Positions 1 to 64,000 of a DNA stretch of 64,000 nucleotides are shown in pieces. The stretch is taken from assembly GCA_029907205.1 (NCBI GenBank), contig JARYMI010000017.1:21-64020 (forward strand). Direction: 5' to 3'. Both the position numbers and the translations under genes were made by a program. Origin of the DNA: Clostridiales bacterium (GTDB lineage: Bacteria; Acidobacteriota; Aminicenantia; Aminicenantales; UBA8522). How positions within the stretch are numbered: position 1 is the stretch's first letter; each line of letters opens with the position of its first letter. The notes under the pieces were generated by a model that was given only the letters and a program-made list of their open reading frames with translations, did not search any database and had not been told where the DNA came from.

Positions 1-663
1 CTTGAGGTCCTCAAGATGGCCTTTGATTACATGCCCGGAAACTACGATATTTTTTCTGGCATCATTGCCTTTCTCATGGAGGATTCCCAGGACAACGCTG
101 TCATCGAGGGGCTGAAGGCGTTTCATTTCCGGGAAATGGATTACGACCCGGTGATCTGGAATTACGCGGGTCTTGCCCACTGGCACAAAGGAGATGCCGA
201 GGAAGCTCGGAAATGCTGGGAAAAGGCCATCAAAATTGACGCGAAATTTCCCACTCCTTACAACAACTTAGGGACGCTCTACCATTCCATTTTCAGAGAA
301 ACAAAAGATAGAAAAGTCTATGAACTGGCCCTCGCAAATTTCAAAAAAGCGATTGAGCTTGACCCTTACAACAGCAAATGCTACAACGGCCTGGGGTTGC
401 TTCATCTGGAAGCAGCCGCTTACCAGGAGGCCATCGCCGCCCTGGAAGAAGCATTAAGAATTGACCCGGATTTCCCCGATGCCCTTTATAATGTGGGCAT
501 CGCCCATATGAAAATCGGAGGCTATTCCACCGCCCTCAAGTTCTTTCAGGCGTTTAAGGCCAGCCACGCTTATCAGTCTCTCAGTCCTTCCGAAAAAGAA
601 GAGGTGGAAAAACTCATCCAGACATGCAGACAGAACTCAAGAGCTAAAAGGCCATCTCCATAA
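1..663 (+). CDS. Tetratricopeptide repeat protein, C-terminal part (5'-truncated by window edge)
   Basis: Frame is open from base 1 (CTT GAG GTC CTC AAG ATG...). Repeated TPR motifs: WNYAGLAH..A..CWEKAIKIDAK, YNNLGTLY, YNGLGLLH..A...LEEALRIDP, ALYNVGIAH. Confidence 0.85.
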   Translation, partial: LEVLKMAFDYMPGNYDIFSGIIAFLMEDSQDNAVIEGLKAFHFREMDYDPVIWNYAGLAHWHKGDAEEARKCWEKAIKIDAKFPTPYNNLGTLYHSIFRETKDRKVYELALANFKKAIELDPYNSKCYNGLGLLHLEAAAYQEAIAALEEALRIDPDFPDALYNVGIAHMKIGGYSTALKFFQAFKASHAYQSLSPSEKEEVEKLIQTCRQNSRAKRPSP

Positions 664-1618
664 CCTTCTGCTGCACGTCCCCTCCTGTCAGGTTCTTCAG
701 CCGGATAAAGAGCTTATTCTTGCCCTGGCGCAGTCTCTCCAGGTTGCCTTCCCAGAGGAATGGAATTTCTTGCTTGAAAGAGGCGTTCATTTTCTTCTTG
801 AGCTCGTCCTCGGCAAGGGCGACTTCGAAGGAAGACTTGAGCTCCCAGAACAGCTCGCCACCCGAGTCCTGGAGCTCCAGATGGTATTCGACCTGCGTCT
901 TGAGCATCCCGGCCTCTTCCTTGAACCAGATGGCGGAGTAAGGAATCTCTAAGAGGACTTGGCCCTCGATTTTTTCCGCTTCGACCGTCCTTCTCACCTT
1001 CCAGTTGAAGTCGAAAAAGCCTTTTTCTCTTTTAAACGTTTTTTGGGCCCGGGCCTGGGCCATGCTGAGCTCGTGCATGTACATCAGGTTGAAGTCGCGA
1101 AGAGAGGTCAAATCATAGGTGATGAGCTTATAGTCCCCCGTGCAGGTGCGATCCTGGAAAACCACCGGGAAATTGCCGTAGTACCAGACCTCCCGGCAGG
1201 AGCCGTATTCGTCCCCCATGGAATCAATAATCCTGTCCGTCGGCGGCCCGAAAAGGATGTAGATTCTTCCCCTGTCGGTTAGCCAGCCGGGCCTGCCTTC
1301 GGCCACAAAAAGCTCGGTGGCCTTTTCGATGCGGTCGAAATATTCCATCTTGAACTCGTTCTCCTCGGTGTCCGGGTCCGGGTCGCGCCGGGCCCAGAAG
1401 TCTTCGATGAACTTATCTTTCTCCGCATGAGGAAGCTCCAGGAAGATTTTCTCTTCCTGCCTAGTGATGATATATCTCACTTTGGAAAGGAAATCAGCGT
1501 ACTCGGGCGGGAGCTGCTGGGCCAGCTTATACAGGCGGCAAGAGGAAGAAAGAACAAAGAAAATTGAAAGCGCGCCGAATGAAAGCCAAAAGGTCTTAGT
1601 TAGCTTTGCATTTCTCAT
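644..1618 (-). CDS. GWxTD domain-containing putative lipoprotein
   Basis: FW.RRDPDP..NEFK.EY..R and GWLTDRGRIYILFGPP motifs; N-terminal hydrophobic stretch ending LSSSC (lipobox-like). Confidence 0.85.
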   Translation of the reverse strand: MRNAKLTKTFWLSFGALSIFFVLSSSCRLYKLAQQLPPEYADFLSKVRYIITRQEEKIFLELPHAEKDKFIEDFWARRDPDPDTEENEFKMEYFDRIEKATELFVAEGRPGWLTDRGRIYILFGPPTDRIIDSMGDEYGSCREVWYYGNFPVVFQDRTCTGDYKLITYDLTSLRDFNLMYMHELSMAQARAQKTFKREKGFFDFNWKVRRTVEAEKIEGQVLLEIPYSAIWFKEEAGMLKTQVEYHLELQDSGGELFWELKSSFEVALAEDELKKKMNASFKQEIPFLWEGNLERLRQGKNKLFIRLKNLTGGDVQQKVMEMAF

Positions 1619-1628
1619 CGGCCTTCTC

Positions 1629-2579
1629 CTAATTCTCTAACCTGAACTCGGCCACTTTTCGCCGCTCTTCCTTTCCCGTCCTGTTTTTGACAAGGACGAT
1701 AAGCCTGTTCTTTCCCTCCCGGAGTGACGCCATGTCTTTGTCCACCATGATCGGAATCTCAACCACGCATTTTTCATCCATCCTTTGCTCGAGCTCAGAA
1801 GCGGTTAAAACGAGATCCTGACTGCTCTTGTGCTCCCAGTGGATGGCGTTCCGGCTGTCCCTGAGTTCAAGCGAAAGGTCAAGTGTCGTCTGGAATGTCT
1901 CTCCTTCTGAGGAAAGCCAGATGGACCGGTAGGGAATTTCGATCACAACAACGCCCTCAAGCCTGGACTCAACGCCAGGATTTCTCTTGATGCTGAGGTC
2001 AAAATCAAAACGCGGACCTGTCTGTGCTCCGGTTTGTCGCGCAGCTTCTTGAGCCTTGTTGAGGTCATGAAGATGACTCAGGTTCAGGCTGACCAACGTG
2101 TAGTTTCCGTTGCAGTAGTAATCCAAGAAAACAACTGGAAAATCGCCGTAATACCAGACCTCCTGGCAGCGGCTGTAGGCATCTCCCGACATAGGCGTAG
2201 TGACTCGGTCGGTGGGTGGACCGAAAAGGACGTAGATCTTACCCCTGTCCGTGAGCCAGCCGGGTTTCCCCTCCCCGGGGAAAAGTTTGCCGGCAGAATC
2301 CAAGCGCTGGAAATACTCTTCTTTGAATTCATTGATTTCTGTATAGGGGTCAGGGTCGCGCCGGTCCCAGAAATCCTTGATGAACTGAGGTTTTTCGGAA
2401 TCGGGAAGCTGGAGGAACGCCCGCCTTTCTTCCTCAGTGATAATGTACCGGACTTTGGATAAGAACTCCCCGTATTCCGGCAGCAATCGCCGCTCCAATC
2501 TGTAAAGCCGACAGGCGGGCGCCAGGAGAAAGAGTGCGGCGAAAAAAGCTCCCCAGACGAGGAGCACTTTGTTTTTCAT
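1629..2579 (-). CDS. GWxTD domain-containing putative lipoprotein (paralog of 644-1618)
   Basis: GWLTDRGKIYVLFGPP motif; signal ending LAPAC; visibly co-linear with the neighbouring gene. Confidence 0.85.
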   Translation of the reverse strand: MKNKVLLVWGAFFAALFLLAPACRLYRLERRLLPEYGEFLSKVRYIITEEERRAFLQLPDSEKPQFIKDFWDRRDPDPYTEINEFKEEYFQRLDSAGKLFPGEGKPGWLTDRGKIYVLFGPPTDRVTTPMSGDAYSRCQEVWYYGDFPVVFLDYYCNGNYTLVSLNLSHLHDLNKAQEAARQTGAQTGPRFDFDLSIKRNPGVESRLEGVVVIEIPYRSIWLSSEGETFQTTLDLSLELRDSRNAIHWEHKSSQDLVLTASELEQRMDEKCVVEIPIMVDKDMASLREGKNRLIVLVKNRTGKEERRKVAEFRLEN

Positions 2580-4636
2580 TTTTTTCCCTTCAGGTTCTCG
2601 ACGTGCTGGCGAATTACAGGCTGATCGGCGTTAATCTCCAGGGACTTCTCCCAGACAGCGAGGGCTGCCTTGACGTCTCCCTTCTGGAAATAACATTCAC
2701 CAATGGCGTTGAGCAAGTTTGTGTTGGTCCCGTAGTGGGACACAACCCGGTCATAGACCTCGATGGCTTTATCCAGCTCACCCATGTGCTGGTAAGCCCT
2801 TCCCATGAGAAAGAGGAGCTCGTAGCGGGGCGTCTCTTCCTTGTCCAAGAAAGGCCCAAGAAGAGGCCCAACCTTCCCAAAATCTCTCTTAACCATATAG
2901 GCCTGAGCCAGGTTGAGGGCAAAATCCGTTGATTCGGGTTTTCGCCTCGACGCCCTCTCAAGATGGACAACGGCCTCATCGATCCGCCCAACGTTAAAAA
3001 GCTGACTGCCGACAAAGTATTCGTAAACCGGGTCGCTCGGGTCGGGAAGAATCCTGGAATGGACCCAGGGCCGGCTGACAGCCTCGAAATGGGTGACGTC
3101 GAAAGCCTCGCTCGCGGACAGAGATTCTTGCCCGTCAATGATTAGGGTTGCTTTGACAACATAATGAGCCGGGACGAAATCTGTTAGGGCAATTTCCTCC
3201 AGCAGGACGGGAAAGTCCGGGTATTCGGAAAGCTTTCTGGAAAAGCTGCGGACCGATTCTTCATCCTTGAGAAAAGTGTATCTGACCTCGGTTTTTTCCT
3301 TCAGCCCGGGTTCAAGACCAAGCACCTGGAAGATCAAGCCGAGAGTGTCCTTCTTGACGAAAACACGGTTGGGCGCAGAGTAGACCTGGCAGGGCCCGAT
3401 GCGGAAGGGCTTAAGGCTTTTCTGCCATCCATCAACTCTTGTCACCTTATAACCCAGGATGAGCGGCGTCATCTGGAATTGAGCTTCGTCCCCCGGAATG
3501 AGAAGAGTCTGCTCCAACGATGTAAATTCCTTTGAAACCTCGTTCTTGACCAGGATTGACAGGTTGTATGTCCCGGGAATGAGGGGGAACATATCGTGAA
3601 TGTTGAGCGGCTGGCGGCTGATGCTGGCCATCTTAGCTTCGTCAAGATCCAGGGAGATCGTCCGGTCGAACTGAAAGACTATCTTCCCCTCGGGTGTTGT
3701 CACGCTGCCGTTCAGTTTCAGGGTCGTGTAGTACTTCCTCTCATACTGTCCCACGGACAGTCTCTCCGGCTCGATCGAGAAATGGACGAAGGTGAGGCCG
3801 GACGGCTCTTTCACGATTTTTACAAGGGAGTCGCTGCCAATGTAGTTGGCCGTGTACTCCACCTCGACGATATCCTTGTACTGGAGGAATTTCTGGGCGT
3901 ATTTCTCTTCGATCAGGCGCTGGGGCGTCGTCTCGATCCTCTGAACGAGCAGGTCAGAGGCCAGAGAAGGGCGGCCGATCGACGCCGATGCTTCTCCGGG
4001 GATATAGGAGAGTGAAGCATCAGCCAGCTCCGGTTCAAATTCTTTGAGCTTCTCATAAGCGCTCATGTAATCAATCGGATCGCCTTCATAAGAAGTCAGC
4101 AGTTTCTGGGGCCCGTCTCTCGTCGGGCTGTAGAGCTTGTATTCTCCGACGCCCCCTTCCTGGAAAAACACCAGGTTGAATCCTGGCGGCAGGCCCTCTT
4201 CTGTCTTGCCCTGGTAAAACCAGATCTCAGCTGCATAGGTCTGGGTTTTCCCCTCCAGCCGCTGGATATCGTTCGGTTCTCCGAGAATGATGTAGATGCG
4301 GCCCTGGTCTGTCTTCCAGCCGGGTCTTGGCGATTTGCGGCCAAAAAAATGGTTGGCATAGTTGATACGCCTGTAGTGCTCTGTCCTGAATTCATTTTCG
4401 GGGGTCCCGGGGGTTGGATCTCTCTGCTTCCAGAAGCCCTCGATAAAAAGGTCTCTCTCTCTGTCTGTTGTAAGCTTTAAGAAAACTTCTCGCTCCAAGC
4501 GTCCGATGATGTAGACGACCTCCTCGTCCAGCCATTTCTTGAAGCGTTCGGGAAGCTCGGTTTTCGCAGAAAAGCTGACCGAAGGAACTAAGGTGAAGCT
4601 CGCGGCAAGCAAAAGAGACAGGATTTTTGTTTTCAC
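2576..4636 (-). CDS. GWxTD domain protein with C-terminal TPRs, signal peptide
   Basis: W.DEEVVYII...E..FW..RDPTPGT.ENEF and GWKTDQGRIYIILGEP; C-terminal TPRs; GTG start preceded by AGGAG; 4-nt overlap with the next gene. Confidence 0.88.
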   Translation of the reverse strand: MKTKILSLLLAASFTLVPSVSFSAKTELPERFKKWLDEEVVYIIGRLEREVFLKLTTDRERDLFIEGFWKQRDPTPGTPENEFRTEHYRRINYANHFFGRKSPRPGWKTDQGRIYIILGEPNDIQRLEGKTQTYAAEIWFYQGKTEEGLPPGFNLVFFQEGGVGEYKLYSPTRDGPQKLLTSYEGDPIDYMSAYEKLKEFEPELADASLSYIPGEASASIGRPSLASDLLVQRIETTPQRLIEEKYAQKFLQYKDIVEVEYTANYIGSDSLVKIVKEPSGLTFVHFSIEPERLSVGQYERKYYTTLKLNGSVTTPEGKIVFQFDRTISLDLDEAKMASISRQPLNIHDMFPLIPGTYNLSILVKNEVSKEFTSLEQTLLIPGDEAQFQMTPLILGYKVTRVDGWQKSLKPFRIGPCQVYSAPNRVFVKKDTLGLIFQVLGLEPGLKEKTEVRYTFLKDEESVRSFSRKLSEYPDFPVLLEEIALTDFVPAHYVVKATLIIDGQESLSASEAFDVTHFEAVSRPWVHSRILPDPSDPVYEYFVGSQLFNVGRIDEAVVHLERASRRKPESTDFALNLAQAYMVKRDFGKVGPLLGPFLDKEETPRYELLFLMGRAYQHMGELDKAIEVYDRVVSHYGTNTNLLNAIGECYFQKGDVKAALAVWEKSLEINADQPVIRQHVENLKGKK

Positions 4637-4703
4637 GCCGGGACTCCTCTTTTTCTAAGATAAACCTATCAGCCGATAAATTCAAGGACACGCGTTAATA
4701 AGA

Positions 4704-4719
4704 TGCAAATTTTATGCCA
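4704..4719 (-). promoter_or_regulatory. Sigma-54 (-24/-12) promoter of the GWxTD operon
   Basis: Minus strand reads TGGCAT-AAAAT-TTGCA, matching TGGCAC-N5-TTGCW at exact spacing, about 70 nt upstream of the 4636 start. Confidence 0.75.
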
Positions 4720-4723
4720 AATT

Positions 4724-4902
4724 GGCTCGGGTTTGGGGTCGTCAGCACGCTCGTTTCCCCAGCGAGGAAACTCGCTCCGACTCATCCTTCGCTCTTCTCT
4801 CCCTCCGGTCGAGAAACCGTGCCCGCTCAGTCTTCGACGGGCTTCCTCACCCCAAACCCTCGCCTCTTCCCCAGGGGCCGAGGGCGGCTTCCTGCGCCCA
4901 TC
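4724..4902. repeat. Structured intergenic REP/MITE-like element, related to 36225-36433
   Basis: 11-bp inverted repeat GGGTTTGGGGT (4729-4739)/ACCCCAAACCC (4849-4859); internal hairpin AGCGAG-GAAA-CTCGCT; 4724-4745 matches 36225-36246 at 20/22. Confidence 0.55.
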
Positions 4903-4964
4903 AGAAACGCACAAACGGGGATTCTCATAGAGGAGTGTCAAGCCGTCACATCTGGCAGGGTCTG

Positions 4965-4973
4965 TGTTATAAT
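4965..4973 (+). promoter_or_regulatory. Extended -10 sigma-70 promoter for 5012-7006
   Basis: TGtTATAAT about 40 nt upstream of the ORF start. Confidence 0.55.
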
Positions 4974-5011
4974 AGCAAATCTTTTAAGGGCTCGATCGAG
5001 TTGTTCAGCCG

Positions 5012-5650
5012 ATGCGACTGATGACAGTCTTGAAATTCGGAGTATTTATCTCTTTCGGGCTTTCCCTCATCCTCCTCACGATTCAGGTTCTGCACGCTCT
5101 ATCCTTCGGCCGGCACCGCCTCTTATCCCAGCCGGCAGGAAAGAGACGGAAGGGCGTCGTTTATGCCTTCGGCCAGGGCATGCTCCCCTGGGAAAAGGAA
5201 AGCGGGGCTAAGCACCTGCCCACTTACATCGCCGGGATGTTCTACCATGCTGGCATCTTTTCGGCCATTCTGGCTGTTTTGGCGCTGGCCGCCCAGGTCA
5301 AATTACCGGAAGTGACCGTCCCCTTTCTCCAAATCATGATGGCCGCCGGGCTCCTTGCCGGGGTGGGCCTACTCCTCAAGCGGGCGATTAAACCCCGGAT
5401 GAAATACATCAGTTGCCCGGATGACTTCGTTGCCAACATCCTCGTTGATGTTTTCCTCCTAACCGGTCTTGTCAGTTTTTGGCGCGCTACGGCCCTGCCC
5501 GCGTTCCTCATTGCTGCCATCACAACTTTCTTCTATGTGCCCATAGGTAAAATCCGCCACTGTCTTTTCTTCTTCTACAGCCGTCTTCTCTTCGGCTCCT
5601 ATTTCGGAAGGCGTGGTGTCCTTCCCCGCAGAGGACCGGCCAGGATTTAA
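5012..5650 (+). CDS. NarI/DsrM/HmcE-like membrane cytochrome b subunit
   Basis: About 5 hydrophobic helices; FYHAGIF and P.GKIRH motifs of the respiratory nitrate reductase gamma family; directly upstream of a CCG Fe-S protein. Confidence 0.65.
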   Translation: MRLMTVLKFGVFISFGLSLILLTIQVLHALSFGRHRLLSQPAGKRRKGVVYAFGQGMLPWEKESGAKHLPTYIAGMFYHAGIFSAILAVLALAAQVKLPEVTVPFLQIMMAAGLLAGVGLLLKRAIKPRMKYISCPDDFVANILVDVFLLTGLVSFWRATALPAFLIAAITTFFYVPIGKIRHCLFFFYSRLLFGSYFGRRGVLPRRGPARI

Positions 5651-5659
5651 GGTCTGAGC

Positions 5660-7006
5660 ATGAGCATATCCGTTATCCCTGCCGATGCCATCGAGGAGAA
5701 AATCCAGAAGCTCACCGAAAAAGATGTCAAAAGGATTTTGACCGTTTTCCGGGAAAAACTGGATGCGAACGCCGCCTGCTCCCTCTACTCCTGTGTCCAT
5801 TGCGGCCTCTGCGCCGACTCCTGCCATTACTACCTCGCTGCGGGAGAGCCAGAAGCAATGCCGGCGGCAAAGTTAGACCTGGTGAACCGGGTCTTTAAAA
5901 AATATCACTCCCTCATAGGAAGGAAGCTGCCTCAGCTCGCTGGCGCTAATCCCTTGACGAGGGAGCTCGTCCGGAATTGGGTAGATTCACTTTTCGGGCG
6001 GTGCACCTTGTGCGGCCGGTGTTCCTTGAGCTGCACGATGGGCATCAATATCTTCTCTCTTATCCGCGCCGCCAGGTCTGCCCTGGCCGCTGTCGGGCTT
6101 GTCCCTCCCGGGCTCCAATCGACCGTCGACACGGCCATCCGATCCGGCAACAACATGGGAATTTCGAAGGAGAACTGGCTGGAGACAGTGGCCTGGCTGG
6201 AAGAAGAGCTCCAGAATGAGCTCCGTGACCCGCGGCTCCGCCTGCCTGTTGACCGCAAAGGTGCGAAAATCCTCTACGCGATCAACCCAAGGGAGGCGAT
6301 GTTTTTTCCTCTCTCGATCTCAGCGGTCGGCAAGATTTTTCATGCGGCGGCCGAAGACTGGACGTTCTCGAGCGCCAACTTCGATGTCACTAACTACGGC
6401 CTTTATAACGGAGACGACGAGGCCGCCGGTATCATGTCGGGCCGGCTGCTGCGGGCCGCTGAAGAGCTCGACTGCCGCGAGCTCGTCCTGGCCGAATGCG
6501 GCCACGGGTTTAACTCCAACCGCTGGGAAGCGCCGGAATGGCTGCGCCGGAAGCAGAGCCTCAGAGTGCGGAGCATCCTTGAGGTGGTGGCCGAGCACAT
6601 CCAAAACGGCCGCATCAAGCTCGACGCTTCCCGCAACGCAAAGCTCCACACCCTCCACGACCCCTGCAACCTCGTCCGCCTCGGGGGAATCATCGAGGAG
6701 CAGCGGTATATTCTCAAGCACGCCGTCGGGGATTTCGTTGAAATGCATCCAAACCGCGAGAAAAATTACTGCTGCGGCGGAGGCGGCGGCCAGTTGGCCA
6801 TGACCAACTTTGCTCGCCGGAGGATCGAGGCCGGGAAGATCAAGACCGACCAAATCCTGGCGACCGGCGCTGAGGTCGTCGCCACTCCCTGCCACAACTG
6901 CATCGACCAGCTCATGGACCTCAAGAAACATTACAAGCTGGCGATAGAAATAAGAACTGTCTGCGAGATAGCCGCCGACGCTCTGATTATCGAGGCTAAA
7001 AGCTAA
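5660..7006 (+). CDS. (Fe-S)-binding CCG-domain oxidoreductase (HmcF/TmcB/DsrK/HdrD-like)
   Basis: Two CxxCxxCxxxC motifs (CVHCGLCADSC, CTLCGRCSLSC), plus ECGH, HDPC, CCGGGGG and PCHNC. Confidence 0.88.
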   Translation: MSISVIPADAIEEKIQKLTEKDVKRILTVFREKLDANAACSLYSCVHCGLCADSCHYYLAAGEPEAMPAAKLDLVNRVFKKYHSLIGRKLPQLAGANPLTRELVRNWVDSLFGRCTLCGRCSLSCTMGINIFSLIRAARSALAAVGLVPPGLQSTVDTAIRSGNNMGISKENWLETVAWLEEELQNELRDPRLRLPVDRKGAKILYAINPREAMFFPLSISAVGKIFHAAAEDWTFSSANFDVTNYGLYNGDDEAAGIMSGRLLRAAEELDCRELVLAECGHGFNSNRWEAPEWLRRKQSLRVRSILEVVAEHIQNGRIKLDASRNAKLHTLHDPCNLVRLGGIIEEQRYILKHAVGDFVEMHPNREKNYCCGGGGGQLAMTNFARRRIEAGKIKTDQILATGAEVVATPCHNCIDQLMDLKKHYKLAIEIRTVCEIAADALIIEAKS

Positions 7007-7398
7007 ACGCATTCGTATCCATACTCCTGGAAATGACGGTCGAAGGCAAAGGCTTTCTGGACTCCGGTCCGTCGCATGATTTCAAAACTCACGCAGTCGA
7101 CAAGGCTAAGCGTGCGCCGATTCGCAACCAGATGAGCGCTCACGGCCGCTTCATGGATATCCCGGGTCGCCCAAATAAGGCGGAGGATAGGGACAATGTC
7201 CTGTTCAAAAACGTGCCCAGCCTCTATTCCTAAGCGCCGGAGGATGAGCGCCGACGTTTCAACCACAATACAAGTATGGCAGACAAGATCGTCTTTGTCG
7301 GTGAGCATTTTCTCCCAGTGCTTTTTGGCTGCTAAGTGGCTTGTATCTCCTCGACCAAGAACGGCAAGGAAAGCGCTCGGATCGACAAAGACGTTCAT
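7003..7398 (-). CDS. PIN-domain (VapC-family) toxin, possibly decaying
   Basis: VFVDPSA, VVET, SLVDCVSF, FAFDRHF PIN acidic motifs; the usual DTS reads DPS. Confidence 0.8.
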   Translation of the reverse strand: MNVFVDPSAFLAVLGRGDTSHLAAKKHWEKMLTDKDDLVCHTCIVVETSALILRRLGIEAGHVFEQDIVPILRLIWATRDIHEAAVSAHLVANRRTLSLVDCVSFEIMRRTGVQKAFAFDRHFQEYGYECV

Positions 7399-7404
7399 GA
7401 TTCT

Positions 7405-7530
7405 TCAGTCTTGCTTGTCCTCATGTTTCTCCGGCAGTATTCCCGCATAGGCATCTTCGAGGTATCGGTCATGCTCCCGGGAAAGATCAGTGAGACCCGA
7501 CCTGAAACGCCCGGCCTCCGCGATGGCCCG
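7405..7530 (-). pseudogene. C-terminal remnant of a CopG/RHH-type antitoxin
   Basis: Minus strand reads RAIAEAGRFRSGLTDLSREHDRYLEDAYAGILPEKHEDKQD*, ending just before the PIN start. G.FRSG..DLS..HD.YL is typical of antitoxins paired with this VapC clade. No N-terminal half or start codon is present. Confidence 0.7.
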
Positions 7531-7825
7531 AGACCGCTTCGGAGATCTCGTCAAGGCTGTCGTCGATGTCACGAGAGGGATCATGGCCGTTGACGGAGAA
7601 CTCCATGCTGACGAAGAAGCCCTTCTTCTGAGCCGGGGATCTCGTCAGGCGGATCTATGGGGTGTAAATATCTATCCAGAGTTTGACGACAAAGACAGAA
7701 TCGAATTCGATTCGATCATCAACATCCGGCCCTCCCAAGGCAATCGCTCTCGCGGAGTGGACGACTCGGACCTGTGGCGCAAATGCTTCTACGCCTTTGG
7801 ATACGCGGCGCGGTCGTCTAAATAG
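7522..7825 (+). pseudogene. DUF5674-like protein, N-terminally truncated with a foreign C-terminus
   Basis: FGDLVKAVVDV, GELHADEE.LLL, DLWG.NIYP, IEFDS.INIRPSQGNRSRGV motifs. The sequence upstream of 7520 belongs to the opposite-strand antitoxin. Confidence 0.6.
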
Positions 7826-7978
7826 CCGGATGCCCCATTAGTTAGTCCGGCGCAGAGCATCTTTTACGCGGCATCATCATGCTTTCACTTGCTTGAACGC
7901 GGCGGGCGTGCAATTTTTCTCCGTTTAATGTATACTAATAATATAGGTTATATAAGAATAATAGGAATTGAGAAAAAA

Positions 7979-9049
7979 ATGCAAAGAAATTTTTCCTTAG
8001 ACGGATTGGTCTTTGTTTTCATCCTCTTATCTCCGTTCTTCTTGTTCCTCCTCCAGGGCTGTGACTCCAGGCCGGCTCAGGGGCTCGAAAACCGCGGTAA
8101 CCAGGCCGCTAATCTTTGCCAGGAGGCCACGACTGTGAAAAAAATCATCAAAACCGACGAGGAGTGGAAGAAGGTTCTGACACCCGAGGAGTACCGGGTG
8201 CTCCGCCGGTCCGGGACAGAGAGAGCCTTCACCGGAAAATACAATGACCATTATGAACGGGGGATTTATGCTTGCGCCGCCTGCGGCACTCCCCTTTTTA
8301 GCTCAGAGTCAAAGTACGACCACGGCACTGGCTGGCCAAGTTTTTTGGCTCCCGTTGATGAAAATCATATCGAGTACCGCAGCGACTATTCCTTCCTCGC
8401 AAAACGGGTCGAAGTGAGATGCGCCGCTTGCGGCTCTCATCTCGGCCATGTTTTTGACGACGGGCCGCCCCCGACGGGCAAGCATTACTGCATCAACTCG
8501 GCCGCCCTGGAATTCATGCCGGCTGATGCCGCAGAAAAAAAAGAGGCACGGGAGAAGTCATCTCAAGAAAAACAGGCCTCCCAGGCAACGGACAGAGCCA
8601 CTTTCGCTGCCGGTTGCTTCTGGGGAGTCGAGGACAAGTTCCTCCAAATCCCGGGGGTCCTTTCTACCCGGGTTGGCTACACGGGCGGCACCGTCAAGAA
8701 CCCAACGTACAAGCTTGTCTGCTCGGACACAACCGGCCACGCCGAAGCCGTCGAGATTGTCTTTGACCCGGCCGTCGTCTCCTACCAGGCACTTTTGGAG
8801 CGTTTCTTTGACTTCCACGACCCGACTCAGGTCAACCGGCAGGGACCAGACGTTGGAACTCAGTACAGGTCGGCGATCTTTTATCACAATGACGAGCAGA
8901 AAAAGGCGGCTCTGGAAATGATCGAAAAACTAACCAGGGAGAAAAAATTTGACCGGCCTATCGCCACTCTCGTTATCCCCGCTGGGGAGTTCTACCAGGC
9001 CGAAGATTACCACCAGAAATACTACCAGAAACTAAGAAAAAGCCGGTGA
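7979..9049 (+). CDS. msrAB: Bifunctional peptide methionine sulfoxide reductase, MsrB-MsrA order, probable lipoprotein
   Basis: MsrB: GTERAF, CAAC twice, GWPSF, HLGHVF.DGP, YCINS. MsrA: AGCFWG, GHAEAV, RQGPDVGTQYRS, AEDYHQKY. Signal ends LLQGC. ATG 7979 preferred over TTG 7889. Confidence 0.92.
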   Translation: MQRNFSLDGLVFVFILLSPFFLFLLQGCDSRPAQGLENRGNQAANLCQEATTVKKIIKTDEEWKKVLTPEEYRVLRRSGTERAFTGKYNDHYERGIYACAACGTPLFSSESKYDHGTGWPSFLAPVDENHIEYRSDYSFLAKRVEVRCAACGSHLGHVFDDGPPPTGKHYCINSAALEFMPADAAEKKEAREKSSQEKQASQATDRATFAAGCFWGVEDKFLQIPGVLSTRVGYTGGTVKNPTYKLVCSDTTGHAEAVEIVFDPAVVSYQALLERFFDFHDPTQVNRQGPDVGTQYRSAIFYHNDEQKKAALEMIEKLTREKKFDRPIATLVIPAGEFYQAEDYHQKYYQKLRKSR

Positions 9050-9099
9050 GCAGGCTGAATTAATCAAACGTCTGTGCTGTGATGCTTTTCTTTGAAGAT

Positions 9100-10533
9100 T
9101 TAATGCGGGGCTTTGTCCCCTGGCTGATGGAATTTGTTGATATGCTGACCGGAGTTTCCGGACGCATGGACTCGCTCCCGTCTCCTCGCCATGAATGCTC
9201 CCGCCGCAAAGGCCGCCAGCGCTCCCAGGATTGACGTCATGAACGGCGCTTCGAGTCCAAGGACATAGGAAAAAAGCGGGGTCAGCACAAGCCCTGCGGC
9301 CAGCGCGCTCATGGCTGCAGCGCCTCCGCCGACTCGGGTAAAGAGCCCCATGAGAGTGACCACGAGAATCCCGGCCGTCCCGAACGAGGAGGCTGTGAGG
9401 ACGAGCTCGTATATTCCCTTGGCGTGAACGGCAATCACGTAGGCAAGAACTCCCGAGGCAAGCACAACCAGCCGGGCGCTCAAGACCCGTGTCTTTTCTC
9501 TTTTGAGGCCGAACAGGGGGACAAGCAGGTTATGCGAAACCAGCGCGGAGATTGCCAGCAGGATACTATCAACCGTGGAGATGATAGCTGAAATCAGGGC
9601 GCTGGAAAAGACGACGAAGAGCAGCCGGGGCAAGTTTTGCCCTGCCAGCCTGATCAAGAACTGCTCCGGGGCAGCCACTCCCGGAAGGATGTTCGGGCCG
9701 ACCAGCCCAAGAAGAACGGGGATCGAACCCAGGCTCAGGTAGATCCCACAGGCCAGGAAACTCGCTCTTCTGGCTACAGACACGGACTTGGCTGCGAGAA
9801 CCCTGGAGATCGCCTCCTGGGTGACGAGCGAACCCAGCACAGGGACCATCCACCTGTCCATCCTCTGAAGAAGAGTCTCTGTGGGCCCGATAAACCTCAG
9901 CCGTCCAGGATCCATGCTCCCCAGCATTTCCCTCCAGCCGTGAAAACTCTGAAAACAGACGAAAAAAAGAACAATGAGACCGAGGAAGATGAAAAATCCC
10001 TGGATGATGTCCGTGTAGATGTCACCGAGCATCCCGCCCATCAAGGTGTAGACAAGGACGAAAAGCGCGGCTGCCGTGATGGCCGGAGTCACAGGCAGAG
10101 GCGTGGTCGAGGCAATGACCTGACCGAAAGCCCTGATCTGCGCCGCTCCCCAGATCAGAGAGGAAGGGATCATAATCCAGACAGCCATCTTCTCGACGCA
10201 AACGCCGAAGCGTTCCCGGTAGTAATCGGCCAGGGTGATATAGTTACCCCCCCGGAGACGGCCGGCCAGAATAAGCCCCATCAGGAAGAGGCAAAGGCTG
10301 AACCCGAAAGGGTCGGCCCGGCTGCCCGACAATCCCTGGCGATAGACAGCGGCCGAGGAGCCCATGCATGTTTCGGCGCCAAACCAAGTGGCAAAAAGCG
10401 AAAACGCGACCATGATGAGCGGCAGGTTGCGGCCGCCGAGAAAAAAATCGCTCTCCGAACGGATCCGCCTCGAGATCCAGAGGCCGATCGCCAGCTGCAC
10501 CACCATGAAGGCCAGGATGAACAGCCAGGTCAT
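9100..10533 (-). CDS. Sodium:solute symporter family protein
   Basis: DFFLGGRNLP, SLFATWFGAET, YTLMGGM...YTDIIQ, SAIISTVDS; about 13 hydrophobic segments. Confidence 0.9.
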   Translation of the reverse strand: MTWLFILAFMVVQLAIGLWISRRIRSESDFFLGGRNLPLIMVAFSLFATWFGAETCMGSSAAVYRQGLSGSRADPFGFSLCLFLMGLILAGRLRGGNYITLADYYRERFGVCVEKMAVWIMIPSSLIWGAAQIRAFGQVIASTTPLPVTPAITAAALFVLVYTLMGGMLGDIYTDIIQGFFIFLGLIVLFFVCFQSFHGWREMLGSMDPGRLRFIGPTETLLQRMDRWMVPVLGSLVTQEAISRVLAAKSVSVARRASFLACGIYLSLGSIPVLLGLVGPNILPGVAAPEQFLIRLAGQNLPRLLFVVFSSALISAIISTVDSILLAISALVSHNLLVPLFGLKREKTRVLSARLVVLASGVLAYVIAVHAKGIYELVLTASSFGTAGILVVTLMGLFTRVGGGAAAMSALAAGLVLTPLFSYVLGLEAPFMTSILGALAAFAAGAFMARRRERVHASGNSGQHINKFHQPGDKAPH

Positions 10534-10765
10534 TAAAGGTACCCTCTGACGATAATGGAGAGGAGGTTGGACTCGGTTTGAGAAGAAAACACCTCGCGCA
10601 CAGGCTCTCGCCCCACTAACCCGAGCTATTCACAATAATGCAAATAACCCAGGTCAAATAATTTTTTGGGAATTTATACATAACGAAGATTCTGTTGTCA
10701 ATAGGCCGAGAAAGCCAGCCGTCTTGTCCTCTGGCGAGCGCGGTGCTAAAATGTATAGTGCTTCC

Positions 10766-11926
10766 ATGCGGACAATTCTTTTCACCGGGAAAGGAGGAGT
10801 GGGTAAAACCACCCTTGCCGCGGCCACGGCTCTTCTCTGCGCTCGACGCGGGCATAAAACGCTGGTGATCTCGACAGACGCCGCCCACAGCCTCTCCGAT
10901 TCCTTCGAGGTCCAACTGGGCAACTCGCCCCAGCCGATCGTTCCCAATCTTTTCGGCCAGGAAGTTAACGCCTTAGAGGAGATTGAGAAAAAATGGGGAG
11001 AAATCAAAACCTATCTCACAGCCCTGTTTGCCTCTCAGGGCGTTGACACGATCGAGGCCGAGGAGCTGAGCGTCTTCCCGGGCATGGAAGAACTTTTCAG
11101 CTTGATGGAAATCCGGCGATACAGCCTGACTTCCGAGTATGAGGTCGTTGTCGTCGATTGCGCGCCGACCGGCGACACTCTCCGCCTTCTCAGCGCGCCG
11201 GAGATCACGAGCTGGTATCTCAAGCACATCTTCCCCATCCAGAGAACCGCGGCCAAGGCGGTGCGTCCGGTGGCCAACCGCATCCTGCCGTTCCCTTTTC
11301 CCGAAGACAGCGTCTTCGAGGCCATGAAAAAGCTGACCACACAGCTCGCCGAAATGAAGGGCATCCTCGAGGATCACCGCCGGACTTCCATCCGCCTCGT
11401 CATCAACCCCGAGAAAATGGTCATCAAGGAAGCCCAGCGGGCTTTTACATTTTTCAGCCTGTTCGGCTACAGCGTGGACTTGATCATTGTCAACCGCATC
11501 ATCCCTGGTGCTGTGCAGGATCCCCACTTTAAAACCTGGAAGACCATCCAGGAGGCATACCTTCGCCAGGTCGAGGAGAACTTCGCGCCTCTCCCGATCT
11601 TTTCGGCCGAGCTCTACAGCCGGGAGATCGTCGGGCTCGACCTCCTGGCCGAGCTGGGCCGGAGTATCTACAGCGACGCCGATCCCGCCGGCCTCTTCTT
11701 CGCTCACAACCCGATCCAGATTAAGAAAGCCGACGGCAAGCTCATTCTCTCTGTCCATCTTCCCTTCGTCGAGAAGAGCGACCTTGACCTCCTGCAAAAG
11801 GGGGAGGAACTCTTTATCAAAGTGGGGAGTCTCAAAAGGAACATCCTTCTTCCCCGGATCATGCTCAACCACGCTATTGAGGGAGCCAAGCTTGAGAAGG
11901 GCAGGCTGAAAATAACATTCGTGTAG
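10766..11926 (+). CDS. ArsA/Get3(TRC40)-family ATPase with C-terminal HSP20/alpha-crystallin-like domain
   Basis: GKGGVGKTT, STDAAHSLSD, DCAPTG.TLRLL, NPEKMVIKEA; C-terminal LHLPFV..DLDL...EL.I.VG..KRNI.LP...AKL..GRL.ITF. Start chosen at MRTILFTGKGG. Confidence 0.88.
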   Translation: MRTILFTGKGGVGKTTLAAATALLCARRGHKTLVISTDAAHSLSDSFEVQLGNSPQPIVPNLFGQEVNALEEIEKKWGEIKTYLTALFASQGVDTIEAEELSVFPGMEELFSLMEIRRYSLTSEYEVVVVDCAPTGDTLRLLSAPEITSWYLKHIFPIQRTAAKAVRPVANRILPFPFPEDSVFEAMKKLTTQLAEMKGILEDHRRTSIRLVINPEKMVIKEAQRAFTFFSLFGYSVDLIIVNRIIPGAVQDPHFKTWKTIQEAYLRQVEENFAPLPIFSAELYSREIVGLDLLAELGRSIYSDADPAGLFFAHNPIQIKKADGKLILSVHLPFVEKSDLDLLQKGEELFIKVGSLKRNILLPRIMLNHAIEGAKLEKGRLKITFV

Positions 11927-11956
11927 CCATAAATTTCTCCGAAAGGAGGTGAGAGC

Positions 11957-12166
11957 ATGGCCGCCGAGAAAATGCGCGAAATCAGGATATCGATTCCCGA
12001 GGAACTCTTCTCTTTCATCATTCCTTCCCGCACGAATGAGCATCTCCTCCGAGCCAGGAAAGAAATCCTTTTGGCTCTTCGCTCCCTGATCGATGCCCGG
12101 ATCGAATCCCTGGAAAAGCGGGCTGAGCCGAAGCCGGAGACAAAGAAAAAAATCAAGGTCGAGTAG
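11957..12166 (+). CDS. Small helical hypothetical protein with C-terminal IxV motif
   Basis: Strong SD AAGGAGGTGA; amphipathic helix EHLLRARKEILLALRSLID; ends KKKIKVE. Confidence 0.75.
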   Translation: MAAEKMREIRISIPEELFSFIIPSRTNEHLLRARKEILLALRSLIDARIESLEKRAEPKPETKKKIKVE

Positions 12167-12170
12167 AAAG

Positions 12171-12199
12171 TTGACTTGATAGCCTATTCGTATTAGATT
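12171..12199 (+). promoter_or_regulatory. Sigma-70 promoter for the CDP-alcohol phosphatidyltransferase/ino1 pair
   Basis: TTGACT-17-TAGATT. Confidence 0.5.
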
Positions 12200-12222
12200 A
12201 GTTTATCTTTGTCATAAGACCC

Positions 12223-12891
12223 ATGGTCCAAACCTGCCCTTCTGAGGCTTCCAGCGGAAAAATCAGGTTGCTTAATGCCGTGCCGCAGAAGCTGATTCGG
12301 GGTATCCACGCAAGCCTCGACAGACTTGCTGATTTCCTGACGGGATTCCACACGAGTCCTAATATCATCACGGTCCTCGGGCTTCTGGCCGGGTTGGCCA
12401 GCGGACTCCTTTTTGCCATCGACCGTCCGCTCGGCGCGGCCGGACTCATCATCATCTGCGGCCTCCTCGATATCCTGGACGGCAAGGTCGCAACAAGAGG
12501 CAAAAGGCAAAGCCTTTATGGGGCCATTTTCGACTCGACGCTCGACAGATACTCGGAGTTTTTCATCTATCTCGGCCTGGCCGTCCATTTCCGCAACCGC
12601 TGGCCCCTCTGGGTTGTTTTTCTCACCTTCCTGGGTTCGACGATGGTAAGTTATACCCGCGCAAGGGCTGAGGGCTTGGGCATCGAATGCCGAGAGGGAC
12701 TGATGCAGCGGGCGGAACGACTGATTCTTCTTGTGCTCGGCTCTCTCATCGGGTCGCTTTTGAAAGCATTCGACCCTGTGATGACCGCCGTATTGATTTT
12801 CATCGCCCTCGTCTCTAACATAACGGCTTTCCAGAGGACGTTTCTTGTCAAAAAAGTCGAAAAAAACCTTAAAACCCACAAGGAGGTCTAA
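12223..12891 (+). CDS. CDP-alcohol phosphatidyltransferase, phosphatidylinositol-phosphate synthase type
   Basis: [13 protein letters not shown]...[17 protein letters not shown]...GLMQRAER; directly upstream of ino1. True start may lie further downstream. Confidence 0.8.
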
Positions 12892-12895
12892 AGGC

Positions 12896-14035
12896 ATGGA
12901 CAAAATCAGGGTTGCCATCATCGGCGTCGGAAATTGCGCCTCGTCACTTGTCCAGGGTATTGAATACTATAAGAAAGCCAAAGAAGGCGATTTTATTCCC
13001 GGCGTTATGCATGTGAACCTAGGCGGCTACCACATCCGTGATATCGAATTCTCCGCAGCCTTTGACATCGACAAGAACAAGGTTGGAAAGGACTTAAGCG
13101 AAGCCATCTTCACATGGCCGAACAACACGACAAAATTTTCCGAGGTCCCCCGTCTTAACGTTCCCGTCCACAGGGGCATGACCCATGACGGGCTCGGCAA
13201 GTACCTCTCCCAGATCATCCAGAAGGCACCGGGCGCAACAGCCGACATCGTCTCCATCCTCAGGGAGACAAAAACGGATGTCGTCATCAGCTATCTCCCG
13301 GTAGGAAGCGAGGAGGCCACGAAATGGTACGTCGAGCAGGTGCTCGACGCCGGCTGCGCTTTCATCAACTGCATTCCCGTTTTCATTGCCAGCGAAAAAT
13401 ACTGGCAGAGGAGGTTCGAGAAAAAGGGGCTGCCCGTCATCGGCGACGATATCAAGTCGCAGGTTGGGGCGACCATCCTCCATCGCACCCTGGTCAACCT
13501 TTATCTCGACCGTGGCATGCCGATTGAAAAGACCTACCAATTGAACACGGGGGGCAACACGGACTTCCTGAACATGCTGGAAAGGGAGAGGCTCCATTCC
13601 AAAAAAATTTCCAAGACCAACGCTGTCGTCTCCCAGATCAAGGCTCGCGGCCTGACGATCGCCCCCGAAAACGTCCATGTCGGCCCGAGCGACTATGTCC
13701 CCTGGCAAAAGGATAACAAACTCTGCTTCCTTCGCATCGAGAGCCGGCATTTTGGCGACGTTCCCACTACCTTGGAATGCAGGCTTTCTGTAGAAGATTC
13801 ACCCAATTCAGCCGGAGTCGTTATCGACGCTATCCGCTGCGCCAAGCTGGCCCTGAATAACGGCCTTTCAGGGGCTCTTTTCGGACCGTCATCCTACTTC
13901 ATGAAAACTCCCCCGAGGCAATACACCGACACCGAGGCCAGGGAACTCACCGAAAAATTCATCGCTTCGTACGGCAAAAAAGCCGCCGGTCCGAAGCCGA
14001 GAAAAAAAGCGCCAAAAAGAAAGAGCCGGAAATAA
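12896..14035 (+). CDS. ino1: myo-inositol-1(3)-phosphate synthase
   Basis: [65 protein letters not shown]. Confidence 0.95.
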
Positions 14036-14097
14036 GCCTCCCCGGACAAGGGAAACCGTTTGCGGCCAGCGAAAATTTCGACAGGAGCAAACGCGTC

Positions 14098-16920
14098 ATG
14101 AGAAAAAAGACAGAAAAAAAAGTCTTTGCGGCAATGACGTTCGTTATCGCCGTCTCGAGCCTGCTTCAGGCCATTGAAACCGGAGAAATCAGGGGCAGAA
14201 TCTTCGATGATAAAGGCGCGAGCCTTCCGGGCGTTGAAGTCAGAGCCGCCAGCGCCGCTCTTCAGGGCACACGGACAGTTTTCAGTTCAAAAAACGGAGA
14301 GTTTACCTTTCCCCTCCTGCCGGTCGGAACATACACTCTGACCTTCCTGCAGGAAGGGTTTTCGACCCTAGTCGAGGAAAACGTCGTCGTCCGGCTGGGC
14401 CAGGTGACAAGCCTCAGCATAACAATGAAATTCACGGAAATCATGGAAGAGATCACTGTCACCGCCGAGACGCTTCTCATTGACAGGACAGCCAGCGACA
14501 CGAGCTTCCACCTGACGACGGCTGACCTGGAAAGACTGCCCGTCCAGAACCGGACTATTGTTGATGCCATCAAGTTCACGCCCGGTGTGACCGGGGTTCG
14601 CGTCAACACCCGCCGGGGCACGGCCACGGAAGGCCAACCGAGCTTCCGGGGGGAAGGAGAAGAAGGGAATTCCTGGATCGTCGACGGCCTGGCCGTGAGC
14701 GGCGTCAGGCTTAAAAACTCCGGCCTCAAGATCAACTTCGACAGCATCGAGGAAATCCAGGTCATCTCCGACCCGTTCAGCCCGGAATTCGCCTCCGCTT
14801 ACGGCGGAATTATCAACATGGTCACAAAAAGCGGCAGCAACGCCTTCAGCGGCGATATGGCCGTCCTCTTTACCAGCCGGAACCTCCAGGCCGCCCGCGA
14901 GAATCAACTTTCCACGGCGAGCGAACCAGAATTCTTCTTGGACACGACGACCTACTTCAACCTGGGTGGACCGGTGGTCAAAGACAGGCTGTGGTTTTTC
15001 ATCTCCAACAACTATTATCGAAACACGCTCGAAACAGAGGAAGGCGCGTTGGATTATTTCCGTATTCCCGCAGGCGAGCTGACGACTCACAACAACAACT
15101 TTTTTGCTAAGCTGACCTGCTCTCCTGGAAGCGGTCAAACCATCTCCCTGACCACGATTTTCGATAAATCCCTTCCCCAGAAAGGGGGAATAGGAGTGCC
15201 GGAGCTCTACGACGAAAAATCGTTCGCTAGCCTGGCCTTCCGGCTCAACTACAAAGCCATTCTCAATTCTTCGACATTTCTCGAAGCCGGACTGGGTCGG
15301 GCGAAAAGAGATTCCTCCGAGAAGCCGAAAGACGGCGACCTTGGCCCGGCTCAGTATTTTATCCAGGACCTGGGCCTGAACATCCGTAACTCTTACGGCA
15401 ACGTGGTCGACAACCAGAAAAGGCTCGATTTCAGCCTGAAGCTCACCAAGCACCAGGAGACGGATACTTTTGGACGCCATGAGATGAGCCTGGGTTTTGA
15501 GTATTATGATTTTTCCTCTGAGTTCAGCGTGGACTTCAGCGGAAAAGCAGAAGACCTTTTTCCCGGCAACGGGTTCGACACCGGGACCAAGTATTATTTT
15601 GAAACCTGGCAGAGCGGCCGCAAGACACCTACGTTTTTTTACGAGTACGGACCGTTCAGTTTCATCAACTCGGCCGCCGGCGTCGGCCTGTTTTTCAAGG
15701 ACAAAGTTACCTGGGGACGGGTGACCTTGATGGCCGGCCTGCGCAGCCAGACGCAGCGGTGCCTGGATGACCGCGGCCAGGTCCTATGGGCCTGGGGGTT
15801 GGACGACTTTATCTCGCCGCGTCTAACCCTGATATACGACATCACGGGCAACGGCGTCAATGTGCTCAAGTTAGGCTGGGGCCGCTTCTCCGACCTCATC
15901 ACGACCATGCCGCTCGGGTTTTTCAATTCCGGCGCCGGGCTGACTTTTCGCACCTACCGCTGGCAAGGAGGGACAAACCCCGCGGAAAGCGAGGTCCATG
16001 ACCCTTCATCCTGGAAGTTCGAGGCCGAGCAAAAAACTCAGCCTCTTGAAGTCAGCGAAGACATCAAGCCAAATTTTCTCACCCGCTACCTCGTTGAATT
16101 CAGCCGAAGGCTCAGCTCAAACTGGGCTCTTAAAGCCCGCTTCATCCACACAAGAGCGGATAAGTTGTTGGAAATCCTGGCCATCTTCGACCCGGCAAGC
16201 CTTTACAAGTTCCTGTATGATAATTTCGAGCACAAGAGGCGGCGGTACACGGGCTTCGAGGTCGAGGTCATCGGCCGGATCGGCCAGACGGTTTTCGTGA
16301 ATGGTTCTTATGCCCATTGCTCGGCCATGGGGACAAACCCCGGCCAGGTGGAGACAGGCTCCTACGCCCAGGAAGAGGGGAGCACGAACTATCTCGGGCT
16401 CTTCGGAAACCATCTCTATGTCCCTGACATCCCGGAACTAAAGGACATCAAAGCCTGGGTCGACAAGGTCCTGGGAGGGCTCGGAGGAAGGGGAATCGGG
16501 GATGAGGGCTGGTACGGCAAACTCCCCTACTCTGTGGACCACAACATCAAGCTCAACGCGGCTTCTCTTCTTCCTTACGGGATCCTTTTTTCCTCGGCTT
16601 TCGAGTATGTATCAGGCTATTATTGGGAAAAGCTCGGCTATGTCCCTTTTTTCGGCGGCTACTACGCGTTCCCCGAAGGCCGGGGCGCGCGGAAATCCCC
16701 TGGCCATTATTATCTGGATGTAGCTATCGAGAAAAGCTTCCAGCTGGGAGGCTTTCCCAGCCGTAAACCCTTGACTCTGTCTCTCAGGGCCGAAGTTTTC
16801 AACATTTTCAACGGCCAGAAGCCGATTTCATTTGTGAAAGAGGACACTCCTCTTTTCGGCCAGGTCTGGGGAAGACAGCAGCCGCGTCAGGCAAGAGTGA
16901 TGGCCAAGCTCAGCTGGTAA
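14098..16920 (+). CDS. TonB-dependent receptor with carboxypeptidase-regulatory-like N-domain (Oar-like)
   Basis: Signal peptide; G.I.G.I.D..G..LPGV..LPVGTYTL; plug motif GGIINMVTKSGSN.FSG; LGGP..KDRLWFF; C-terminal Trp. Confidence 0.88.
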   Translation: MRKKTEKKVFAAMTFVIAVSSLLQAIETGEIRGRIFDDKGASLPGVEVRAASAALQGTRTVFSSKNGEFTFPLLPVGTYTLTFLQEGFSTLVEENVVVRLGQVTSLSITMKFTEIMEEITVTAETLLIDRTASDTSFHLTTADLERLPVQNRTIVDAIKFTPGVTGVRVNTRRGTATEGQPSFRGEGEEGNSWIVDGLAVSGVRLKNSGLKINFDSIEEIQVISDPFSPEFASAYGGIINMVTKSGSNAFSGDMAVLFTSRNLQAARENQLSTASEPEFFLDTTTYFNLGGPVVKDRLWFFISNNYYRNTLETEEGALDYFRIPAGELTTHNNNFFAKLTCSPGSGQTISLTTIFDKSLPQKGGIGVPELYDEKSFASLAFRLNYKAILNSSTFLEAGLGRAKRDSSEKPKDGDLGPAQYFIQDLGLNIRNSYGNVVDNQKRLDFSLKLTKHQETDTFGRHEMSLGFEYYDFSSEFSVDFSGKAEDLFPGNGFDTGTKYYFETWQSGRKTPTFFYEYGPFSFINSAAGVGLFFKDKVTWGRVTLMAGLRSQTQRCLDDRGQVLWAWGLDDFISPRLTLIYDITGNGVNVLKLGWGRFSDLITTMPLGFFNSGAGLTFRTYRWQGGTNPAESEVHDPSSWKFEAEQKTQPLEVSEDIKPNFLTRYLVEFSRRLSSNWALKARFIHTRADKLLEILAIFDPASLYKFLYDNFEHKRRRYTGFEVEVIGRIGQTVFVNGSYAHCSAMGTNPGQVETGSYAQEEGSTNYLGLFGNHLYVPDIPELKDIKAWVDKVLGGLGGRGIGDEGWYGKLPYSVDHNIKLNAASLLPYGILFSSAFEYVSGYYWEKLGYVPFFGGYYAFPEGRGARKSPGHYYLDVAIEKSFQLGGFPSRKPLTLSLRAEVFNIFNGQKPISFVKEDTPLFGQVWGRQQPRQARVMAKLSW

Positions 16921-16984
16921 AACACTGGGGACAGCTTACGTGTTTACCCAATTTTATCTTTCAGATTTTTCTTGAAACTCGAGA

Positions 16985-18007
16985 TCAGCCCTTCTTTTTG
17001 TAACCCGCGGGCACCTGAAAATCAGCGGCTCCGAGCGCGGGAGTCGAGATTCCGAGGACCTCGGTGCGATAGGCAAGAACGGGTTCGTTGGCGCTTTCAG
17101 TCGCTACCGGTTTCTTCTTCAGCGTCTTCTTGAGCAACCCACCCAGGCGGCCCTTGACATCCGTCGCCGACGGCTCCTCTTCAGGTTCCGCCGCTGCGCC
17201 CGCCGGCTTCTCGCCGCTGATGAAATACTTGCCGTCGATGACGACCGGATAGCCTTTGATTTTCTCCATTTCAGACGCCGCCTTGGAATAGTCGCGGCTC
17301 GGACGGCCCTTCATTTGACCGAAGGAATCTAAGATGGCCATCCATCGGACGCCGAGCACATCTTCCTCCATCTTTCCGGCCTCGATGCCGAGTTTTTCCA
17401 GGTAGGCGACCGCAAACTTCATTTCCTCGTCCCTGGCTTTCTCGAGCGTGTCATTCAGCGGCGTCGTCCAGACGAGCGTTTCCAGGCGGCTTGCCCCCTT
17501 TTCGCCTGTCTCGACGTCTTCCCATTCAAGGAGCCAGAGGACGAGGTACTTGCGGACGGGGAAATTGTTGATCGTCGATTCTTCTCCCGTGTCCTCGACC
17601 TTGAATTCGTTTTTTGTGACTTTGACCTTGCCCTCCGCTTCCTCCTCTTCCTTGATTTCCTCCCCGGTCCCAGCCATCTCTTTCAGCTTCTCGATGGGAC
17701 TAACCGTGTATTCTTTCTTTTTGTTGTCCAGCCGGTAGAGGGTCGCGGCCGGCAGGTCAATGATCTCGCCGGTGTCACCTGACCTGAGGATGGTCTTTGC
17801 CGCCAGGCCTCCGGCCAGCCCCTGGCCTTTGAAATCGCTCAGCATGTTTGACCATCTTTGTTCGGCCGTCAGCTTGTCGCTCTGGGCCAGGCTGAATTTG
17901 CCGAAACCCCGGAACGTGATATCCGATTTGGTCTTTTTGACCACTCCGGAAAAGCCCGGCGCGGCAAGAATCAGAAGGACAGCGCAGATAGCAACCGTTT
18001 TTCTCAT
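16985..18007 (-). CDS. Secreted hypothetical protein (DUF4412-like)
   Basis: Signal peptide; IIDL....Y.LD..KKEY, GYPV and terminal DF.VPAGYKK motifs. Confidence 0.6.
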   Translation of the reverse strand: MRKTVAICAVLLILAAPGFSGVVKKTKSDITFRGFGKFSLAQSDKLTAEQRWSNMLSDFKGQGLAGGLAAKTILRSGDTGEIIDLPAATLYRLDNKKKEYTVSPIEKLKEMAGTGEEIKEEEEAEGKVKVTKNEFKVEDTGEESTINNFPVRKYLVLWLLEWEDVETGEKGASRLETLVWTTPLNDTLEKARDEEMKFAVAYLEKLGIEAGKMEEDVLGVRWMAILDSFGQMKGRPSRDYSKAASEMEKIKGYPVVIDGKYFISGEKPAGAAAEPEEEPSATDVKGRLGGLLKKTLKKKPVATESANEPVLAYRTEVLGISTPALGAADFQVPAGYKKKG

Positions 18008-18046
18008 TTGGCTTCCTCTCCTCGATACCCTATTTTTCCTATAAAA

Positions 18047-18074
18047 ATTATATATTAAGTAGAGATTAAGTCAA
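18047..18074 (-). promoter_or_regulatory. Sigma-70 promoter for 16985-18007
   Basis: Minus strand TTGACT-16-TATAAT. Confidence 0.55.
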
Positions 18075-18151
18075 CTGCCTCAATTTCTTTCTCTCTTTCG
18101 TTGTCATCGCTCTCCGAAAAAATTCAATCGTCCGCCTGCCTGGATAAAGAG

Positions 18152-19981
18152 CTACTCCACCGTGACGCTTTTTGCCAGGTTCCGGGGCTGGTCAACATCG
18201 GCTCCCTTCCTGGCGGCAACATAATAAGCAAAAAGCTGGAGCGGAAGAATCGTCAGGAAGGGACTCAACAGGGAATTGACCGAGGGAACGCGGATAACCT
18301 CGTCCACATGGCGAGCGATTTCTTGATCGTTGTCAAAAGCCACGGCCAGCACGTAGCCAAGCCGCGCCTTGACTTCGGAGATGTTGCTCATCATTTTGTC
18401 ATAGGCTCTGTCCCTGGGGATGACCGCCAGCGTGGGCATTTTTTCATCGATGAGGGCGATCGGGCCGTGTTTCATCTCCCCGCCCGCATAACCTTCGGCG
18501 TGGACATAGGATATCTCCTTGAGCTTGAGGGCTCCTTCCAGGGCGACAGGGAAACTAACCCAACGGCCGAGATAGAGGAAATGCGAAAAGACGAGAAAAC
18601 GTTGAGCCAGGTCCTCGAGCCTTCTGGAATCGGCCAGGAACCGCTCCATCTGATGAGGAACCCGGAGCAGGTCCTGGACAATGGGCAGGCTGGATTCATC
18701 GTCCATCCTCCCTTTTATCTGGGCCAGGAAGAGGGCAAGGAGCGAAAGAGCGGCCAGTTGGGCGGAGAACGTCTTTGTGGCAGCCACCCCGATTTCTGGT
18801 CCGGCATGAGTATAGAGGACGGCGCCGGCTTCCCGCGGAATTGAGGAGTTCACGACGTTGGAAATGGCCAAGGTCAAAGCTCCCGACTTTTTCGTCGCCC
18901 GCAGCGCAGCCAGGCTGTCGGCCGTTTCACCGGATTGGGAGATAACAACAACAAGGATCTTTTTGTCCAGCATCAGATCCTGATAACGGAATTCCGAGGC
19001 ATATTCGACGGCGACCGGAATCAATGCCAATGATTCGATAAAGTACTTGCCCACAAGGCCGGCGTGGTAAGACGTGCCGCAGGCGATGATGACCACCCGC
19101 TGGATTTCTTGGAGCGCCACCGCATCCAGCCCTGTTTCGTCAAGATAGACTTTCCCAGAGCCCTGAGAGATCCGGCCCTGGAGGGTGTCGCGGACAACCT
19201 GAGGTTGCTCGAAAATCTCCTTGAGCATGAAATGCTTGAACCCCTTTTTTTCTATCATCAAGGGAGTCCATGAAAGCTGGTCTTCTGTTTTACCGATCGG
19301 CCGGCCGTCAAAATCAACGTACCGAACGCCTCCCCTTTCCAAAATGGCAATTTCCCTGTCTTCGAGGAAGACGACTCTTGACGTGTGGCTAAGGATAGGG
19401 TTAATGTCTGAGGAAATGAAAAACTCATCCTTGCCCAAGCCGACGACGGCCGGAGGGCCGGATTTGGCGACGACAACCTTATCCGGGTCGCCAGCCGAGA
19501 TAATGGCCACAGCATAAGCACCCTGGAGCTCCGGCAACGCCTTCCGTACTGCCTCCTCCAGGGATCCCTCGAAACGCCTTTCGACCAGGTGAGCAATGAC
19601 TTCGGTGTCGGTCTCAGTCACAAACGTATGGCCTTCTGCTTGGAGCTTCTCCCTGAGAGGCAGGTAGTTCTCGATGATGCCGTTATGGACGACGACAAGA
19701 GTACCTGAGCAATCCCGGTGGGGATGGGCGTTTTCCTCGCTCGGCCGGCCGTGAGTGGCCCAGCGGGTGTGCCCGAGGCCGCAGCTTCCCTCAAGGACAG
19801 AATCTTTCAGGCAATCCTCAAGGTCGCGAATCTTCCCCTTTACCCGCTTGACCTGGATCTGGCCTTCCTTGATAACCGCGATTCCCGCCGAATCATACCC
19901 CCTGTATTCAAGTTTCTTCAGCCCCTCGACGAGAACAGGGACAGCGTTCTGAGGACCTACATAGCCGATTATCCCGCACAC
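18152..19981 (-). CDS. glmS: Glutamine--fructose-6-phosphate transaminase (isomerizing)
   Basis: MCGIIG, LEYRGYDSAG, GHTRWATHG, SQSGETAD, C-terminal PRNLAKSVTVE. Confidence 0.97.
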   Translation of the reverse strand: MCGIIGYVGPQNAVPVLVEGLKKLEYRGYDSAGIAVIKEGQIQVKRVKGKIRDLEDCLKDSVLEGSCGLGHTRWATHGRPSEENAHPHRDCSGTLVVVHNGIIENYLPLREKLQAEGHTFVTETDTEVIAHLVERRFEGSLEEAVRKALPELQGAYAVAIISAGDPDKVVVAKSGPPAVVGLGKDEFFISSDINPILSHTSRVVFLEDREIAILERGGVRYVDFDGRPIGKTEDQLSWTPLMIEKKGFKHFMLKEIFEQPQVVRDTLQGRISQGSGKVYLDETGLDAVALQEIQRVVIIACGTSYHAGLVGKYFIESLALIPVAVEYASEFRYQDLMLDKKILVVVISQSGETADSLAALRATKKSGALTLAISNVVNSSIPREAGAVLYTHAGPEIGVAATKTFSAQLAALSLLALFLAQIKGRMDDESSLPIVQDLLRVPHQMERFLADSRRLEDLAQRFLVFSHFLYLGRWVSFPVALEGALKLKEISYVHAEGYAGGEMKHGPIALIDEKMPTLAVIPRDRAYDKMMSNISEVKARLGYVLAVAFDNDQEIARHVDEVIRVPSVNSLLSPFLTILPLQLFAYYVAARKGADVDQPRNLAKSVTVE

Positions 19982-21297
19982 GGCTTCTTCATCCTTCTTA
20001 TGGCCCAGCCGGGCTTCTCGACCTGCCGGCTTCGCGCAACAGCCAGCGCGCCGTCCGAGACGTTCTTCGTGATCGTCGACCCAGCGCCCACATAGGCATT
20101 CCGTCCGACTTTGACCGGCGCCACAAGCTCGGTGCCCGAGCCTATAAATGCCCCGCTTTCTATCACAGTCTGATGCTTCCTTAAGCCATCATAGTTGCAG
20201 GTAATGGTGCCGGCGCCGATATTGACTTTGTCCCCGACAACGCAATCCCCAAGGTAAGAGAGATGGCCGGCCTTGGATCCCGGGCCAAACACGGTGTTTT
20301 TCAGCTCGACAAAATTGCCGACCTTGGCTTTGGCCCGCAAAACCGTGTTCGGCCGGAAGTGGGCAAAGGGCCCGACCTGGGCGTCCGCTTCCACCCTGCT
20401 CCCTTCGATCATCGTCGAGCTTAAGATCCTGACCCGGTCTCCAACCTTAGTGTTGATGAGATGGACAAAAGGATAGACACGGCATTCCTTACCCAGCCGG
20501 GAGCGGCCCTCGATGACCACGGAGGGATAGAGAACAGTGTCGCGACCGACCCGAACGTCGAGGTCAACCCAGGTGGAAAGCGGGTCGAGCACGGCCACTC
20601 CTTTTGCCTCGAGCTCGCGGATTTTTCTCTGTCTGAGGACCCGCAAGGCTGCAGCCACAGCAGCCGGAGTCTCGAGAATCAAATCTTCGTCTGGCGGCAG
20701 GGGGTAAGCATTGACTTTTTTGTTGTTTGAACTCAGAGCTTGGATGAGCCTGCTCAGGCGAAGGTCATTTTTCTTGCCTCCCGTGAGAGTATCCCAGACC
20801 TCCAGAAGATCTTTGATCCTCACGACAGAAGCCGGAGCGAGAGTGCTCTTTCTGCCGGATATCGCCCGGCCTGGCCTCTGGGAAATGCGAAGGCCCCCGC
20901 TCAGCACAGTCAGGCCGCTTTTTTCCGCACGATGGTAGCCCAGCATGCCGCTCAGTGTCTTTGGCCTGAGGAGAGGAACCCGGCCATCCATGATCAACAG
21001 GTCCTTTTTCCTGTGCTTGTCCAGGATTCCCCTCATCGAGAGAAGAAAGCTCAGGTTTCCAGGCTGACCCTTCCAGAACAGGAAGCCAAGGCCCGTAAAG
21101 AAATCGACCCTTCCCAGCTCCTTTTTGTCGCGGCAGGTGACGAGATAAACCTCCTTCGGTTTCAGACACGCCACCGCTCCGAAGGCCAGTTCGAGAGAAG
21201 ACTTTCCCAAGAGCGGCTGAAGATAGGGAGCCTTGGCCGGCCTGGATTCTGTGCCTGAGTCGGCCGCCACAACCAGCGCAAGGAGGTCGCCTTTCAT
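19969..21297 (-). CDS. glmU: GlmU homolog: intact acetyltransferase domain, degenerate uridyltransferase domain
   Basis: C-terminal GNFVELK, KAGHLSYLGD, GAGTITCNYDG and hexapeptide repeats; upstream of glmS; ATGA overlap with the upstream gene fixes the start at 21297. Confidence 0.85.
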   Translation of the reverse strand: MKGDLLALVVAADSGTESRPAKAPYLQPLLGKSSLELAFGAVACLKPKEVYLVTCRDKKELGRVDFFTGLGFLFWKGQPGNLSFLLSMRGILDKHRKKDLLIMDGRVPLLRPKTLSGMLGYHRAEKSGLTVLSGGLRISQRPGRAISGRKSTLAPASVVRIKDLLEVWDTLTGGKKNDLRLSRLIQALSSNNKKVNAYPLPPDEDLILETPAAVAAALRVLRQRKIRELEAKGVAVLDPLSTWVDLDVRVGRDTVLYPSVVIEGRSRLGKECRVYPFVHLINTKVGDRVRILSSTMIEGSRVEADAQVGPFAHFRPNTVLRAKAKVGNFVELKNTVFGPGSKAGHLSYLGDCVVGDKVNIGAGTITCNYDGLRKHQTVIESGAFIGSGTELVAPVKVGRNAYVGAGSTITKNVSDGALAVARSRQVEKPGWAIRRMKKPCAG

Positions 21298-21800
21298 GTC
21301 ATTCGGGTGAGAAGCTTGAATTTTTTGTCTTCCCACAGCGGTTCAAAATCCGACTCGTTCTGAGCCATGATTTTGAAAAACTTATCCTTCTGAAACGCTT
21401 TTTTTAAATGCTCGAGAGCGTCTTCGCTTCTTCCTAAACGAATGCAGGCATTGGCCATCAGATAGTGTGTCCGCCCTTCCTCCTCCCCGAGGCTCAGCGC
21501 TTTTTCCAAGAGCTTCATCGCTCCTTCGCTATCGCCGCTGTTGATCTTGTAAACGCTGTAATAAAAATAATCATCAATGGTCTTCAGAGAGATGGATTCC
21601 TTTTTCCCCCTTTCCTGTATGATTCTGACATAAAGATTCGCTCTGTCGACAAGCTCTTTTTCGCCGTCATATTTCTCCACAAAGGCCCGGAATAAATCCT
21701 GCGCCTTTTCTAACCTTCCTTTCTGGAATTCTTTCATGGCATCCGCATAGGCCGCCAAGGCTTTCTCATAATTGTCTTTCTTGCTTTTCTCTTCCTTCAC
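21294..21800 (-). CDS. Tetratricopeptide repeat protein
   Basis: Helical TPR-like repeats (HYLMANACIRLGRSEDALEHLKKAF); GTG start after GGAGA. Confidence 0.8.
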   Translation of the reverse strand: MKEEKSKKDNYEKALAAYADAMKEFQKGRLEKAQDLFRAFVEKYDGEKELVDRANLYVRIIQERGKKESISLKTIDDYFYYSVYKINSGDSEGAMKLLEKALSLGEEEGRTHYLMANACIRLGRSEDALEHLKKAFQKDKFFKIMAQNESDFEPLWEDKKFKLLTRMT

Positions 21801-21878
21801 TTAATATCTCCCGTTTTCGAGGATTATGATTTTCCCATTTTACTCCAGAACGACGGCTCTTGACAAGAAGCGTTCCCT

Positions 21879-22745
21879 TCAGGCATCGAGGAAAGAAGGA
21901 GCTTCGGACTCCTCGAACGCCCAAAAATCAGGGTTGCGAAGAAGGAAGTGAATGGTCTTCAGATGAAGGCTGTGTCCGGCTCGATAAGCCTTGAAATGAC
22001 CCAGAAAGGGATGCCCCCAGAGGGCAAGATCGCCGATCAAATCAAGAATTTTATGCCGGACAAACTCATCGGGAAAACGAAGCGGGCCGTTGATCACCTT
22101 TTCGTCATCCAAAATCACGGCGTTCTCGAGAGTCCCTCCCTTAGCCAGTCCCCTTTTCCAGAGCTCCAGGACATCTTTGAGAAAGCCGAAGGTTCGGGCT
22201 GGAGCGATCTCAGCCAGGAACCCCTGCCTGGTTGCGGCGAAGGAGAACTCCTGGCTGCCGATCGCCGGATGGGGAAACTCGATTGAATAAGTTAACCTGA
22301 AGTCCTGATCAGGGCTAAACGAGAGGCTGGCTTGCCCCTCCCTAAGAGTATGTTCCCTGAGTATTTTGACCACTTTTTTCTGACTAGGCAGCCGGCTTAG
22401 GCCAGGCTCGAGGATCGCGTGCGCCAGAGGAAGGGCGCTTCCGTCCATAACCGGGATCTCGCCGCCGTCAAGGTCAATCTCGATGCTATCAATACCCAGA
22501 ATGTGAAGGACAGCCAGGAGGTGCTCCACGGTTTGAACGGCGCAATCTTCCGAAATCAGGGAGGAAGAGTTCTTCGATTCGACCTTTAAGGGGTCAACTT
22601 CGATTTCACGGCCGCCCAGGTCCAGGCGCCGAAAGACTATCCGGCCGCAAGCAGAAGGTCTCAAAGTCAAGGAGACTCGCTGGCCCGAATGGATGCCGAC
22701 CCCCGAAAGAAAAACCTCCCTCTGAATCGTCCTCTTCTCGACCAT
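21879..22745 (-). CDS. lpxC: UDP-3-O-acyl-N-acetylglucosamine deacetylase
   Basis: GVGIHSG, TVEHLLA, EIPVMDGS, IAPARTFGF, HKILDLIGDL, GH.LH. Confidence 0.95.
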   Translation of the reverse strand: MVEKRTIQREVFLSGVGIHSGQRVSLTLRPSACGRIVFRRLDLGGREIEVDPLKVESKNSSSLISEDCAVQTVEHLLAVLHILGIDSIEIDLDGGEIPVMDGSALPLAHAILEPGLSRLPSQKKVVKILREHTLREGQASLSFSPDQDFRLTYSIEFPHPAIGSQEFSFAATRQGFLAEIAPARTFGFLKDVLELWKRGLAKGGTLENAVILDDEKVINGPLRFPDEFVRHKILDLIGDLALWGHPFLGHFKAYRAGHSLHLKTIHFLLRNPDFWAFEESEAPSFLDA

Positions 22746-22858
22746 CCTCGGAAAGCACCTTTAGTTTCTTAAGTATACTTTAAATTGCCATCAGGTTAAA
22801 GCACCCGCCGTTTGGGGAAACATCTTGCAAGCTTTTCCAAACGTGTGATCTTCGCGAT

Positions 22859-22980
22859 GGGCGCAGGGGGCTGCTCTGAAGCCCCCGTAGCGGAGGGGGG
22901 ACCTGTCGGGTTTCCCGACGGGGGGAACCGAGGGGACTGGTTCCTCGGGGTGCGGGGGCCAAGGGCAGCCTACTGCGCCC
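22859..22980 (+). other. 122-nt long-stem structured element (candidate ncRNA or REP/MITE-like)
   Basis: Nested helices GGGCGCAG/CTGCGCCC, GGCTGCTCT/AGGGCAGCC, GCCCCCGTA/TGCGGGGGC and apical GTCGGG-TTT-CCCGAC; imperfections are mostly G-U pairs on the + strand. Confidence 0.55.
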
Positions 22981-23034
22981 TGCAGAATCATGCCGGCCTG
23001 GCAAGAATCGGTCTCTTGTGCTAAAATAATTATT

Positions 23035-23778
23035 GTGAAAACCGGCGTGGAGGAGATCCTCGCGAGAGTCTATAAGAAAGAAATTTCGCCTGAAGAGGCT
23101 TTCCAAAGGCTTAAAGAGTTATCCTACCAGGACTTAGGCTTCGCCAAGGTCGACCACCACAGGGCGGTGAGGAAAGGCTTCCCCGAGATGATCTATGGCC
23201 CGGGGAAAAGCGAAGACCAGATTATCAGGATCGCCCAGGAAATCAAGAAAAGAGGGAACAACCTGCTGATCACGCGGCTGGAGGCTCCGGTCTACGCCAA
23301 GCTGAAGAAAAAAATCCCGGGATGCCTCTACAGCCGAGATGGAAAAATCGCCTATCTCAAACAGAAAAAAACCATTCCTGGAAAAGGAAAAATTGGGATC
23401 ATCACGGCCGGGACATCCGACATTCCTGTGGCCGAGGAAGCAGCCATCACCTGCGAGATTCTGGGCAACGATGTGGAAAGAATCTACGACGTTGGCGTGG
23501 CCGGAATCCACCGCCTTTTCGGAGAAATGGAAAAGATCAAGACGGCCAGGCTGATCATTGTCGTGGCCGGAATGGAGGGAGCTTTGCCGAGCGTCGTCGC
23601 TGGACTGGTCAGAGTGCCGGTCATCGCGGTCCCGACAAGCGTTGGCTACGGAGCCAATTTCCAGGGACTTTCTGCTCTTCTGGCCATGCTCAACTCCTGC
23701 CCCGGCGGAGTGGCTGTGGTCAACATCGACAACGGGTTCGGCGCCGCCTGCATGGCCAGTCTGATCAACCATTTGTAA
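23035..23778 (+). CDS. larB: Nickel-pincer cofactor biosynthesis protein LarB (AIR carboxylase-like)
   Basis: DLGFAKVDHHR..RKGFPE, AGTSDIPVAEEA, DVGVAG.HRL, AGMEGALPSV, PTSVGYGA, VVNIDNGFGAA; GTG start 7 nt after TGcTAAAAT. Confidence 0.92.
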   Translation: MKTGVEEILARVYKKEISPEEAFQRLKELSYQDLGFAKVDHHRAVRKGFPEMIYGPGKSEDQIIRIAQEIKKRGNNLLITRLEAPVYAKLKKKIPGCLYSRDGKIAYLKQKKTIPGKGKIGIITAGTSDIPVAEEAAITCEILGNDVERIYDVGVAGIHRLFGEMEKIKTARLIIVVAGMEGALPSVVAGLVRVPVIAVPTSVGYGANFQGLSALLAMLNSCPGGVAVVNIDNGFGAACMASLINHL

Positions 23779-23810
23779 GAAAAATGAGGGAGAAAAAGAG
23801 GACCGTTGAC

Positions 23811-23839
23811 TTGACAACAACAGGATCGCTCCCTATATT
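23811..23839 (+). promoter_or_regulatory. Sigma-70 promoter of dnaG-rpoD
   Basis: TTGACA-17-TATATT. Confidence 0.7.
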
Positions 23840-23874
23840 TACGTAGACTTTTTCGGCCCTGGTTTGCGCTGCGA

Positions 23875-25617
23875 ATGGAGACCATCGATCAAATTCGGCA
23901 GGTTGCCAATATCGTAGAGATTGCTTCCCTCTACACAACCCTGAGAAAACGCGGGAAAAAGCACATCGGACTCTGTCCGTTCCATTCGGAAAAAGACCCC
24001 TCTTTCACCGTTGACGGCGAAAAGCAGCTTTTTCACTGCTTCGGCTGCGGAGCTGGCGGAGATGTCTTCACGCTGGTTATGGAGAAGGAAAACCTGAGCT
24101 TCCCTGAAGCTGTAAAGTATCTGGCTGAGAAGTTCCACATCCCCCTCCCCCGCCAGACAAGGCTCTCTCCTGAAGCCCTCAAGCTTGAGGAAAGAATCTT
24201 CAAGATCAACGAAGCCGCTCTCGGCTTTTTCCGGAAAAGCCTTTATCAGAGCAAGGAGGGAGAGGCTGCTTTAGATTATTTAAAAAAAAGAGGCTTCACT
24301 CTGCAAACCTTGGAAACGCTTAAAGTCGGCTATGCCCCGAACTCATGGAACGCGCTCCGCTCCCATTTTGAAGGAAAGGAAGCCGACGCTTTACTCCTCC
24401 AGAAGGCTGGCCTCATCCTGCCCGGGCAAAAAAAGGATGAGTTTTACGATCGTTTCAGAGGCCGGATCATCTTCCCCATTTTCAGCCTCACTGGAAAGGT
24501 GATAGGGTTTGGCGGCAGGTCTCTCTTCAACGCCGAACCAAAGTACCTCAATTCTCCAGAAACCCCCGTTTATTCTAAGGGCAAGGTCCTCTACGGGTTG
24601 AACTGGACAAAGGAATTTATCCGCCAAACAGGCGAGCTCATCCTTGTCGAGGGCTACACGGACTTTGCCTCCCTTTTCCAGGCCGGTATCCACAACCTCG
24701 CTGCTTCGCTCGGAACGAGCCTAACCGAGCATCAGGTGGCCCTGGCAGGACGTTTTGCTCCTCGACTGATTATCAATTATGACGGGGATTCGGCCGGATT
24801 GAACGCCGCCTTCCGCGCCCTGCCGACCTGCTTTGAGAAGGGCTTGCAGGTTAACGTTCTTGTCCTGCCCCAGAACTTGGACCCGGATGGGTTTATCCGT
24901 CAAAACGGCCGGGAGACTTATCTCGACCTTTCAAAAAGAGCTGTCTCTGGTCTCAAGTTCCTGGTCGACACCGTTGTTCAGTCAGGGCGGATGGATGTCC
25001 CCGAGGAAAAAGTCAGGATCGTCAGAGATGTCGTGGGCGTCTTAGAAAAGATTCCCGACTCCCTTGTCCGGAGTGAATACCTCAGGCTGGCGAGCGGACT
25101 TCTCTCCGTCGAAGAGTCATTGCTCCGCCAGATCATCGAGAAAAGGGCTGGCGAGCCGGACAACGAAGAAAACGAGTTTTTTCTGCCGGCCGAAAAAAGA
25201 CTGCTCCAGATTCTGCTCGAGGACAGCAAGCTCGCGGCTCTCTTGGGGACGAAAATGAAGCCCGAAGACTATAAAGGCTTGAAGAGTGAACCCGCCTTTG
25301 CCTTTATCCTCCAGAGCTCCAGAATAGGGAAAGCGGTTGTCTTTCCCGAGCTCTCCCAGGCCGTCGGTCCCCAGCTGATCAAACGCCTGTCCCAGATCAG
25401 CCTTGAACAGATAGGACGGGCCACAGAAGAAGAAGCACTCGACTGCCTTTGCAGCCTGCGTAAAACTGCGCTCGAGAATCAGCTCCGGGCCCTCCAGAAG
25501 GAAATCGTCCGCTGCGAACGGAACGGCGAAAAGGAGCGGCTTTCCCGCCTGCTCAGCCAGAAGCAGAGCCTGACCAAACAGATCCTTGCCCTTGAGGAAG
25601 GAACACAATGGCCTTAA
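23875..25617 (+). CDS. dnaG: DNA primase
   Basis: CPFH.EK.PSF..HCFGCG zinc finger, DRFRGR, PKYLNSPET, VEGY.D, YDGD.AG, DPD. Confidence 0.97.
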   Translation: METIDQIRQVANIVEIASLYTTLRKRGKKHIGLCPFHSEKDPSFTVDGEKQLFHCFGCGAGGDVFTLVMEKENLSFPEAVKYLAEKFHIPLPRQTRLSPEALKLEERIFKINEAALGFFRKSLYQSKEGEAALDYLKKRGFTLQTLETLKVGYAPNSWNALRSHFEGKEADALLLQKAGLILPGQKKDEFYDRFRGRIIFPIFSLTGKVIGFGGRSLFNAEPKYLNSPETPVYSKGKVLYGLNWTKEFIRQTGELILVEGYTDFASLFQAGIHNLAASLGTSLTEHQVALAGRFAPRLIINYDGDSAGLNAAFRALPTCFEKGLQVNVLVLPQNLDPDGFIRQNGRETYLDLSKRAVSGLKFLVDTVVQSGRMDVPEEKVRIVRDVVGVLEKIPDSLVRSEYLRLASGLLSVEESLLRQIIEKRAGEPDNEENEFFLPAEKRLLQILLEDSKLAALLGTKMKPEDYKGLKSEPAFAFILQSSRIGKAVVFPELSQAVGPQLIKRLSQISLEQIGRATEEEALDCLCSLRKTALENQLRALQKEIVRCERNGEKERLSRLLSQKQSLTKQILALEEGTQWP

Positions 25618-25658
25618 GCCGAGTTTTCTCTAAAGAAAAAAAATAGCTTCAAGAAGAG

Positions 25659-27290
<1,632 letters not shown>

Positions 27291-27335
27291 CCGCCCGGAG
27301 CGCTGACGGCCCCAAACCAGAGCCTTCTGCTTCAA

Positions 27336-27364
27336 TTGACTTGGTATTCGATATTTGCTATAAA
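27336..27364 (+). promoter_or_regulatory. Sigma-70 promoter of the tRNA gene
   Basis: TTGACT-17-TATAAA with TG extension, 7 nt before the tRNA. Confidence 0.6.
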
Positions 27365-27371
27365 AAACCAA

Positions 27372-27443
27372 GGGCCTATAGCTCAGCGGTAGAGCCACCG
27401 GCTCATAACCGGCAGGTCCCAGGTTCGAATCCTGGTAGGCCCA
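27372..27443 (+). tRNA. tRNA with CAT anticodon, most likely tRNA-Ile2 (lysidine type); CCA not encoded
   Basis: Acceptor GGGCCTA/TAGGCCC, D-arm GCTC/GAGC, anticodon arm CCGG-CTCATAA-CCGG, T-arm CCAGG-TTCGAAT-CCTGG; C4-G69 and C5-G68 pairs; lacks initiator features. Confidence 0.92.
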
Positions 27444-27464
27444 TACCGAGACCGAGGACACGAT

Positions 27465-28187
27465 GTGGAAATCGAGTTCGAGAAGCTAATCTTTCTCCAA
27501 CAGATTGACTCAGAAATCCGGCAGGTCAACCTTTTTCTCGAAAACACCCCCCCTTTGATCGAGCAAATCGACAAAAAAATAGAAAAAAGCTCCCAGCTGG
27601 CGGCCGCGGCCAAGGAGAAACTCGTCGAAAACCAGAAAAAAAGACGGGAGCTCGAGGCTGAAGTCAAAGTTGTCAAAGCTCAGGTGGCCAAATACAAGAG
27701 GCAGCTGAACGACGTCAAAACGAACAAGGAGTACGCGGCCATGCTCAAAGAAATCAAGGAGTCCGAGAAAAAGATCGACGGGCTGGAAGAAGTCATCATC
27801 GCCGAGATGCTCAGGGCTGACGAGATCGAGGCCGAAATCAAGGAGTCCAACCGGAGGTTTGCTGAAGCAAAGGAAAAGCTCTTTCAGGAAAAAGAGACGA
27901 TTTTCCAGAAAAAGAATGAGCTCGAGGAGAAAGCCAAGCAGTTAGGTCAAGACAGGCAGAAGCTCCTGCCACAGATCCCGGCCGAGCAGGTCACCCTTTA
28001 TCTCAGGATATCGAGCAAAAAGAGCGGCATCGCTCTTTCTCCTGTGAAGGATGACTTCTGCGCCATGTGTCATATGCGCATCCGTCCTCAAGTCCTCAAC
28101 GAGCTCAGGGACACGCGCAAGCTTATTCTCTGCGAAAACTGCGGCCGGATTCTTTACTGGCCGGACAAGCAGCCCAAATCCAATTAA
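27465..28187 (+). CDS. Coiled-coil protein with C4-type zinc ribbon (DUF164/CT398/HP0958-like)
   Basis: L..LQ.ID start, KTNKEY, C-terminal CAMC...CENCGRILY. Confidence 0.88.
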   Translation: MEIEFEKLIFLQQIDSEIRQVNLFLENTPPLIEQIDKKIEKSSQLAAAAKEKLVENQKKRRELEAEVKVVKAQVAKYKRQLNDVKTNKEYAAMLKEIKESEKKIDGLEEVIIAEMLRADEIEAEIKESNRRFAEAKEKLFQEKETIFQKKNELEEKAKQLGQDRQKLLPQIPAEQVTLYLRISSKKSGIALSPVKDDFCAMCHMRIRPQVLNELRDTRKLILCENCGRILYWPDKQPKSN

Positions 28188-29983
28188 ACCCCGATGTTAT
28201 TCCTGTCTTCCTCGTAGAGGGAGTTGATTAAACCCTCGTATTTTTTCTCGATGATATTCCTTCTAACCTTGAGCGTCGGCGTGATTTCTTCTTTTTCTAT
28301 CTCAAAATCGCGGTCAAGGAGGGCAATCTTCTTGATCTTTTCGAACGAGGCCAGGTCGGGTGTGGCCCGGTCGATTTCCGCCTGGATGAAGTTCCTGATT
28401 TTTTCATTCCTGACGAGCGCCGCACGATCCGCAAAGGGGATGCCGTTAAACCGGGCATACCCTTCGAGTTTCTCAAAATTCGGCACGACAAGAGCCGAGA
28501 CAAACCGCCGTCTGTCCCCGATGACGACTACGTTGGAGATATAAGGGTTCGTCTTCAAGACATTCTCGATGGGTTGAGGCGCGATGTTCTTGCCACCCGC
28601 CGTGACGATGATGTCCTTCTTGCGGTCGGTGATAAAGAGGAAGCCTTCCTCGTCGAAACGACCGATATCGCCCGTGTGGAACCAGCCTCCTTCAAATGCC
28701 TCTCTGGTTTCAGCTTCCTTTTTATAATACCCCTTCATGATATTCGGCCCTCTGGCCAAGATCTCACCGTCCGGGGCAATCTTGACCTCCACGTCAGGGA
28801 TGGGCTTGCCGACAGAGCCAAACTTCAGGTCTTCGAAGGTGTTGACGGAGATGACAGGAGATGTTTCTGTCAGCCCGTAGCCTTCGAGGATCATCAAGCC
28901 CAGAGCGTAAAAGAATTCCGCAATATCCCTAGACAGGGGAGCTCCTCCGGAGACAAAGAAACGGACATTGCCACCCGTCTTCTCGATGATCTTGGAGAAG
29001 ACAAGTTTGTGGGCCAGGTTCCTTTTTCTCTGGAGCCCCCGTGGAATCGTCTCTTTGTTGAGCTTCCTGCGGCCGTAATCCTTTCCCACCTTTAAAGCCC
29101 AGAAAAAGATTCTTTTCTTCAGGGCGGAGCTGGAAAGGACATTGTCCATGACCCGTGCGTAGATCTTTTCGAAAACACGGGGGACACTGACCATGATGTT
29201 GGGCCGGATTTCGAGCAGGTTCTCAGCCACTGTCTCCAGGCTTTCCGCATAGCCGATCCTGCAGCCTTTGTACATGTACGTGAAAGTGACCATCCGCTCC
29301 AAGACATGGGACAGGGGGAGGAAAGAAAGGACAGTGTCCTTGTCGGAAAATTCGATAATCTTAGAAACCGCCTGGACGTTGCTGAGGAAATTGCTGTGGG
29401 TGAGAATGACTCCCTTGGGCACGCCCGTCGTCCCTGAGGTGTAGATGAGCGAGGCCTCGTCGTCGGGTCTGACTTGAAGAGCGAGCTTCTCGAACAGACC
29501 GGGACTCTGGGAGTTGACTTTCTGGCCCAGCTCCTGAATGTGATTGAAGGTCAGGACTCCATCAGGCCCTTCTTCCATAAAAGTGATGTAATGCCGGACC
29601 TTGCCGAGCGCCGGCCGGATGGATTCGATTTTCTTCCATTGCTCCTGGTTGCTGACGATGACCGCCTTGGCATCGGAATCATCAATGATGTATTTGATTT
29701 GTTCGGGAACAAGTGATGTGTAGATGGGAACCGTGATCGCTCCCAGGCACAGGTTGGTGAGGTCTGCCATCACCCATTCGGGCCTGTTCTCCGAGAGAAT
29801 GATGACCTTGTCTCCCTTCGTCAACCCCAGTTCTCGCAGCCCCAGACAAAAATATCGGACCCGCCGGCCGAATTCTTCCGTCGAGATGGGGACATAGCGG
29901 CCCTCTTTCTTGTAGAGCATAAAATCCGGCTTGGGGTAATTCTTGACGGTGTCGAGCAAAACCTGGGCGAGTGTCTCAGACAT
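28184..29983 (-). CDS. Long-chain-fatty-acid--CoA ligase
   Basis: YTSGTTGVPKG, FLPLSHVLER, EGYGLTE, FHTGDIG, DRKKD, TPTLKV.R. Confidence 0.93.
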   Translation of the reverse strand: MSETLAQVLLDTVKNYPKPDFMLYKKEGRYVPISTEEFGRRVRYFCLGLRELGLTKGDKVIILSENRPEWVMADLTNLCLGAITVPIYTSLVPEQIKYIIDDSDAKAVIVSNQEQWKKIESIRPALGKVRHYITFMEEGPDGVLTFNHIQELGQKVNSQSPGLFEKLALQVRPDDEASLIYTSGTTGVPKGVILTHSNFLSNVQAVSKIIEFSDKDTVLSFLPLSHVLERMVTFTYMYKGCRIGYAESLETVAENLLEIRPNIMVSVPRVFEKIYARVMDNVLSSSALKKRIFFWALKVGKDYGRRKLNKETIPRGLQRKRNLAHKLVFSKIIEKTGGNVRFFVSGGAPLSRDIAEFFYALGLMILEGYGLTETSPVISVNTFEDLKFGSVGKPIPDVEVKIAPDGEILARGPNIMKGYYKKEAETREAFEGGWFHTGDIGRFDEEGFLFITDRKKDIIVTAGGKNIAPQPIENVLKTNPYISNVVVIGDRRRFVSALVVPNFEKLEGYARFNGIPFADRAALVRNEKIRNFIQAEIDRATPDLASFEKIKKIALLDRDFEIEKEEITPTLKVRRNIIEKKYEGLINSLYEEDRNNIGV

Positions 29984-30066
29984 TTTTCCCTCCTCTTTTC
30001 AAAGTGCGTACATTTTAGAATCGAGGAGATGCGCTGTCAAGCAGAAATTCTGGCCGATCCTTCTGG

Positions 30067-32544
<2,478 letters not shown>

Positions 32545-32575
32545 ATCGCATCATTCCTTGTTTGGGGAGGACCCG

Positions 32576-34990
<2,415 letters not shown>

Positions 34991-35041
34991 TTATGTGGGG
35001 AAGCCAAGCACATAACCTGAACGGCATAAAACTGAGTTATA

Positions 35042-35071
35042 ATTATACCTGAAATATTGTAGTGGAGTAAA
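35042..35071 (-). promoter_or_regulatory. Sigma-70 promoter of gyrB-gyrA
   Basis: Minus strand TTTACT-18-TATAAT, preceded by an AT-rich tract. Confidence 0.5.
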
Positions 35072-35186
35072 GCAAAAAACACATGATTTTGCGCTTTTGT
35101 TCATTTTTCGTCACTTCCAAAAAAACCACCAAAACCAGGTGTTTTAAGCCCTCGGGGACGGTCCTCGGAGAGGACCGTTACTCTCT

Positions 35187-35215
35187 TTGAATAGACGCTC
35201 GAGTTCGATTATAAT
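35187..35215 (+). promoter_or_regulatory. Sigma-70 promoter of the DRG-like GTPase
   Basis: TTGAAT-17-TATAAT. Confidence 0.6.
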
Positions 35216-35235
35216 TCGCAGTAGTGAAGCTTGAA

Positions 35236-36225
35236 ATGCCAGCTAATTTGACTCCCCAGTACATCGAAGCCGAGAGGAAATTCCGGGCAGCCAAGACTGC
35301 GCAGGAAAAAATTAAATGCCTCGAGGAAATGATAGCCACGATCCCCAAGCACAAGGGGACAGAAAAGATGCAAGCCATGCTCAAAACCAAGATGGCCAAG
35401 CTCAGGGCAGCGCTCGAGTCCCGGCCGGGAGCCACCCGCCACGGCCCGGGCTTCCACGTGGAGAAGTCCGGCGCCGGCCAGGTCATCGTCATCGGACCGC
35501 CGAACAGCGGCAAATCCTGCCTCATCGCAGCTCTCACGGGCGCCCAGCCCGAAGTCGCGGACTATCCGTACACAACCCGATTTCCCGCTCCTTACATGAT
35601 GAAGCACGAAAACGTCAGGGTTCAGCTCGTGGACACGCCTCCGCTTTCGCCCGATGACATCAACGCCGAGCTTGTTGAGTTAGCCAAAACAGCCGATTGC
35701 ATCATGTTAGTCCTCGACCTGGCCAACAGGGACGCTGCTTCTGCCCTGGAGGCGCTTCTCTCTGGGCTCCAAGGAAAGCGGCTGGAGCTGGCGCCAGAAA
35801 ACGCTTCCCCTTTTCAGGAGCCCGGCAGGTTCGTTAAAAAGACGCTCGTTGTGGGAAACAAAAGCGATCTCCCGGCAGCTGAGGAAAACGCCGCTTTCCT
35901 CCGGGAATATTTTGCAGATAAAATTTCGTTCGTTGTTGCATCGGCCGTCCGGGGTGACGGCGTGGACGCGCTGCGCACAAGAGTTTTTCTTCTTCTTGAC
36001 GTCATCCGCGTGTACAGCAAGATCCCGGGAAAGAAGGCGGATTTAAGCGACCCTTTCGTTTTGAAGAAAGCCAGCACCGTGATGGAAATGGCGCGGACCG
36101 TGCACAAGGATTTCGTCGAAAAATTCAGGTATGCCCGGGTCTGGCGGAAGGGCGCGCTCCAGGGTCAGATGGTTAACCGCGACTTTGTCCTCGAGGACGA
36201 GGACATCGTCGAGCTCCACATATAG
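35236..36225 (+). CDS. OBG-family DRG-like GTPase with C-terminal TGS domain
   Basis: MPANLTPQY start, PKHKGTEK, GPPNSGKS, YPYTT, DTPP, NKSD, IRVYSK.PG...VH.D...L.DEDIVELH. Confidence 0.88.
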   Translation: MPANLTPQYIEAERKFRAAKTAQEKIKCLEEMIATIPKHKGTEKMQAMLKTKMAKLRAALESRPGATRHGPGFHVEKSGAGQVIVIGPPNSGKSCLIAALTGAQPEVADYPYTTRFPAPYMMKHENVRVQLVDTPPLSPDDINAELVELAKTADCIMLVLDLANRDAASALEALLSGLQGKRLELAPENASPFQEPGRFVKKTLVVGNKSDLPAAEENAAFLREYFADKISFVVASAVRGDGVDALRTRVFLLLDVIRVYSKIPGKKADLSDPFVLKKASTVMEMARTVHKDFVEKFRYARVWRKGALQGQMVNRDFVLEDEDIVELHI

Positions 36226-36433
36226 GCTCGGGTTTAGGGCCGTCAGTCCGACATCGTGAGAATGGGTCCTGTCACGGCGCGTCCCCGTCCGTCCTTGCCG
36301 GAGACGCTCACATATTTCTGGGCCCTCCTTGATTGCTCAAGGAGGGTAGGGTGGATTAATAATTTTAAAATCAATTTCTTTTTAAGCGTCTCCGTCCTCG
36401 CTCATACGGACTTCTCGCCAATCACCCCTCGCC
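36225..36433. repeat. Second, more degenerate copy of the 4724-4902 element
   Basis: GGCTCGGGTTTAGGGCCGTCAG (20/22 to 4724-4745); CCGTCCTCGCTCA (36392-36404, 11/13 to 4817-4829); ACGGACTTC..ACCCCTCGCC versus ACGGGCTTC..ACCCTCGCC. Confidence 0.5.
36323..36346. terminator. Perfect 10-bp hairpin between convergent genes (possible terminator)
   Basis: CCCTCCTTGA-TTGC-TCAAGGAGGG; no directly adjacent U-tract. Confidence 0.4.
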
Positions 36434-36465
36434 CCCATTTAGGAGGCTGGATTGAAGGTTTGCAG

Positions 36466-37605
36466 TTACAAATTGGTTTTGTGGGCCCGTTTCAGGATAG
36501 CAAGATAATCGTCAGCTGAGACGGGGCGGGGGTTTGATGCGTTGGAGTTATTTTCAAAGGACTTTTGGGCGATCGCGACGAAATCGCCCTCCGGGATTCT
36601 TAGGTCCCGAAAGGAGGAGATGGAAAGCGAGTGAGACAGGGCCTTTATTTTCCGGATGAGAGCGCCGGCGCCTTCGTCTTGATTGGCCGCCCCGAAGCCG
36701 ACGGCGGCGGCGATGACCGCGTACTTTTCTCTTGCCGCGGGATAGTTGAACTCCATGACATACGGAAGGAAAACGGCGTTGGCCACCCCGTGCGGCGTGT
36801 CATAAAGCGAGCCGATCGCTTCTGCCAGGCAATGGACGGCGCCGACATCGCTGTTGCCAAAGGCCATCCCGGCGAGGAGGCTTCCCAACATCAGGCCTTC
36901 TCTTGCCTCCGCGTCATTCCTGATGTCTTTATAAGCCGCCGGCAAATAGCGGAATATCAAACGCGAGGCTTCAAGGGCCAGCGCATCAGTAATCGGGCTC
37001 GCGGGTTTTGACGTGTAGGCTTCCACGGCATGGGTCAGAGCATCCAATCCTGTCGAAGCAACCAGATGAGACGGTAACGTCACGAGCAAATCCGGGTCGA
37101 CGAGGGCCACGGCCGGAAACATAAGGGGGCCCTTGACGCTCATCTTGAACCTCCGGCCGGTGTGAGTGATGACCGAAACCCAGGTGACTTCGCTTCCCGT
37201 GCCGCAGGTCGTCGGAATGGCGAGCACTGGCAACGGAGCTGTTTCATATTTTTCGCGGCCTTCATAATCTTCGATCAGACCAGGATTTGTCGCCAGCAAG
37301 GCCATCGCTTTGGCTGCATCAAGGACGCTTCCGCCTCCGAGCCCGATGACGAGGTCGGGCTGGAGTGCCCGGACGAGCTCGCCTCCCCGATCAACCGTCG
37401 CATGCCTGGGGTTTGGCTCTATCTCATCAAAAACCGGAACCCCGGCCAGCGGCTCTTTGACTCTGTTCAAGATCCCGGCCGCTGCGATTCCCTTATCGGT
37501 AACCAAGAACGGCCGGCTGGCCTTTAGTTTTTCTTTGATGATGCCGGTGAGCCTGGCGATAGTTCCCGAGCCGAAGACAATCTGGGTCGGCATGTGGTAG
37601 TTCAT
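36466..37605 (-). CDS. Iron-containing alcohol dehydrogenase
   Basis: GGGSVLDAAK, IPTTCGTGSEVT, DALTHAVE, GAVH...PHG.AN. Confidence 0.92.
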   Translation of the reverse strand: MNYHMPTQIVFGSGTIARLTGIIKEKLKASRPFLVTDKGIAAAGILNRVKEPLAGVPVFDEIEPNPRHATVDRGGELVRALQPDLVIGLGGGSVLDAAKAMALLATNPGLIEDYEGREKYETAPLPVLAIPTTCGTGSEVTWVSVITHTGRRFKMSVKGPLMFPAVALVDPDLLVTLPSHLVASTGLDALTHAVEAYTSKPASPITDALALEASRLIFRYLPAAYKDIRNDAEAREGLMLGSLLAGMAFGNSDVGAVHCLAEAIGSLYDTPHGVANAVFLPYVMEFNYPAAREKYAVIAAAVGFGAANQDEGAGALIRKIKALSHSLSISSFRDLRIPEGDFVAIAQKSFENNSNASNPRPVSADDYLAILKRAHKTNL

Positions 37606-37635
37606 CTCAATTCTCCCTCTTCAAGCAACACTCAA

Positions 37636-39156
37636 TCACTTCCGAAAGTCTAGGACTGGCTCGTCGCTCATGTCGAGAACGGCCACAAACAATAGCTGGG
37701 CGAGGTCTTCCAGGATCTCAGGCGTGATGGTCTCAATCGTGTCCTTGGTGTTGTGATAAAAAGACGGAGCGCCCGAGACGCTGAAAGAAAGACTGGGGAC
37801 ATTTTTCCAGAGGAAGCGAGCAGCGTCGAGTCGCGGCCGGGCGATATTGGCAAAAAATGAAGGGTCAACTACACGGTGAACGTATTGGGCGTTTGCCTTC
37901 TCGATAAACGCCCAGAGCTCAGGAAAGTTATTTCCGGCTAGGACGTTGATTTTGTCGCCGCATCCGACTCCGTCGAGGTTGAGAAGCGCTGTTGTTTTCT
38001 CCAGTGGAAAAGCTGGGTTGTTGAGATAAAACTCGGAGCCGGCCACTGCTTGTTCTTCAGCACCGAAAAAGAGAAAAACGACCGAGCGTGGAGGTTTGAC
38101 CGGGCATTGGGCCAGGGCTTCGGCCACTCCGAGCAGCACGGCCACAGCGGAGGCGTTGTCGTTCGCGCCAGGCATGAGCTCGTAGCAACGCCCGAGGTGG
38201 TCGAGGTGGCCTCCGAGGATGATGACTTCTTCCTTGAGTCTAGGGTCCGAACCTTCAAGATAGCCGATGACGTTGTAACCGATTCCCTCAGGATAGTGCT
38301 CGGTCTCATTTTTCAGAGTGAATGTCTTTCCCGTAATAAACGATTGCGGCTTAAGTTTTTTCCTAATCTTCTCCAGTGTTTCTTTGTGTGTCCGGCCTGT
38401 TCCAGCAAAGATATCAGAGACGACAACATCGCCCACGTGGCTGTAAATAAACCCCTGCCGGTATGAATTATTGGGGTTGCATATAGGCCCGTAGTTGTAA
38501 AGCATCCCAGCAGCACCGTGGCCGACGGCGTTTTCAAGCTTGTATTGATGAAACGAATACGGCCGCCACTTTTTGAAAAGCTCGGGGTTGTCATCCGGAG
38601 AAACCGGGACTTCCCGTTCCATCAGGACGATTTTTCCCTTGACATCAAGCCCTGCATAATCATCATAGCCGAGCTCGGGAGCCGTGATCCCGTAGCCGAC
38701 ATAGACGACGCCGGCTGTGACCTCGCCCGAGCCTGATGTAGCGCCGGGAATGAATTCCTCATCAAAGCGGTAATGCTTTTTCACGACGGCGCCGTTCACA
38801 GGCAGGTGGAGATAGGCCTCGCAACCTGGAAAAACAAGGGTATAGGGGTTTGGAAAAGCTTGAAGATAGCTGCCTTGGTCCCCAGCCGGCCGAAGCCCCC
38901 ATTTCTGAAGGAGCTCAGCCACCCATCGGGCGCTGGCGTTGTACCCTTCTGTCCCGGTCAGCCTGCCGCCGTACTTCTCAGAAACAAGCTCCCTGACATA
39001 ATCCAGGAGTTTGTGGCTTGAAATGGAATGAAGGCTGGCGAGAATCTTCTCATCGCTCGCCTTCTCAAGCTCCTGGGGCTGGGCGAGGCGGGATAAAACG
39101 CCAAGCCAGAGGAAAAGGAAAAGCATGGGAAGTGCCACGATCCGCCCTTTTTTCAT
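37636..39156 (-). CDS. M28-family metallopeptidase with PA domain, secreted
   Basis: Signal peptide, GRLTGT.G, VYVGYGI...DDY.GLDVKGKIVL, GHLDH, GANDNAS, GAEE, NLD, YH...DT. Confidence 0.9.
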   Translation of the reverse strand: MKKGRIVALPMLFLFLWLGVLSRLAQPQELEKASDEKILASLHSISSHKLLDYVRELVSEKYGGRLTGTEGYNASARWVAELLQKWGLRPAGDQGSYLQAFPNPYTLVFPGCEAYLHLPVNGAVVKKHYRFDEEFIPGATSGSGEVTAGVVYVGYGITAPELGYDDYAGLDVKGKIVLMEREVPVSPDDNPELFKKWRPYSFHQYKLENAVGHGAAGMLYNYGPICNPNNSYRQGFIYSHVGDVVVSDIFAGTGRTHKETLEKIRKKLKPQSFITGKTFTLKNETEHYPEGIGYNVIGYLEGSDPRLKEEVIILGGHLDHLGRCYELMPGANDNASAVAVLLGVAEALAQCPVKPPRSVVFLFFGAEEQAVAGSEFYLNNPAFPLEKTTALLNLDGVGCGDKINVLAGNNFPELWAFIEKANAQYVHRVVDPSFFANIARPRLDAARFLWKNVPSLSFSVSGAPSFYHNTKDTIETITPEILEDLAQLLFVAVLDMSDEPVLDFRK

Positions 39157-39429
39157 CGTCTCCTCCTTCCGTTTGGCAACTCTCGACTCATCAGTTTATT
39201 CAGAAAACGCGGAAAAAAACAAGGCGAAATTCCTGCATCTCTTCTCAATTCTCTGATAAAGAGCGAAAGCCGCCAAGTGCCTCCCTTACGGTCCGCCGGG
39301 GCAAACCGCAACAGGGCCCGTCGGGGAATTCTGTCAATTCGGGCTAATCTGAGGGCGGACGACTTCCTTCTTGTTCATGCCCTCGCTGTTCATAGCCGAC
39401 CTGGGCAGGAAGTGCTGTTCTTGAAATAA

Positions 39430-40272
39430 TTACAGGCGGACCGAGACGCCGCCCCGGAGCAAGAATCCGTTCCATATTCCTGCGTCGAGCAGGAGATGAA
39501 TGTTCTGGGAAAACTTGGCTTTCAGGCCCAGGCTCAATTGGATAAAGGGTATAAACCCGGGCAGGAAAAAGTCTTCACCCTCTTCCTCAAGTTCCACTTT
39601 CAACTCTTTTAGAGTTTTACCTATGGAATCCTTGTAATGTTCTGGCAATCGACCGGGAAGGATGAGGTCGCCGGAGTAAGAATAGGTCACCCGAGCCTCT
39701 TCGAGCGCTGTCCCGGTCGCCGCTCCCAGCCCAAAAGTGATATACGGATGGACAATCGACGAAGGAATGATATCCCAACGGAGGCTCACGTGGAACGACA
39801 GGGGTTTGATCAGGAATTCCCCGGCCGAAGACGCGGCAAAATGCCCCTTCTCTCCAGAGATGGCATCGCGGAGGCTCAGCGAAGCGCTTATCTCGGGCAC
39901 AGCGACTTTCATGCTCGTCTTCTCGACCGACAGCCCCAGGCTGAAGGAGCCGTTAGACCCCCCGGGATACCACCTGATTTCAAACCCGAAGTTATCCCCG
40001 CTCGAGTCAAAGGCAACCTTCTGGTCATAAGCCACCTCTTCAAGGTTGGGGTAGTCCGCCTGGATATCCTCAAGGATGCTTCCCTTTAAGTCTGTCTTTA
40101 AGGCATTGCTGATGCCTTCCTCGATGAACGACCGCAAGAGGTTGATGCTCCATCTCGAGTAGTGGAACCCGAACTCAAAATGCCCTTGAGCACCTGCGGG
40201 GGGAGCCTGCGCTGCCAAAACAAAACAGAAGATGATGACAAACAATACGGGAGATTTTCTTTTCATCTTCAT
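39430..40272 (-). CDS. Secreted hypothetical protein, probable outer-membrane beta-barrel
   Basis: Signal peptide; alternating aromatic/hydrophobic strands (FGFEIRWYP, HPYITFGLG, LRGGVSVRL). Confidence 0.6.
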   Translation of the reverse strand: MKMKRKSPVLFVIIFCFVLAAQAPPAGAQGHFEFGFHYSRWSINLLRSFIEEGISNALKTDLKGSILEDIQADYPNLEEVAYDQKVAFDSSGDNFGFEIRWYPGGSNGSFSLGLSVEKTSMKVAVPEISASLSLRDAISGEKGHFAASSAGEFLIKPLSFHVSLRWDIIPSSIVHPYITFGLGAATGTALEEARVTYSYSGDLILPGRLPEHYKDSIGKTLKELKVELEEEGEDFFLPGFIPFIQLSLGLKAKFSQNIHLLLDAGIWNGFLLRGGVSVRL

Positions 40273-40426
40273 ACCCCAGACAAAATTCTTCGGGATAATC
40301 TATCAGAGATCGCTGTGGAATCCAATACTATTAGTCGGGGCAAGCTAATGATTTTGTGATGATTTTGTTGAATCGAGCCCCGATTTCTGATATTTTTTGT
40401 TTTTTTAAACTCACGCGGAGGTCAAA

Positions 40427-41008
40427 ATGGCAAGAATTTTCTTTATTCTACTGCTAACAGGGCTGTTCTTGGTGTTTGCCGGCACGCAAACAGCTTCGGC
40501 GGCCAACCCGAAAGTCCTGATGAAAACCAGCAAGGGCGACATTACCATCGAGCTCAACGAGGACAAAGCTCCCGTCACTGTCCGGAATTTCCTTTCCTAT
40601 GTGGATGAAAAATTCTATGATGGAACCATCTTCCACCGTGTCATCAAAGGGTTTATGATCCAGGGCGGCGGCCTTACGGCCGACTTTAAGGAAAAGCCTT
40701 CCAAGCCGCCGATCCAGAACGAGGCAGCCAACGGCCTTAAGAACGAAAGAGGGACAATCGCCATGGCGAGAACCCCCGAGATCAACAGCGCCACGTGCCA
40801 GTTTTTCATCAACCATGTCGATAACGCTTTCCTCAACCACCGGGATAACACAGCTCAAGGGTTCGGGTATGCGGTTTTCGGCAGGGTTACCTCCGGGATG
40901 GAAGTCGTTGACACAATCGCCAATGTGCGCACGGGGACGATCAAAGGGTACGCCGACGCTCCCCAGGAGACGATCACGATTATTTCGGTCCAGCGAATAA
41001 AAAATTGA
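40427..41008 (+). CDS. ppiA: Periplasmic cyclophilin-type peptidyl-prolyl isomerase
   Basis: AP.TV.NF, FYDGTIFHRVI.GFMIQGGG, GTIAMART, QFFIN, YAVFG.V; signal peptide. Confidence 0.9.
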   Translation: MARIFFILLLTGLFLVFAGTQTASAANPKVLMKTSKGDITIELNEDKAPVTVRNFLSYVDEKFYDGTIFHRVIKGFMIQGGGLTADFKEKPSKPPIQNEAANGLKNERGTIAMARTPEINSATCQFFINHVDNAFLNHRDNTAQGFGYAVFGRVTSGMEVVDTIANVRTGTIKGYADAPQETITIISVQRIKN

Positions 41009-41114
41009 AAAATTGAATGAGTAATCTCAACAGGATGGAAGAGTCATTCCATCCTCTGGCCGCTGTCCTGGAAATCAGCCCCGGAAAGGGGTTTAAAAGC
41101 GCTGCTATGAGACA

Positions 41115-42401
41115 ATGAAGGCGGCTAACGTTCAGATCAAAATTCGTAGAAAAAAGAAAAAAAGGCTTTTTCTTCTGGCCTTCTGCCTGCTGGCCCTGGC
41201 TGTATTGATATTTTTCCCGGTCGAGCTTGTCCTAAAGAAAAAAGGAGAGCCCGAGGGAGTCGAGGTAGCTCCAGCCATCAAGGCTGACGTGCCCCATCTT
41301 GTTGAGTACAAAGAACATCTCCGCGCCGGAAACACGATCAGCGAGGTGATTTCCAACTACGGATTCACACCAGGGGAGATTCACACCCTGTATGAACAGA
41401 CAAAGCCTGTCTACGACCTGCGTTTCATCAGGGCCGGCAGGGAATTCCGGCTCTTTGCGTCGCCAGAGGGCAAAATTGTCCGGCTTGAGTATGATATCGA
41501 CGACACGCGCTATCTTTCTATTCAAAGGAGCGGGGAAAAATTCTCGGCGGCGGTGGCAACTCATCCTGTCCAGACAGAAGTGAACTATCTCTGCGGCGTC
41601 ATCGAGGACAATCCCATCTTGACGTTCAACGAACTGGGCGAGGCCGACGCTCTGGGTTTGGCGTTTTCCGACCTTTTTGCCTGGGATATCGATTTCTACG
41701 TGGACCTTCGCCAGGGCGACACCTTCAAAGTCATCTTGGAGAAGATATATCTCAAGGGGAAATTCGTGGGCTACGGAAATATTGTAGCTGCTGAGCTCGT
41801 CAATCGGGGAAAGGTATTCCAGGCATACCGTTTTGTTCGGCCGGACACGCAGAAACCTGGCTATTACGACGCGGAAGGCAAGTCGCTCAAGAAAGAATTC
41901 ATCAAATCTCCGATCAAATGGGCCCGCATCACCTCACGATTTAGCCAGCGCCGTCTCCATCCCATCCATCAGGTTTACCGAGCTCACTTCGGAGTGGATT
42001 ATGCCGCGCCGGTGGGAACGCCGGTCCAGGCGACGGCCGACGGGACGGTCATCCATGTCGGTTTTAACGGAGCCTCGGGGCGGATGGTCAGAATCCGCCA
42101 CAAGAACGCTTACGAAACTATGTATCTTCATCTAAGGGGCTATGGGCCGGGGATCAAGGTCGGCGCCAGGGTCAAAAGCGGAGACATCGTGGGATATGTC
42201 GGCTCATCGGGAGAAGCTACCGGGCCCCACCTGGATTACCGGATAAAGCTAAAGGGAAGATACATCAACCCGCTGAGTTGGAAATTTGAACCGGTCGAGC
42301 CCCTCAAGGAAGAACTTGTGGATGATTTCAAAAGGCATATCGAACCTTGCCGCGTCCTCTTAGAGAATCCCCTTCTCCTTATTAGCCCGGGCGTGCTCTA
42401 A
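41115..42401 (+). CDS. M23-family peptidoglycan DD-endopeptidase (MepM-like)
   Basis: N-terminal TM anchor, WDIDF..DLR.GD, HFGVDYAAP.GTPV, YLHL, TGPHLDY. Confidence 0.9.
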   Translation: MKAANVQIKIRRKKKKRLFLLAFCLLALAVLIFFPVELVLKKKGEPEGVEVAPAIKADVPHLVEYKEHLRAGNTISEVISNYGFTPGEIHTLYEQTKPVYDLRFIRAGREFRLFASPEGKIVRLEYDIDDTRYLSIQRSGEKFSAAVATHPVQTEVNYLCGVIEDNPILTFNELGEADALGLAFSDLFAWDIDFYVDLRQGDTFKVILEKIYLKGKFVGYGNIVAAELVNRGKVFQAYRFVRPDTQKPGYYDAEGKSLKKEFIKSPIKWARITSRFSQRRLHPIHQVYRAHFGVDYAAPVGTPVQATADGTVIHVGFNGASGRMVRIRHKNAYETMYLHLRGYGPGIKVGARVKSGDIVGYVGSSGEATGPHLDYRIKLKGRYINPLSWKFEPVEPLKEELVDDFKRHIEPCRVLLENPLLLISPGVL

Positions 42402-42417
42402 AAAAGGGCTTCCGGTC

Positions 42418-44379
42418 TTAATTTTTTTCCTTGTGTCCGCCTTCGCGGGAGCCGCCAGAGTGAGTAGGACCGGATGATGCAGCCGAGGCTGTGCTGCCTC
42501 CGCTCGAGGATGTCCCGCTTGATTCTCCGCTTCCGCCTTGGCCGCCCCAGGATCCTCTGCCCACGCTGTCTCCGGAAAGCCTGACCCTCGGCCCCATCGT
42601 GTTCGATGAGAGACCGAGCTCTGGACAGGTTACGGCATTTGCGCGACTGGAATAGGAGACTTTCACTCCCAGAGTCTGTGCTGTGCGGACATCGGGATTC
42701 CAATCCCTGAAGCGCACCGAATCTGATCCTGGAAATGACGCTCCCGCCGTTTCCGGGCGAGCCGTGGTCTTCGGGTCTCGATAGAAACCTTCAAAAGAGG
42801 GTTTTGATTTCCTGCTCTCAGAATGATCAGGTAAGGACAAGACTCGTGCCCGGAGCTCGGATGCAGCCCGGCCTGACTGGAGAGCCCTCAAAGCCTCCGA
42901 GAACACAGAGTGGGGGTTGCGCCGGATACTATCTTTTGGAGAAGAGGGTTCGGCCTCAGGTCCGCGAAAAAACTTTTCAACGCCGACAACCTTCTCTTGC
43001 ATCCGAGGCGAGGCCAGGTCACCTTTCTTGATCATCGCAGCTTGGCGCGGAATCTCCCTCAGCGAAGCCAAAACATTCTCATTCCCTCTCTCCAAGGCAG
43101 CAATCGTCGCCTGATAAGACTTCTTGAGATCCTTCGGCAGAGGAAGTGTCGTTGTTTCTTTTTTCTTCAACTGGCTTTTACGGATGGAACGGACAACTTG
43201 TCCGGAGAAAGTTTCACTCGGAACAGCATAGGAAGTCAACCAGGAGTAGGGAGGGCTTCCATAGCCGGCCAAATGCATAGACGGCACCCAATACCAATCA
43301 AACAGAGACCATGGCCGCCATAAGTAATAGCCGGAATAGAAATCCCAGACGGCCCAGGCAGGGGCAAAGAGCGAGCCGGGAAGCCAGAGCCAGCCCTTCT
43401 TGGCATCCCACATCCAGATGCCGAGGTGATACGGAACCCAGCCCCAAGGCTCTTCGGGAATCCAGAAAAGCTGACCTCGGTAAACACTCCAGCGGCCATA
43501 GAACAGCGGTTGCCAGGTTCCCCAAGGATAGTAATCATTGTAATAGGGCCTCCAGACATAGCCGTAAAGGGAATGCCAGATCCATTCGCCGTAACGATTG
43601 CCGAATTTTTGAGCGAAATAGAAGACAGCCGGGGGTAGCTTTTGAAGCGGCTCGGGGAGAAAGCTTCCTTCGTGAAGGGCCAGGAAATTTTTATTGATGG
43701 AAACATTCCATGAAATAAAATCAGAGCTCTCGACAAAGGCGGCGCCTTCTGCCTGATCATCCGCTGAAACGATGTATCTTTCTCTCCTGTTGATTTTTAC
43801 CTGAGAGATGAGGGATTGATCCGGACCAAAAAGAAGACGCGCCGTGCCCGTCTCGACCTGGACATCAGTCTCACCCTCTGACGTCAGCTTGATAACAGCA
43901 ACGGAATTGTGGTCGAGCTTGACGGCGGCATGAGGAGTCATGACCTGGAAAATCTCCTTCGAATCATATCTTTTGTGCATGATATAGACTTGACCCTTAG
44001 CCAAAAGGAGGTTTGAAATTTTTTTGCCCGAGCTCAAGCTTTGAGCCAGGATGGTTTCGATCTTCAACTCGGTGGCGAAATCCAGCCTGACAATTGTGCC
44101 GTTATCAAACTGAATCTCACACCTCCTCGTGTCTGAGGTCTGGATGATGTCTCCGGGCCCGAGAGGAAGGTTGAGGATCGCGACTTCAGGAAGGGTTTGT
44201 CCCTCTCTGTAAACAACAGGATCATTGCCGTCGTTCTTGATTTCCACGTAGCTGATGTGACCAAAATAAAAGTCCTTCGTCCCGTTTGCCATCTTGTATT
44301 TGGCCAGGGCCGGCTGAACGCAAAGAACCCCGATCGCAAGGGCAATCGAGATCATGACCTGTGTGCCTTTTTGCTTCAT
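42418..44379 (-). CDS. FecR-domain plus DUF6600-like secreted protein
   Basis: NLPL.PGD.I.T...RCEIQFDNG..VRL (FecR); YGEW.....YGYVWRP, W.P..YGRW, EPWGWVPYH.G.W, W.W.PG..FAPAW; Gly/Ser-rich tail. Confidence 0.8.
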   Translation of the reverse strand: MKQKGTQVMISIALAIGVLCVQPALAKYKMANGTKDFYFGHISYVEIKNDGNDPVVYREGQTLPEVAILNLPLGPGDIIQTSDTRRCEIQFDNGTIVRLDFATELKIETILAQSLSSGKKISNLLLAKGQVYIMHKRYDSKEIFQVMTPHAAVKLDHNSVAVIKLTSEGETDVQVETGTARLLFGPDQSLISQVKINRRERYIVSADDQAEGAAFVESSDFISWNVSINKNFLALHEGSFLPEPLQKLPPAVFYFAQKFGNRYGEWIWHSLYGYVWRPYYNDYYPWGTWQPLFYGRWSVYRGQLFWIPEEPWGWVPYHLGIWMWDAKKGWLWLPGSLFAPAWAVWDFYSGYYLWRPWSLFDWYWVPSMHLAGYGSPPYSWLTSYAVPSETFSGQVVRSIRKSQLKKKETTTLPLPKDLKKSYQATIAALERGNENVLASLREIPRQAAMIKKGDLASPRMQEKVVGVEKFFRGPEAEPSSPKDSIRRNPHSVFSEALRALQSGRAASELRARVLSLPDHSESRKSKPSFEGFYRDPKTTARPETAGASFPGSDSVRFRDWNPDVRTAQTLGVKVSYSSRANAVTCPELGLSSNTMGPRVRLSGDSVGRGSWGGQGGSGESSGTSSSGGSTASAASSGPTHSGGSREGGHKEKN

Positions 44380-44420
44380 GGCTTGCCTCCTTTTTCCAGG
44401 TCTATTACATTTCTAATAAT

Positions 44421-44436
44421 TGCAACTTCCGTGCCA
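44421..44436 (-). promoter_or_regulatory. Sigma-54 (-24/-12) promoter of the FecR/DUF6600 gene
   Basis: Minus strand TGGCACG-GAAG-TTGCA, a perfect consensus, about 40 nt upstream of the start. Confidence 0.85.
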
Positions 44437-44871
44437 ATCGAAGACTGGCCGCCGAGCCATAGGCCGCTTCGGTTTTCGTCCTTATTCGGGGACACCTGCG
44501 GCCTTTGCAGGGGACAGTCCTTGGTGAGGGCCGCCCCCATCTTGAAAGCCTCTCCAAATCCGTGAACATTGCCGTCGGGATTTGAGCATGGAGGAGCGAC
44601 TTCGAAGGTTTAGCCTTTCGGGGGCGTTTTTCGAGGGAAACCGGCCTGGCGGTCGCGAGGACTGTCTGAGCTCGCTCGGAATAAAGGGAAATGCCCCGGA
44701 CGGTCAAGAGCAGTGTCAGATGGGATCGATTGACGTGCGAGTTCCGCAGTGCCGAGAAAAGCGGCTCTGAAACGGCGTGAAAAACCTGAGTGGAGCGACG
44801 AGATGCTCAGGTCCCGACAGATTCATTTAATGATCACAAAAAAGGAGATGCTAACCTTCTTCTTGTTAAGG

Positions 44872-44901
44872 TTGACAAGGGAAGCGCTGAATCACTAAAA
44901 T
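44872..44901 (+). promoter_or_regulatory. Sigma-70 promoter of the FBP aldolase/phosphatase gene cluster
   Basis: TTGACA-18-TAAAAT; SD AAGGAGG before ATG 44940. Confidence 0.6.
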
Positions 44902-44939
44902 GAATTCGCTCGCCTAACAAAAATCATTAAGGAGGAAAG

Positions 44940-46040
44940 ATGAAAATCACTCTCAGTGTTCTCAAGGCCGATATCGGCAGCATCGGCGGTCACATCAAAC
45001 CGAGCCAGGCTCTTGTTGATGAAGTCAGAAATTTCGTCAGCCAGAACGGCAAGAATCTCATCATTGATTATTACATTAGCTCCACAGGGGACGATATCGC
45101 CATCCTCTGCACTCATGAGCGTGGCGTCCTGGATGAAAAAATCCACAAGTTGGCCTGGGACGCTTTCTTGGCCGGGACCGCGGTGGCGAAAAAGCAGGGA
45201 CTTTACGGCGCCGGCCAGGATCTGCTGAAGGATTCATTCAGCGGCAACATCAAAGGAATGGGGCCGGCCGTGGCTGAAATGGAGTTTGAGGAAAGACCGA
45301 ACGAACCGTTTATTTTCTTCGCCGCCGATAAAACCGACCCGGGCGCTTACAACCTGCCTTTCTACCTTGCCTTCGCCGACCCGATGTACTGCGCTGGCCT
45401 TCTTCTCAGCCCCAAGATGAGCGAGGGTTTCACTTTCCGGATCATCGACGTCAGTTACACCGAAAAAGATAAAGTCATCGAACTCCGTGCACCCGAAGAA
45501 ACCTACGACATCGCCACTCTCCTCAGGGACAACGAGAAGTATGTCATCGAGAGCATTTTCTCCCGCAACACGGGAAACCAGGCCGCAGCCATCTCCACGA
45601 CCCGCCTGCACAACATCGCTGGAAAGTACACCGGCAAGGATGACCCAGTTGCCCTCGTCCGCGTCCAGGGAGAGTTCCCGGCGACCGGAGAGGTCCTGGC
45701 TCCTTTCGAGATCGGGCATTACGTGGCGGGGTTTATGCGGGGCAGCCACATCGGACCGCTGATGCCCTGCAAGCTCAACGCCACGATCTCTTATTTCGAC
45801 GGACCGCCTGTCCTGACCGGCGCAGCCTTCAGCGTCAAGGAAGGAAAGTTGACCGAGCCGGCGGATGTGTTCGACCACCCCTTCTGGGATACCGTCAGGT
45901 CAGAGGTTGCCGCCAAGGCAATGGCCATCCGGCGCCAGGGATTCTCCGGAGCGGCCATGCTTCCTTTCAGCGAGCTCGAATACGGCGGTGTCGTCGAAAA
46001 ACTGGCCAAGCTGGAGAAAAAGTTCAAGCTGCGCGATTAG
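44940..46040 (+). CDS. fbp: Fructose-1,6-bisphosphate aldolase/phosphatase (class V FBPase)
   Basis: [64 protein letters not shown]. Confidence 0.93.
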
Positions 46041-46051
46041 GGTCTCGAACC

Positions 46052-46468
46052 ATGGGCAAACGCCGCATCCCGTTTCCGACAGTGGACATCATCATCGAAG
46101 TGACCCGGGCTGACGGAAAACCGGGCATCATCCTGATAAAGAGGAAAAACCCTCCCCTCGGCTGGGCTCTTCCGGGAGGGTTTGTCGATTACGGCGAATC
46201 GTGCGAGGAGGCTGCTCGTCGTGAGGCCAGAGAGGAGACGTCACTCGAAATTGAAAGCCTCAGCCAGTTTCATACGTATTCTGACCCCGGCCGAGACCCG
46301 CGTTCTCATACGATTTCGACCGTCTTCACAGCCAAGGCCTGCGGCATCCCCAAGGCTCGGGATGATGCTCAAGAGGTCGGCATTTTCACCCGGGATGACC
46401 TGCCTCAGCCCCTTGCTTTTGACCATGAGAAAATTCTCGCCGATTATTTCAAGGACAAAAAAACCTGA
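46052..46468 (+). CDS. NUDIX hydrolase (ADP-ribose pyrophosphatase-like)
   Basis: [24 protein letters not shown] Nudix box; P.RDPR.H; LAFDH. Confidence 0.9.
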
Positions 46469-46491
46469 AATATTTTGACAAGGAGGAAAAA

Positions 46492-46797
46492 ATGGGTGGC
46501 GGTCCGTATCACGAACCTTTCGAAAAGCTGTCTAAAGAAACGAGAGAGTTGCACCGCGCCATCAATTCTCTGATTGAAGAGCTGGAGGCCATCAATTGGT
46601 ACCAGCAACGAGTTGACAGCAGCGAGGACGATGAGCTCAGAGACATCCTGGCGCACAATCGGGATGAGGAGAAGGAACACGCGGCCATGATCTTGGAATG
46701 GATCAGGAGAAACGACGAAGCCATGGCCGAAGAGCTCAAAACGTACCTCTTTGCCTCCGGCAAGATCACAGACGTCGAAGAAAAGAAGACAGGATAG
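46492..46797 (+). CDS. Encapsulin-associated-type ferritin-like protein (EncFtn family)
   Basis: HEP...LS..TR..HRA..SL.EELEA..WY.QR...HNRDEEKEHAAM.LEWIRR.D; SD AAGGAGG. Confidence 0.9.
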   Translation: MGGGPYHEPFEKLSKETRELHRAINSLIEELEAINWYQQRVDSSEDDELRDILAHNRDEEKEHAAMILEWIRRNDEAMAEELKTYLFASGKITDVEEKKTG

Positions 46798-46808
46798 GGC
46801 CTGCGGAA

Positions 46809-47081
46809 ATGGAGGAAGAAAAAGACAAGAGACCAGATAAAGATATGAAGCTTAAAGAGCTTGGCAAAGTCTGGGGTCCGGCTGAAGCCGAGGTCATCAA
46901 GAGCTTCCTGGAAAGCCACGGGATTTCTTGCATCTTTCGGGGGCTGGTTGTCCAGTCCATCCACCCGTTTTCCACCAACGGGCTGGGAGAGATCAAAATT
47001 TTTGTCTCGGGAAACAACTATGCCGAAGCGAAAAAGCTCTTAGAAGAAATATCTCCAGTCGAAGAGGCCGATGAGGATTAG
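46809..47081 (+). CDS. DUF2007 (putative signal-transducing, PII-like fold) protein
   Basis: EAEVIKSFLESHGI, GLGEIKIFV...EAK.LL. Confidence 0.75.
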   Translation: MEEEKDKRPDKDMKLKELGKVWGPAEAEVIKSFLESHGISCIFRGLVVQSIHPFSTNGLGEIKIFVSGNNYAEAKKLLEEISPVEEADED

Positions 47082-47171
47082 CTTCAGGGCCCATTTTATA
47101 GAGTCCCTTTATTCATTCCCTCACTATATTTAGTTAATCAATAATTATTAGTATTTTTTTCATTTTTTTGC

Positions 47172-47200
47172 TTGACATTTAAAAATTTCTCTCCTATATT
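47172..47200 (+). promoter_or_regulatory. Sigma-70 promoter of the dcw (mra) operon
   Basis: TTGACA-17-TATATT after an AT-rich UP-like tract. Confidence 0.8.
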
Positions 47201-47206
47201 TACGGC

Positions 47207-47234
47207 AAATGGGACGAAATGGGATAAAATGGGA
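47207..47234 (+). promoter_or_regulatory. Probable MraZ operator: three AAATGGGA direct repeats at 10-nt period
   Basis: Copies start at 47207, 47217 and 47227; analogous to the GTGGG-type MraZ boxes. Confidence 0.75.
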
Positions 47235-47696
47235 AACTTATTGATAGGTAGTTACACAGCGAAAATTGACAAGGCCGGCCGGGTCAAGATTCCGGAAAAA
47301 TTCAGGGCCGCTATTGAAGACGACTACGGCAAGGACGTCTTCATCACCTCCCTCACCGACGAAGCCGTCCAGATCTACCCGCTTCCTGTGTGGGAAGAGC
47401 TCACCGGTGTTGCCAAGCAGGGAGCTCTCCATCTTCGGCCCGATGTGAGAAATTTCCTCCTCCGCGTCAACCGCCGAGGCACCAGGCACGAAATTGACTC
47501 TAAAGGCCGCGTCCTGATCAACACGCAGTTGCGCGGAACGGCCTTGCTCGCTGATGAGGTCGAAGTTATCGGCCTCAACAATCACCTGGAAGTCTGGAAC
47601 AAAGAGAGGCTGGATGAAAAGCTCGAGAAGAGACCGTTGACCGATGAAGATTTTGAAACGATCGCCGGTCTCATTCCCCGCGGAAAATCGGAATGA
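47229..47696 (+). CDS. mraZ: Division/cell wall cluster transcriptional repressor MraZ
   Basis: IDKAGRV.IP.KFR and IDSKGRVLI repeats, HLEVW; first gene before rsmH. Confidence 0.93.
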   Translation: MGNLLIGSYTAKIDKAGRVKIPEKFRAAIEDDYGKDVFITSLTDEAVQIYPLPVWEELTGVAKQGALHLRPDVRNFLLRVNRRGTRHEIDSKGRVLINTQLRGTALLADEVEVIGLNNHLEVWNKERLDEKLEKRPLTDEDFETIAGLIPRGKSE

Positions 47697-48589
47697 GCAA
47701 CAGAGGACATCGACCCGTCCTTCTCAAGGAGGTCCTGGACATTGTCGACGTCACGCGAGAAGGAATTTACATCGACGGCACGATTGGCCTGGGTGGCCAT
47801 GCCCTGGGAATCTTGCGGCAAAACCCGAGGGCTGCTCTTATCGGACTCGACATCGATGAACAATCCTTGGACGAGGCCAAGAAGAACCTCACACCGTATG
47901 CCGACAGAGTCCAGCTTTTCCATGCCGACTTCAGGTATATTCCCGGGCTCGACATCGATTTTTCGGCTGTCCGGGGAATGATCCTGGACCTGGGACTGTC
48001 TTCATTCCAGCTCGATTCTCCGGAGAGAGGCTTCAGTTTCAACCAGGAAGGGCCGCTGGATATGAGGATGGACTTAAGGAATAAGACGACGGCCTTTAAG
48101 ATTATCGACACGTATTCCGAACCCAGGCTGGCCAGGCTCTTCTGGGAATACGGGGAGCTCAAGCAGGCCAGACGCCTGGCAAAGGAGATTATCGCCAGGA
48201 GGAAAGTGAAGAAAATCGAAACGACAACCGAACTCCGCTCCCTGGTCGAAGGCGTCTGCGGCTGGATTCCCCAGAAAGGAAAGATCCATCCCGCGGCCAA
48301 GGTCTTCCAGGCGCTCCGGATTGAAGTCAACGGAGAGCTCGAAGGGGTGGCCGAGTTTCTTGAAACAATGGCGCGAAAGGTTCCAACGGGCGCTCGTTTG
48401 GCCGTGATCTCGTTCCATTCTCTCGAGGACAGGATTGTCAAGCGTACCTTTGCCCGTCTCGCCTCAGATGAAGGAGGGACTGCCCTCCTCCGCCTCCTCA
48501 CCCGAAAGCCTATCACTCCATCGGAGGAAGAAAAGATATCTAACCCCAGGTCCCGGTCAGCCAAGCTCAGAGCAGCGGAGAAACTCTGA
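47693..48589 (+). CDS. rsmH: 16S rRNA m4C1402 methyltransferase
   Basis: H.PVLL.E, DGTIGLGGH, DLGLSS.QLD..RGFSF, FQALRIEVN.EL, SFHSLEDRIVK, NPRSRSAKLR. Confidence 0.96.
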   Translation: MSNRGHRPVLLKEVLDIVDVTREGIYIDGTIGLGGHALGILRQNPRAALIGLDIDEQSLDEAKKNLTPYADRVQLFHADFRYIPGLDIDFSAVRGMILDLGLSSFQLDSPERGFSFNQEGPLDMRMDLRNKTTAFKIIDTYSEPRLARLFWEYGELKQARRLAKEIIARRKVKKIETTTELRSLVEGVCGWIPQKGKIHPAAKVFQALRIEVNGELEGVAEFLETMARKVPTGARLAVISFHSLEDRIVKRTFARLASDEGGTALLRLLTRKPITPSEEEKISNPRSRSAKLRAAEKL

Positions 48590-48897
48590 TGGTCAGAAGG
48601 CGATACGAAAAAAAAGAAATCGCTCTGGCCGCTGCCTGCATCCTTTTGGCTGTCGCTTTCCTCACTTTCTACATCTGGCATCAGGCGGCTCTCATCAGCC
48701 TGGGCTACCAGACAAGCCGGCTGGAAGAAAAAATAGGCCAGCTCGAGGAGGAGATCAAGGGGCTGGAGATCAGGAAGACATCGCTTTTATCTTTGGAGAA
48801 GGTGGAGAGGGTCGCGCGGGAAAAACTCGGCCTCGTGGAGCCACGGCCCGAGCAGATCATCTATGAGGATTTCAGGTTGACGAACGAAGATGAATGA
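48589..48897 (+). CDS. ftsL: Cell division protein FtsL
   Basis: Single TM plus coiled coil, VE..AR.KLG..P; lies between rsmH and ftsI. Confidence 0.8.
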   Translation: MVRRRYEKKEIALAAACILLAVAFLTFYIWHQAALISLGYQTSRLEEKIGQLEEEIKGLEIRKTSLLSLEKVERVAREKLGLVEPRPEQIIYEDFRLTNEDE

Positions 48898-50656
48898 GTC
48901 AAGCTCTTTCTTCCAGAAGCGCATCCGCAAAAGAACAATCATTTTGAGTTTCTTTTTTTTCCTCTGGTTTTCCGCGTTGACCCTGCGTCTCGTCGAACTC
49001 CAGGTGATTGAACACGGCCGGCTCAGGGCTGCTGCTTTCAGGCAGAACCAGCTCAAGTCGAAGATAATTCCAGAAAGGGGAACAATCTACGACCGCCGGG
49101 GCATAATTCTGGCCCGGAGCTTCCCCGCGCCTTCCGTCTCTTATATCCCCTCGGAGGAAGAACCCCTCCCCCAAAAGCTTGCCAAGATCGAAGAGCTCTC
49201 AAGAGTCCTCGAGCTTTCTAACGCGGACCTCACAAGAATCAAGGCGAGAATCGAAAAAGGAGAGACTTTTGTCTGGATCAAAAGAAAAATCAGCCCTGAA
49301 AAGGCGGAACAGGTCAAAAGACTCGGGATGAGCGAAATTACTATCCAGGAGGAAAATAAGCGCTATTACCCTCTCGGCCGGCTGGCCGCCCATGTCCTCG
49401 GCGGGGTGAACATCGATGATGAAGGGGCCGGCGGAGTAGAGCTCGAATGCGATGTCAGGCTGAAAGGCGTGGCTGGGGAGGGTCTCTTCCTGAGAGATGC
49501 AAAAAAAAGGCATTATCACCGCGAGGTCCTAAAGCCGCCCACACCTGGCGAGGACTTGATCCTGACCGTCGACGAAACCATCCAGTACATCGCCCAGCGG
49601 GAGCTGGAGAGGGCCGTGGAGTCTCATCAGGCAAACTGGGGAACCGTCATCATTTCCCACCCTCCCTCGGGAGAAATCCTCGCCATGGCCAGCTCTCCGG
49701 GTTATGACCCGAATGATTTTTCACGGGCTCATCCTGAAGAGAGACGAAACCGGGCCATCCAGTACAACTTTGAGCCCGGCTCGACATTCAAGATCGTTAC
49801 CGCAGCGGCTGCCAGAGAATTTGGCCTGGTTGATTTCATGGACACTTTCGATTGCAGCAACGGCAGCATCAGAGTCGCCGGATGGACGATCAGCGACCAT
49901 AAAAAAATGGGGGTCCTCAGCCTCTCTGAAGTCCTCATTCACTCCTCGAATGTCGGGACGGCCATGGTTGGCCAGCGCATCGGCCCAGAGATTCTCTACA
50001 GGACGATCAAAGCTTTTCGTTTCGGGGAAAAAACCGGGGTCGAACTCCCCGGGGAGGAAGCCGGCATTTTCCATCCCCTCCCGAAATGGAGCGGCTCTTC
50101 GCTCGCTTCCCAGTCCATCGGTTACGGGATTTCCGTGACCGCCATCCAAGTGCTTCAAGCCATGAATGTTTTTGCTAACAACGGTCTCTTAATTCCGCTT
50201 CGCGTGACGAGGGAAACTTTTGATTTTTCGCCCTCGCTCCAGGCTGCTCGTCCTGCTGGCGAGAGAATCATCTCAGAGAAAACAGCTTCTGACCTCGTCG
50301 AGAAAGTGTTCGAAAAAGTCGTCCTCGACGGCACAGGCCAGGCCGCTCGCCTGAAAGGCTTCACGGTGGCCGGCAAAACAGGGACAGCACAAAAAATAGA
50401 CCCGGTGACAGGGGCTTATTCAGCACGCAAACATCTGGCTTCGTTTGTCGGGTTTGCCCCCGCCCGGAAGCCCTTCCTTTCGATGATCGTGGTCATCGAT
50501 GAGCCGAAGGCGGGGCTCCATTACGGCGGCCAGGTGGCAGCTCCTGTTTTCCAGGAAATCGCCCGGCGAGTTCTCCTTTACCTGGGCCAGACGCCTCAAT
50601 TTGACCCGGCCAAGAAAGTGATCACTGCCCAGCTTCGGGAGGCGAGTTACCGATGA
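48890..50656 (+). CDS. ftsI: Division-specific class B PBP transpeptidase
   Basis: RG.IYDR.G, R.YP.G, EPGSTFK (SxxK), SSN, GKTGTAQK. Confidence 0.93.
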   Translation: MNESSSFFQKRIRKRTIILSFFFFLWFSALTLRLVELQVIEHGRLRAAAFRQNQLKSKIIPERGTIYDRRGIILARSFPAPSVSYIPSEEEPLPQKLAKIEELSRVLELSNADLTRIKARIEKGETFVWIKRKISPEKAEQVKRLGMSEITIQEENKRYYPLGRLAAHVLGGVNIDDEGAGGVELECDVRLKGVAGEGLFLRDAKKRHYHREVLKPPTPGEDLILTVDETIQYIAQRELERAVESHQANWGTVIISHPPSGEILAMASSPGYDPNDFSRAHPEERRNRAIQYNFEPGSTFKIVTAAAAREFGLVDFMDTFDCSNGSIRVAGWTISDHKKMGVLSLSEVLIHSSNVGTAMVGQRIGPEILYRTIKAFRFGEKTGVELPGEEAGIFHPLPKWSGSSLASQSIGYGISVTAIQVLQAMNVFANNGLLIPLRVTRETFDFSPSLQAARPAGERIISEKTASDLVEKVFEKVVLDGTGQAARLKGFTVAGKTGTAQKIDPVTGAYSARKHLASFVGFAPARKPFLSMIVVIDEPKAGLHYGGQVAAPVFQEIARRVLLYLGQTPQFDPAKKVITAQLREASYR

Positions 50657-52122
50657 CCCTAAAGGATTTATTGAAAGACATTCCCGACCTTCGGACAGGA
50701 AGCGACATCGACGTTGAAATTTCAGGCCTGGCCTATTCCTCGAAAATGGTCCAGCCTGGATTCCTGTTTGCGGCTATCAGGGGAGAAAAGAGGGACGGCT
50801 ATGAGTTCATCGGAGAAGCGATCAGCCTGGGAGCTCGGGCCATCCTTTCCGAAAGGCCCGAGCCGCCGAACATGAAAGTTGCCTGGGTTGAAGTCAGGGA
50901 TTCCAGAGAAGCGCTGGCCCTGGCCGCGGCCAATTTCTACGGACATCCTTCACTCGGGATGAAGGTTATCGGCATCACCGGGACCAAAGGGAAGACAACC
51001 CTGACATATCTTTTGGAGTCAATCCTCCGCCAGGCCGGTTTCAAGCCGGCCGTCATCGGAACAATAAACTACCGCTGGCCGGGAGAGGTCATTCCTGCTC
51101 AGAGGACGACACCCGAAGCCCCAGACCTCCAGAGAATGATGAGCAAAATGAAGTCGCTGGGGATGACCCATTGCCTCATCGAAGTTTCTTCTCACGCGCT
51201 CGACCTCAAACGCGTCTGGGGAATCCATTTTGACGTCGCCGTCTTCACCAACCTGAGCGCCGAGCATCTCGATTACCACGCCTCCATGGAAGATTATTTT
51301 GAAACCAAGAAAAAGCTTTTCTTTCTCAACGCCAAGAAAAGAACGGCAGTTGTCAACCTTGACGACGCCTGGGGCAAAAGGTTGATCTCCGAGCTTCCTC
51401 TGACCACCGTCTCTTATGGTCTCGAACCCGCCGCCATCGTTCGCGGTCAAAACTTCCGCTTCACAGAAAACGGAATCAAAGCGGAGGTGGACTATCCCGG
51501 CGGCACAATGAAAATCTGCTCCCGGCTCCTGGGGAAGCACAATTTCTACAACATCCTGGCAGCGGTCGCCATCGGGCTTGCGCTTGACGTGCCCGCAGCC
51601 CGGATCAAAGAAGGAATCGCCGAACTCAAGGGAGTGCCGGGCAGGCTTGAAAAAATAGACAACAACCTCGACCTTTGGGTCTTTGTTGATTACGCCCATA
51701 CCGATATCGCCTTGAGAAGTCTGCTCGACGCCGTCCGGGAGCTAAAACCCCGCCGGATTCTTCTCGTCTTTGGGGCTGGAGGCGACAGGGACAAGGGGAA
51801 GAGAGCTCGGATGGGAGAAGTAGCGGCTGCGCTCGCCGACTGGACCTTTCTGACGTCCGACAACCCTCGGTCCGAAGACCCGCTGGCCATTCTTGCTGAG
51901 ATAGAACAGGGTTTTGCCCGTTCAAGTTGCCGAGCTTACTCCATCATCCCGGACCGCCGCGAAGCCATTGAAGCCGCCCTGGCCGCAGCCAAAAAAGGGG
52001 ACGCGGTCCTCATCGCCGGCAAAGGTCACGAGAATACTCAGATATTCAAGGACAGGACGATTCCTTTTGACGACGCTGACGTCGCTCGCTCAACCCTCAA
52101 AGCCTTGGAGTCAAGAACGTGA
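50653..52122 (+). CDS. murE: UDP-MurNAc-dipeptide:meso-DAP ligase
   Basis: GITGTKGKTT, EVSSHAL, TNL..EHLDYH, VDYAHT, GGDRD..KR, SDNPR (DAP-type), AGKGHE. Confidence 0.96.
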   Translation: MTLKDLLKDIPDLRTGSDIDVEISGLAYSSKMVQPGFLFAAIRGEKRDGYEFIGEAISLGARAILSERPEPPNMKVAWVEVRDSREALALAAANFYGHPSLGMKVIGITGTKGKTTLTYLLESILRQAGFKPAVIGTINYRWPGEVIPAQRTTPEAPDLQRMMSKMKSLGMTHCLIEVSSHALDLKRVWGIHFDVAVFTNLSAEHLDYHASMEDYFETKKKLFFLNAKKRTAVVNLDDAWGKRLISELPLTTVSYGLEPAAIVRGQNFRFTENGIKAEVDYPGGTMKICSRLLGKHNFYNILAAVAIGLALDVPAARIKEGIAELKGVPGRLEKIDNNLDLWVFVDYAHTDIALRSLLDAVRELKPRRILLVFGAGGDRDKGKRARMGEVAAALADWTFLTSDNPRSEDPLAILAEIEQGFARSSCRAYSIIPDRREAIEAALAAAKKGDAVLIAGKGHENTQIFKDRTIPFDDADVARSTLKALESRT

Positions 52123-53510
52123 TGGCCGAGCTGCGTTTGAAAGAGATTGCCGCAAGAGTCAACGGGCGGATCATCCAGGGCGATCCCGCGCTTGTTTTTG
52201 CCCAGTTCAACATCGATTCCCGTTTGAGCCAGCCGGGAGAGTTATTTTTTGCCCTGAGGGCCAGGCGGGATGGCCACGATTTCATCCCCGACGCCGCAGC
52301 CAGGGGAGCCCGCGGCGCCGTCATTTCCCGTGAGGTTCAGTCTCCCGGGCAGAACTTTGCCCTTGTTCGCGTGGAGGACACAGCCGTCGCTCTGCAAAGA
52401 CTGGCCGGCTCTGTCCTTGCCGACCATCCTGTTAAGGTTGTCGGCATCACGGGAAGTGTCGGCAAGACCACGACCAAGGAGTTCGCCGCCAGCCTCCTTG
52501 CCCGGAGGTTCAACGTCCTCAAGTCCGAGGGCAATTACAACAATCACATCGGGTTGGCGCTCTCACTGCTCAGGCTCAATCCAAGCTACGACGTGGCTGT
52601 CCTTGAGATGGCAATGAGTGGTCGCGGTGAAATCAGGACGCTCACCCGCATCGCTCCGCCCGACGTCTCGGTCGTTATTAACGTCAACCCCGTTCATCTC
52701 GAATTTCTCCACAGCTTGGAGGAAATTGCCCTGGCCAAGAAGGAAATCCTCGAGGGCACAAAACCCGGCGGCACGGCCGTCGTCAACGCTGATGACCCCT
52801 GGGTCCGCACCATCAGCCAGGACTGGAAGGGCCAGAAAATAACCTTTGGCCTTTCGCCCCGATGCGATGTCCGGGCCACGCGCATCAGGAAAAAGGGCAC
52901 CGACGGAATGGTTATCAAGCTTCACTTAGGGAGAGAAAAAGAGGAAGTCCTCTTTCCTTTTGTTTACGATGACTACCTCTATAATCTCCTGGCAGCTGTC
53001 AGCGCAAACCATGCTCTTTTTCTTCCCTTTGACGACATCATCCAGATGATTCCCCAACTCAAGCCTTTCAGCCGGAGGGGCGAGATCTTCCGGCTGGCTT
53101 CATCAATCGAGCTCGTCGACGATTCCTATAACTCCAACCCAAAAGCGCTCGCCTCGGTTCTCAGGAGCCTGGCTTCTCTCCCGGCTCGAAGAAGGGTCGC
53201 CGTGCTCGGCGACATGCTCGAGCTCGGAGAAAAGGAAATCGAATTCCACATCGAGGCTGGCGAAGAGGTTGTCGCTTGCGGCTGGGATGTCCTTATCACT
53301 GTCGGCCGTCTCAGCCTTCACCTGGCCGAAAGCGCCCAGGCAGCGGGCCTCGACCCCTGTCGAATCTTTTCATTCGCCTCTTCTGAAGAAGCCGCTGCCA
53401 GAATGACCTCAATCATACAAACAGGAGATCTTATCCTGGTCAAGGGATCACGGGGCATGAAGATGGACTTTATCGCCGACAGAATCAAGTCCTATTTCAG
53501 GGAGGACTGA
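52119..53510 (+). CDS. murF: UDP-MurNAc-tripeptide:D-Ala-D-Ala ligase
   Basis: IDSR, DGH.F, ITGSVGKTTTKE, N.NNHIG, DDSYNSNP, GDMLELG, VKGSRGM. Confidence 0.96.
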   Translation: MMAELRLKEIAARVNGRIIQGDPALVFAQFNIDSRLSQPGELFFALRARRDGHDFIPDAAARGARGAVISREVQSPGQNFALVRVEDTAVALQRLAGSVLADHPVKVVGITGSVGKTTTKEFAASLLARRFNVLKSEGNYNNHIGLALSLLRLNPSYDVAVLEMAMSGRGEIRTLTRIAPPDVSVVINVNPVHLEFLHSLEEIALAKKEILEGTKPGGTAVVNADDPWVRTISQDWKGQKITFGLSPRCDVRATRIRKKGTDGMVIKLHLGREKEEVLFPFVYDDYLYNLLAAVSANHALFLPFDDIIQMIPQLKPFSRRGEIFRLASSIELVDDSYNSNPKALASVLRSLASLPARRRVAVLGDMLELGEKEIEFHIEAGEEVVACGWDVLITVGRLSLHLAESAQAAGLDPCRIFSFASSEEAAARMTSIIQTGDLILVKGSRGMKMDFIADRIKSYFRED

Positions 53511-53511
53511 A

Positions 53512-54600
53512 GTGCTGTACTGGCTGTTCGTTCCGTTAAAAGAATATTTTTTCTTTTTCAACGTCTTCCGTTACATCACTGTCAGGACAGCCTTGGCTGG
53601 GGTAACAGCCCTGTTGGTGAGTTTCCTCCTCGGTCCCCGGCTGATCAGGATGATGAAAAAATACCAGGTCGGGCAGGAGATCCGGCCCGAAGGCCCACAG
53701 TCTCACCACACAAAAAAGGGGACGCCCTCCATGGGAGGAATCCTGATCATCGCTTCCACCGTCATCCCGACGCTTCTCTGGGGAAACCTGGGCAACGTTT
53801 ACGTCTGGCTAGCCATGTTGACCATGATCAGTTTCGGGGCCATCGGATTTTGGGATGATATCCTGAAAGTCAGGAGACACCGGTCTTTGGGGCTCAAGGC
53901 AAGAAACAAACTCCTCTTGCAATTCTTTCTGGCAGCAGCCATCGGCCTGGTTCTTGTCTATATCAGCACCGCCGGTCGTTTCAGCCTCCAGTTGAGTTTT
54001 CCCTTCTTCAAAAAATGGGTTCCCTACCTGGGCTGGTTTTATCTCCCCTTGATCATGTTTATCCTTGTCGCGTCCTCCAACGCCGTCAACCTGGCCGACG
54101 GACTGGATGGGCTGGCCATCGGCCTGACTTTTATCAGCGCCATGGCGCTGACCGCGCTGACTTACATCGCGGGCCACGCCCTCTACTCGACTTACCTGAA
54201 TATCCCTCGCGTTCCGCTGGCTGCGGAGCTGACCGTGTTTGCCGGAGCTTTCTCCGGAGCTTGCCTTGCTTTCCTCTGGTTCAACTGCCACCCGGCTGAA
54301 ATCTTCATGGGAGACGTGGGAGCCCTTTCTCTTGGCGCTACGCTGGCCTGCATCGCCATCCTGATCAAACAGGAGTTCCTCCTGTTCACCGTGGCCGGCG
54401 TGTTCATTCTTGAGGCGCTCTCGGTCCTCCTTCAGGTGGGATATTTCAAGGTCTCGGGAGGCAAGAGAGTTTTCAAGATGGCGCCGCTCCACCACCACTT
54501 CGAGCTCATCGGCTGGCCCGAAGAAAAGGTCGTCATCAGGTTCTGGATTCTGGCCATTATCTTCGCTTTGTTCAGCCTGACAACATTAAAACTGAGATAA
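53512..54600 (+). CDS. mraY: Phospho-MurNAc-pentapeptide transferase
   Basis: KKGTPSMGG, NAVNL.DGLDGLA, FMGDVG, MAPLHHHFE. Confidence 0.97.
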   Translation: MLYWLFVPLKEYFFFFNVFRYITVRTALAGVTALLVSFLLGPRLIRMMKKYQVGQEIRPEGPQSHHTKKGTPSMGGILIIASTVIPTLLWGNLGNVYVWLAMLTMISFGAIGFWDDILKVRRHRSLGLKARNKLLLQFFLAAAIGLVLVYISTAGRFSLQLSFPFFKKWVPYLGWFYLPLIMFILVASSNAVNLADGLDGLAIGLTFISAMALTALTYIAGHALYSTYLNIPRVPLAAELTVFAGAFSGACLAFLWFNCHPAEIFMGDVGALSLGATLACIAILIKQEFLLFTVAGVFILEALSVLLQVGYFKVSGGKRVFKMAPLHHHFELIGWPEEKVVIRFWILAIIFALFSLTTLKLR

Positions 54601-54602
54601 AC

Positions 54603-55970
54603 ATGGAAATTGCCGGAAAAAAAGTGCTGGTCGTCGGATTAGGAAAAACCGGCCGCGCTTTGGTCCACTTCCTTCTCCGACAGGGCGCCAGCGTGACGGT
54701 CAGCGAGAAAAAGACAGAAGCTGAGTTGGGCAGAAAAGCGAAAAACTGGAAGCGAAAAGGAGTTCGCCTGGAAACCGACGGCCACCGTCTGCCGACTTTT
54801 CTTGAGGCTGATATCATCGTGCCCAGCCCCGGAGCCGCGTCGATCCCGGAGCTCAACGCGGCGAAAAAAGCCGGGGCCAGAATCATGTCCGAGATCGAGC
54901 TGGCTTATCATTTTCTGAGAGGACGGGTTGTCGGCATCACCGGGACAAACGGAAAATCAACGACCGCGACTCTGGCATATAAGATCCTCAAAGAGGCGGG
55001 CAGGAAAGCCTATCTGGCGGGAAACATCGGAACGCCTCTCATCGCCTACGCCGAAAAGAGCCGGGACGACCATATCTTCGTGACTGAAATCTCCAGCTTT
55101 CAGCTCGAGCACATCGACCGCTTCCGGGCGTTCATGTCCGTTTTCCTCAACATCTCTCAGAATCATTTGGACTGGCACGGCTCCTTTGAAAATTACTTCA
55201 ACGCCAAGAAAAGACTCGTCTTAGCTCAAGATGAGGGCGGAATCGCCATCTTAAACCGCGACGACCCCCTGGTCTGGCCTCTGGCCAAGGAGGCTCGCGC
55301 GACAGTCTTTTCCTTTAGCACGAGAAGGAAGGTTGAGCGCGGCTGTGCCGTCAGCGGAGACTGGATCCTCTTGGCCGGCCAAAAACAAACGAAACTCATG
55401 AAGACCGCCGAAATTCCCCTCCGCGGCCTCCACAACCAGGAGAATGTCATGGCCGCAGCTCTCATCGGACACTGCCTCGGAGTGCCGGCCGGGTTGATGC
55501 GGCGGTCGATCCGGACATTTTCCGGGTTGGAGCATCGTCTAGAGAAAGTGCTCTCCTATGGTCGCGTGGACTATATTAACGACTCCAAGGCCACAACAGT
55601 GGACGCGACCATCAAGGCCATCGAGAGCTTCGACAAAAAGATCATCCTTATCCTTGGTGGCCGGGACAAAGGAGCTGATTTCACCCTTCTCCGGAAGCCG
55701 GTCCGTGGGAAAGTGAAAAAGGTCATCCTCGTCGGAGAAGCCCGGGAAAAAATAAGAAATGCCTTGCGCGGTGTCGCCCCGATGGAAGATGCCTCAACTC
55801 TCCGCCAGGCGGTTTCCCTTGCGTCCGCTTCTGCCCGTCCGGGAGAAGTGGTTCTTCTTGCTCCAGCCTGCACGAGCTTCGACATGTTCAAGAATTTCGA
55901 AGCGCGGGGCCGGGTCTTTAAAAAGGAAGTCAGGAGGTTAGCTCAAGCCTTCCAAGGAAAGAAAGCGTAA
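54603..55970 (+). CDS. murD: UDP-MurNAc-L-Ala:D-Glu ligase
   Basis: GITGTNGKSTT, EISSFQLE, HLDWH, HRLE, NDSKAT, PAC.SFD.F. Confidence 0.96.
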   Translation: MEIAGKKVLVVGLGKTGRALVHFLLRQGASVTVSEKKTEAELGRKAKNWKRKGVRLETDGHRLPTFLEADIIVPSPGAASIPELNAAKKAGARIMSEIELAYHFLRGRVVGITGTNGKSTTATLAYKILKEAGRKAYLAGNIGTPLIAYAEKSRDDHIFVTEISSFQLEHIDRFRAFMSVFLNISQNHLDWHGSFENYFNAKKRLVLAQDEGGIAILNRDDPLVWPLAKEARATVFSFSTRRKVERGCAVSGDWILLAGQKQTKLMKTAEIPLRGLHNQENVMAAALIGHCLGVPAGLMRRSIRTFSGLEHRLEKVLSYGRVDYINDSKATTVDATIKAIESFDKKIILILGGRDKGADFTLLRKPVRGKVKKVILVGEAREKIRNALRGVAPMEDASTLRQAVSLASASARPGEVVLLAPACTSFDMFKNFEARGRVFKKEVRRLAQAFQGKKA

Positions 55971-55973
55971 GCC

Positions 55974-57086
55974 ATGGAAATCTTCAAGCCCTTCGGGTTC
56001 GACAAAACGCTCGCTCTCATCACGTTTGTCCTGCTCGGCCTGGGCTTTGTCATGGTCTTTAGCTCCTCCGCCGTGCTGGCCGAGGAAAAATACCACCAGT
56101 CCCTGTATTTTCTCATCCAGCAGCTCATCGGCGCTGGAGTCGGTCTGGCAGTTCTCCTTTTCATCCTTTCAGCGAGAAAGCCTTTCTTCCAGAATCCTCT
56201 GCTCATCTATGGCCTCCTTCTCCTGACTCTTTTTCTCCTGGCCATGTGTTTTGTTATGCCCACAGTGGCAAGGACCAACCGCTGGATCCAGTTTTTCGGG
56301 TTGCGCTTCCAGCCTTCGGAACTGGCCAAGATCAGCCTCGTCCTTTTCCTGGCCTTTTATCTGGATAAAAAAAAGGACCGCATCGATGAGTGGCGGATCC
56401 TGATTTTTCCGCTTTTTATCATCAGTCTTTTCACCTTGCTTATTCTGAAGGAGCCCGACTACGGAACAGCCCTGCTCGTTTTTGCCATCTGCGCTGCAAT
56501 GCTTTACCTTGGCGGAGTCAAACTCCGCTACCTGGCGGTTCTTGGCCTGGGGGCAGCAGGACTTTTCGCTTTTTTCCTATTCCAGGCGAGCTACCGGCTG
56601 GAGAGGATCGCCGGTTTCATGGATCCGGACAAGGACCCTCTGGGCAACAGCTTTCAGGTCATTCAGTCAAAGCTCGCCGTCGGGTCGGGCGGCCTCTTAG
56701 GCTTGAGCCTGGGTCAGAGCACGCAAAAACTCTTCTTTCTGCCGTGCGCTCACACCGATTTCATCTACGCCATCTTGGGCGAAGAATTCGGCCTCCTCGG
56801 CACGCTGGCCGTTCTTCTCCTCTTTCTCGTTTTCCTGTGGCGAGGTTTGGCCATCTCGGCTAGAGCACCCACTCCAGCCGGTCAGTTGGCCGCTGCGGGC
56901 TTGACCCTTGGGATCTTCGTTCAGGCTTTGCTCAACATCTCCATCGTTTTGGGGTTGGGTCCCCCAAAGGGCGTTCCCCTGCCGCTTTTAAGCTTTGGCC
57001 GCTCATCGCTCATCATGAACCTGGCGGCCATTGGAATCATCCTAAACATCTCCCAGAGAAAACGGAGCGAGAGAGGCAAACGATGA
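55974..57086 (+). CDS. ftsW: SEDS peptidoglycan glycosyltransferase
   Basis: RWI....FQPSELAK, EPD.GT, HTDFI...GEE.G, P.KG.PLP..S.G.SS. Confidence 0.94.
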   Translation: MEIFKPFGFDKTLALITFVLLGLGFVMVFSSSAVLAEEKYHQSLYFLIQQLIGAGVGLAVLLFILSARKPFFQNPLLIYGLLLLTLFLLAMCFVMPTVARTNRWIQFFGLRFQPSELAKISLVLFLAFYLDKKKDRIDEWRILIFPLFIISLFTLLILKEPDYGTALLVFAICAAMLYLGGVKLRYLAVLGLGAAGLFAFFLFQASYRLERIAGFMDPDKDPLGNSFQVIQSKLAVGSGGLLGLSLGQSTQKLFFLPCAHTDFIYAILGEEFGLLGTLAVLLLFLVFLWRGLAISARAPTPAGQLAAAGLTLGIFVQALLNISIVLGLGPPKGVPLPLLSFGRSSLIMNLAAIGIILNISQRKRSERGKR

Positions 57087-58207
57087 GAGCAAAGCGGGTC
57101 GTCATCAGCGGGGGGGGAACAGGCGGTCACGTCTATCCTGCCCTTGCCGTAGGCAAGAAGCTGCGGGAAAAGGACCCTGGGCTTCGCCTCACTTTTATCG
57201 GAAGCCATCGCAGCGTTGAGAAAAAGATCATGGACCGGACCGGCGCCCATTTTATCCAGCTCAAAATCGAAGGCCTCAAGGGCCGTGGGCTACGAAGCCT
57301 CGTGACTCTGGCTCTCCTGCCCTTTGCCTTTCTCAAATCCCTGGCCATCCTAGTCCGCCTCAGGCCTGACCTGGTTATCGGCGTCGGCGGTTACAGCTCC
57401 GGGCCGGTCGTCCTGGCGGCGGCACTGATGAGAATCCCAACGTTGATCCTCGAACAAAACCTCCACCCCGGGTACACGAACCGGCTTCTTGTCCGCTGGG
57501 CGCAGAAAGCGGTGGTGGCCTTCAAGGATTCTTTGCCCTTTTTCAAAGGAAAAGGCGTCTTCCTCGGGAATCCCGTCCGCGATGAATTCTACGCGCTTCG
57601 GCCCAAGCCGAGAACAAGCGAGCTCACCCTCCTCGTTTTTGGAGGCAGCCAGGGGTCTCATGTTCTCAACCAGGCGATGACGGCCGCCCTGCCTCTTCTT
57701 AAAGCAGAAAAGGGCAGCCTGCGGATTTTCCACCAGACGGGAAAGGCTGACTATGAATGGGTCAGGGCAAGCTACATTCATCATGGGTTTGATGAAGCTG
57801 TGATTTCTCCCTACTTCTTCGACATGTGGCGCTTTTTCGAGAAGGCCGATCTCGTCATCAGCCGCGCCGGCGCGACCACGATCGCGGAGCTCATCGCTTC
57901 CCAGAAAGCTTCGATCCTCATTCCCTTTGCCCAGGCATCAGAGAATCATCAGGCGAAGAACGCCGGGGAGCTGGAGAGTATAAATGGGGCGGAGGTCATC
58001 CTGGAAAAAGGCCTCAACCCCGCCCGCCTCGCGGAAAAAATCGTCTTTTACATCAAACATAAAGAAAGAATCACCGATATGGAAAAGAACCTGGCAGCTC
58101 TCAGAACAGACCGGCCGGCCGAAAGGATCGCCGATCTCTGCTTTGAGCTGATGGATGCCCGAGCCGTAGGAGGCAGCCCTTGGTCAAGAAAACTTACCGG
58201 AAGCTGA
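57083..58207 (+). CDS. murG: Lipid I N-acetylglucosaminyltransferase
   Basis: GGGTGGHVYP, GGY.S.P, EQN..PG..N, GNPVR, GGSQG, RAGA.T..E, HQ..NA. Confidence 0.96.
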   Translation: MRAKRVVISGGGTGGHVYPALAVGKKLREKDPGLRLTFIGSHRSVEKKIMDRTGAHFIQLKIEGLKGRGLRSLVTLALLPFAFLKSLAILVRLRPDLVIGVGGYSSGPVVLAAALMRIPTLILEQNLHPGYTNRLLVRWAQKAVVAFKDSLPFFKGKGVFLGNPVRDEFYALRPKPRTSELTLLVFGGSQGSHVLNQAMTAALPLLKAEKGSLRIFHQTGKADYEWVRASYIHHGFDEAVISPYFFDMWRFFEKADLVISRAGATTIAELIASQKASILIPFAQASENHQAKNAGELESINGAEVILEKGLNPARLAEKIVFYIKHKERITDMEKNLAALRTDRPAERIADLCFELMDARAVGGSPWSRKLTGS

Positions 58208-59568
58208 AACACATCCATATGGTCGGCATCGGCGGAACGGGCATGAGCGGGATTGCCGAAGTCCTCCTTAACATTGGCTATAGGGTCACGGGGTCGGACT
58301 TGCAGACGAACGACGCAACCCTGCGTCTGGCCCGCCTCGGGGCGAAGGTCTACAAAGGTCATAAGGCCAACCGCGTCCAGGGGGCGGATGTCGTCGTCAT
58401 CTCTTCAGCCGTCAGCGAGGACAATATTGAAGTCCGCGAGGCCAGAGATCTCCAGATTCCGGTTATCCCCCGGGCCGAGATGCTGGCTGAGCTGATGCGG
58501 ATGAAATACGGCGTGGCCGTGGCCGGCGCCCACGGAAAGACATCCACCACCTCGATGATTGCCCAGGTCCTCAACCAGGGCGGGTATGACCCGACCATCA
58601 TCGTCGGCGGCCGCTTGAACACGATCGGTTCTCACGGCAAGCTCGGCGAGGGAGAGTTTATCGTGGCCGAGGCCGATGAAAGCGACCGGTCCTTCCTGAT
58701 GCTCTCGCCTTTCATCGCTGTCCTCACCAACATCGACGAGGAGCACCTCGATCAATACGTCACCGTGGACGAGCTCAAGAAAACATTCGTCAATTTTGCC
58801 AATAAAGTCCCCTTTTACTGTCCCGTCATCCTTTGTCTTGACGACGCCAACCTGCAAAGCCTGATCCCGCTCATCGAACGCAGGATTGTCACCTACGGGT
58901 TCTCCTCCCAAGCCGACATTTTTGCCCGGGGGTTGAGCTTCGACCGGTTCGAAAGCAGGTCAACCCTCTTCTCCAAAGGGAAGAAAATTGGCGACCTGAG
59001 GCTTCGGGTCCCCGGCAAGCACAACATTCTCAACGCCATGGCGGCCGTGGCTGTGGGGCTCGACCTGGACATCCCCGCAAAAACGATCCTTAAGGCTCTC
59101 CAGGACTATTCCGGGACAGGGCGCCGGTTTGAGCTTAAAAAAGAAATCAACGGCCTCATGATCATCGAGGACTACGGCCATCATCCGACCGAGATCAAAG
59201 CAACTCTGGACGCGGCCAAGCGGGGTTGGACACGCCGCGTCGTGGCCGTCTTTCAACCCCACCGGTACACCCGGCTGTCCCTTCTGATGAAGAGCTTTGC
59301 CACAGCTTTCAATCAGGCCGACGTGCTGGTCATGACCGAAGTCTATCCTGCCGGCGAGCAGCCGATCCCCGGCATCACGGGAGAGGCGCTTTTCGAAGAG
59401 ATCAAGCTCCTCGGACACAAGAACGTCTATTTTGAACCTAACATGAAAAAGATTCCTTCCCTGTTAGCGAAAATTGTCCAGCCTCAGGACATGATCCTGG
59501 TCCTGGGCGCAGGGAATATTTATAAGATCATCCCCGAAATCATCGCGCGTCTGGAGGTCAAGTCGTAG
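58180..59568 (+). CDS. murC: UDP-MurNAc:L-alanine ligase
   Basis: GIGGTGMSGIA, GAHGKTSTT, EADESD.SF, DYGHHPTEI, FQPHRY.R; TTG start after AGGAGG. Confidence 0.96.
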   Translation: MVKKTYRKLKHIHMVGIGGTGMSGIAEVLLNIGYRVTGSDLQTNDATLRLARLGAKVYKGHKANRVQGADVVVISSAVSEDNIEVREARDLQIPVIPRAEMLAELMRMKYGVAVAGAHGKTSTTSMIAQVLNQGGYDPTIIVGGRLNTIGSHGKLGEGEFIVAEADESDRSFLMLSPFIAVLTNIDEEHLDQYVTVDELKKTFVNFANKVPFYCPVILCLDDANLQSLIPLIERRIVTYGFSSQADIFARGLSFDRFESRSTLFSKGKKIGDLRLRVPGKHNILNAMAAVAVGLDLDIPAKTILKALQDYSGTGRRFELKKEINGLMIIEDYGHHPTEIKATLDAAKRGWTRRVVAVFQPHRYTRLSLLMKSFATAFNQADVLVMTEVYPAGEQPIPGITGEALFEEIKLLGHKNVYFEPNMKKIPSLLAKIVQPQDMILVLGAGNIYKIIPEIIARLEVKS

Positions 59569-59570
59569 CC

Positions 59571-60443
59571 ATGGCCACTCTCAACCCGCCGCTGAAATAC
59601 CGGCCGCCAGCGGCCTTGAGCGCGCCGAGGCGCTTCCAGCGAGGGCTGGAAAAGGTCCCGGTCAAGAAAATTCAGCGGAAGCTGACTCTCAAACTCAAGC
59701 ACATCATCCTCTTTTTCCTCCTCTTTGTCGGCCTCTTCTACCTGCTGACGAAAGCCTGCATTTTCTTGATCACCTGGGATGAGCTGGCCGTCAAGAGAAC
59801 GGAAGTCCTCTCGCGACTCGATTTCGTCGCCCGGGATCTCGCTCCTATCGTCGAAGCGTCCCGACTGGGAAATCTGCTCCTCCTTGATATCGCCAGCCTT
59901 CAGGACCGCATCGAAGCCCACCGCTGGGTCAAAAAGGCGCACCTGCGCAAGGTTTTTCCCTCAACGTTGAGAATCGAGATTGAAGAACGGTTGCCTGCCG
60001 CGGTCCTGAGGGTCGGCGAGGCCAACCTGCTCATCGACGAAGAAGGCGTCATGCTGGAGCGGCTCAACGCCCGGGAAGAAAGTCACCTGCCCTTGTTAGT
60101 GGATACATCACAGTTCAAGGGTTACTACCGCGAAAAACTCAACTTAGCCTGGGCCTGTTTGAACTCGTTGACTCCCGAGATCCGGGGGGAAGTGGAGGCC
60201 CTGGACTTTTCCCAGGTCGACAGCGTGAGCCTGACCTTCAGGGATCGACCGACACGCCTTATTCTCGGCACTGACCGCTTTTTGGAGAAGATCCAGTTTT
60301 TCCTGAGTTCGTTGCCCAGGTTGGAAAGCAGCCATGGGCCTCTTGAATACGTTGACCTGCGCTTCGACGACAGGATCTACTTCAAGCCGCTGGCGCTTTT
60401 AGGCCAGGCTGCCCGTTTGAACTCCGGTGAGGAGGTAGAGTAA
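59571..60443 (+). CDS. ftsQ: Cell division protein FtsQ/DivIB
   Basis: TM plus POTRA (WVK.A.LRK.FP.TL.I.IEER.P.A), C-terminal YVDLRF.D.I; lies before ftsA. Confidence 0.88.
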   Translation: MATLNPPLKYRPPAALSAPRRFQRGLEKVPVKKIQRKLTLKLKHIILFFLLFVGLFYLLTKACIFLITWDELAVKRTEVLSRLDFVARDLAPIVEASRLGNLLLLDIASLQDRIEAHRWVKKAHLRKVFPSTLRIEIEERLPAAVLRVGEANLLIDEEGVMLERLNAREESHLPLLVDTSQFKGYYREKLNLAWACLNSLTPEIRGEVEALDFSQVDSVSLTFRDRPTRLILGTDRFLEKIQFFLSSLPRLESSHGPLEYVDLRFDDRIYFKPLALLGQAARLNSGEEVE

Positions 60444-61663
60444 TGCCAAGAAATAGCTACATCGTCGGGCTCGACATCGGAACAAAAAAAGTCGCGGCCA
60501 TCATCGGCGAAATCACCCCAGAAAGAAAGGTCGAGATCATCGGCATCGGCGCGGCCGACTCCAAGGGACTGCGAAAAGGCGTCGTCGTCAACCTGGAGGC
60601 CACGACCGCGGCCATCAAGAAGGCCCAGGAAGAGGCCGAGCTGATGGCGGGCGTGGAGATCGACTCCGCGTTCGTCGGCATTTCCGGGGCCCATATCAAG
60701 AGCTTCAACAGCCGGGGCGTCATCGCCGTCTCCGGAAAAAACCGGGAGATCATCCGCGAAGATATCCGCCGGGTTATCGACCAGTCGAAGGCTGTCTCCA
60801 TCCCTCCCGACCGGGAGATCATCCATGTGATCCCGCAGGAGTTCATCGTCGATGAGCAGGATGGAATCAAGGCCCCGCTTGGGATGAGCGGCATCAAATT
60901 AGAGGTGAACGTCCATATCGTCACTTCGGCCATCACTTCGATCCAAAACTTGAGAACCTGCGTCGAACGGGCCGAGATCGAGATCGAACAGGTCGTCCTC
61001 AACCAGATCGCCACCTCAGCTTCGGTCCTGACCCACGACGAAAAAGAGCTGGGCGTGGGCCTCATCGACATCGGCGGCGGCACAACCGAGGTCGCTATCT
61101 TCGAAAGGGGAAGCCTCTGGTACACCTCGGTTGTCCCCATCGGCGGGGACAACTTCACCAACGACATTGCCGTCGGGTTGCGCACGCCCATTCCAGAGGC
61201 AGAAAAAATCAAGAAAAAGTTCGGTTGTATCGCCAGCCCGACTCTGGATGAGCAGGAGACGATCGAGGTCGCTTCGGTCGGCCGCGGGAGAAAACCGCGC
61301 GTCCTGTCGCGCCAGATTCTGGCCGACATCATCCAGCCTCGGGCCGAAGAGATTTTCCGCCTCGTCGACGGGGACATCAAAAGAATGGGCTACGAAAAAT
61401 CGTTGAACTCGGGCATCGTCCTCACAGGCGGGACGGCTTTGCTTGAAGGTCTCGAGGAAGTAGCGGAAGAAATATTCGACCTTCCTGTCCGCCGGGGCGA
61501 GCCGACCGGGGTCGGCGGCCTGGTGGACAGAGTCAGCACTCCCGACTATGCCACTGCCGTCGGCCTAATCCTCTACGGGTTTGGCCAATGGCAGGAACGC
61601 GGCATGGCACAGGATAAAAAGAAAGGACTTTGGGCCAAGTTGCGCGACTGGCTCAAAGAATAA
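60443..61663 (+). CDS. ftsA: Cell division protein FtsA
   Basis: GLDIGT.K, G.RKGVVVN, DIGGGTT, AE.IK, VLTGG, YATAVGL, amphipathic C-terminal helix. Confidence 0.96.
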
Positions 61664-61674
61664 GAGGAGGCATC

Positions 61675-62886
61675 ATGAGCGACGAAGTCATCGGCAAACT
61701 GAAATTTCATCTCGTTGAAGAATGCATCGGCGCCAAGATCAAAGTCATCGGCCTCGGAGGCGGAGGAGGAAACGCCGTCAACCGGATGATCGAGACCGGC
61801 ATCGATGGCGTCGAGTTTATCGCCGTCAACACGGATGTTCAGGCCTTGAACAACAACCGTGCCGGCACCAAGCTTCAGATCGGCAGTCAGGTCACCAAAG
61901 GGTTGGGCTCGGGCGGCAGGCCTGAGACCGGCAAGCAGGCGGCCGTGGAAGATACGGAAAAGCTTATTGAGCTCATCCAGGGCGCTGATATGGTCTTCCT
62001 GACCACAGGCCTGGGCGGAGGCACGGGGACGGGCGCAACGCCGATCCTGGCCAACCTCGCCTCGGAGATGGACATCCTGGCCATCGCCATCGTCACTCTC
62101 CCCTTTGAGTTCGAGGGCCGGGTCAGGGCCAAGCAGGCAGAAGAAGGTCTCAAGGAACTGAAAGGGGCCGTGGACACAGTGATCTCCATCCCCAACGAGC
62201 GCCTTCTCCAGACCGTCAACCTGGACACGTCCATCCAAGACGCTTTCAAGATGGCTGACGACATCCTGCGGCAGGCCGTCCAGGGCATCTCCGACTTGAT
62301 CACCAAGCCTGGACTTATCAACCTCGATTTCGCTGACGTCAAATCGATCATGAAGGGGATGGGCATGGCTTTCATGGGGACGGGCATCGCTTCGGGCGAA
62401 AACCGGGCCGTGGACGCCGCCCAGAAAGCCATCTCAAGCCCCTTGCTTGTCGATACGTCCATTGAGGGAGCACGGGGCGTGCTCATCAACATCACCGGCG
62501 GCAAAGACCTGACCCTTCACGAAGTTTCCAAAGCCTCACAGCTCATTCACAGGCTGGCTCACCCTGACGCCAACATCATTTTTGGCACGGTCATCGACGG
62601 CGCCATGAAAGAGATGGTCAAAGTCACTGTGATCGCCACAGGGTTCGAATCCAAGCTGGAAAAAGAGGTTGAAGCAACCGAAGAATACATCAGGCCGCGA
62701 AGGCCAACTCCTCCGCCCTTCCAAGTTCAGACAGACACGCCGACATTCCTTTTCGAGCCAAAACAAAACCCCTCTTTGTGGGAGCCGCCGGCCTGGGAAA
62801 AACAGTACGAGCCCTATGAAACTCCGACCTTTATCCGCAGGAGCCGCCAGTCCTCGCTGAGAAAACATCCCCATGACCTCGGCTGA
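61675..62886 (+). CDS. ftsZ: Cell division protein FtsZ
   Basis: [33 protein letters not shown]-terminal core ETPTFIRR; SD GAGGAGG before ATG 61675. Confidence 0.97.
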
Positions 62887-64000
62887 CCTCGTTGTCGCGA
62901 ACTGCCGCCAGCTCCTGACTCTGGCCGGCCCGATTCCCAAAAGAAAACAAAGCCTCACGGATGTGGGGCTTTTAGAGAAGGCCTGGCTTGCTTCCTGCCG
63001 AGGCCGGATCGTCTTCACCGGTCAAGAGAAGGATTTTAAGGCCAGAGTCAGGGCTGAAAAGAATGCAGTTCATATCGACGCCCGCGGCCTGGTCGGGCTG
63101 CCCGGGTTCGTCGATTCTCACACTCACCTCCCTTTTGCCGGAAGCCGGGTTAATGAATTCCGGCTGAGGCTCAAAGGATACACCTACGAGGAACTGGCCA
63201 AGAAAGGAATGGGCATTCAGACGACTGTCAAGGCCACGCGCCGGGCCACAAAAAGCGAACTCGTCCGCCTTTGCCTCTCCCGTCTCGACACGATGCTCCA
63301 GAACGGCGCGACAACAATCGAGGCCAAGAGCGGCTACGGACTAAACCTCAAGGACGAAATCAAGCAGCTCGAAGCTTTGCGCGAAGCGAGCCGGAAGCAT
63401 CCTGTGGACATCGTGCCCACGTTCATGGGCGCGCACGAAATCCCAAAGGAATACAGAAGCCGGAAAAGCGCCTACGTGAATTTTCTTTTAAGGCGCGTTC
63501 TTCCCGAGGTCAAGAGAAAAAAACTGGCTGAATTCTTCGACGTCTTCTGCGAGGAGGGAATCTTCTCGCTGGAGGACACACGGCGGCTGGCTGATGGCGC
63601 GAAGTGGGCAGGGCTAAAGGTCCGCATCCATGCCGATGAATTTACTCCTCTGGGCGGCGCCGAGTTGGCTTCGGAAATCGGAGCTCTCTCAGCCGATCAT
63701 CTGATCAACATCACTCCCGAGGGAATCCGCAAGCTAGCCCGGAGCGACACCGTTGCCACGCTTCTTCCCGGCGTTTCCTTTTTCCTCATGCTTGACAAAA
63801 AAGCGCCTGCCAGGCAACTCATCGAGGAGGGCGCGATCGTCTCTTTGGCCTCCGACTTCAACCCCGGAAGCTCGATGGTGAGCTCGATGCTTTTTGTCCT
63901 TCAACTCGGCGTTTTCCTGCTGCGCCTGACGATCGAAGAGGCCATCAATGCCGTCACAGCCAACGCCGCCTTCGCCCTGGGAAGGCACAAGGAAGTAGGA
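62873..64000 (+). CDS. hutI: Imidazolonepropionase (3'-truncated by window edge; absent from the ORF track)
   Basis: Translates as [17 protein letters not shown]...[19 protein letters not shown]...GIQTTV.ATR...EAKSGYGL...TFMGAH...DVFCE.G.F...HADE...ADHL...LLPG...ASDFNPGS. Confidence 0.92.

Follow-up and report, generated by a model that had tools for sequence, protein, structure and literature searches.

Does a Get3-like ATPase whose C-terminal alpha-crystallin domain (aCD) ends without an I-x-I tail work together with a small neighbouring protein that ends in such a motif? The question is raised by two adjacent genes in the window, the 64,000-nucleotide stretch of DNA that was analysed (Table 1). 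The ATPase ORF begins at ATG 10766 (protein start MRTILFTGKGGVGKT), stops at TAG 11924-11926, and encodes the C-terminus GRLKITFV; the small ORF, 11957-12166, follows after a 30-nt spacer and ends KRAEPKPETKKKIKVE, with KKKIKVE as its final residues. An earlier reading made from the sequence alone (the sequence-only reading) described this ATPase end, the 30-nt gap, a strong Shine-Dalgarno (SD) sequence, and the small ORF, all of which are present.

Table 1. Positions of the features of the ATPase-partner locus within the window.
Feature	Position	Strand	Basis or remark
Promoter-like site, TTGTCC-17-TAAAAT with TG, directly 5' of the ATPase start	10724..10752	+	weak
Possible alternative ATPase start, ATG	10751	+	
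Get3/ArsA/TRC40-family ATPase gene, 386 aa, single domain plus C-terminal aCD	10766..11926	+	Pfam, NCBIfam, homologue alignment
Deviant Walker A / P-loop GKGGVGKT, residues 8-15	10787..10810	+	sequence
Alpha-crystallin (ArsA_HSP20) domain, residues 323-385, without beta6 loop and without its own I-x-I tail	11732..11920	+	Pfam and profile search
Shine-Dalgarno GGAGGTG, 5 nt upstream of the small ORF's ATG 11957	11945..11951	+	
Partner gene, 69 aa, Pfam AF_1253 family (PF27253), soluble	11957..12166	+	
N-terminal strand-like EIRISIP, residues 8-14, carrying an I-x-I-x-I pattern	11978..11998	+	
Conserved amphipathic helix, residues 28-55 (EHLLRARKEILLALRSLIDARIESLEKR)	12038..12121	+	hydrophobic moment 1.16
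Charged Pro/Lys-rich linker, residues 56-65	12122..12151	+	
Terminal I-K-V-E, residues 66-69, conserved [IV]-x-[IV]-[ED] end	12152..12163	+	

Genomic Context

The neighbouring genes encode a sodium:solute symporter, MsrB-MsrA, a CDP-alcohol phosphatidyltransferase, and an inositol-3-phosphate synthase. A scan of 50 ORFs in the window (6 at E<=0.1, the other 44 at E<=1e-5) found no arsB, arsR, arsC, or arsD gene, which bears out the earlier remark that ars genes are not adjacent. No Rfam family matched within 10300-12600, and PADLOC defence models gave weak P-loop matches and nothing else at the locus. The promoter-like site 5' of the ATPase gene is weak, because the region contains just 2 such sites against a mean of 1.0 in shuffles.

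The ATPase and Its Alpha-Crystallin Domain

The ATPase matches Pfam ArsA_ATPase (PF02374) over residues 1-302 (E 9.6e-93; 311.2 bits, cut-off 24.3) and NCBIfam TIGR00345 (264.2 bits, above the cut-off of 135), and it shares the N-terminal start MR(I/T)ILFTGKGG with its homologues. Within the P-loop, G8, K9, G10, G11, G13, K14, and T15 are invariant across an alignment of 41 ATPases. Switch I (D-x-A-H-S) and switch II (D-x-A-P-T-G), identified by alignment to the archaeal Get3 structure 3zq6, are also present, and their columns are invariant in 41 relatives. The NTPase domain matches 3zq6 (E 9.5e-54) more closely than Nostoc Get3d 3igf (E 8.6e-25, residues 4-216 only), and the 3zq6 alignment is contiguous over residues 4-307, with the Get3-type helical subdomain retained. 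The CxxC zinc motif of the cytosolic Get3 dimer interface is absent from all 386 residues, as is the norm among aCD-bearing homologues according to Table 1 of PMC6593721 and to PMC10248533.

Two assignments to named families were rejected. The arsenite-pump ATPase ArsA (TIGR04291) scores 102.8 bits against a cut-off of 650 and has two tandem domains in ~580 aa, whereas the window protein has one domain in 386 aa, and its surroundings hold no ars operon gene. Membership of the cyanobacterial/plant Get3d clade, judged by score, was rejected on the NosAFP equivalog NF050088 (171.8 bits, cut-off 325). The nearest ATPase loci come from Aminicenantes, Chloroflexota, Bacillota, and methanogen-type archaea.

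That the C-terminal domain is alpha-crystallin-like and tail-less, as the sequence-only reading held, is upheld on both counts. Residues 323-385 match Pfam ArsA_HSP20 (PF17886) with an E-value of 2.3e-20, and the aCD profile matches 3igf (E 3.7e-12) and Arabidopsis Get3d 8elf (E 4.2e-6), relatives in which the aCD fold is known from solved structures (PMC10248533). The profile also reaches the small heat-shock proteins (sHSPs) Hsp16.5, Hsp17.1, Hsp21, and 4rzk, by sequence comparison only, at E 0.002-0.05, with true sHSPs such as Hsp16.5 at 0.002-0.004; the alignment to Hsp16.5 falls into two pieces separated by a gap of ~21 residues at the position of beta6. The ATPase chain terminates 1 residue beyond the last aCD strand, and none of 80 related ATPases has an [IV]-x-[IV] after that strand.

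The Small Partner Protein

The small ORF is a real gene under purifying selection. It has 62 homologues at E<=7e-15, comparison with 10 Aminicenantes orthologues gives an uncorrected pN/pS of 0.17-0.38, and its family comprises 1364 representative clusters (50% identity) at E<=1e-3. Within the helix, conservation is 90% or higher at H29, A33, E36, L38, and A40, and H29, A33, E36, and A40 make up a conserved face that is polar or small. Partners of class B have helices without sequence conservation. As a lineage-specific trait, the N-terminal EIRISIP element is present in 12 of the 40 class-A partners. Where the helix is naturally duplicated in tandem, a single tail is retained.

The partners belong to three Pfam families without an assigned function: AF_1253 (PF27253; the window), DUF3926 (PF13080; Bacillota), and DUF5304 (PF17230; one actinomycete). 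The assignment of the window partner to PF27253 is indirect, via its homologues, all 62 of which carry it in precomputed annotation, and via its Atlas cluster (score 0.92), which is 100% PF27253. Although classes A and B show little resemblance, their profiles align from end to end, tail on tail (hhalign 87.7%, E 3.4e-6). DUF3926 is matched by 11 of 27 class-B members and DUF5304 by 5 of 41 class-A members, the latter with a best E of only 0.019; comparison of class A with the Nonomuraea DUF5304 protein gives 35.8%, in the helix region only. Apart from the DUF5304 matches of those 5 members, neither ribbon-helix-helix (RHH), ZapA, nor any other Pfam family was matched by 41 members at E<=10. 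Six partners received no NCBIfam name (one had a sub-threshold SCO1431 match), and among PDB sequences no solved structure resembled the partner better than E 0.2 (best 0.2 and 0.34).

Conservation of the Terminal Motif

Nearly every homologue of the window partner (61/62) ends in [IV]-x-[IV]-[ED]. A broader survey covered 80 related ATPase loci from at least 12 phylum-level groups, of which 68 have an adjacent small gene on the same strand (66 downstream and 2 upstream). The loose exact end [IV]-x-[IVLW]-x occurs in 66 of these 68 partners and the strict end [IV]-x-[IV]-[EDNQK] in 61, as compared to 359/6390 (5.6%) and 73/6390 (1.1%), respectively, in a random background of 40-140-aa stop-to-stop ORFs from the same loci. 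The proposal that neighbours of such ATPases would share a terminal I-x-[IVL] therefore survived this survey. Position -4 is I in 50 and V in 15 of 65 tails, while position -2 is I in 35, V in 26, L in 3, and W in 1. In the best 150 of the 1364 representatives, 123 end in the motif (7.9 expected after shuffling of the last 40 residues) and 141 have it within the last 15 residues. The motif is kept even in partners whose remainder is no longer HMM-alignable. These data show that the tail is the sole invariant feature across the partner classes.

Covariation between the tail and the aCD was also assessed. Mutual information between their columns gave phylogenetic signal only. At the beta4 column of L342, Val stands at tail position -4 in 7 of 8 non-Leu rows, which amounts to 4 independent contrasts and is not significant; across three beta4 columns compared with position -4, the 4 to 9 independent pairs were likewise not significant.

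Coupling and Distribution of the Two Genes

The partner gene overlaps the ATPase stop codon in 35 of the 66 downstream cases (an 8-nt overlap in 22 of these), and a distance of no more than 30 nt separates the two genes in another 11. Most loci have a GGAGGTG-type SD motif 5' of the partner gene, and the SD often lies within the last codons of the ATPase. In a Bacillus thuringiensis record, the independent RefSeq annotation gives MarR, an ArsA family ATPase, and DUF3926 in this order, two of them overlapping by 8 nt; a MarR regulator gene separate from the partner is found in 26 class-B loci. The two proteins are very probably made together.

The genes are also co-inherited. Partner classes track the ATPase tree with 7 label changes, as compared to 33.3 after shuffling (0 of 200 shuffles were as low), and all 28 class-B partners belong to one ATPase clade (SH-aLRT 100%). 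A reverse tblastn search with two partners against a plasmid collection, whose relatives are from Bacillus, Nonomuraea, and Fusobacterium only, found them at 3 places, all of them next to the ATPase. No natural ATPase-partner fusion was found, a weak negative whose sole match is a 235-aa chimera-like protein (P0063) on a 1251-nt contig; proteins of fusion size (~450 aa) are absent from the best 150 of the 1364 representatives. The two-gene module is real and widespread, and extends over Aminicenantes, Chloroflexota, Bacillota (including the Bacillus cereus group), Spirochaetota, Thermodesulfobacteriota, Actinomycetota, and methanogen-related archaea.

The partner is missing from 12 of the 80 loci, mostly those of one Anaerolineae clade, and the aCD is equally conserved there, which implies either that the aCD does something for which such a neighbour is not needed or that a partner is encoded elsewhere in the genome. 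A partner-less Fusobacterium locus has two tandem aCD ATPases.

Relation to Known Systems

The sequence-only reading regarded the pair as an undescribed system. This holds only in part, because the ATPase class has been published (as outlined in PMC10248533 and PMC6593721) and the small proteins are already Pfam families. The link between ATPase and small protein, and the tail motif, are in none of the papers that the literature search found. No paper was found on PF27253, DUF3926/PF13080, or DUF5304/PF17230; literature hits for AF_1253 were unrelated catalogue numbers only, and those for ArsA_HSP20 were limited to the Get3d paper and one on nematodes that is unrelated.

Get3d (Arabidopsis At1g26090, 8elf; Nostoc All4481, 3igf/8egk) and the window ATPase both have a single Get3 domain and an aCD, and lack the beta6 loop and CxxC. 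On the other hand, the NTPase domain of the window protein is closer to 3zq6 than to 3igf, and its P-loop, switch I, and switch II are intact, whereas they are degenerate in AtGet3d and NosGet3d (PMC10248533). Its host is a non-photosynthetic Aminicenantes-type bacterium, unlike those of the cyanobacterial/plant Get3d clade, and it has an adjacent small partner gene, whereas no partner has been described for Get3d. The window ATPase is a member of the class published as the "previously unnoticed bacterial Get3 homologs" and, in archaea, as "Group 11" (Bodensohn et al., 2019, PMC6593721). The traits given for this class are a TRC40 insert, an aCD, and an intact nucleotide site, with occurrence in non-photosynthetic bacteria and some archaea; the passages devoted to it call its function elusive and mention no neighbouring small gene (PMC6593721). 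Both class-defining papers, in the discussion of PMC10248533 and section 9 of PMC6593721, describe the role of the aCD as unclear and partners as needed, with none known. A conserved, coupled small subunit, whose only invariant part is an sHSP-type docking motif, makes this question directly testable and provides a first functional context for three Pfam families of unassigned function.

The C-terminal tails of sHSPs occupy the beta4/beta8 groove of an aCD in cis or in trans. As in the window pair, the sHSP tail follows a flexible linker, has a basic residue ahead of an I-x-I/V that lies at the C-terminus or close to it, and is paired with an aCD (described in PMC6212398). Unlike sHSPs, the window pair divides aCD and tail between two proteins, its aCD forms part of an ATPase, and the dimerisation loop is missing; docking here would be by analogy. 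The IPV motifs of BAG3 offer a further parallel, in which a non-sHSP gives I-x-V in trans to the aCD groove of HSPB8/HSPB1 (as reported in PMC6212398 and PMC9237749). BAG3 is a eukaryotic multi-domain scaffold without homology to the partner, and the analogy is one of mechanism only.

Several SIMIBI-class ATPases are controlled by small regulators, such as Get4, the cytosolic helices of Get1/Get2, MinE, and the N-peptides of ParB. The partner may resemble these in using a short helical element to tune how a dimeric ATPase with a deviant Walker A motif passes through its cycle. The Get4 site is where the aCD lies in Get3d (PMC10248533).

Proposed Mechanism and Alternatives

The reading that we favour, with about even confidence, is a translationally coupled bicistronic module in which the tail of the partner is anchored on the ATPase aCD and its helix acts on the ATPase. 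The first gene is predicted to encode a dimeric Get3-like ATPase with intact catalytic residues, a domain for hydrophobic clients, and an aCD devoid of both an I-x-I tail and a beta6 dimerisation loop. The second would supply a small soluble subunit in which a variable N-terminal element is followed by one conserved helix, a linker that is charged and flexible, and [KR]-[IV]-x-[IV]-[ED] as the last residues. Through this tail, the small protein would be anchored to the aCD, most likely in the beta4/beta8 groove, and the tethered helix, rather than being a client, could regulate the nucleotide cycle, the closed state, or the oligomeric state of the ATPase. Docking in the groove is plausible by analogy with sHSPs and BAG3, as the beta4-beta8 groove is described to bind IXI motifs and BAG3 (PMC6212398). 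Two published observations count against this explanation: isolated IXI peptides bind weakly, at about 10 uM or more as quoted in PMC6212398, and in solved Get3d the aCD packs onto the ATPase dimer and has no oligomerisation features (PMC10248533 section 8). The partner-less loci with an equally conserved aCD, the purely phylogenetic signal between tail and aCD columns, and, weakly, the lack of natural fusions count against it as well.

A somewhat unlikely, but serious, alternative is that the partner is a dedicated ATPase subunit whose tail lies outside the groove, either as a strand added to another sheet edge or as a free C-terminus read by another pocket, with the helix as the main interface. 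Placement of the motif at the very end of 123 of the best 150 of 1364 representatives is stricter than groove binding needs, and both the conserved face of the helix and the tandem helix duplications with one tail point the same way. Yet the I/V-x-I/V spacing with its preceding basic residue is an sHSP-type motif, and the tail-less aCD is the only other conserved feature nearby.

Clients of Get3 are transmembrane-like. The sequence-only reading had the partner dock through IxV and put its helix into the Get3 groove, as adaptor, inhibitor, or dedicated client; the helix might also plug this hydrophobic groove of the dimer while the tail sits on the aCD. The ATPase does keep a Get3-type helical subdomain, and the helix is amphipathic. 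We nevertheless consider this placement improbable and unsupported: the 19-residue hydropathy maximum of the window partner is 0.46 (68 partners: median 0.55, maximum 1.42), conservation in the helix falls on His, Ala, Glu, and Ala, polar or small with no bulky hydrophobics, and the class-B helix sequence is not conserved.

There is very little likelihood that the partner is a co-transcribed but physically independent factor, such as a small protein that binds DNA or has a regulatory task, or one that associates with the ordinary sHSPs of the cell, with a tail that serves another target. This idea draws on the N-terminus of the Aminicenantes partners (a strand, then P-E-E-L), which is superficially RHH-like, and on two homologues labelled ZapA by JGI. 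However, the RHH-like N-terminus is confined to the 12 class-A partners noted above, the 41 members lack any RHH or ZapA match in Pfam at E<=10, class-B operons already have their separate MarR regulator, and stop/start overlap with one ATPase over at least 12 phylum-level groups is typical of subunits. Finally, a chance ORF or annotation artefact, for which small size and nothing else speaks, is refuted by the homologues, the family clusters, and purifying selection, and is countered further by the strong SD and by the RefSeq annotation of the Bacillus counterpart.

The coupled module with an anchored tail can be extended into a broader and more doubtful proposal, which is offered tentatively. 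AF_1253, DUF3926, and DUF5304 may be a single ancient family that provides the cofactor so far missing for the aCD-bearing Get3-like ATPases of prokaryotes. The pair would then amount to a "split small heat-shock protein", in which the ATPase carries the crystallin domain and a separate subunit the I-x-V tail, and occupancy of the groove by the tail would gate the ATPase or holdase cycle. If true, this would be the first concrete function for the aCD of Get3d-type proteins. The subunit might also be bivalent, since its N-terminal I-x-I-x-I strand, together with the helix duplication in other lineages, suggests that it could clamp together both aCDs within a dimer or link one dimer to another.

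The ATPase and its C-terminal domain

Both open reading frames (ORFs) of the module, the Get3/ArsA-type ATPase and its small neighbor, were re-read from the sequence, and the coordinates and details first assigned to them proved right (see table). According to Pfam, residues 1–302 of the ATPase form an ArsA_ATPase domain (E 9.6e-93) and residues 323–385 an ArsA_HSP20 domain (E 2.3e-20). The protein scores 264 bits against the NCBIfam model of the TRC40/GET3/ArsA subfamily (cut-off 135). It falls far below the NCBIfam cut-offs for a true arsenite pump (102.8 bits; cut-off 650) and for the Nostoc-type NosAFP equivalog (171.8 bits; cut-off 325). Among solved structures the closest in sequence belongs to an archaeal Get3, 3zq6 (E 9.5e-54, contiguous over residues 4–307), which, unlike the window ATPase, has no crystallin domain; Nostoc Get3d, 3igf, covers just residues 4–216 (E 8.6e-25). 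The ATPase is intact: none of the residues of its P-loop, switch I or switch II varies across 41 relatives. It contains no CxxC motif.

A profile built from the last 86 residues of 38 ATPase relatives matches the Get3d proteins of Nostoc (E 3.7e-12) and Arabidopsis (E 4.2e-6), followed by genuine small heat-shock proteins (sHSPs), namely Hsp16.5 (E 0.002–0.004), then Hsp17.1, Hsp21 and 4rzk. The alignment with Hsp16.5 is split in two, skipping about 21 residues at the β6 loop. Together with the Pfam match, these profile results identify the C-terminal domain, at the level of sequence, as an α-crystallin-like domain (aCD) of the Get3d type, in agreement with the sequence-only reading. That reading had also described the domain as tail-less, and this holds throughout the set surveyed: 0–35 residues, usually about 6, follow the last aCD strand in 80 ATPases, and none of the 80 has [IV]-x-[IV] beyond that strand (the C-terminal end of the L007 ATPase, where the pattern did not parse, was judged by eye). 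sHSPs carry their docking motif in cis. The cis motif is thus missing from the ATPase, and an sHSP-type docking motif is found instead at the end of the neighboring gene product.

Features of the module, its surroundings and related loci (window coordinates unless a locus is named)
Feature	Position	Strand	Remarks
ATPase ORF	10766–11926		386 aa; ATG at 10766, TAG at 11924–11926; ends ...GRLKITFV
L342 of the ATPase	11789–11791		β4 column
ATPase stop to partner start	11924–11959		ATPase and small ORF share a reading frame; between them TAG, one codon, TAA, eight codons
Shine-Dalgarno GGAGGTG	11945–11951		5 nt ahead of partner ORF start
Partner ORF	11957–12166		69 aa; 30 nt past ATPase stop; C-terminal end KRAEPKPETKKKIKVE
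CDP-alcohol phosphatidyltransferase, then inositol-3-phosphate synthase	12223–14035		Next after the module
Three GWxTD-domain proteins in a row	647–4636	−	Largest one fused to TPR repeats
131-aa ORF and upstream 59-aa ORF	7006–7584	−	Resemble a small two-gene cassette
DUF5674 protein opposite that cassette	7490–7825	+	
MarR-family regulator gene	L081 1867–2349		Also in L015, L018, L022 and 23 others
Nonomuraea DUF5304 protein	L082 3168–3605		
Fusobacterium vincentii tandem aCD ATPase genes	L083 1923–4276		Stop/start overlapping

The terminal motif of the neighboring gene product

A genome scan returned 570 ATPase relatives, of which the best 80 loci were kept. Homologs of the small protein by iterated HMM (E < 1e-3; class A) occur in 40 of the 80, directly downstream of the ATPase in 38 and directly upstream in two (L069, L075). 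A further 28 loci have an ORF of 42–77 aa at the same place (class B), none of which is matched by the iterated class-A HMM. Class B comes from Bacillota, with eleven of its loci in Bacillus (chiefly cereus-group species), and from two Chitinispirillaceae; Pfam DUF3926 matches 11 of 27 class-B members (best E 4.5e-21). In hhalign, the class-A and class-B profiles can be aligned over their full length (87.7%, E 3.4e-6), terminal motif on terminal motif.

The survey proposed in the sequence-only reading found the terminal motif kept: the C-terminal residues of 66 of the 68 partners fit [IV]-x-[IVLW]-x, and those of 61 fit the stricter [IV]-x-[IV]-[EDNQK], compared with 359 (5.6%) and 73 (1.1%), respectively, of 6390 stop-to-stop ORFs of 40–140 aa from the same loci. 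The set of 68 excludes non-homologous chance ORFs at L063 and L070 and includes both exceptions, L075 (...KEVK) and L079 (IPV four residues from the end). Over 65 pairs, position −4 from the C-terminal end is Ile (50) or Val (15), position −2 is Ile (35), Val (26), Leu (3) or Trp (1), and position −1 is mostly Glu (45) or Asp (9).

When the partner profile was searched against 1.84 billion representatives, 1364 clusters reached E ≤ 1e-3, 224 of them E ≤ 1e-10. Among the best 150 of the 1364 representatives, nearly all are 53–116 aa long, 123 end in the motif (7.9 expected when the last 40 residues are shuffled) and, in 141, the motif lies somewhere in the final 15 residues. Of the 123, 98 have Lys or Arg at position −5.

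Anatomy of the partner family

The small ORF is a genuine gene, and its family is large. Its 62 homologs at E ≤ 7e-15 (62–83 aa) all carry a precomputed Pfam assignment to PF27253, an uncharacterized family that the ESM Atlas equates with AF_1253, and its pN/pS against ten Aminicenantes orthologs is 0.17–0.38. Partners consist of a variable N-terminal element, a conserved helix, a charged linker and the terminal motif, the last being the sole universal feature. The N-terminal element of the 40 class-A partners is EIRIxIP, as in the window (12), a FEVEH-type hairpin (11), CxxC (6) or other (11); class B has an additional helix there, finishing in L-P. CxxC/CxxCP replaces the window-type strand at L013, L014, L021, L028, L043 and L062. 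Unlike these partners, the aCD ATPases themselves are without the Get3 CxxC zinc motif.

Within the helix, H29, A33, E36, L38 and A40 (window partner numbering) are at least 90% conserved, and H29, A33, E36 and A40 share one face (spacing +4, +3, +4), a pattern suggestive of specific contact with a protein and less so of a greasy client helix. No transmembrane-like stretch occurs in any of the 68 partners, whose maximal 19-residue hydropathy has a median of 0.55 (0.46 in the window partner; highest 1.42). For the earlier proposal that the helix lies in the hydrophobic groove of Get3, nothing was found in favor beyond amphipathicity. Tandem duplications of the helix keep a single tail at the very end in five representatives of the partner family (P0073, P0087, P0118, P0136, P0146). 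Eleven near-identical repeats matching the helix region make up a 625-aa protein in the set P0064, P0073, P0082, P0087, P0118, P0136 and P0146.

Linkage and co-inheritance

The two proteins are co-inherited and probably co-translated. At 35 of the 66 loci with a downstream partner, the partner gene overlaps the ATPase stop codon, in 22 cases by exactly 8 nt, and in overlapping pairs the Shine-Dalgarno sequence is encoded in the C-terminal ...F-G-G codons of the ATPase; the other partner genes start within 30 nt (11), at 31–100 nt (11) or further away (9). A quick maximum-likelihood tree covering 81 ATPases places all 28 class-B partners in a single 30-row clade (SH-aLRT 100%), and the labels A, B and none change 7 times, against 33.3 when shuffled (0 of 200 shuffles as low). 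The partner is absent from 12 of the 80 loci, mostly Anaerolineae; eight of these lie in one supported nine-row group, the ninth member of which, L032, has a partner. Nothing beyond the ATPase-partner pair is conserved across phyla. In 26 class-B-type loci a MarR-family regulator gene lies directly 5′ of the ATPase on the same strand, forming a three-gene unit. At L066 (Bacillus pseudomycoides) an in-frame stop occurs about 350 nt past the ATPase start, and the partner ORF is intact.

An independent B. thuringiensis RefSeq record annotates a MarR family regulator, an ArsA family ATPase and a DUF3926 domain-containing protein, the latter two genes overlapping by 8 nt. Reverse tblastn of two partners against a plasmid collection found them adjoining the ATPase at 3 of 3 places and nowhere else there. 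In Nonomuraea (Actinomycetota), the gene 48 nt past that of an ArsA_ATPase plus ArsA_HSP20 protein encodes a DUF5304 protein of 145 aa (32.4 bits; cut-off 26.8). It combines a CxxCPxC element and a matching helix with a long charged linker, and its last residues are ...HIDLN. Its similarity to class A is weak (hhalign 35.8% across the helix), and DUF5304 is likewise touched only weakly by 5 of 41 class-A members (best E 0.019). The two tandem ATPase genes of Fusobacterium vincentii, which lack a small partner in the 800 nt that follow them, may represent a heterodimeric variant.

A proposed model for tail docking

The small protein is probably a dedicated physical partner of this ATPase. That it makes contact through its tail in the β4/β8 groove of the aCD, as argued by analogy with sHSPs, is an evenly balanced proposition. 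The β4-β8 groove of α-crystallin domains binds IXI/V motifs of the same protein family as well as BAG3, an unrelated co-chaperone; binding needs both hydrophobic residues, and isolated peptides bind in the micromolar range (PMC6212398). The partner tail would dock on the ATPase aCD, after which the tethered helix would act on the dimer. Solved Get3d structures show the aCD at the dimer interface, in the place taken by Get4 on yeast Get3, and their authors propose that it may stabilize the closed state or regulate hydrolysis (PMC10248533). Given this location and suggested role, a tail occupying or leaving the groove could tie the nucleotide or client cycle to the binding of the partner. Partner-less clades retain the same aCD, which counts against docking. 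Covariation between tail and aCD was uninformative. Eight ATPases have Ile, Met or Val for Leu at L342, and seven of their partners have Val for Ile at position −4, a post-hoc hint that is not significant, with just four independent contrasts.

Relation to known systems

The ATPase class is in print through the Get3d structures (PMC10248533), and homologs bearing an aCD, a TRC40 insert and an intact nucleotide site have been reported from non-photosynthetic bacteria and one archaeal group (PMC6593721). Both papers describe the function, as well as what the aCD does, as unknown, the former adding that new partners would be needed, and the main-text sections consulted do not mention a neighboring small gene (PMC10248533; PMC6593721). 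Searches outside which most subscription journals lay found nothing on PF27253, DUF3926/PF13080 or DUF5304/PF17230, unrelated matches only for AF_1253, and no newer work on bacterial aCD-Get3. The undescribed system of the sequence-only reading stands only in part: the pairing and tail motif were not found in the literature searched, but the ATPase class was already published. The pairing and its motif are accordingly rated as an undescribed variation on two themes already known, Get3 plus cofactor and crystallin domain plus I-x-I tail, with the tail here on the neighboring gene product.

Genomic surroundings

Elsewhere the 64-kb window consists of ordinary chromosomal DNA, with gyrA/gyrB, dnaG, rpoD, lpxC and a dcw cluster that runs from mraZ to ftsZ. 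A Pfam scan of 50 window ORFs yielded no ars gene, as the first reading had held for the adjacent genes. The 131-aa ORF has no Pfam match at E ≤ 1e-5. The CDP-alcohol phosphatidyltransferase resembles archaetidylinositol-phosphate synthase (NF040950, 153.8 bits, below the cut-off of 180). The same inositol-phospholipid gene pair lies 3′ of the module in 10 Aminicenantes loci, which suggests that this lineage makes inositol phospholipids. The closest relatives are Candidatus Aminicenantes genomes (91% identity for L001). Records titled 'uncultured Eubacteriales' (L004, L006, L008–L010, L012) branch within the Aminicenantes clade on the ATPase tree, and their partner is likewise of the Aminicenantes type; these titles probably mislabel the bins.
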